Shown in pieces: positions 1-32,000 of a stretch of DNA of 32,000 nucleotides. This stretch comes from Promethearchaeota archaeon (lineage in GTDB: Archaea; Asgardarchaeota; Hermodarchaeia; Hermodarchaeales; Hermodarchaeaceae): assembly GCA_048938295.1 (NCBI GenBank), contig JBHLMI010000007.1:1-32000 (forward strand). The letters run 5' to 3'. Under the pieces are notes generated by a model, which had not been told where the DNA came from, ran no database searches, and was given only the letters and a program-made list of their open reading frames with translations. Within the stretch, counting starts at the first letter, position 1. Every line of letters starts with the position of its first letter. The position numbers were made by a program, and so were the translations under genes.

Positions 1-521
1 GCTACGGGCTCATCCATAAGGACTACTCCAGGATTGACGGCTAGGGCCCGGGCAAGGCATAGTCGTTGTTGCTGTCCGCCGGAGAGCTTGAGGGCAGGCT
101 CGTCTAGACGGTGACCAACTTCATCCCATAAGGCCGCTTGTTCTAGACTTCGCTGCACAATTTCATCTAAGTTTTTCATGCTGTGGGTCCGTGGACCGTA
201 AGCTACGTTGTCATAAATGGACATGGGAAACGGGTTGGGCTTTTGAAAGACAAACCCAACTTCTTTCCGTAGCTCGAAGACATCAATGCTGCGGCTGAAA
301 ATGTTTCGACCATCGATGAGGATTTCGCCTGTATGGTGGAACTCAGGCACCATGTCACATAGACGGTTCAAAATACGAATGAAGGTGGTTTTTCCACAAC
401 CTGATGGCCCCATTATGGCGGTGACTTTGTTTGACAGAATATCGAGATCCAAATCTTTTAAGACGTGAAAATTTCCGTACCAGGCATTTAACTGGTTGAT
501 TTCTATTTTGACTTCAGACAT
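1..521 (-). CDS. pstB: Phosphate ABC transporter ATP-binding protein, 3' end outside the window
   Basis: Manual translation from ATG at 521-519, directly after the pstA TAA: MSEVKIEINQLNAWYG...GPSGCGKTT (Walker A)...VGFVFQKPNPFPMSIYDNVAYG...LSGGQQQRLCLARALAVNP..VLMDEP. Not in the ORF track because it runs off the edge. Confidence 0.97.
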   Translation of the reverse strand, partial: MSEVKIEINQLNAWYGNFHVLKDLDLDILSNKVTAIMGPSGCGKTTFIRILNRLCDMVPEFHHTGEILIDGRNIFSRSIDVFELRKEVGFVFQKPNPFPMSIYDNVAYGPRTHSMKNLDEIVQRSLEQAALWDEVGHRLDEPALKLSGGQQQRLCLARALAVNPGVVLMDEPV

Positions 522-1490
522 TTAGACTCCACCTGCCCGAACGACAAGTCCGACTTTCTTTGATCCCCAAAGGGCCACCACGTCAACAACGAAGACGATT
601 ATGACTAAGACAATTGCAGCTGAATAGGCTCGTAACCGAATCTCGGTTGTGTGACCTTGCAAGGCATAGAGGTAAATGGTAAATGGCAAGGAAGCGACGG
701 CATCGAGGAGCCCCCAGGGGTTGTCAAAGTTAAATCCTGTTGTGAATAGGAGTGGCGCAGTCTCGCCGATTACCCGCCCAACCGCTAATAACACGCCAGT
801 AATGATTCCGGCAAAGGCCGCCCGGATTACAACTCGCCAAGAGGTACTCCAGGTGGTAGCACCCACTGCTAGGGAGGCTTCCCGCAAGTTTACTGGAACG
901 GCACGTAATGATTCTTGAGTTGTTCGAAGGATTGTTGGAATCATCATTAGCCCTAGGGTCAGGGCTCCGGCTATCAAACTTCTCCCAAAAATCTGGACAA
1001 AAAAGATTAGCCCAAAGGCACCAAAAATAATCGAAGGAACACCGGCTAGAACATCCGCTGTGAATTCAACGATGCGAATGACCCATTTGTTGAACCTTCG
1101 CATCCACATCTTGGTTCTCCCACCAGCTCGTTGTGCATATTCTGTTGTATAGACGGCAGCCCCAACACAGAGTGGAATGGCAACCACACTGGCAAGGACC
1201 ACAAGTTCGAGCGATCCAACGATAGCATTTCGAATACCACCCCCAGCAAAGCCTTCCATGATTTGCAAAATAAACCAACCGGGAGAGAAACGGCCATTGG
1301 GGTCAATAGGGCTAAATAGCAAAATCCAGCCTTGATTTATCACCTCGAAGACAATCGCAAAAAACGGGATCGTGATTATTACGGCGATTACTGCCAAAAG
1401 CCCAAACGCGAAGATGTCAAGGAACTCTCGTCGGCTTTTGAGAAGCCGACGCCTGCCACTAGTTTCCTCTCCAGCATTATTTGTCGCCAT
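522..1490 (-). CDS. pstA: Phosphate ABC transporter permease PstA
   Basis: Multi-TM protein with LAGVPSIIFGAFG, EASLAVGAT and GRVIGETAPLL motifs; second permease of the operon. Confidence 0.95.
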   Translation of the reverse strand: MATNNAGEETSGRRRLLKSRREFLDIFAFGLLAVIAVIITIPFFAIVFEVINQGWILLFSPIDPNGRFSPGWFILQIMEGFAGGGIRNAIVGSLELVVLASVVAIPLCVGAAVYTTEYAQRAGGRTKMWMRRFNKWVIRIVEFTADVLAGVPSIIFGAFGLIFFVQIFGRSLIAGALTLGLMMIPTILRTTQESLRAVPVNLREASLAVGATTWSTSWRVVIRAAFAGIITGVLLAVGRVIGETAPLLFTTGFNFDNPWGLLDAVASLPFTIYLYALQGHTTEIRLRAYSAAIVLVIIVFVVDVVALWGSKKVGLVVRAGGV

Positions 1491-2659
1491 TATTGCAACC
1501 CCTGTTTACGCATTCCCCAGGCAACAATCAATTTTGCACTAAAGGAAAAGAGCACCGAGATGAGAAGAAGCACAACGGCAACAACAAAGAGGGCAGATTC
1601 CATCACTGGATAGCCCCCGACAGCAAGACCGAGTTGATTAGCGATCACTGATGTCATCACATAACATTGATCGAAAATCCAGCGAGGAAAGGTCGTATTG
1701 TTCCCCGTGATAAGGAGAACAGCCATGGTTTCGCCCACAGCACGACCAAGAGATAATAAAACCGCCGCACCAACGCCAGGAAGGGCAGTCATCAGGACAA
1801 CTTTGAGGGAGGTTTCTGTGCGGCTTGCACCAAGAGCATAAGATGCCTCCCGAAGTGTATCTGGAACCATAATCATGGCGTCATAAGACACGGCAACAAC
1901 AGTGGGTAGAAGCATAACTGCAAGAACAATACCGGCAGGAAGCACCCCAAACCCTGAATACCATTCCATGGAAATCCACAAAATTGATCCTGAAGCAATG
2001 TCCAAGACAGGAAGGTACAAGGGACTAATCAAATTCCGGAGAAATGGAATGAGAGTATAGAGTGCCCATAACCCATAAACGATGGAGGGGATGCCTGCCA
2101 TAAGGATTAAGATTAGACGCAACGGTTCCTTGAGCCGGTAAGGTGAATATTCAGCCAAAAAAATCGCACCAGCAAGTCCTAACGGAATCGCGATGAGGAG
2201 GCTCAGACCAGTGACCCATAATGTACCCGCAATGAACACCGTAATCCCATAGGTCGCGGTAACGGTAGGATCCCACACAGGGCCTAGCAGGTTGATTACA
2301 CCGAAGAAGTTCAACACAAAGGCAGGAAGGGCACGCAGCCAAGTTTGCAAGAAAATCGCGACAATGACTAATGATGTGATAACTGCAAACACAAGGAGTA
2401 GTGTACGCCCAACGAGATCACGACCCGAGGCGTCTAATAAGATGAACCCGGTTACTCCTACGATTGTCATAATGACAAGGGGTACAGTGATTTCTGTCAA
2501 GAAGTGTGTAGTTGGTAGGAAGGGACCAAAGACAAATTGTCTCAATATGAGATAGACCAAATAACTAAGGATGATGGAAAAAATAAGAAAGAGAAGACGC
2601 GCAATGGTGTCCCGGGTTGTGGTTCCTAGTAAGATTTGTCGCCAGTTCCGTTGTGGCAT
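1490..2659 (-). CDS. pstC: Phosphate ABC transporter permease PstC with extra N-terminal TM helices
   Basis: MAGIPSIVYGLW, EASYALGASR and LGRAVGETMAV motifs; stop overlaps the pstA start at 1490. Confidence 0.95.
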   Translation of the reverse strand: MPQRNWRQILLGTTTRDTIARLLFLIFSIILSYLVYLILRQFVFGPFLPTTHFLTEITVPLVIMTIVGVTGFILLDASGRDLVGRTLLLVFAVITSLVIVAIFLQTWLRALPAFVLNFFGVINLLGPVWDPTVTATYGITVFIAGTLWVTGLSLLIAIPLGLAGAIFLAEYSPYRLKEPLRLILILMAGIPSIVYGLWALYTLIPFLRNLISPLYLPVLDIASGSILWISMEWYSGFGVLPAGIVLAVMLLPTVVAVSYDAMIMVPDTLREASYALGASRTETSLKVVLMTALPGVGAAVLLSLGRAVGETMAVLLITGNNTTFPRWIFDQCYVMTSVIANQLGLAVGGYPVMESALFVVAVVLLLISVLFSFSAKLIVAWGMRKQGLQ

Positions 2660-2702
2660 ATTTTGCGCCTCTACTTTTCAAGCAGATATATTTGAGAAGT
2701 TT

Positions 2703-3860
2703 TTAAGCTAACCCCAGAATGAACTGAATGGTCGGTGGGTTCACTGGTTGAACGAAGGGTGATAGACTCGCAACAAGGTTTTGGGAGTAAGTTTCGGCAC
2801 CAGAACCAGTAATCTCTAAGTAACCAACTTCTGTCCGGATGATTGTTGGATCCTGTCCACCAGTTGCGGAGAGCGCCCAGTTTAGGAAGTTGATTGTGTC
2901 TTGTCGAATTCCATACGGGTCAACAACACCATATTGGGTTCGGAGGAAAGAGGTGGCGGGTGGCTCTTTGTTCACTAGGTAATAGATTAGACGAACGATT
3001 GGGTAGGCACCGGGGGCGGTGCTGTCCATGATGCTGAATGGAGGAGAAGGTGAAGCAGGAATTGCTGTCTTTGCGGTTTCAGCTGAGGGGTCAACCCATT
3101 CGTTGTTACCTTCGTTCCAAATGGTTGCAGCAGCAAGTCCTTCGGTGAAAGTTAGCCCAACGTATCCGATTCCGTTGCTATCACCGGCGACACCGTTTGC
3201 AACGGCGGGGTTACCTTCTGCGCCGTGGAACCTTGGTCCACTGGACCAGTTGATGAGTTCTTCAGCGCCGAGTGTCCAGTTGTAGGTGGCATATTCACCT
3301 TCTTCGAGCCAGCCGGTGAAGGTGGCGGTTGTTCCACTGGCTTCAGAGCGGTGATAGACCTGAATCGAACCAGTTGCATCGACTGAGATACTGAATTCGG
3401 TTTCCAGGTCCTCCCAGGTGGTAATGTTGCCCTGGAAGATGGGGACGAGCCATTCACGCATGAATGCAACCCCGGATGCGTTCACCGCGGTGTTGCATAC
3501 GACGGCGAGAGCATCAGCGGCAACGGGGATTGTGGCGATCTGATCATCAGATGCAGCGCCATATGCGGTGGGGTCCTTGTAGGAACTTGCAGCACCAAAG
3601 TCGACTGATCCTTGGACGGCTGAGCTTCGTCCATATCCTGACCCGCCGGCCGACACTTCAAGCTTCACTACACCAGCAGTGTAGGTGGAGTAGTGACCTG
3701 CCCAGGCCACGGACAAGGGATAGACGGTGGTTGAACCTGCAGTCTTCAGACTGACGGCAGGAGGTACAATAGCCTGGGGTCGAACGAACCAGCCGACAGG
3801 CACGCCAATCAGTAGACCGATGATTAAACCGACTACTATGCTTGTACCACTTAATTTCAT
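2703..3860 (-). CDS. pstS: Phosphate ABC transporter substrate-binding protein with N-terminal membrane anchor
   Basis: AGSTTVYP, GGSGYG, RSEASGTTATF and GAYPI motifs typical of PstS; first gene of the operon. Confidence 0.93.
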   Translation of the reverse strand: MKLSGTSIVVGLIIGLLIGVPVGWFVRPQAIVPPAVSLKTAGSTTVYPLSVAWAGHYSTYTAGVVKLEVSAGGSGYGRSSAVQGSVDFGAASSYKDPTAYGAASDDQIATIPVAADALAVVCNTAVNASGVAFMREWLVPIFQGNITTWEDLETEFSISVDATGSIQVYHRSEASGTTATFTGWLEEGEYATYNWTLGAEELINWSSGPRFHGAEGNPAVANGVAGDSNGIGYVGLTFTEGLAAATIWNEGNNEWVDPSAETAKTAIPASPSPPFSIMDSTAPGAYPIVRLIYYLVNKEPPATSFLRTQYGVVDPYGIRQDTINFLNWALSATGGQDPTIIRTEVGYLEITGSGAETYSQNLVASLSPFVQPVNPPTIQFILGLA

Positions 3861-3992
3861 GTTTTAGATTACACCATTAGATCTGGGTTGCGTGCCAATC
3901 AACCTGACACCACATATATAATTTGTCGCAGTAATCTATATAAAGAGCGAAGATTCTATACCTGTTGAACCAAGTTTTAGAAGTGGTGCTTC
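3861..3992. promoter_or_regulatory. Divergent promoter region between pstS and the PhoU-family regulator
   Basis: 132-bp gap between divergent genes with TATA-like tracts CATATATAA (~3912-3920) and CTATATAAA (~3936-3944). Confidence 0.55.
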
Positions 3993-5024
3993 ATGTCGAC
4001 GGAAACACGGAAAGTTCAGGTTACGGGTGGGAAAAAAGGAGAAGAGGGTACCTTTATTGTTTCCCTTCCCAAGAGTTGGGCTAAGAATGCAGGGTTGAAA
4101 CCGAAAAGCGAGGTACAGCTAGTCCCTTTAGACCGGTACTCTTTACTTGTTTACACCGCTGTATCTTCTGAGGGAGCCACGCTCATTGAAAGCCGTGTTG
4201 ATATACCAAAAGGCATGCAAACAGAAGATATTGTCCGGAATTTTATCACCCAATATTTGGCAGGATTTGATATCATTCACCTTGATTTGCAGCATGTAAT
4301 TGCTGACCAGCGCGTTATAGTGAAAGATGCCATTCGTCGGTTACTGATTGGAGCTGAAATCGTATCTGAGACCACAGAAAAAGTTGCAGTGCAATGCTTT
4401 TTAGGACAGGCAAATTTGCCGCTTCTAAACGCCTTGGAGCGTATGGAGGCTCTTGTTCATTCGATGCAGAATGATGGAGTAATTGCCTTGTTAGAAGGGG
4501 ATGAACGTTTAGCCGAAGAGGTGGTACAGCGAGATCCTGAAGTAGATCGCTTCTACTTCTATATCGTACGTCAATTAACCGCGGCTGTTGGGCGCACTGA
4601 TCATATACGAAAGATTGGCTTGGCAAGTCCTCAGGCTTGTTTAGGGTATCGGATGGTCGCAAAGAGCATTGAGCGCGCTGGAGACCATGCGACCCGTATT
4701 GCTTCAATAGCTACCACTACTCAGATACCAGAAAAAGCCGACTTGGCCAAGACGTTTACGAAGATGCACCAACTATCAGATACGGTGTTTCAAGATGCCC
4801 TGAAAGCCCTTCGCGCATTGGATGTGCCCTTAGCCCATAAAACAATTCGTCGCGTCGATGAGATAAAAAAACTTGAGGACACGGGGATTCGCCAGTTGCT
4901 AAGTGGAAAACACCCTGTGGAATCGGTGTTAAACCTTCGCCTGGGGCTAGAGAGCCTCAGACGGATTGCAGAGTATGGATCCGATATTTCTGAAACGGCG
5001 ATTAACTTGTCTGTTGAACGCTGA
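3993..5024 (+). CDS. phoU: Archaeal phosphate uptake regulator, AbrB/SpoVT-like N-terminus plus two PhoU domains
   Basis: RKVQVTGG...FIVSLPKSWA AbrB-type start; DPEVDRFYFYIVRQL, SIERAGDHA and SLRRIAEYGSDISE PhoU repeats; divergent from pstS. Confidence 0.9.
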   Translation: MSTETRKVQVTGGKKGEEGTFIVSLPKSWAKNAGLKPKSEVQLVPLDRYSLLVYTAVSSEGATLIESRVDIPKGMQTEDIVRNFITQYLAGFDIIHLDLQHVIADQRVIVKDAIRRLLIGAEIVSETTEKVAVQCFLGQANLPLLNALERMEALVHSMQNDGVIALLEGDERLAEEVVQRDPEVDRFYFYIVRQLTAAVGRTDHIRKIGLASPQACLGYRMVAKSIERAGDHATRIASIATTTQIPEKADLAKTFTKMHQLSDTVFQDALKALRALDVPLAHKTIRRVDEIKKLEDTGIRQLLSGKHPVESVLNLRLGLESLRRIAEYGSDISETAINLSVER

Positions 5025-5038
5025 TTCCTGACTAGAGA

Positions 5039-5596
5039 TCACAATTGAAATTGGGCACCACAATAAGCACAAAAACGGGCATCTGCATCGTTTTCGGTTT
5101 GACACCGTGGACAAATGAGGGCGGACTCCTCATCGGGTTCTTCAAAGAGGTCTTCGAGGGGTAAGGCTTCTGCCATGTGGATTTCGTTTACTGCCTTGGC
5201 AGAGGTGTAAATGGGGCTCCATAGGATACGTTTGTTGTCATTAATTCCATGGATTGGACACTCAAGTAAGACCCCGGTGAAATGCCCCTTTATTCCGGAC
5301 CTTTTGGGTTGTGCGGGTTCGCCACAGGTGTTGCATCGAAACAATCTGTTCGCCACGGGTCCAATCCATTCGCTTAGTCGGCTGTAAGGTAAAAAGATAC
5401 GACGAACACGGCGATGAACTGGACAGCGGACATAGGCGGCGATGGGTTGAAGTTCCTTGTCCTTTGAAACCTGAACTTCGTCGACTTTGAGGAGAATGTA
5501 GGGTCGCCCACAGGTACATGTAAGAACCCCTTCCCATGCGACGTTGGGTTCAGATTCCATGTCAGTTATGATAAGTGCCTCCTTGCTTGTTTTCAA
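5039..5596 (-). CDS. Uncharacterised multi-zinc-binding protein with C-terminal zinc ribbon
   Basis: CTCG...CPVH, CNTCG...CPIHG, then CPRCQTENDADARFCAYCG. Confidence 0.7.
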   Translation of the reverse strand: MKTSKEALIITDMESEPNVAWEGVLTCTCGRPYILLKVDEVQVSKDKELQPIAAYVRCPVHRRVRRIFLPYSRLSEWIGPVANRLFRCNTCGEPAQPKRSGIKGHFTGVLLECPIHGINDNKRILWSPIYTSAKAVNEIHMAEALPLEDLFEEPDEESALICPRCQTENDADARFCAYCGAQFQL

Positions 5597-5621
5597 ATCT
5601 GAATACTTAAGGTTTGGCGAC

Positions 5622-6416
5622 TCAGCAATCAGGCTTTAGGAAAATGAGAATGTATTCATGGACCTTATTAACCCGAAAAGTGGTGGGATAGCCGAGGGGT
5701 CTTAGGTTATGGTACTCTTTGCGACGGTCCCACACTATGATGTCTTCAAGTTGAAATCCGGTGTTGGTCCATTGCTGAATGCAGTCGATATGAAAGGGGT
5801 AAAATCGGTCCTTCTTTCGGAGATCCATGACAATGAGAATACACCAGCGTCCCGGTTTGAGAACTGAAAAAAGCTGCTCAGCGACAATTTGTAGCGCCTG
5901 TAAAAATTCAGTGTAGGACTGAATATTGCCAAGATCTTTATTCGATATCGTGTAGGGTCGAGGCGTTTTTCCATCGGCTGTACGCCGTTGGTGATGGATA
6001 TTCCAGTAGGGTGGTGAGGAGACAATAAGATCTACTGAGTTTGGTGGAATATGACGCGCTAGGTTTCTGGCATCTTCACAAAAGATCTGAATATTCGATT
6101 GGTTGCCTGCCAGCCGCTGTTCAGCTATGTTGATATAGTGTGGAGAAACGTCAAACCCTATGCTTGGGCAACCACACTCCTGTGCGGCGAGAAGTGTTGT
6201 TCCAATTCCCATAAACGGATCTAAGATTGTGTATCCTGGTTGGGCATAGATTTGAATCAGGCGGTCGGCAAGTTTCTGAGGAAACAGGGCTGGATGACTT
6301 AGACGCGCTTCGTCAGAGGATTTTTCGATGTCCCAGATGCTAATGGAGTATCGCGTCCATGTTTTTCCATCCAAAGTGTTAAGCCGATTCTTTTCTCTAT
6401 TTCTTGGAATTGCCAT
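5622..6416 (-). CDS. Solitary N4-cytosine/N6-adenine DNA methyltransferase
   Basis: HPALFP, motif I LDPFMGIGTT and catalytic SPPY; ends HEYILIFLK. No restriction endonuclease adjacent. Confidence 0.88.
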   Translation of the reverse strand: MAIPRNREKNRLNTLDGKTWTRYSISIWDIEKSSDEARLSHPALFPQKLADRLIQIYAQPGYTILDPFMGIGTTLLAAQECGCPSIGFDVSPHYINIAEQRLAGNQSNIQIFCEDARNLARHIPPNSVDLIVSSPPYWNIHHQRRTADGKTPRPYTISNKDLGNIQSYTEFLQALQIVAEQLFSVLKPGRWCILIVMDLRKKDRFYPFHIDCIQQWTNTGFQLEDIIVWDRRKEYHNLRPLGYPTTFRVNKVHEYILIFLKPDC

Positions 6417-6514
6417 TGGAGGTCAACCCACACCCATGGTGTTGCACTCTGAAGGCTAATAAATTGGGTCTTCCTTGGCTAGAAAATCAGCTAGATCGAA
6501 AAGCTTGTTTCCTT

Positions 6515-7054
6515 CTATGCTGAAGTGAGGACTTTACTCAACACGAGGCGAGAAAGACTCATGAAAGCTTCATTAACATTTATCCCACTCAGAGCAGAGG
6601 TTTCGAAGAAATAGGCTTGCATGCGCCGGGCAAGACGATCACCTGAGTTTTTGCTGACTACTCGTTGATCTGCCAAGTCTGCCTTTGTTCCCCATAATGC
6701 TGGTACATAATCTTCTAAGACCTCATTGACTTCAGGGATCCAACGTTTCTCGATATGGCGGTAGGATTCGGGTCGAGTGATGTCATATACAAAAATGACG
6801 CCATTGGCGCCTTGGTAGTACCGTTTTCGAAGGGCGCTAAAGCGTTCTTGACCGGACGTGTCCCACAGGGCCAGGCTGATGTTGAATCCATCAACGACAA
6901 GGTCTTTGTTGGTCACATCCATGGCGATTGTTGTAAGGTAGTTATTGGTGAACGTGTCAGTGGCATATCGCCGAACTAAGGAGGTTTTGCCGACGGCCCA
7001 GTCACCACATATGATGATTTTAAAAATGTACTTGTGGGAACTACTCGATGACAA
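6515..7054 (-). CDS. Rab/Ras-like small GTPase, TTG start
   Basis: G1 GDWAVGKT, G2 Thr, G3 WDTSGQERF, YYQGANGVIFVYD, G4 TKAD, G5 ETSAL; no C-terminal Cys. Confidence 0.92.
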   Translation of the reverse strand: MSSSSSHKYIFKIIICGDWAVGKTSLVRRYATDTFTNNYLTTIAMDVTNKDLVVDGFNISLALWDTSGQERFSALRKRYYQGANGVIFVYDITRPESYRHIEKRWIPEVNEVLEDYVPALWGTKADLADQRVVSKNSGDRLARRMQAYFFETSALSGINVNEAFMSLSRLVLSKVLTSA

Positions 7055-7138
7055 GGTATTACCCCGCCTAGTTGTTAGTTTCCGAATATCAGTTTTAAAA
7101 TTGTCGTCAAATTTCTAGTAGCCCTTGGAGGCTTGAAT

Positions 7139-7795
7139 TTAAAGAGTAGAGGACAGTTCGAGCGCATACGGACATAAAATATTGACTGGACATTTAGGGC
7201 ATTGCGGTTTCCGGGCAGTACAGCAAGTTCGTCCATGGGCGATGAAAAGGCGGTTCACCCTGTTCCAGTATTCATGGGGTAACAGATCCATGAGGTCTTT
7301 TTCCACATGGTTGGGATATTTCCCCTTACTCAAACCCAATCGACGAGAAAGCCGAAAAACATGGGTGTCGACTGCGATGCCTTCTACGACACCAAAGGCG
7401 CGGTTGAGAATAATATTCGCAGTTTTGCGACCCACACCTGGGAGGCGAAGAAGCGCATCCATTGTGGATGGAACTTCTCCCTCAAATTCGTTTAGGAGCA
7501 TACGACAGGCTGCTTGTATGTGCTTCGTCTTTTGACGATAGTACCCGACTTTGAAGATATCTTGTTCAAGTTCGAGTGGATCGGCGTTAGCAAAGTCTGC
7601 AGGAGTGCGATATTTCTTGAATAATTCGACTGTTACTTGATTGACCTGTACGTCAGTTGATTGAGCAGAGAGAATGGTAGCAATAAGGTATTGAAAAGGA
7701 GCGCGCGCCTGAAGGGTTAAGGGTTCTAGCGGGTAATGGGCTTCAAGAAGTTTAATGATTTGTAAAACCCGCGCTCTTTCGTTACTTTTTGCCAC
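7139..7795 (-). CDS. nth: Endonuclease III
   Basis: ILSAQSTD, HhH LPGVGRKTA, VDTHVFR and 4Fe-4S loop CTARKPQCPKCPVNILC. Confidence 0.97.
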   Translation of the reverse strand: MAKSNERARVLQIIKLLEAHYPLEPLTLQARAPFQYLIATILSAQSTDVQVNQVTVELFKKYRTPADFANADPLELEQDIFKVGYYRQKTKHIQAACRMLLNEFEGEVPSTMDALLRLPGVGRKTANIILNRAFGVVEGIAVDTHVFRLSRRLGLSKGKYPNHVEKDLMDLLPHEYWNRVNRLFIAHGRTCCTARKPQCPKCPVNILCPYALELSSTL

Positions 7796-7921
7796 AACGA
7801 ATCCCTTCTGTGAAATTCACTGTGTTTCCTAAATTGAACTTTCCCCTCTTGCCACTATTGTGCTCTTATTTGTAGGGTGAGGACACGGAACAGTGAAATA
7901 TTACGCTGTTCTTCATTCAGC

Positions 7922-8313
7922 TGTGGTCCAGAGATGAAGAACGGCTGCCGGACGATTCTCGTCTGAGGAAGCTCCATCCTCCCATAGGCAGCGGTACGGC
8001 GAAAGCCGTAAGGCGAAAGCCTTGCTCTGGGAACAGAAACGACACGCCCAGCGCTGACATGACGATGATGCAGTTGAGGACTAAAGGTAACTTTGGTCCA
8101 AGCGGCGTGCTGGCAACAGGACGGCTGTTAACCTGTTGAGTACAGCGTTGGAACCGATGAAACGGCCCAACTCCGCGGGAGCAAGCCCAAATAGACCATC
8201 AATGAGGAGCCTACTGAGGTGGCGGGTAGGGTGCTAAGATAGATGCCGTTATTCCGTTCAAGGTAACTTGAATGGAGAAACAGAAGATGGGCTACTCTCA
8301 TTACTGGACCACA
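7922..8313 (+). ncRNA. rnpB: RNase P RNA, archaeal type A-like
   Basis: P1 TGTGGTCCAG/CTGGACCACA; CR-I GAGGAAGCTCCATC pairing with CR-V ACAGAAGATGGGCTAC (P4 CCATC/GATGG); P2 AACGGC/GCCGTT; P3 GACGA-TTC-TCGTC; two GAAA-capped hairpins (P8/P9); ACAGAAAC and GATGAAAC conserved regions; CAAG...AAATAG; AGATAGATG; P19 TTCAAG-GTAA-CTTGAA. Confidence 0.95.
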
Positions 8314-8340
8314 CCTTTTCCCTAAAAAGAGTAGAGAACC

Positions 8341-8880
8341 GTGAAGATTCCCCAAATCTTGGTGCTGCGTATCCCCGGTTGCGACCCGAAGAAATGTAGC
8401 GCTTTGAAACTTTCACGACATAACCTAGTTCGGTTATTTCAAAGTCCGCGACAAATTCGTGGACATCCGATAATCCTGAACCCCTTTGCAGCTAAAGCAT
8501 TTTCACCTGCGGATCTTACCCTTGCCCAGAATATGGGGATCCTGGTGTTAGATTGTTCATGGAATGAAGCTGCTGAGCAGTTTCAACGCCGGCTTCGTGG
8601 CGAACAACGAGGATTGCCTTACTTGGTCGCGGCAAATCCGGTAAATTATGGGCAAGTTGGAAAGCTTTGCTCAGCTGAAGCGGTTGCAAGTGCATTGTTT
8701 ATACTGGGTTTTGAAGATGAGGCAAAGAATATCCTTAGCCTTTTCAAGTGGGGCTTACATTTTCTAGAGTTGAATAAGGAGCCTTTGAAGGATTATCAGA
8801 TGGCCACAAATAGCCGTGAGGTTGTGCAAAAACAACTTCAGTATATGCCGTTAAGTGACGATAGAAGAGAAAAGCTGTGA
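8341..8880 (+). CDS. tsr3: rRNA aminocarboxypropyltransferase Tsr3 (DUF367)
   Basis: CDPKKCSALKL, VLDCSWN, RGLPYLVAANPVNYG, LCSAEAVASAL and FKWG..FLELN. Confidence 0.95.
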   Translation: MKIPQILVLRIPGCDPKKCSALKLSRHNLVRLFQSPRQIRGHPIILNPFAAKAFSPADLTLAQNMGILVLDCSWNEAAEQFQRRLRGEQRGLPYLVAANPVNYGQVGKLCSAEAVASALFILGFEDEAKNILSLFKWGLHFLELNKEPLKDYQMATNSREVVQKQLQYMPLSDDRREKL

Positions 8881-8881
8881 A

Positions 8882-10423
8882 TTACTCACCAATGGGAATT
8901 TTGAAGTCATAGGCTATGGGGCTTCTCATCGGGTTTGCGAGGATTTTGGGTATGTAGTCACCTAAGTCAAAGGCAATAAATCCTTGACCCTTCTCTTTGT
9001 AGGCTAATAGCCCTGCGGCGCCATTGACGAAGGCGCCTGCACAGGCGCTTAGAAAGGAATTGACCCCTTGGGCGCGAAAACCAGCTACGAGGCCCGCTAA
9101 AACGTCTCCAGTACCCCCTACGCTCATGACAGGATGGCCAGTCCAGTTCAGTTTCGTCTCTTTGGGTGTTGAGGTAATGTCAACAGGACCTTTCAATAGC
9201 ACAATACACTTGAGAGTTTTCGCCAAATCTCGGACCTGTTGTGCCCGTTGAAGGAGAGGTTTGGCGACGTCGATTCCACGAATTCGCTTGAATTCACCTG
9301 CATGAGGCGTTATGATTGTATTAATACCGATCGTCATTGCTCGTGATACGACTTTAAGAGCATCTGCATCAATCACTAGCGGTTTTTCCAAGCGATTAGC
9401 CATTGTCAGGATTTTCCCTGCTGTATCCAAGGTTTCATGATAATCGCTAAGTCCTGGTCCAATGAGCACGGCTTGCACTTTGGTGAGAGCGTCCTCGATT
9501 ATGGGGAGATCAGCATTCACCAATTTTTTCTCGCTTAATGTTACCGGTATGAAATCTGGAGAGTGGCTTGTTGCTGCATTAATAACCTGAGAGGGCGCAG
9601 CCAAGTACACTACGTCAACACCGCTGCGTAAGGCACCCATCGCAGCAAGAATGGGGGCACCAATATACTGTGGGCTTCCACCAATTACTAGTAACCGTCC
9701 AAAATCGCCTTTCTTCGTAAAAATTGATCGTGGCTGGGTTGCCCGTTTAACCTCTCCCGGTCCTACGTAAAGCTCCGCTTCAGGAGGAATCCCAACATCG
9801 GCGACTATCAGTTTACCTGTAAGTTCTTTGTTATTCGCTAAACCTACTTTGGCATAATGGAAGGTCACGGTTAAATCTGGGCGAAATGCATCAGGCGTTG
9901 TAAGTTGACCAGTGTTTGGATGAATGCCCGTAGGAACATCAATGGCAACCTTGAATGCCTTCATTTCGTTCATGAGTTGCAAAGTCTTGATGTACGGTGT
10001 GCGTGGTGGCCCTGTCACTCCTGTACCTAAGAGCGCATCTACCACTACGTCGACGCTGAGTTGGGGTAATTCAGATGTGTCTTGTACAATATGAAGGTCA
10101 ATGGAGTGACGCATTTTCTTGATAATATCCCAGTTTGTCGCTGCTTGTGAGTGTTTGATGTTTGAAGGATCTCCGAGTATTATCAGATGAACAACTCTAC
10201 TCTGAGAGGCGAGGTGACGGGCTGCCACGAACCCATCACCACCATTCCCTCCGAGTCCTGCGAAGATTGCCACACGAGGTAGCCGTTTACTTCGACGAAG
10301 GATCTCATGGGCTACTGCGCGCCCTGCATTTTCCATGAGTATTAATCGGTCGATTCCAATGAATTCAGCGTTCCACTCGATGGCGGTCATTTCCTCTGCC
10401 AAAAGTGTTCGTGTAGGCGACAT
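8882..10423 (-). CDS. nnr: Bifunctional NAD(P)H-hydrate epimerase/dehydratase (NnrE-NnrD, YjeF)
   Basis: LMENAG, GGNGGDG, DALLGTG, DVPTG; then KGDFG, IGPGL, VIDADAL, TPHAGEF, LLKG and GGTGDVLAG. Confidence 0.95.
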   Translation of the reverse strand: MSPTRTLLAEEMTAIEWNAEFIGIDRLILMENAGRAVAHEILRRSKRLPRVAIFAGLGGNGGDGFVAARHLASQSRVVHLIILGDPSNIKHSQAATNWDIIKKMRHSIDLHIVQDTSELPQLSVDVVVDALLGTGVTGPPRTPYIKTLQLMNEMKAFKVAIDVPTGIHPNTGQLTTPDAFRPDLTVTFHYAKVGLANNKELTGKLIVADVGIPPEAELYVGPGEVKRATQPRSIFTKKGDFGRLLVIGGSPQYIGAPILAAMGALRSGVDVVYLAAPSQVINAATSHSPDFIPVTLSEKKLVNADLPIIEDALTKVQAVLIGPGLSDYHETLDTAGKILTMANRLEKPLVIDADALKVVSRAMTIGINTIITPHAGEFKRIRGIDVAKPLLQRAQQVRDLAKTLKCIVLLKGPVDITSTPKETKLNWTGHPVMSVGGTGDVLAGLVAGFRAQGVNSFLSACAGAFVNGAAGLLAYKEKGQGFIAFDLGDYIPKILANPMRSPIAYDFKIPIGE

Positions 10424-10514
10424 AACAAATCACTCTTATATTTCAATAAGAAAACTAACAAACGATAAGGCTTTTGACTAGTTGTATGTATTATGATAAA
10501 ATATTGAATTTCGG

Positions 10515-10760
10515 GTGAAGCTTATGCCTAAAGCGTATGTCCTTATTGTCGCAAAAAAAGGTGTGCAAAAAGACGACCTACTCGAACCATTGATGAGTAT
10601 CGATGAGGTGAAGGAAGCATATCAAGTACTCTGGAATTTTGATGTCGTAGCTAAAATAGTTGTGAAAGATATTCGCCAATTGAAACATACCATAATCTCA
10701 AAAATTCGGCAACTCCCAGAAGTAGAAAAAACGGTTACACTCATCGCGGCCGAGAGCTAA
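10515..10760 (+). CDS. Stand-alone Lrp/AsnC ligand-binding (RAM) domain protein
   Basis: AYVLI...V.EAY.V...FDVVAKI...L...I..KIRQLPEV.KTVTLI pattern, 81 aa, no HTH. Confidence 0.85.
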   Translation: MKLMPKAYVLIVAKKGVQKDDLLEPLMSIDEVKEAYQVLWNFDVVAKIVVKDIRQLKHTIISKIRQLPEVEKTVTLIAAES

Positions 10761-10769
10761 CCTGCACGC

Positions 10770-11060
10770 TTAGCGCTTATCACTCCCCAACAAATATTTC
10801 AGTTCATCAGGCTCAAGATTGCGTGGAGGAAGTACAGCATCAGCACGATAAGGGCACTCTTTCACGTGTTTTCCGAAACTGTCAATCCAATCAAATAGCT
10901 GAGCATACATTACCATTGCCTGGTCTATTGATCCCCACCGAGCCTCCTCAAATATGTGATCCCAGCGTTCGGTAAGTTCCTGGAGAATTTCATCTCGGTC
11001 GGCATCATCGATAATCCGATAACCTTCATTCGTTATTCTTAACACAAGCAAGGATCCCAA
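10770..11060 (-). CDS. Hypothetical protein, 96 aa
   Basis: Fills the gap between the Lrp-domain gene and the tRNA-Lys promoter; plausible acidic helical sequence; family not recognised. Confidence 0.55.
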   Translation of the reverse strand: MGSLLVLRITNEGYRIIDDADRDEILQELTERWDHIFEEARWGSIDQAMVMYAQLFDWIDSFGKHVKECPYRADAVLPPRNLEPDELKYLLGSDKR

Positions 11061-11181
11061 GACTTCCTACACAAATTCTGCCTGTCTACTCTACGTTACA
11101 ACTCAAAAGCTTTATAGCAGGGTATTGTTGACTGAAAACCGGTACCACCCCCCGAGAAAGCAGGGCTCGTAGCTTAGCTAG

Positions 11182-11209
11182 TCGCACGGGAATATCCTGT
11201 ACGGGCAAA
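11182..11209 (+). other. tRNA-Lys D-loop intron, 28 nt, predicted at position 18/19, relaxed BHB
   Basis: Removal gives D-loop AGCUAGGUCA and restores G18G19. The insert forms a hairpin CGCACGGGA/TCCTGTACG; the central helix AGCT/GGCA has only 3 of 4 pairs. Confidence 0.7.
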
Positions 11210-11229
11210 GTCAGAGCATCGGGCTTTTA

Positions 11230-11293
11230 TAGAAGACGCTGAAAAAGGTGCCGTACGAGATTCGTACTCCAAGTTATTCTTGCTTCTAAAGAA
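11230..11293 (+). other. tRNA-Lys canonical 37/38 intron, 64 nt
   Basis: Perfect BHB: CTTT/AAAG central helix, bulges TA|T and AA|A, inner helix AGAAG/CTTCT. Confidence 0.93.
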
Positions 11294-11374
11294 ACCCGAG
11301 GGTCGCGGGTTCAAGTCCCGCCGAGCCCGCCATTTATTATGTGCTATTGATTACTCCGTGTGGCCATAAAGTAA

Positions 11375-11508
11375 TGGTGCAGGGGACGGGATTTGAACCC
11401 GCGCAGGCCTACGCCACTGGGGCCTGAACCCAGCCCGTATAGTCCTTGGAATAATCACCTGCTAGCGGGGATTCATTCGCAAGTTTGACCAAACTCTGGC
11501 ACCCCTGC
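11375..11508 (-). tRNA. tRNA-Leu(CAG) with D-loop intron and encoded CCA
   Basis: Reverse complement: acceptor GCAGGGG/CCCCTGC, discriminator A, CCA; anticodon stem CTGGG/CCCAG with loop TT-CAG-GC; long variable arm; T arm GCGGG-TTCAAAT-CCCGT. Mature length 88 nt after removing 46 nt. Confidence 0.93.
11439..11484 (-). other. tRNA-Leu non-canonical intron at position 21/22, 46 nt
   Basis: Full BHB: central helix GGTC/GACT, bulges AA|A and AT|A, inner helix CTTG/CAAG. Confidence 0.88.
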
Positions 11509-11582
11509 AAAGGACGAGGACATCCTTGCTAGTCCAAGGTTTGAGATAAAGTTTTTCTCTAATCGCGAATATACGAGAAATT

Positions 11583-12425
11583 GTGTCACCTCTGTTATCC
11601 TTTGAACGTCAGCGTTTTTGGAGCCGAAATCTACGAAACGCAGCAGGATTAGCCCGATTAAGAGTTTTAGAGTGTCTACGAAAAGGATCATGTCGTGATG
11701 CCGTCGGCACAGGGGCAGGGGGAGACACCACAAAGGAGTTTGATTCAGTAGCAGAACAAACAATGATTAGCTACTTAGAGAGATTCACCTCCTTCACTGT
11801 GATTAGCGAAGAGACTGGTACTACACAATGTGGACCTAACCCCGAAGGATTTCTCATCATGGATCCCATTGACGGCAGTACGAATGTCAGTCACGACATT
11901 TCATTTGCTTGTATCGCCATAGCTTATGGACCGGAGCTAATTTTTGACGCACTCGAGTGCGCTGTTGTATTAGATCTTTTTTCGGGCATTTGCTATCATG
12001 CTGTTAAAGGACAAGGAGCTTTTCGAGAAAGTGAAAGGATTTATCCCGCCGAGCCCACGCCTTTGGATACCAGTCTGGTCGGAGTCGATTCGAGGTTCCC
12101 TCCGGTCTCGTTGAGCATCCCATCAAAAGGGACCGACAAGCAGCGCGTTCGCTTTATCCGCCATTTTGGGGCAAACGCATTGGAATTATGTTATGTTGCA
12201 GATGGATCACTCGATGGATTCATTGATCTTCGAGGTGTTTTCCGAGGAACTGATTTAGCTGCCCCTAGCCTGATTCTTAACGAAGCTGGTGCAGCTTTGC
12301 TCGACCAAAAGGGGTTACCAGTCAAAGGGCAATGCACTAATGAAACGCACTATTCATATTTGGCTGCACGTGACGAGTCTTTCGCTAAAAATCTTTTAGC
12401 CCTTGCATCAGGCAAGGAAGAGTGA
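11583..12425 (+). CDS. Inositol monophosphatase / FBPase family protein
   Basis: SEE, DPIDGSTN, RHFGANALELCYVADG and TDLAA motifs; exact start uncertain. Confidence 0.88.
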   Translation: MSPLLSFERQRFWSRNLRNAAGLARLRVLECLRKGSCRDAVGTGAGGDTTKEFDSVAEQTMISYLERFTSFTVISEETGTTQCGPNPEGFLIMDPIDGSTNVSHDISFACIAIAYGPELIFDALECAVVLDLFSGICYHAVKGQGAFRESERIYPAEPTPLDTSLVGVDSRFPPVSLSIPSKGTDKQRVRFIRHFGANALELCYVADGSLDGFIDLRGVFRGTDLAAPSLILNEAGAALLDQKGLPVKGQCTNETHYSYLAARDESFAKNLLALASGKEE

Positions 12426-12445
12426 TTGAAAGTATTGCAGCAAAA

Positions 12446-12736
12446 TTAGTCATTGATTGTCTCGAGGATGGAAACCGCATTCCAGATTCCTGTTCGGGCG
12501 TGACTTGGGCAATTCGGATCAAGGGTTGCATCACCAAGTCGAGAAATCGCATTAGAAGCACGAACCGCGGCTGAACCTAGTTCACCATGAAGTAGCTCAA
12601 TCGCTTCATTGGCAGCTCGGCGAATGTTTCTGGGAACAGTGCTATCTTCGCCTATCTGCGAGAGAATCATTGTTGCTTTATCAATTCTTTGTACGCTCTC
12701 CTCAGAGAGCTCTTTGATCTTATTTTGTTTAGCCAT
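12446..12736 (-). CDS. UPF0147 family protein
   Basis: DSTVPRNIRRAA and DPNCPSHARTGIWNAVSILE. Start moved to the ATG at 12736 (MAKQNK) because GGGGAT lies just upstream. Confidence 0.88.
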   Translation of the reverse strand: MAKQNKIKELSEESVQRIDKATMILSQIGEDSTVPRNIRRAANEAIELLHGELGSAAVRASNAISRLGDATLDPNCPSHARTGIWNAVSILETIND

Positions 12737-12825
12737 ACAAAAATCCCCTCGGGAATCTATCTGTTGGATTCGATTTGCAGATACCAAGATTACTTAAAAG
12801 CTTTTTTCACTGATAATAGGAATAT

Positions 12826-13185
12826 ATGTCAGACGATCAAGTTACGAAACGGATGGGACAGCTGTTACGACAAGGTGCGGCACTACTAAACACGGCTTGT
12901 CCACAATGTAATACACCTCTTCTCCGATTACGGGATGGCTCGATGTATTGCGTAAAATGTGACAGAGAGGTCGTAGAACAGAAACCCTCACAAACAACCA
13001 CAGACCAGCGAATGGTCAGTGGTGATATTCTAGCCCAGCTTTCATCAAAGGTCTTGGCTAGCCTCGAGATTCTGATGCAATCACTTCCAGAGAAACCCCA
13101 TAAGGAAGAGATACGGGCTTTTGCGTCAACCGCGAAAGAACTGATTGAGATTCTTCGCGGAATTCAAGAACTGCAGAGTGGATAA
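12826..13185 (+). CDS. SSSCA1/UPF0148 family zinc-ribbon protein
   Basis: MGQLLRQGAALLNTACPQCNTPLL...YCVKC; divergent from UPF0147. Confidence 0.88.
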   Translation: MSDDQVTKRMGQLLRQGAALLNTACPQCNTPLLRLRDGSMYCVKCDREVVEQKPSQTTTDQRMVSGDILAQLSSKVLASLEILMQSLPEKPHKEEIRAFASTAKELIEILRGIQELQSG

Positions 13186-13189
13186 AGAA

Positions 13190-15481
13190 TTATTCTTCAG
13201 GCTCGTATTGTGCATCAAGTGTATCTCGAATGACCTGTGCTTTTATTTTCCCAACACCGTGTACTCCAGAGATCTCGTCCACGGTGGCATTAGCAAGATT
13301 TGTGATACTACCAAATTGGGCTAAAAGCCGCTTTGCTAAAGTAGTGTTCACTCCTGGGAAGCCTGCTACAATGAATTCTTGGAGGGCAGTAGTACTGAGA
13401 ACAGGTTTCTTACCACGTATGCTTAAGGTCATTTTCCGTGAACTTTGTTCTTGACGTGCGATAGCAAACATCAGAGCTGCTGCTTCATCAGCTGTTTTGA
13501 CGTTAATTATGGGTACGTTGAAGCTGGTTATTGCAGCAGAGATAGCTCCGCGAACTGCAGCAGGATTAATTCCACTCGATCCGTAAAGGCTTGGACCAAT
13601 TATTAGCAGAATAGGAATGTCAAAACTATCTTTGAGTGGCCCCAGCTGTTGGAATAGTCGTTTGTCAATGATAGATTGCGCAAAATCATCTGCGGTTTTC
13701 GCTTCAATAGCGACGCGGTCTGAGAGTATATAATCGGCAACTTCGAGTGTTTCGGCAATAATTCCGACATCGAGTTCTTTTAACGCCTTTGTAATCCCTG
13801 AGCGCAGTTCACGGTTGTCCACAATGATTTTAATTTCATCTGTTGCTTCGGGGCTTTGTTCTGGGGATTTTGGTTTGATGAAATCTTTTAGAGTGGATTG
13901 TTTTCGTTCACGTTCAACATCACGTGACAATTCGTTCATCTCCTTGAGTAGTTTCTTCATTTTTGCTTCTCGATGAATAGAGGCCCAATAATAACTTTGA
14001 TCACGCGTTCCCATTGCTACTAACACAATTACACGGCCAGGATGAGTTCTTGCCGTTCGTCCTCTGCGTTGGATAAGACGAACTGCGCTTGGTACGGCTT
14101 CGTAAAAAATAACTAAATCGCATTCTTGGATATCCAACCCTTCCTCACCTACACTAGTCGCCACCAAGATATTGTAGGTTCCCTCTCGAAAGTGTTGGAG
14201 AATTTCCCCTTGCTCCTTTTGCGTTAACCCACGGTCACCTGCCCGAGTTGCCTGGCCTACAAACCTTATGGGCCGTGAGTTCGTGGATGAGGACAGCGTT
14301 GATTCTAAGAGCTTGGCAGTATCGCGAAATCGAGTAAATATCATGATTCGTGAATTAGGCGATTTGGCTAGTTGCTGTTTCACGATTTCGACTAGTTCGT
14401 CAAGTTTGGGATGCTCAACTCTCTTGGCAGCTAATTTCAGGACTTGGCTTTGCGCTTCTATGACATTAGAATCCTGAACCACGCCTTGAACAGCCTTGGA
14501 AGCTTTGCCCCGTTTGGCTTCTTTTGCTAGCCCCTCGAAGTATCGTTGAAGAGCACTAACTCCTTGCGTTTCAAATAGTTCAACGCAATGATAAAGCCGG
14601 ATTATCGCCGCACAGTGAGAAACTAGTTGAAATAGATGGCTTGGTGGAGGAGTACTGCTAGAAATCTGGCGTTGGATTTCGCGCTGTGTCTGGAGAATGT
14701 GCCGAACGGATACGTTTTGTGGGTCACTTGAGTTAACAAAATCAGCTTCTTTTAACGGGATAAGACGCTCTTTAATGGCGCGTCGTAGAGCTTTTCCAAT
14801 CTCGAGGAATTCAGCTGGTAGTTTGAGTTCCAGCCATTCAAAATCAACGGGAGGCAGGTAGGGTGCAACATCTGGACTCTCCCGTGTTCGGAGCTCGATA
14901 TTGACGATTCCAAGGTTGGCTACGATTTCTCGAATCTTTTCAATTTCTGATCCCGGTGACGCGGTTAACGCTAACACGAGTGGTGTTTGAGCTTGTTTTT
15001 GATATTGGTTAGCAATGAAGACATAGGCATAGTCGCCAATAGCCCGGTGGGCTTCATCGAAGACCAGTAAAGAAACATTTTCCAATGTATAGCGTCCCGC
15101 TAGCAAGTCGTTTTGCAGGACCTGTGGGGTCATAAAAGCAACAATGAATTGCTTCCAGAGGAGTTGGCGTTTTTGTGGAGGACTTTCACCTGTGATCACT
15201 ACGAGTTGGTCTTCTGGGATTTCCATGAAGTCGCTGAAGGTCTTCATATGCTGTAGTACAAGCGGTTTGGTCGGCGCAAGAATGATACACTTAGAGGTGG
15301 GAACCTTCTTCAGCTGGTATGCTGCGGCTAGAACCGCGAGAACCGTTTTTCCAACACCTGTGGGAAGGACAACGAGGGTATTCCATTTAATTGCTGTTCC
15401 AATGATTGTCTCTTGGTAGAGCCTTTTCTCAATGGTCTTCCGTTTGATGAGGGGGTGTTGGACAAAATCCGACTCTGACAT
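13190..15481 (-). CDS. hef: Hef: FANCM-like SF2 helicase fused to an ERCC4/XPF nuclease and HhH domains
   Basis: PTGVGKT, DEAH, TASPG, ATSVGEEGLD, QRRGRTAR; then VDNRE...DY...EAK...D and HhH GVNTTLA/GVGKIKA. Confidence 0.95.
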   Translation of the reverse strand: MSESDFVQHPLIKRKTIEKRLYQETIIGTAIKWNTLVVLPTGVGKTVLAVLAAAYQLKKVPTSKCIILAPTKPLVLQHMKTFSDFMEIPEDQLVVITGESPPQKRQLLWKQFIVAFMTPQVLQNDLLAGRYTLENVSLLVFDEAHRAIGDYAYVFIANQYQKQAQTPLVLALTASPGSEIEKIREIVANLGIVNIELRTRESPDVAPYLPPVDFEWLELKLPAEFLEIGKALRRAIKERLIPLKEADFVNSSDPQNVSVRHILQTQREIQRQISSSTPPPSHLFQLVSHCAAIIRLYHCVELFETQGVSALQRYFEGLAKEAKRGKASKAVQGVVQDSNVIEAQSQVLKLAAKRVEHPKLDELVEIVKQQLAKSPNSRIMIFTRFRDTAKLLESTLSSSTNSRPIRFVGQATRAGDRGLTQKEQGEILQHFREGTYNILVATSVGEEGLDIQECDLVIFYEAVPSAVRLIQRRGRTARTHPGRVIVLVAMGTRDQSYYWASIHREAKMKKLLKEMNELSRDVERERKQSTLKDFIKPKSPEQSPEATDEIKIIVDNRELRSGITKALKELDVGIIAETLEVADYILSDRVAIEAKTADDFAQSIIDKRLFQQLGPLKDSFDIPILLIIGPSLYGSSGINPAAVRGAISAAITSFNVPIINVKTADEAAALMFAIARQEQSSRKMTLSIRGKKPVLSTTALQEFIVAGFPGVNTTLAKRLLAQFGSITNLANATVDEISGVHGVGKIKAQVIRDTLDAQYEPEE

Positions 15482-15580
15482 TCCAATCTCAGCATATTTT
15501 ATGTGTATGAGAAGATTTTTGTTTGAAACAACTTTATTACCCGCATTTATATTCCACTATACTCCACGTCCTTATGGAAT

Positions 15581-15928
15581 TTGAGCGTGTTTGTGATGGC
15601 AAAATCCAATGTACCCTCGATGACTGAGGCAGAAGTTTACGAATTGCAGATGCCTGGGAACATTATCGGCAAAGAGGTTATCGATGGAAGTGCCCGTCGA
15701 ATCGGGATTGTTCGCAGCCTCCGAATCATGCTACCACCCGGAAAAGTTGAGCTTCAGGTTAAAGGCTTAGGTGTTGAACTGCCAGTAGATGTCTCCAACA
15801 TTGCTGCAGTTGGTAATGTGATTCAACTCTCAAACACTGTCAAAGAAGCCGAAGAGATTTCAATTACTGATGTTCAACGCTTACGGAATGAAACTTGGAG
15901 TGAAGTTCAAGGTCTCATCAGTCGATAG
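15581..15928 (+). CDS. PRC-barrel domain protein
   Basis: IIGKEVID...RIGIV..L.I...V.L...VDVSNIAAVGNVIQL pattern; start uncertain. Confidence 0.72.
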   Translation: MSVFVMAKSNVPSMTEAEVYELQMPGNIIGKEVIDGSARRIGIVRSLRIMLPPGKVELQVKGLGVELPVDVSNIAAVGNVIQLSNTVKEAEEISITDVQRLRNETWSEVQGLISR

Positions 15929-15998
15929 CCTGAATTCAAAGTGGAAATACCAGAGTTTTTATTTTCAACCTCTAAAATTCTTTGAACGAAAACGCACA

Positions 15999-17942
15999 AT
16001 GAGAATCAAAAAAAGGAAGCCATATCTAGGTCCGCTACTGCTTGCTTGGTGTGTCACTTGTAATGTGCCTTTGATTCGAAAAGGTCGGTGTGCCAGATGT
16101 GGAGAAATGGGTCAACCAGTTCCCGTTACACCGCCAGGTGATGCGCGTCCAGCTTTTGCTGCAGATCGAGAGACCATAATAGATACCATTTCAAGTCAAT
16201 TTGATCGAAGTGTAGCTCAACAGTTAATTCCTGAAGACAAAGTTGTCCTATTAAATGCAATCCCCGATGTTGATTGCGCAGAGGAAATCATAATTGATGG
16301 ACAAATAATCGGGCTACATCGTTTTCGAATTGAAAACTTGTCTTGGGAGTTCATTCCGAAAATCGAAGGCGCGAGGCGCCTTGTTCAGCTTACTGAGGCA
16401 AAACAGGTGGTCATAGAGGATTCGGCGGTTCCGTTTATTCTCAAGGGCGCTAGTTTACTACGACCTGGTATCAAAGCTGCCGATGATTCAATTCAGCCAG
16501 GGGAATACGTTATCGGAGTAACAGAACAGGGAAGTGCGATTCTTGTTGGTATCGCCATGATGTCGGGACCTGAAATGAAGACGAAGGAACGAGGAATGGC
16601 GGTTAAGAAACAATACAAAGCAGCTCCCATTGAACCCACAGTCCTCCTAGGAGGTCAAACATGGGAAACGGCATTAGCTGCAAATAAGAACTTTCTCCAC
16701 AAACTTGAAACTGAAGCGACCTCATTTATCACACAGACTTCACGCCAATTCAAACTTCCTGTGGTAGTAGCGTATTCGGGTGGGAAGGATAGTCTAGCGG
16801 TCCTCCTACTTGCACAAAAAGCCCTCACAACTCAAACATACAACGTTATGTTCATCAACACCGGAATCGAGTTTCCCGAAACCGTTGATAACGTGTACGC
16901 AGTAACAGCGCAGCTAGGATTGGAAAATCAGCTTCTAGTCAAGAACGTTGATAAAAACCAGTTTTTCCATGTACTTGACCTCTACGGATTTGTAGCAAGA
17001 GATTATCGAGTCTGCTGCAAATCGGTTAAACTGGGACCCACTAGTCAGCTCATTGAAACCCATTTTCCTGAGGGCTGTCTCAGCTTGATAGGACAGCGAC
17101 GATATGAGTCCCACCGAAGATCAGCTAGTGGTCGAGTGTGGCAAAATCCTTGGGTACCGAAGCAGATTGGGGCAAGCCCGATTCACAACTGGACCCAACT
17201 AATGATTTGGCTCTATCTCTTCCAAGAAAAAGCCCCATACAATCCGCTCTACGAAAAAGGCTTCGAAAGGATTGGATGCATGTTTTGCCCCGCATCAAAT
17301 GTGAGCGAATTAGAAATCATTGCGAAGATGTGTCCTTCAGAATGGCAACGTTGGTCAGTTGCAGCAGAGAAACTGGTACAAAAACACGGATTGAGTGATA
17401 AGTGGTTGAAACATGGATTCTGGCGGTGGAAAAACCCACCTCCGAAAATTCGAGATTTGGCCCAAAGGATGAAGATTCAATTACCAATTGCTAATCAGGA
17501 TCAGCAGAAGAAAGGATTGACTTACGACTTTTCATTTGTAACCGAACCGACATCGGAGGAACCGATGGTCAGGGGTCAATTTAGTCAGGCGCCTGATATA
17601 ATTTCAGCAGCGGCTTTTCTCCCAGCCTTGGGGGATGTCGTTGTTGATTTAGAGAGAAATATCCTTGAAGTAACCTTTCAGCTCAAAGGTAAGTCAGTGA
17701 ATGGCACGCTCTACGAAAGTGGATTGTTCACACTTTCAGGTTCTGTGAATGAAGAAACAGTCGAATGCTTTGTCAAAGCAGTCCTTCGAGGTTTGTTGTG
17801 TACTGCGTGTGGAACTTGCCAATCACTTTGCGAGAATAACGCGATATCTCTTGAGTCAGGACAAGCGCGGGTCGACGAAAAGGAGTGCGTTCAATGTGGA
17901 AAATGTCTCCGTGGAAAATGCCCCACGTTGTATGCCCTCTAA
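15999..17942 (+). CDS. Zn-ribbon + PUA + PAPS/APS-reductase-like PP-loop + C-terminal 4Fe-4S fusion protein
   Basis: WCVTC...CARC, PUA-like segment (GASLLRPGI), YSGGKDS, CC, RIGCMFCP, and CTACGTCQSLC...CVQCGKCLRGKCP. Start moved to ATG 15999 to avoid overlap with the PRC gene. Confidence 0.85.
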   Translation: MRIKKRKPYLGPLLLAWCVTCNVPLIRKGRCARCGEMGQPVPVTPPGDARPAFAADRETIIDTISSQFDRSVAQQLIPEDKVVLLNAIPDVDCAEEIIIDGQIIGLHRFRIENLSWEFIPKIEGARRLVQLTEAKQVVIEDSAVPFILKGASLLRPGIKAADDSIQPGEYVIGVTEQGSAILVGIAMMSGPEMKTKERGMAVKKQYKAAPIEPTVLLGGQTWETALAANKNFLHKLETEATSFITQTSRQFKLPVVVAYSGGKDSLAVLLLAQKALTTQTYNVMFINTGIEFPETVDNVYAVTAQLGLENQLLVKNVDKNQFFHVLDLYGFVARDYRVCCKSVKLGPTSQLIETHFPEGCLSLIGQRRYESHRRSASGRVWQNPWVPKQIGASPIHNWTQLMIWLYLFQEKAPYNPLYEKGFERIGCMFCPASNVSELEIIAKMCPSEWQRWSVAAEKLVQKHGLSDKWLKHGFWRWKNPPPKIRDLAQRMKIQLPIANQDQQKKGLTYDFSFVTEPTSEEPMVRGQFSQAPDIISAAAFLPALGDVVVDLERNILEVTFQLKGKSVNGTLYESGLFTLSGSVNEETVECFVKAVLRGLLCTACGTCQSLCENNAISLESGQARVDEKECVQCGKCLRGKCPTLYAL

Positions 17943-17998
17943 AACATGCCAACTTATTTCGTTAAACTGCAAAGGCGGCGTTTAGGACCGAATTAAAC

Positions 17999-18007
17999 CT
18001 TTTTTTT
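17999..18007 (+). terminator. Possible archaeal oligo-T terminator
   Basis: Run of 8 T about 60 nt after the stop of the PUA/PAPS gene. Confidence 0.3.
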
Positions 18008-18042
18008 CCAACTGGATTTCCGAAAAACCATTAACCTTATCT

Positions 18043-19953
18043 ATGATTCCCAATGACCTGCACATAATGAGTAAGGCTGTAAAGAGCACAATCTCCCTTT
18101 ACAAACAGCTCTTCAAGTTACCAAGTAATCGGACCATTGTTTTCTTAGTGGTTGTCGCAGCCTTCTTCATAGGCGGAATTACCGAGATATTGCGTAACGT
18201 CGGATACCCACCCAGTCTTCAGATTTTTCTAATTGGAGCTCTTCGAGGCCTCTTAATCACCCTTCCGGCCGCGGCGATTGCTTTTCTGTTTTTATGGCTG
18301 GCGATTCGAAATAAAGGATTCTTAAATCTGCACAGACTCCTGGGTGCTGTTGCCTCTGGCATCGGCATACTCTTGGCAAGCTGGCTGTTCTCAACACTTG
18401 TGGGATGGGGAATTGAATTATACTTTAAATTTAATTTCGGACCCTTGGCAGGAGGTGGCATCGCCACCATGTTTTATCTTCGCAATCTCATTCTCGCAGC
18501 GGCATTTGCCTCCGCAATAATGCTTCTGATTGTATTAAGCGCCAGTGATGTCGGAGTGAGTAAAGGAGTCTTTCTAGCCCTGATATTTCCTACGTTAGTT
18601 ATTGTCCTTTACATACTCACTGAAGCAGCTCTGTGGGCGAATTGGCTTATTTTTGTGGTTATTTACCTTCTCTGTGCTCTAACGTTTGTCACTGCCTCTG
18701 GAATTTTGCTTTCGTTGGTTGGACGTCCCCTAAGGAAAGTGTTCAACATCGATGGAATCCAGCTGTTCCGTGGTTTCTTGGAAGTCTGGATGGCTGACAA
18801 GGCGGACCGTATGGAAGACTGCTTAACCCAAATCGGACAAGAGATGACCCTGCCACTTTCGATTATGACATTCACAGCGGATGACGAAAAGCCACGCTTG
18901 GTGTATGTGGTAGCGGCGATTCATCCTGGACCCTTCCGACGCACAGGAAGCAGCGCATTACCAAGCTACATCGCTGAATGGGGAGAACAGCAGTTAGACA
19001 CGTTCGCAACGGCCCCCCATGGCACAGCAACGCATGATCTTAATCTAGTTTCCAATGATCAGGTAAAACGCTTTATCAAAATGGTTGACATAGCCTATAG
19101 ACAAACTGAACCTGTTGAGGGAGTATCCCAGTTTGCTCGAGCCAGCTCCGGCACCATTCAAGTAGGTTGCCAAATCTTTGGCGATACCGCATACCTCGTG
19201 ATTACCCGTTCACCTCATGAAATGGATGACATTAGCATTCGTGTAGCCAAGCAGATTTCTGCTGAAGTGAACAAACTTGTGAAGCGTTCCATCATTGTAG
19301 ATACGCATAATTGCATGACTGCATTAAAGGAATCCGTGTATCCTGATTCCGAATTAGTGCCCGATATGATTCAGGCAGCAGTTGAAGCTACCCGCAAAGC
19401 GCTCAAGACCACAAGGGATCAGCCAAGCATTGGAGTAGCACATCGAAAACAGACAGGCTATTCCGATGTACAAGGGATGGGCCCCGAAGGCATTAACGTC
19501 CTGGTCGTTGAGGTTGCAGAACAAAAAACCGCCTATGTCCTTATAGATGGGAATAACATGGTTGTTGGATTACGTGAAAAACTGATACAGACTTTAGTTC
19601 CTGATCTTGTGGACGGAGCAGAAATATTGACGACCGACACACATGAAACGTCGGCGATTTCATCTCATAACGGTTACAGTCCAATCGGTGAAGCTATCTC
19701 ACATGATAATCTTAACATATTAATTGCAGAACTTGTGAACGAAGCCATCAAGGATCTCAAACCAGCCCAAGTCAGCATTTACCAAGGTGAGACCAGTCCA
19801 TTGGTGGTAATGGGCGAAGGCACTGCCGACAAGTTGACTAGTTTGATCCCAGTCTCCGCTAGTGTAGCAAAACGTGTCGGAATCACCGTTTATACCGTTG
19901 CCTTCATTATATCCCTCATTTTACTTCTCTTCATCCTGCCAACCGCTCTCTGA
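18043..19953 (+). CDS. DUF2070 family membrane protein
   Basis: N-terminal TM bundle, then IHPGPF...GSS, HGTATHDLN, VDTHN, DGNNM and TTDTH; C-terminal TM helix. Confidence 0.85.
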   Translation: MIPNDLHIMSKAVKSTISLYKQLFKLPSNRTIVFLVVVAAFFIGGITEILRNVGYPPSLQIFLIGALRGLLITLPAAAIAFLFLWLAIRNKGFLNLHRLLGAVASGIGILLASWLFSTLVGWGIELYFKFNFGPLAGGGIATMFYLRNLILAAAFASAIMLLIVLSASDVGVSKGVFLALIFPTLVIVLYILTEAALWANWLIFVVIYLLCALTFVTASGILLSLVGRPLRKVFNIDGIQLFRGFLEVWMADKADRMEDCLTQIGQEMTLPLSIMTFTADDEKPRLVYVVAAIHPGPFRRTGSSALPSYIAEWGEQQLDTFATAPHGTATHDLNLVSNDQVKRFIKMVDIAYRQTEPVEGVSQFARASSGTIQVGCQIFGDTAYLVITRSPHEMDDISIRVAKQISAEVNKLVKRSIIVDTHNCMTALKESVYPDSELVPDMIQAAVEATRKALKTTRDQPSIGVAHRKQTGYSDVQGMGPEGINVLVVEVAEQKTAYVLIDGNNMVVGLREKLIQTLVPDLVDGAEILTTDTHETSAISSHNGYSPIGEAISHDNLNILIAELVNEAIKDLKPAQVSIYQGETSPLVVMGEGTADKLTSLIPVSASVAKRVGITVYTVAFIISLILLLFILPTAL

Positions 19954-20012
19954 AGTTAGCTGTTCATAACCCTTTTTAGCTGCGTGTTATTCTGTAACGA
20001 TATCAAATCTGG

Positions 20013-20597
20013 GTGGATTTAACATTGAATCTCTTTGAGATACGCTTTCATGGCCGCGGCGGTCAAGGCGCAGTAACAGGCGCAAAAATTCTCGGTGACG
20101 CCACACGCCTAGAGAACAAGCACTTCCAAGCCTTCGCGCATTATGGCGCCGAACGGAGAGGAGCCCCCGTCATGGCATTCACACGAGTGGCCGATGAACC
20201 CATCCGCATCCATAGCTACATCTATGAACCGGAAGCAATCGTGGTACTCGATGAAACATTACTGGACAACCCCACTGTGCAAAACGGAATCAAAGAAGGC
20301 ACCTTCGTAATCGTCAATTCACCACATAAACCAGGAGATATCAAACTGAAAGTAAAAACGAAGATCTCAACCGTCGATGCCACAAAAATCTCCTTAGAAG
20401 AAGGAATTCTAGTTGCTGGTATTGCTGTCGTAAACACCATTATGTTAGGTGCAGTAGCCCGGGCTACTGGAATAGTTTCCATGGAAAGCGTAAAGAAGGC
20501 TATTCGTAAGGGTCTTGCAGGCCTCCCCGACAAATTGATTGAAACAAACGTTGAAGCCGCCCAACGCGCATACGATGAACTGCAAATGGAGAATTAA
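20013..20597 (+). CDS. porG: Pyruvate/2-oxoacid:ferredoxin oxidoreductase gamma subunit
   Basis: EIRFHGRGGQGAVT, YGAERRGAPV and NTIMLGA. Confidence 0.95.
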   Translation: MDLTLNLFEIRFHGRGGQGAVTGAKILGDATRLENKHFQAFAHYGAERRGAPVMAFTRVADEPIRIHSYIYEPEAIVVLDETLLDNPTVQNGIKEGTFVIVNSPHKPGDIKLKVKTKISTVDATKISLEEGILVAGIAVVNTIMLGAVARATGIVSMESVKKAIRKGLAGLPDKLIETNVEAAQRAYDELQMEN

Positions 20598-20599
20598 GC

Positions 20600-20899
20600 A
20601 TGAGCCCCATGAAACGAGATTCACCTGAACACCGAATCAGCTGTATCACCTACCCTGAACCCGGGGCTATGGGCCGTACAGGAGATTGGCGTATCTTTCG
20701 TCCAGTCGTCGATAACAACAAATGCACTGGGTGCCAAACCTGCTGGATGTATTGCCCCGATGCAGCTATTACAATGGACAAAAACAACAAGCCCTTAATC
20801 AACCTGGAATATTGTAAAGGATGCATGCTTTGTGAAGCCGTGTGCCCCGTTAAAGCAATCACACGTGTGCGTGAAACTGAAGCCAAAGACACAAAGTGA
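20600..20899 (+). CDS. porD: Pyruvate/2-oxoacid:ferredoxin oxidoreductase delta subunit, 2x4Fe-4S
   Basis: TGDWR..RPV, CTGCQTCWMYCP and YCKGCMLCEAVCP. Confidence 0.95.
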   Translation: MSPMKRDSPEHRISCITYPEPGAMGRTGDWRIFRPVVDNNKCTGCQTCWMYCPDAAITMDKNNKPLINLEYCKGCMLCEAVCPVKAITRVRETEAKDTK

Positions 20900-22089
20900 G
20901 GAAAAAGCCATTGCCACAGAATATCTCCGTCACGGGAAACCATGCGGCTGCGTGGGCAGCACGTACTGCAGAACCGGCAGTGATTGCGGCCTATCCCATC
21001 ACGCCACAGACTACCATCGTAGAAAAGATCGCTGAATTTGTTGAATCTGGTAAACTCAACTCCGAATACGTCCGCGTTGAATCCGAACATAGTGCAATGG
21101 CTGCCTGCATCGGCGCCTCCGCACTAGGACTTCGAACCTTCACCGCCACCGCATCACATGGACTCGCCTTAATGCATGAAATGCTCCACTGGGCTGGACG
21201 TGCACGCCTTCCCGTTGTCATGCCCGTGGTCAACCGCGCCTTAGGACCCCCTTGGAATATTTGGACCGACCACACCGACACCATGGCAACCCGTGATACT
21301 GGCTGGATCCAATTCTATGCCGCAAATAACCAGGAAGTCTATGATACGGTCCTCATGCTTTTCCGCCTCTGCGAAGACCCTAGAGTTCTCATCCCGGGCA
21401 TGGTAGCACTCGACGCCTTCATCTTAAGCCACACCTTCATGAACATCGAAGTCTATGAGCACGACGAAATTACCGACTTCCTCCCCAACTATGAAGCAGG
21501 ACACTGGAAACTAGACCCCAAAGATCCCATGGCCTCCGGCAACATCGCTGGTCCCGAATACTACTATGAGCTCAGCTACGCCATCCATGAAGGGTTTGAA
21601 GCCGCCCGAAAACTCATACCCAAAGTCGAAGCCGACTTCAAAAAACACTTCGGCCGCGAACACGGCGGCTTCATCGACACCTACCAATGCGACGATGCCG
21701 AAGTCATCCTTATCGCCATGGGCACCATGGGCGAAGAGGCACAACTCGCCGTAGAAGACCTGCGCACTGAAGGCATCAAAGCTGGATCCGCACGACTCCG
21801 CATCTTCCGTCCCTTTCCAGCCGAGCAACTTCAAGTTCTCGCCCGTAAAGCCAAAGCCCTCGTCGTCGTCGACCGCAGCCTCTCCTACGGTCACTTAGGC
21901 GCCGCGGCTACAGAAATCCAATCCGCCCTCAACCGTGGCAGAATCACAACGCCTGTGCAAGGCGCCATAGCAGGTCTAGGCGGTCGAGACGTCACCTTCA
22001 AAGACCTGGAACAGCTCTTCAACATCGGCTTCGAAGTCGCCGACAAAGGCGAAGCCAAACCCAACATCTTCTATGGACTCAAAAGGTGA
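20896..22089 (+). CDS. porA: Pyruvate/2-oxoacid:ferredoxin oxidoreductase alpha subunit
   Basis: GNHAAA, AYPITPQT, ESEHSAM, TATASHGL and GLGGRDV. Confidence 0.95.
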   Translation: MRKKPLPQNISVTGNHAAAWAARTAEPAVIAAYPITPQTTIVEKIAEFVESGKLNSEYVRVESEHSAMAACIGASALGLRTFTATASHGLALMHEMLHWAGRARLPVVMPVVNRALGPPWNIWTDHTDTMATRDTGWIQFYAANNQEVYDTVLMLFRLCEDPRVLIPGMVALDAFILSHTFMNIEVYEHDEITDFLPNYEAGHWKLDPKDPMASGNIAGPEYYYELSYAIHEGFEAARKLIPKVEADFKKHFGREHGGFIDTYQCDDAEVILIAMGTMGEEAQLAVEDLRTEGIKAGSARLRIFRPFPAEQLQVLARKAKALVVVDRSLSYGHLGAAATEIQSALNRGRITTPVQGAIAGLGGRDVTFKDLEQLFNIGFEVADKGEAKPNIFYGLKR

Positions 22090-22095
22090 AAAGAA

Positions 22096-23004
22096 ATGGT
22101 TGCAATCAAAGATATGCCCCGAGAAGAATTCATTGAACTTGGTCACGCCGCCTGTGCTGGCTGTGGCGCCACCATCGCCATCCGCCACGCCCTCAAAGCC
22201 CTAGGCGCTAACACGATTCTAACTGTGCCAGCCTGCTGCATGTCCGTCATCGAAGGCCTCTACCCCAAAAATGCCCTCAACCTACCTGTTCTCAACACCG
22301 CCTTCATGACCGCCGGCGCTGCGGCATCAGGAATCGCCGCCGGTCTCAAATACATGAACAAAGCCGATGAAATCAATGTCATGGCCTGGGCCGGCGACGG
22401 CGGAACCTATGACATCGGCATCCAATCCCTCAGCGGCGCCGCCGAACGCCAAACTAACTTCATCTACACCTGCTACAACAACGAAAGCTATGGGAACACC
22501 GGGCAACAACGTTCTGGGGCTACACCTTATGGGGCGTATAGTACTACGACACCAATTAAGGGGAAGCAGGAGCACCGTAAACCCTTTGCGCGGATTATGG
22601 CGGAGCATGGAATTCCGTATACTGCATCGATTTCTGCAGCGTATCCGCGGTTGGTTTTCGATACTTATTCCAAAGCGAAGGATATGGTTGGGACACGTTT
22701 CATTGAGGTTCATGCGATGTGTCCAACCGGATGGCGGGTTGCCACATGGGATAGTGTCAGATTTGGAAAATTAGCTGTTGAAACTGGTGTGTGGATTATG
22801 TGGGAGAAAGAGGGTGAGGAATGGCGATTTCTTGGGCACAGTAAGCGGATTGCCGAGGGGAAGGTGGAGCGGAAGCCGTTGATGGACTATTTGAAACCGC
22901 AGGGTCGGTTCCGTACACTGGTGAAGTATCCTGAGCACGTAAAGGAATTTGAACGTGGTATCGATCATGAGTGGGAAATTTTGAAGAAGCGTGTGGGCTG
23001 TTAG
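22096..23004 (+). CDS. porB: Pyruvate/2-oxoacid:ferredoxin oxidoreductase beta subunit (TPP-binding)
   Basis: GHAACAGCG, GDGG...NN TPP motif, YGNTGQQRSGATP and CPTGW. Substrate specificity (Por vs Vor) cannot be fixed from sequence alone. Confidence 0.95.
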   Translation: MVAIKDMPREEFIELGHAACAGCGATIAIRHALKALGANTILTVPACCMSVIEGLYPKNALNLPVLNTAFMTAGAAASGIAAGLKYMNKADEINVMAWAGDGGTYDIGIQSLSGAAERQTNFIYTCYNNESYGNTGQQRSGATPYGAYSTTTPIKGKQEHRKPFARIMAEHGIPYTASISAAYPRLVFDTYSKAKDMVGTRFIEVHAMCPTGWRVATWDSVRFGKLAVETGVWIMWEKEGEEWRFLGHSKRIAEGKVERKPLMDYLKPQGRFRTLVKYPEHVKEFERGIDHEWEILKKRVGC

Positions 23005-23032
23005 ATACTAACCATATATGGTGTTATGAAAG

Positions 23033-23407
23033 GTGACGATAGAGTTTGTAGAAGAATCAGTAGAGGTTGGAGACCTACGTATTGCAGTAGCGATTTGTAG
23101 TTTAGCAAATGGATCGTTAGTATTGGTTAGTGATGGGGAGCAGCGGTTCGGGACAATAGCAGTGGGGGTGCCAAGTCCATTTAGCGACGTGTCACCAGTA
23201 GCGACATCCTGTGTAGTGGGAACGCGGTTTCAAGCAGAGACGCGAGCGATTGCGGATATAGCTGCACAAAAGCTGGGTGGGATTGTCGTAGTGAATTTAT
23301 TCTTATCACGTGAGCATGAGGGAGAGGTGGGTGCAGTGTTGTCAGCCGTGCGATCGGTACTGTTGGAGATGGAGTCGCGTACAAGCGATTCGCCACAGGT
23401 AGGCTAG
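23033..23407 (+). CDS. Probable proteasome assembly chaperone 4 (PAC4)-like protein
   Basis: 124 aa; beta strands, GTIAVGVP, then a helix (RAIADIAAQKLG) and IVVVNL, resembling the PAC4 fold. Recognition by eye only. Confidence 0.5.
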   Translation: MTIEFVEESVEVGDLRIAVAICSLANGSLVLVSDGEQRFGTIAVGVPSPFSDVSPVATSCVVGTRFQAETRAIADIAAQKLGGIVVVNLFLSREHEGEVGAVLSAVRSVLLEMESRTSDSPQVG

Positions 23408-23477
23408 TTCGGAGTGGTTATAAGTTAGAGGTTTCCCTGTTTGTAGTAGAATACGAGAATGCTTGGAGGTTGTTTAG

Positions 23478-24740
23478 GTGGTTCAAGAGCGCTGGGGTTT
23501 CATTAAAGACCCATTATATGGATACGTGGCGTTTACACCCTTGGAAAAGACTGTGATTGATACCCGGGTGGTGCAACGGTTGCGTCGATTACGACAGTTA
23601 GCTGGTGCAGAGTTTGTTTATCCTGGGGCGAATCATACCCGGTTTGAACACAGTGTGGGGGCAATGCATCTAGCCGGCATCATGGCTGAAAACATTACGG
23701 AGGATAATATGGAAGTTCAAATGTTGCGGTTGGCGGGCCTGTTGCATGACATCGGCCATGGACCATTTAGTCACATTTTCGAAGAAGTCCTAGCGAAACG
23801 AGAGCAAAATCATGAAGATATTACAACCTGGCTTGTGAATAATACTGAGCTAGCTGATATCTTAAGAGATGGTGGAGTAGATCCGATAACTCTGAGTCAG
23901 CTCGCTGTGGGAAAATGGGAGAAAAGTGGACGATTATATCTCAATCAGGTTATTCGCAGCTCAGTTGATGTTGATAAGTTAGACTATATTGTGCGTGATT
24001 CGTTTCACACTGGGGCTGAGTATGGTAGTGTCGATGTATTTCGACTGATTTATACTACCGAGCCGTTTCAAGGTAATTTAGCGGTGAATACAACGGCTTT
24101 ATCGACTCTGGAAGCCTTTCTGATTGCCCGGGTGCTTAGTTTCCGCAGTATCTATTATCATAGGGTGTGCCGAGGAGTCCAACGGATGTTAACTAATGCT
24201 TTAAAGTTGGCTGATGAAGAATTGGGATTTTCGTCTTTTAGTACTCCAGAGGAATACTTGTCAATGGATGATTACGTAATCTGGGCAAATCTTAGGAAGT
24301 GCAAGGCGTCCCGTCCCATCATGGAACGCCTCGAGCGACGGGAACTGCTAAAATGTGCATACACTGTCGAATCCATCGTACAAGATCATCCGACGGTCGA
24401 CTTGTTAGATAAAGAGAGCGTGCGAACGCAAATTGAACAAGAAATCGCAAAAAAGGCAAAAGTGCCTATAGAAGAAGTTCACTTGGATTCTCCGCTACTC
24501 CCATCAGTTCCGTATCGTCATTCGTCTCAGCTAGATCCGATGAAGATTCCTGGGTTCGCCTATGTTGGCAAGAAGAAGATTGCCGTCGATCTCGTTGAAC
24601 TTTCTCGTGTAATCTCGTCACTGAAAGGTTATCTTGATATTATCCGTGTTTATACAACCTCGGCTTTCCGTAAACGCGTCGGAAAAGCAGCACAGGAAAT
24701 CTTGGGTGGTACTCCTTACGTTTCGGGTATTTCGATGTAA
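23478..24740 (+). CDS. HD-domain phosphohydrolase (SAMHD1/COG1078-like)
   Basis: IKDPLYG, QRLRRLRQL, NHTRFEHSVG, LLHDIGHGPFSH and DVDKLDYIVRD; GGAGG SD upstream. Confidence 0.93.
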   Translation: MVQERWGFIKDPLYGYVAFTPLEKTVIDTRVVQRLRRLRQLAGAEFVYPGANHTRFEHSVGAMHLAGIMAENITEDNMEVQMLRLAGLLHDIGHGPFSHIFEEVLAKREQNHEDITTWLVNNTELADILRDGGVDPITLSQLAVGKWEKSGRLYLNQVIRSSVDVDKLDYIVRDSFHTGAEYGSVDVFRLIYTTEPFQGNLAVNTTALSTLEAFLIARVLSFRSIYYHRVCRGVQRMLTNALKLADEELGFSSFSTPEEYLSMDDYVIWANLRKCKASRPIMERLERRELLKCAYTVESIVQDHPTVDLLDKESVRTQIEQEIAKKAKVPIEEVHLDSPLLPSVPYRHSSQLDPMKIPGFAYVGKKKIAVDLVELSRVISSLKGYLDIIRVYTTSAFRKRVGKAAQEILGGTPYVSGISM

Positions 24741-24749
24741 AGAAACGTG

Positions 24750-25793
24750 TTAGAGAAAATCAGAAAGCTCAAGTTGTTTCCGGTGTTTGGGCACGATTTG
24801 CTTGATGTTCAGCTTCTCAAGCACGGCCCCGAAGGTGATAGTATTTCCACAGGTGAGATGAACGGCATGGGGTTGTGTTTGTGTCACATAGTCAATCAGC
24901 TGTTGAAAGTCAGCGTGAGCGGAGAGAACGAAGGATTTATCGAATTTCTTCATAGGAAATATCTTTGCCCAACCTGTAGCCACCGCACGGGAAATTGGTT
25001 GCCTGATTTGTGAATGAGGTTTTATTATATTGGCGGCGGAGAGATAGACGTAGCCACCGTGGTGCATTATTTCTCGTCCCTCATCAGACGCTTCATTGAA
25101 GAATTTGAGGGGAATTCCATACTGCATATAGACTTCGCTAATTGTTGCGATGGTTGGTTCAACAACAACAGGTACTGTGAGATAGGTGTTGATGATCCGG
25201 ATTATTTCTTGGGCCTTTCCTGTAGCATAGACTCGAAAAACTGGAACTCTTCCTTTTTTTAGCTCCTGACTTGTCCATTCAGCAATTTCAGTGTAAACTT
25301 GTTCACGCGGTGGAAAAACTGCATCAGGACGACCATATGTTGCTTCCATTAAGAGAATATCACAGGAAATGGGTTGGGCGCCTTTTGCAGTCATCGTAGA
25401 TTGAAGATTAAAATCTCCAGTGTAAACGAGACGCGTTCCATTCCTTTCAACTACAAATTGGGCTGCACCCAGCATGTGACCAGCAGGCTGAAGTTGAAGC
25501 GTCCCGCCATCCTCAAGCATATACTGCTTCCCAAGTTGTATTGTATGAAACCATGTAGGTTTTCCGAAACTGGCTTTGTAGATTTCCAGCGTTTCGGGGG
25601 TGATGATTTTTAGGAGATTATTTGTGAATCCCGCTGTGTGATCAGAATGAGCATGGGATATACAAACAGTCGTTTTTTGTGAACGCCATTTATTTGGAAT
25701 ATATGTGGGATCAAAGAGTAGACGGCTTTTACCTGCACGAATTGCAATGTTTCGAGATTTGATCAGTTGGATATCCTCGAAGGGGTTCAACAT
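24750..25793 (-). CDS. MBL-fold beta-CASP-like nuclease
   Basis: HAHSDH, AGHMLG, YTGD, EATYG, GKAQE and LSAHAD; C-terminus QLELSDFL. Confidence 0.88.
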   Translation of the reverse strand: MLNPFEDIQLIKSRNIAIRAGKSRLLFDPTYIPNKWRSQKTTVCISHAHSDHTAGFTNNLLKIITPETLEIYKASFGKPTWFHTIQLGKQYMLEDGGTLQLQPAGHMLGAAQFVVERNGTRLVYTGDFNLQSTMTAKGAQPISCDILLMEATYGRPDAVFPPREQVYTEIAEWTSQELKKGRVPVFRVYATGKAQEIIRIINTYLTVPVVVEPTIATISEVYMQYGIPLKFFNEASDEGREIMHHGGYVYLSAANIIKPHSQIRQPISRAVATGWAKIFPMKKFDKSFVLSAHADFQQLIDYVTQTQPHAVHLTCGNTITFGAVLEKLNIKQIVPKHRKQLELSDFL

Positions 25794-25897
25794 TATAGAA
25801 TCCCACTAATTCTGTAATTAAACGACTGATTGACTGGTTTTGCTGTAATCACTATTTTAAGCCTACTAGTAGTATCAACTGCAAATATTAATTGGAA

Positions 25898-26137
25898 CTA
25901 TAATCCTGGGAAGAAAATGTTGAAAAGCCCTGTACCAGCCATAAAAACGAGGGCGACGAGGGCAATTGATAGCAGCAGCACCGTAACTGGTCCCACTTTT
26001 ATTCCCTCACTCGAGTCTGCAAAGAAACGAATTAATCCTGCACCAGCTGCGGGCATGGGCCCTTCTGATGAACGTTTGCGTTTGGATTTTGGCAAGTTTT
26101 TCCCACCAGCTATATGTCTGGAATCCTTAAATCCCAA
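25898..26137 (-). CDS. Preprotein translocase subunit Sec61beta
   Basis: MPAAGAGLIRFF...IKVGPVTV followed by a single TM helix; true start probably downstream of the TTG given. Confidence 0.9.
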   Translation of the reverse strand: MGFKDSRHIAGGKNLPKSKRKRSSEGPMPAAGAGLIRFFADSSEGIKVGPVTVLLLSIALVALVFMAGTGLFNIFFPGL

Positions 26138-26148
26138 CCGTTTTTAAG

Positions 26149-26163
26149 GTTTCTTGAAGAAAC
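26149..26163. promoter_or_regulatory. Perfect 7-1-7 inverted repeat GTTTCTT-G-AAGAAAC, putative operator
   Basis: Immediately downstream of a TTTTTAAG TATA-like tract between divergent Sec61beta and glyA. Confidence 0.35.
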
Positions 26164-26198
26164 ATCTTCTCTCTGTTACAGAGTCAAACTTGTTAGAG

Positions 26199-27536
26199 AT
26201 GAAAAAAATGAAGCCTAGCGAAGCACGGTCAGCATATAACCAGATTTTCACCTTGTTAGAAAAACATCATTCATGGATGCGCGAAACGATTAATCTGATT
26301 GCTTCAGAGAATGTCCATTCTCCTGCGGTTCGAGAAGCGATGCAAATTGATTTTAGTGATCGGTATGCTGAAGGCTGGCCTGGAGAACGTGTATATGCAG
26401 GAACAAAATACATCGATGAAGTCGAAATCATGGCTAACGAGTTAACAAAGGCGCTTTTTCGAGCGGACTTTGCAGATGTCAGGCCGATAAGCGGCGTACT
26501 CGCAAACCTTAGTATTTTGACGGCATTTACTGAACCGGGTGACCGTATGATGTGTTTATCAATTCCAACGGGGGGTCACATTTCTTCTGCACGCCATAGG
26601 CTATGGGGAACCGCCGGTCGAGTCCATGGATTGAAAATTCAATATTTCAAGTACGATGAGTATGAATTGAATATAGATGTTGATGCCACGATTCGGAAAA
26701 TCGAGCGTTTACGAAAAAAGGGGAAGCACATAGATCTCTTCATGTTTGGTGCATCGGTCTTTCCATTTCCTCAACCACTTCCCGATATTGTTGACGTAGC
26801 AAAGGGATATGGCGCCTACGTGAATTATGATTCCGCGCATGTTGCAGGCCTAGTCGGTACAAATAGTTTTCAAGATCCGCTTCGTGAAGGAGCAGACAGT
26901 CTCACATTCAGCACACACAAAACGCTACCTGGACCACAGGGTGGATGTGTTGTTGCCCACGAGCAGTTTGCTGATCGAATTAAACGAGGAGTCTTCCCTG
27001 CGCTCCACAGTAACCATCATCTTCATCATGTAGCAGCGAAAGCAGTAGTAATGGCTGAAATGCTCGCTTTTGGGAAGGAGTATAGCCAACAAATTATTAA
27101 GAACGCACAAAGTCTTGGGCAAGCGCTTATGGAAGAAGGTTTCAAAGTTCTTGCGGAGCATAAGGGGTTTACAAAATCTCATGTTTTGCTCATTGAAGTT
27201 GCTGATACTCCTCTCCGCAATGGAAGGACTGTTGAAGAAAAACTCGAAGATGCAAACATCATTATCAACCGAAATTTGCTGCCATGGGATAAGCGCTTTG
27301 GACGGGACTACATTCGTCCAGGTGGAATACGACTGGGTACTAGCGAGATGACACGTTTGGGAATGAAAAAAGATGAAATGGCCCAAATTGCACGTTTTAT
27401 GCGCCGAATTGTATTCGACAAAGAAGAGCCAAAATCTGTAGCTAAGGATGTTGCGCAGTTTAGAAAAAGCTTCCAGAAGGTTCACTACGCTTTTGATACA
27501 GCTCGCGATGCCTACGAGTATATAAAAATACGATAG
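26199..27536 (+). CDS. glyA: Serine hydroxymethyltransferase
   Basis: NLIASEN, RYAEG, YDSAHVAGLV, FSTHKTLPGPQGG and GIRLGT. Start moved from TTG 26154 to the first ATG. Confidence 0.96.
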   Translation: MKKMKPSEARSAYNQIFTLLEKHHSWMRETINLIASENVHSPAVREAMQIDFSDRYAEGWPGERVYAGTKYIDEVEIMANELTKALFRADFADVRPISGVLANLSILTAFTEPGDRMMCLSIPTGGHISSARHRLWGTAGRVHGLKIQYFKYDEYELNIDVDATIRKIERLRKKGKHIDLFMFGASVFPFPQPLPDIVDVAKGYGAYVNYDSAHVAGLVGTNSFQDPLREGADSLTFSTHKTLPGPQGGCVVAHEQFADRIKRGVFPALHSNHHLHHVAAKAVVMAEMLAFGKEYSQQIIKNAQSLGQALMEEGFKVLAEHKGFTKSHVLLIEVADTPLRNGRTVEEKLEDANIIINRNLLPWDKRFGRDYIRPGGIRLGTSEMTRLGMKKDEMAQIARFMRRIVFDKEEPKSVAKDVAQFRKSFQKVHYAFDTARDAYEYIKIR

Positions 27537-27641
27537 CTAACCATTAAGGAATCCTTTTTAACGGTACTTGCTAATTTATTTCAGGATTTTCTTTGTCAAG
27601 ATTATTCTTTCAGTAGATTCTACCATTGGGAGGTGCTAAAT

Positions 27642-28487
27642 GTGAAAGTCAAAGAAGTGATGCACACTGAGTTTGCTCGGGCTGAAGTTCCAGGAACCCG
27701 TGACACCGTTCTCCAGATTATGGCAAATCATGGAAAAACTGCAATTCCATTAGTGAAGAAAGATACAGAAGAACTAGCGGGGATTGTCTCACGATTAGAC
27801 CTTATGCGCAAAGTTGAGGAGGACCAGCTAGCCCTTCTAATGGATCGTGATCCACCAGTAGTGTCTGAAAACGATGACGTTGAAGATGCTGTCCGCATTC
27901 TTTTAGATGAGGGGATTCGTCGGTTACCTGTCGTTGGTTCAAAGCGTCGACTCAAAGGAATGATTACTGTGCATCAAGTTATCCGGAAGGTAATCAGTGA
28001 ACAATATTCTGAAGAACTAATCACTCCCTTTGTTGAACGAAAGGTTACAGCTGTTTGGGAACATACGCCCGTTCAAGCGGCATATACCATCATGCGTCTA
28101 GCCTCCACAGATGTTTTACCGGTAATTTCTGAAAAAGGGGATCTTGTGGGCATAATCTCCGTGAGTGACATCATGAATCTGAGCGAAATTGTTCGAGAAC
28201 GCCGATCTACATCAGTTTCTGCCGCCAGTGAAGGAACCGATTGGTCCTGGGACGCTACCACTGTACTCTACATCACGACAAACGAGTTACAACTCCCTGA
28301 TAAACCCGTATCAGAGGTGATGGTCAGTGGGATTGTCACGACCTATGAACACGCGACCATTGGAGAAGTGACAAAAGTAATGCGGCGCAATGATATTGAT
28401 CAACTTCCTGTGACTGATGCTAAAGGTGAACTTTGCGGTATTATCCGTGATAAAGATCTTATGCGAATTCTTTTAGAAAAGAAGTAG
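27642..28487 (+). CDS. Tandem CBS-domain protein (two CBS pairs)
   Basis: Four repeats of the ..P(V)..G.L.GII pattern; SD GGAGGTG at 27629-27635 favours GTG 27642 as start. Confidence 0.9.
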   Translation: MKVKEVMHTEFARAEVPGTRDTVLQIMANHGKTAIPLVKKDTEELAGIVSRLDLMRKVEEDQLALLMDRDPPVVSENDDVEDAVRILLDEGIRRLPVVGSKRRLKGMITVHQVIRKVISEQYSEELITPFVERKVTAVWEHTPVQAAYTIMRLASTDVLPVISEKGDLVGIISVSDIMNLSEIVRERRSTSVSAASEGTDWSWDATTVLYITTNELQLPDKPVSEVMVSGIVTTYEHATIGEVTKVMRRNDIDQLPVTDAKGELCGIIRDKDLMRILLEKK

Positions 28488-28495
28488 TCAAGCAC

Positions 28496-31400
28496 TTACG
28501 GACTCTTGGTTGTAAACTGCTTTAGGGTGGATTGCTGATCAACCTCTTCAGATGGGAAGATGGAATTGATTACCCCTTTGGCTATCTCAAGCCGCTGTTT
28601 ATAGTATAAGGGTAATTGATAGTCTTCTACAATTTGGGAGGCTAAATCTACGTACTTGGTGATTCCAGCTTTGGTCACCGTTAAAACGAGTTTTCCTGAG
28701 CATGCAGGACACCGCCCGGTTAGGGGGATACGACGATATTTCTCGTTGCAACTTGTACAGCGAAATTGTTGCGAGGCAAATGCGCGGATATTTCCAAAGA
28801 TGTCGGGAAGGAAATGGGAATCGAGGAGCCGCCGGGCCATGTCCTGGACATCCACCGCGGCTATGCGCTTGCCCAAGGCTAGTTGCCTTTTCACTTTCTC
28901 TTCCATGGTCTTCAGTTTCGTATAAGTGGTAACGCGAGGACCGTAATTCACGTTCCTCGTCGGATGAGAAAACTCTAGCCCGTATGACTCCGCTGTGGCC
29001 TCAATGCGATGATCGACAATCCGGTGCGCCACCAAATCGAAGATGTCCTCAACATCCTTTGGATCAACAAACTGCCTTGCCTTTTCATAAAATTCCAACG
29101 GATAAATCCCATTTCCATCAATGTTATGCGCTTCATCATCGATCTCCTTCGGCGTAATCGACACACTCAACACCAACGGCGTATCCATCGACCCACCACG
29201 CGACGTCGGCAAATACGCCCGCGAAAAATTCAACATCGAATCAAGCGCCAACAACACACTATCCTCATCACCGTCGCAATTCCCAGTTAAACAAATAGAT
29301 GTATGTATATTCTTATAATGATAATTTTGAGCATCCTTAGGGATGACGCTTAGGCAATATGAAGGCATTTCCCTGTTTAGTACTTGAATTTTTGCCACTG
29401 GATCAAGAACGATTTTCGACCTACCTTCTAATACGTGTCGGGTTCCAATAGATGTTCTAATTATTCGTTTAACTGGAACCCCCTTGGATAAAATTCTTTG
29501 AGCGTTTTCTCGCCGTTTTGGGTGCATAAGCGTTAATCTTTCAAGAATTAGAAGATCAGGACCTCTAACGGAAATTCTGTGTAATATTTGATTTTTCGGT
29601 TTTTTCCCTAGTTCCTTGTATCTAGCTAGAACCATTGGACCATATCGTCCGGGTGAAGGATCTTTCCGGAGCCTATAGAATACTCCAAGAGTGCTAAGTA
29701 GAAGTCCAATATCACTAAGCAGTTTTTGTGAGACTGAATAGAATAGAATACAGCTATCTGTTGAAGGGATGCTTCCATCACCATCAATATAGGCGGAAAG
29801 AAAGTCTAGCTTTGACTTTTCATCTAATGAATAAATAAAATCAGGAATCCTTTTGCTATAAGCGTTAGTCCCCATTTTCCACGCGTATGCGAGGAGGTAG
29901 GCGTGGATGCGTCCGGTGTGGACGAGTTGGTGGTTGTCGTGTGTGTAGTAGGGGTCTGATCCGAGGACGGTTTGGATGAGGTGTCGGAGGTGTGTTCGTA
30001 GGGTGGGGTGGGGGACGCTGAAGTTGGTTTGGTAGCAGGTGGGTTCGTCGCGGATGTAGCCTTCGGCGACATAGTAAGCAAGCAGTCGTACGAAGTTTGA
30101 GTTGAATGGGATGTAGGGGGTGATAGTGTGGTCATCGCGGGCCATGCCAATTTGCGCGGTAGAAGGAATGTCGTTCCATTGGAAGACGCCTTCGTGTTCG
30201 AGGATTTCGAGGTGAGTTAGGGGGATGGAAGTGTACCACGCCTGGGTGAAAAGGCGAGTTTTGCGTCGACGAGGAATTTGGTTGGCGAAGTAGTGTTGGA
30301 GTATTTTGTTAATTTTTCGTGGACCGAGTGGGTCTGATGGATTGAGAGAGTGGGCGAATCTGTGGAGTGTTTTTCGCATCCAGGTTTCGGCGTTTCTGAG
30401 CCTGGTTTGGTGTTTGAAGGTTTGGAATTTTTCAGTGTTTGGTAGGTTGTCAGTAAGTTCTTGAAGGATATTGATGGTTTGGGGAGGATTTCTTTCAGGA
30501 ATGTTAATTGTATTGAGAATAGGGATCTGATCGCCGGGTTTGAGTTGGTGGGCTTTGGTGCGTTCGATGGTTTGCGTAGTGGGGTTCCAGATCATGGCGT
30601 TGTGGTCGGGGGTCATGGTGATGGTGCGTCCGGAGTGGGTGGTGATTGTGAGCCAGTGGTTGCTGGTGCCTTTGATCCAATGTTTGATGGGTTGGTAGAT
30701 GGGTTCATGGGTGGTGGGGTCGATACTGATGGTTCGCCAGTGAGTAAAGGGATTATCGATGGCAAGTGTCCCAAAGTCATCGACAATCTTGGCTGGTGTT
30801 CTCTTTTCTAAGAGTTCTTCAACGATATGGCCTAATGGGAGTTTGAGAAGTTTTTGATCATTAGTATCCCAGATGATGACCTCTTCATCAGCGTGGAGGC
30901 AGTTGCGACGTTTTGCGGCGTGCCAGAATGGGTGTGCGTAGCAGACGCGTAGGGGTGTGAAGCCGATGATGCGGCCGATGACGCCGGCTGAGGTGTGGGG
31001 GGCGAGGCCGATGACGAGGTGTCCTATGAGGTCTTCGGGGGTTTTGAGGTTGTAGAAGGGTTCTAGGTCGTAGACTTGGCTGAGGAGATCGTCAACGAAG
31101 TGGGATATCCGGAAGAGGTATTTTGCGCAGTCAAAGGGAACAACGATGTCTTGGATTTTGAGTTCGATAATTTGATTAGGGGTAGTAAGGGGTGCGCCGG
31201 TTTTGTCAAAATGATATCCAAGAGCATGGAGTGTGTCGAGTGACACGCTGATTTCGCTGGGTTTGAAGTGAGTAAGGGGTGCGTCAGTCATATCGAACCG
31301 GATGGTGCCATCTTTGTAGACGAAGAGATCATATTTTGCACGAAGTATCGCTTTTTCGAGGATTTCGGGGGTTTTATTTTTACTCATCAACCCTTTAACG

Positions 31401-32000
31401 CCTTTTACCCGGCTTGGTAGTTTTTGGCCTAATTTATTACGCGTATGTTGGAGTTCCTTTTTGAGTGGCGAGTCGATGGGTCCATATGTATTTGCCTCAG
31501 CTCCACATCGCGCACATTTCGGGGTTTTGCATTCGGCTTTGCAGATTGGGCACCAGTAGGTTTGTTCGGTTTCAATCTGACAACTTGAACAGATTCGTGC
31601 GAATGTGATTGTACCACATCGTGGACAAAGACGGTAATTGGCTTCGACTTCCACTTTCTTTTGCTTCTCCGCTTTCCGGATATCTCTCATTGAACCTCCA
31701 GCATTTCCAATGGGATATATCCCATGGGGGGGCGGTGACATTTGCCGCCGTTTAGCCTTTTCAGGACGTCCGATCCGTGCACCAATATAGAAGGTCCCCT
31801 TGGGATGTATCTGAATTGACCAGTTATTTTGTAAGTAATCTAAGGCATCAGTCTCATCAGGCTCAGGAGCAGCAAATTTACATTTGTTGGGCCCGATAAA
31901 CATGGCATGTAGAATTGGAGCGGCTTCGTCAAACCAAATTTGTTGCTCTTGGCACTTACAAGGAATGCCAAGCGTTTCAAGGATCTCTTCGATTCCATCA
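28496..32000 (-). CDS. polC: DNA polymerase D large subunit DP2, 5' part outside the window, intein-containing
   Basis: Frame open to the window edge; IGARIGRPEK, Zn-finger CxxC cluster, KGVKGL, DGTIRFD, GLAPHTSAG, KRRN|CDGDED, RGGSMD and C-terminal CTSC..CPAC. Confidence 0.97.
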   Translation of the reverse strand, partial: DGIEEILETLGIPCKCQEQQIWFDEAAPILHAMFIGPNKCKFAAPEPDETDALDYLQNNWSIQIHPKGTFYIGARIGRPEKAKRRQMSPPPHGIYPIGNAGGSMRDIRKAEKQKKVEVEANYRLCPRCGTITFARICSSCQIETEQTYWCPICKAECKTPKCARCGAEANTYGPIDSPLKKELQHTRNKLGQKLPSRVKGVKGLMSKNKTPEILEKAILRAKYDLFVYKDGTIRFDMTDAPLTHFKPSEISVSLDTLHALGYHFDKTGAPLTTPNQIIELKIQDIVVPFDCAKYLFRISHFVDDLLSQVYDLEPFYNLKTPEDLIGHLVIGLAPHTSAGVIGRIIGFTPLRVCYAHPFWHAAKRRNCLHADEEVIIWDTNDQKLLKLPLGHIVEELLEKRTPAKIVDDFGTLAIDNPFTHWRTISIDPTTHEPIYQPIKHWIKGTSNHWLTITTHSGRTITMTPDHNAMIWNPTTQTIERTKAHQLKPGDQIPILNTINIPERNPPQTINILQELTDNLPNTEKFQTFKHQTRLRNAETWMRKTLHRFAHSLNPSDPLGPRKINKILQHYFANQIPRRRKTRLFTQAWYTSIPLTHLEILEHEGVFQWNDIPSTAQIGMARDDHTITPYIPFNSNFVRLLAYYVAEGYIRDEPTCYQTNFSVPHPTLRTHLRHLIQTVLGSDPYYTHDNHQLVHTGRIHAYLLAYAWKMGTNAYSKRIPDFIYSLDEKSKLDFLSAYIDGDGSIPSTDSCILFYSVSQKLLSDIGLLLSTLGVFYRLRKDPSPGRYGPMVLARYKELGKKPKNQILHRISVRGPDLLILERLTLMHPKRRENAQRILSKGVPVKRIIRTSIGTRHVLEGRSKIVLDPVAKIQVLNREMPSYCLSVIPKDAQNYHYKNIHTSICLTGNCDGDEDSVLLALDSMLNFSRAYLPTSRGGSMDTPLVLSVSITPKEIDDEAHNIDGNGIYPLEFYEKARQFVDPKDVEDIFDLVAHRIVDHRIEATAESYGLEFSHPTRNVNYGPRVTTYTKLKTMEEKVKRQLALGKRIAAVDVQDMARRLLDSHFLPDIFGNIRAFASQQFRCTSCNEKYRRIPLTGRCPACSGKLVLTVTKAGITKYVDLASQIVEDYQLPLYYKQRLEIAKGVINSIFPSEEVDQQSTLKQFTTKSP
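29279..30901 (-). mobile_element. Intein with LAGLIDADG homing endonuclease in PolD DP2, 541 aa
   Basis: Inserted at the KRRN|CDGDED site; starts CLHADEE, block B TPDH, endonuclease blocks LLAYYVAEGY and FLSAYIDGDGS, block F YCLSV, ends TGN followed by Cys+1. Confidence 0.95.

Follow-up and report, generated by a model that had tools for sequence, protein, structure and literature searches.

The closest published parallel to the silent-site skews described here is found in bacterial GRINS (Nivina et al., 2021; PMC8256042). GRINS are repeats of more than 500 bp with more than 80% identity to a copy in the same cluster; they occur in bacteria, chiefly in Streptomyces PKS genes, and are recognized by GC and TA skews whose mean absolute values exceed 0.15 across more than 500 bp. 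They have been tied to gene conversion and their published cause is unknown (PMC8256042). A second relevant system is NucS/EndoMS, an endonuclease known for the correction of replication errors and the restraint of homeologous recombination: it cuts G/T, G/G and T/T mismatches while A/C, C/C and A/A are hardly touched (PMC4838380; PMC6159521), its loss increases homeologous recombination (PMC5290159), and mismatches made by recombination are NucS substrates in vivo (PMC11551744). GC-biased gene conversion shifts silent-site composition within conversion tracts in a selection-like manner, favouring G and C equally on both strands. Intein homing is accompanied by co-conversion, which copies the flank markers of the donor. 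Finally, strand-coordinated mutation clusters at resected breaks resemble our locus, as does replication GC skew, in switching polarity at a definite point and in having a strand with an excess of G+T. We found no strand-specific composition scar or strand skew flanking inteins or homing endonuclease genes in the searchable literature, and no compositional footprint attributed to NucS in the literature searched.

The window analysed here (the whole stretch of 32,000 nucleotides, positions 1 to 32,000 of contig JBHLMI010000007.1) belongs to a metagenome-assembled draft genome of 66 contigs (G000) from a Promethearchaeota archaeon. The features used below are the following:

28496..32000, minus strand: polC, the large subunit (DP2) of archaeal DNA polymerase D, with its C-terminal two thirds in the window.
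30902..31400, minus strand: N-extein arm, coding strand A/C-rich, saturated over 60 codons from the junction and fading over about 240.
29279..30901, minus strand: 541-aa LAGLIDADG intein, inserted at RRN/CDGDED in the PolD catalytic motif.
29884..30901, minus strand: intein arm (codons 1-339), A/C weak at the N-junction and about 100% at codons 275-339.
29881..30061, minus strand: conserved block of intein codons 280-340, ending at the recombination breakpoint.
29279..29883, minus strand: neutral, AT3-rich C-terminal intein module with the second LAGLIDADG motif and the C-terminal splicing block.
28880..29278, minus strand: C-extein arm, coding strand G/T-rich, saturated over about 60 codons and gone by about 120-130.
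22495..22500, plus strand: porB flip point, an empty intein site at Asn134/Thr135, identified by the position-3 flip and by the intein in relatives.

The polC open frame (28499-33574) extends beyond the window on the contig and matches the Pfam domains PolC_DP2_cat (1.9e-128) and PolC_DP2_central (6.5e-35). Its insertion matches Intein_splicing, Hint and LAGLIDADG_3 (3.4e-8). The junctions, RRN/CLHAD...LTGN/CDGDED, have Cys1, the C-terminal Asn and Cys+1, and both LAGLIDADG motifs carry acidic residues (...YYVAEGY... and ...AYIDGDGS...). By these sequence hallmarks the element is a homing-endonuclease intein with predicted endonuclease activity. Its penultimate residue is Gly, not the usual His.

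Silent sites invert across this insertion. Read along the coding strand, third codon positions have a G+T fraction of 0.13 over the final 100 codons of the N-extein, compared with 0.81 over C-extein codons +5 to +104 (Fisher's exact test, p=3e-23); within the intein, the value is 0.23 for codons 1-340 and 0.50 for codons 341-541. An initial annotation had reported such an inversion from base counts that are exact (29161-29220: 26 C, 10 G; 29941-30000: 27 G, 6 C) and from codons that we confirmed, namely the last of the N-extein (HAAKRRN, ending at 30902) and the first of the C-extein (from 29278). The sign change that it expected at synonymous sites alone is present both over all third positions, at the p-value just given, and within every synonymous class: at four-fold sites, C stands at 0.65 and G at 0.02 before the intein, and G at 0.83 after it; NNY codons end in C in 89% of cases on the N side versus 15% on the C side (85% T); and NNR codons end in G in 0% versus 90%. 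In all classes the bias is of amino versus keto bases, transversions included, and codon positions 1 and 2, where weakly constrained, are likewise shifted in the arms. Both polC flanks are genome-wide extremes: with values of -0.76 and +0.60, they rank at the 0.1% and 99.9% quantiles among 10,400 windows of 100 codons from this genome.

The skew is divided among three arms, and each is saturated where it meets a boundary: that of the N-extein runs up to 30901, that of the intein up to 29884, and that of the C-extein begins at 29278. It peaks at each of these boundaries and decays with distance from it, with position-3 keto skew reaching -1.0 and +0.87. Moving upstream from the N-junction in bins of 30 codons, the N-extein gives -0.87, -1.0, -0.53, -0.27 and so on, and the C-extein bins, from its junction, give +0.87, +0.73, +0.40, +0.33 and 0.0. 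The outward fading described by the initial annotation is borne out, and its single central peak is replaced by these three maxima. Nor does the flip have its centre in the intein: a maximum-likelihood change point marks the end of the A/C arm at codon 339 (29884), the G/T arm begins only at 29278, and the 605 bp that separate them are neutral and AT-rich (GC 0.38-0.40). The skew had also been said to cross 30901 unchanged; in fact, the last 60 N-extein codons are 87-100% A/C at position 3, the first 60 intein codons fall to a skew of -0.27/-0.13, and the bias rebuilds afterwards. GC3 is 0.57-0.67 in the arms and 0.27 in the neutral C-terminal module, against 0.44 genome-wide. The skewed part of the intein is recoded towards Pro, Thr, His, Gln and Asn (together 37% of residues versus 21% genome-wide), with its frame intact and 9 of 9 Trp codons kept.

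Many of these traits are those of GRINS. In both systems, strong GC and TA skews are correlated, switch abruptly and reach their maximum at third positions of codons; both show recoding towards Pro, Thr, His and Gln in negative regions, and both have a link to gene conversion. Across 29700-31350, GC skew (+0.29 to +0.55) and AT skew (mostly -0.1 to -0.38) reach the GRINS threshold, and the correlated skews of polC are likewise concentrated at third positions. Unlike GRINS, the polC arms are archaeal and single-copy, and they flank a homing site as an ordered mirror pair separated by a neutral insert. In a blastn search of the whole assembly, 28800-31500 matched only itself; in place of a duplicate within the assembly, its partners are alleles in other genomes. 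The other systems resemble the locus more partially. Intein homing has in common with it a conserved catalytic motif occupied by a LAGLIDADG intein, alleles with and without the intein in sister species, recent transfer of intein sequence between species and flank tracts of a few hundred bp. GC-biased gene conversion may share the rise of GC3 in the arms; in polC, however, the main axis is amino versus keto and its sign depends on the side of the break.

Comparison of alleles places the arms at homing sites and at a recombination breakpoint. The polC site is occupied in G001, G003, G006, G008, G010, G012, G013 and G014 and empty in G004, G011 and G016-G018, where RRN runs straight into C/A-DGDED. 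The initial annotation had suggested looking at intein-free alleles of close relatives, and in those of the same genus and family the skew does flip, exactly at the empty insertion site: G004 (L074) has -0.79 on the N side and +0.82 on the C side, and the other four have -0.5 to -0.9 and +0.5 to +0.7. These empty alleles flip at a single codon, without an AT-rich zone. More than 10 genomes, assembled independently in different studies, show the same arms at the same codons. At the same site in G215 (L078), the arms are reversed; no second case of reversed polarity was found in that genome, whose other four intein genes are neutral.

Across intein codons 0-320, G000 and G001 share about 97% identity, compared with 88-93% in the exteins; in the C-terminal module, the two genomes are 40-60% identical at the nucleotide level, and the module of G001 groups with G012 (88-97%). 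The genus has two very different versions of this module (A and B), which has been swapped between sister species, and intein sequence has recently been exchanged between species. The end of the intein arm at codon 339 is also the A/B breakpoint. A 20-codon identity scan places at its edge the block 29881..30061, with at least 88% nucleotide identity in nearly all L001-L005/L009 allele pairs. We also polarised the differences between G000 and G001 by parsimony with four outgroups, which suggested erosion of the skew in all arms (30 vs 9, 13 vs 5 and 27 vs 4 changes against versus with the skew); these counts were not relied on, because the outgroups are saturated and share the biased composition. 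Parsimony over-counts common-to-rare changes under such circumstances.

The polC inversion is one of many. About 66 strongly skewed patches were found in the genome, with the skew gone within 0.4-1.5 kb of their centres, and flips from minus to plus outnumber those from plus to minus (20 vs 5 at a threshold of 0.35; 9 vs 1 at 0.4). Four other intein genes have mirrored flanks of the same polarity as polC, and the intein body is neutral in 4 of the 5 skewed genes. A centre in porB, earlier described as lacking any homing element, lies at 22497/22498 (...YGN/TGQQ...), where position 3 flips within about 3 codons and the arms run across the porA/porB gene boundary. Relatives G021, G048 and G049 carry an intein of 362-363 aa at this position (in G021, on C48, 363 aa, between the residues matching the porB flip); the porB centre is therefore an empty homing site. 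At C38:69157, a divergent gene pair has G/T-rich coding strands on both sides, with arms that begin in intergenic DNA, and at C38:89417 the coding strand of a gene is A/C-rich. The skew tracks DNA position, not gene direction.

Our best reading, to which we give an even chance, is that the polC inversion represents mirror-image scars of recurrent, break-initiated gene conversion beside heterology boundaries. Two heterologies would meet at the C-extein junction: the presence or absence of the whole intein (RRN/CDGDED) and the swapped C-terminal module, which begins at intein codon 339. Whenever a break at or in the heterologous segment is mended with a diverged allele as template, both 3' tails would pair with the donor immediately beside the boundary. 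Where the tail has G or T against an A/C donor allele, the resulting G/T, G/G and T/T mismatches would be recognised and replaced; where it has A or C, the A/C, C/C and A/A mismatches would escape correction. The strand with its 3' end towards the boundary would then ratchet to A/C at every free site, leaving an A/C-rich left side, a G/T-rich right side, decay with tract length and a neutral insert. Both the amino/keto bias in all classes and the rise of GC3 are expected under such a conversion bias. The filter is probably NucS/EndoMS, the gene for which is present in this genome. This endonuclease may impose the bias: its blind spot (A/C, C/C, A/A) matches the bases that win on the 3'-tail strand, in a link to the polC arms that is correlative. 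What is observed is the anatomy of the arms, their coincidence with homing sites and with a recombination breakpoint, the exchange between species and the presence of NucS; the pairing in heteroduplex, the sense in which the ratchet runs and the part played by NucS are inferred. In a secondary check that the model failed, four-fold sites on the A/C-rich strand rank C>A and T>G, an order that calls for preferential cleavage of A/G over T/C. The T. kodakarensis enzyme prefers T/C to A/G (PMC4838380), and a NucS model needs an additional W-to-S bias.

Alternatively, cut-and-repair could itself be mutagenic in the resected flanks, through error-prone fill-in or extension synthesis or through chemical damage to exposed single strands; G:T-type mispairs on a strand growing from the break, or NucS-invisible A:C-type mispairs on a strand growing towards it, are two variants. 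We regard this as rather unlikely. In its favour, the observed polarity and decay would follow from it as well, and it agrees with the association with homing sites. Strand-coordinated clusters of mutations are well established for resected breaks. Replication errors are asymmetric, G/T being far more frequent than C/A (PMC6159521). However, near-saturation requires a biased flux at least 20 times background, hence very many events or extreme mutagenesis, and the frame and all 9 Trp codons survive in the skewed part of the intein. Bodies are also newly synthesised at each homing event and yet mostly neutral, and GC3 rises in the arms, where mutation pressure would normally reduce it. Deamination of resected 3' tails (C to T, A to G) was rejected, as the geometry of 5'-to-3' resection would give the opposite polarity; an incoming linear fragment with deaminated tails would have the right polarity but predicts a skew that grows with distance from the insert, and the observed skew declines instead. 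Recent random hypermutation was rejected in view of the intact frame, the kept Trp codons and the concentration of skew at silent sites. The earlier idea that homing cut-and-repair creates the skew has circumstantial support as regards the link to homing, given the flips at empty sites and the four other intein genes; as the mechanism, biased correction of heteroduplex would be more likely than damage from the cuts themselves.

Explanations that leave homing aside fare worse. Local replication initiation, or divergent transcription with R-loops exposing one strand per side, would account for the minus-to-plus polarity (as at a replication origin), the AT-rich neutral zone and the one flip between divergent genes; it is largely refuted and very improbable. 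Archaeal origins number one or a few per chromosome with skew on the scale of replichores, and replication skew is weak, whereas this genome has dozens of short-range centres per 2.5 Mb, with nearly saturated arms of less than 1.5 kb. The polC centre lies within an open reading frame, empty alleles flip at one codon without the AT-rich zone, boundaries match intein junctions and the breakpoint to within a few codons, and the A/C-rich gene at C38:89417 runs opposite to a transcription-linked asymmetry. The view of the initial annotation that this is a recurring feature and not a replication origin is upheld, and local skew flips in these genomes should not be annotated as origins. Selection on codon choice or mRNA structure at splice junctions, for example to pace translation for intein folding, has an equally slight probability. 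By reverse-complement symmetry, every gene with a flip does have A/C-ending codons upstream and G/T-ending ones downstream, in keeping with this reading; selection is nonetheless largely refuted by empty sites and intergenic centres, since intein-free alleles also flip, arms enter neighbouring genes (porA/porB) or start between a divergent pair, and weakly constrained first and second positions shift too. An artefact of assembly or binning, or an imported patch of odd composition, is scarcely credible: the genome is indeed a 66-contig draft, but the arms recur at the same codons in independent assemblies, the frame is intact, the protein conserved and the region single-copy.

Extending the gene-conversion reading, we tentatively propose that amino/keto arms may be a general footprint of repeated recombination initiation beside heterology in NucS-bearing archaea, written by the blind spot of NucS on strand-invasion heteroduplex. 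In polC they would reveal a nested mobile unit, the C-terminal third of the intein being a swappable cassette with an arm of its own; the same mechanism could explain bacterial GRINS, and empty homing sites and cassette hot spots might be mapped from a single genome. If this is true, silent sites keep a record of where recurrent breaks initiate recombination and with what polarity, including at homing sites now empty, and strand-asymmetric biased gene conversion is able to recode weakly constrained protein. It would also offer a first way into the mechanism behind strong amino/keto skews such as those of GRINS, and make a clear prediction that can be tested with nucS mutants of tractable archaea and actinobacteria.

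A survey of inteins in other Asgard families bears on the possible contribution of NucS. Mirror scores of at least 0.65 were obtained at 12 of 104 inteins, compared to 0.2-0.4% of random ORF positions, and none of the 104 sampled Asgard inteins scored below -0.5. NucS was found in G000 and all 14 sister species. Strong arms were seen at 12 of 66 inteins in NucS-bearing lineages versus 0 of 38 in genomes without detected NucS (Fisher's exact test, p=0.003; Mann-Whitney, p=0.003), an association confounded by phylogeny. It also depends on G035, an 84% complete genome in which NucS was not found and whose genus has it in 2 of 4 sampled members: scoring G035 as without NucS raises p to 0.16. The families with clear arms (f1, f12 and f14) may have other traits in common. 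Many NucS-bearing lineages are without arms (f17, f18, f19 and most of f4), and these, together with polC inteins of other archaeal phyla with weak or no arms, rule out NucS as a sufficient cause; haloarchaeal polC inteins reach only +0.35 to +0.42.

The source genome is a 66-contig draft of 2.52 Mb (G+C 45.8%), and the window opens its contig C47. The skew inversion lies in polC; the public polC record nearest to it belongs to an Asgard archaeon, a Candidatus Hermodarchaeota MAG.

Features of polC and its intein (N-extein and C-extein, the parts of polC before and after the intein; arm, a stretch with strong silent-site skew)
polC, minus strand: large subunit (DP2) of DNA polymerase D, holding the skew inversion
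30901 down to 29279, minus strand: LAGLIDADG intein, 541 aa, inserted after RRN and before CDGDED of the catalytic motif
N-extein, last 60 codons: position 3 is 87-100% A/C
Intein codons 1-60: position 3 falls to mixed composition
Intein codons 275-339: A/C rebuilt to about 100% at position 3
Codon 339, window 29884: end of the intein A/C arm, gone within a few codons
Intein codons 340-541: no skew, AT-rich, GC3 0.27
C-extein arm: 100% G/T from about the sixth codon over about 45 codons, faded by about codon 130

The base counts of the initial annotation were reproduced exactly on recount. On the plus strand, 28950-29400 has a GC skew of about -0.29 and 29700-31350 one of +0.29 to +0.55; AT skew takes the opposite sign across the inversion, so the axis of the skew is G+T versus A+C. 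The signal is located at third codon positions. At four-fold sites on the coding strand, the last 100 N-extein codons have C at 0.65 and G at 0.02, and the first 50 C-extein codons have G at 0.83 and neither A nor C; NNY codons end in C in 89% of cases on the N side versus 15% on the C side, and NNR codons end in G in 0% versus 90%. The flip appears in both four-fold and two-fold classes. The N and C sides differ at p=3e-23 and are the 0.1% and 99.9% extremes among 10,400 100-codon windows of the source genome. A synonymous sign change, whose absence the initial annotation had named as refuting, is therefore clearly present.

The inversion had been described as centred in the intein. Instead of a single centre, it consists of three arms, each peaking at a boundary, and a neutral piece of 605 bp. 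In the intein arm, which is under weak constraint, the protein itself is recoded: Pro, Thr, His, Gln and Asn make up 37% of residues versus 21% genome-wide. The intein ends in ...LTGN (window 29279-29290) and not the usual ...HN, the penultimate His being replaced by Gly in the allele group of the source; other polC intein alleles end in VFQ, VAQ or IAN.

Alignments with relatives show that the end of the intein arm, at about codon 339, is a recombination breakpoint. Compared with its nearest relative, G001, the source genome is 88-93% identical in the exteins, about 97% identical in nucleotides over intein codons 0-320 (window 29941-30901 against allele L002), and only 40-60% identical over codons 340-541. 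In the C-terminal module, G001 clusters with G012 (88-97%) and the source with G014, G006 and G008. Because identity and module grouping both change along its length, the intein is a mosaic: the N-terminal two thirds moved recently between species, and the C-terminal third (second LAGLIDADG motif and C-terminal splicing block) exists as two old versions, swapped at about codon 339. The high intein identity between the source and G001 begins at about the N-junction, a sign that one portion of the intein, and not the whole, passed between the two species recently. When the six closest alleles are compared pairwise, almost every pair is at least 88% identical in the block just upstream of the breakpoint.

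Intein-free polC alleles, in which the initial annotation had proposed looking for the same flip, have it at the very position of the empty site: this holds for G004 and G011 (same genus) and for G016-G018 (sister genus). In G004 the N side reaches -0.79 and the C side +0.82. Among 77 polC alleles from across Archaea, strong arms of the source polarity were confined to the source's family, and Hadesarchaea, Micrarchaeota and others in this set had no arms. The mirror score (C-flank minus N-flank position-3 keto skew) was weak and of the same sign in all five occupied haloarchaeal alleles (L122, L131, L132, L145, L152; +0.35 to +0.42, GC 0.63-0.70); either a faint form of this mark or a gradient in codon usage could account for it. 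Several intein-free alleles read RRN-ADGDED (L017 from G011, L019 from G017, L089, L095, L107, L126, L134, L136, L146 and L147), with Ala replacing Cys, the intein's required +1 residue; the change may prevent the intein from using or cutting the site.

Elsewhere in the source genome, the intein genes on C50, C53, C59 and C35 have flanks mirrored in the polarity of polC on either side of an intein body that is neutral, and minus-to-plus flips outnumber plus-to-minus flips genome-wide (20:5 and 9:1 at two thresholds). The centre in porB had been cited against a link to homing. That objection falls away: the centre, between Asn134 and Thr135, is the exact site of a 363-aa intein in genome G021, also found in G048 and G049. 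The porB arms (window 21000-24300) are about 1.5 kb each, longer than those of polC; on the left the arm spans the junction of porA and porB, and on the right it traverses ORF 23033-23407 and enters the HD-domain gene. At C38:69157, intergenic between divergent genes, both coding strands are G/T-rich; the skew tracks DNA position rather than coding direction. The strongest adjacent minus-to-plus flips of this genome are at C38:69157, C52:23950, C19:4286, C38:89417 and C2:111460.

The closest published phenomenon is GRINS, bacterial repeats with correlated GC and TA skews, third-position focus, abrupt flips, Pro/Thr/His/Gln recoding, a link to gene conversion and an unknown cause (Nivina et al. 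2021; PMC8256042). The polC arms share the skews, third-position focus, abrupt flips, recoding and conversion link; they differ in being single-copy rather than repeated and in forming an ordered mirror image about a homing site. Our literature search turned up no description of strand skew next to inteins.

An assembly artefact is ruled out because the pattern recurs in more than ten independent assemblies and the arm region is single-copy in the source genome. The A/C-rich strand is the one that runs 5' to 3' towards the boundary. If resected 3' tails were deaminated, the geometry of resection would predict the opposite polarity. That polarity is found in one genome, G215 (Promethearchaeota MAG H2M.186; L078:6001), where the arms at the same polC intein site are reversed (position 3 G/T-rich in the N-extein, +0.40, and A/C-rich in the C-extein, -0.45; mirror score -0.85) and the four other intein genes are neutral. 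Intein bodies, recopied at each homing event, are usually neutral, which makes the process specific to the homologous flanks. The skew is saturated, yet the frame is intact and no Trp codon has been lost, which favours a selection-like filter over bursts of mutation. The bias includes transversions as well as transitions, and GC3 is raised alongside. Polarity, neutral bodies, preserved frame and these last two features are consistent with biased heteroduplex correction, in which 3' tails would invade a diverged allele beside a heterology and the heteroduplex would then be corrected with bias; non-homologous tails would presumably be clipped at the boundary, so that arms peak there, module boundary included.

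A candidate filter is NucS/EndoMS, the archaeal form of which cuts mismatches of the types G/T, G/G and T/T and leaves A/C, C/C and A/A almost uncut (PMC4838380; also PMC6159521). Its loss increases homeologous recombination (PMC5290159), and it acts in vivo on mismatches made by recombination (PMC11551744). A tail G or T facing a donor A/C allele would form a mismatch visible to NucS and be converted, and a tail A or C would escape and be retained, which would yield the observed polarity. The gene was found in the source and in 14 of 14 sister species. The mirror score was computed for 104 inteins of other Asgard families; random ORF positions gave it an sd of 0.18-0.21 and values of at least 0.65 in 0.2-0.4% of cases. 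That value was reached at 12 of 66 inteins of NucS-bearing lineages (families f12 and f14, and one each in f2 and f4) and at 0 of 38 in genomes without detected NucS (seven families, most of the genomes 90% complete or more; p=0.003, with related genomes in the sample not independent). NucS was not found in G035 and is present in two of four sampled members of its genus; with G035 placed in the NucS-free group the difference is no longer significant (p=0.16). Arms are absent in many NucS-bearing lineages, and the minor order on the A/C-rich strand (C>A, T>G) is not derivable from the minor preferences of EndoMS (PMC4838380). The reversed arms of G215 are a further caveat; a search of that genome, of unknown completeness, did not find NucS. 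Given these caveats of the survey, we regard a recombination-linked, strand-biased process at heterology boundaries as probable, and put NucS as the filter at an even chance or slightly less. In addition to NucS, the source genome has a match to the MutS_V domain, from either a canonical MutS or an archaeal MutS-like protein, at C7:34992-35384 (55.7 bits, in a 739-aa frame).
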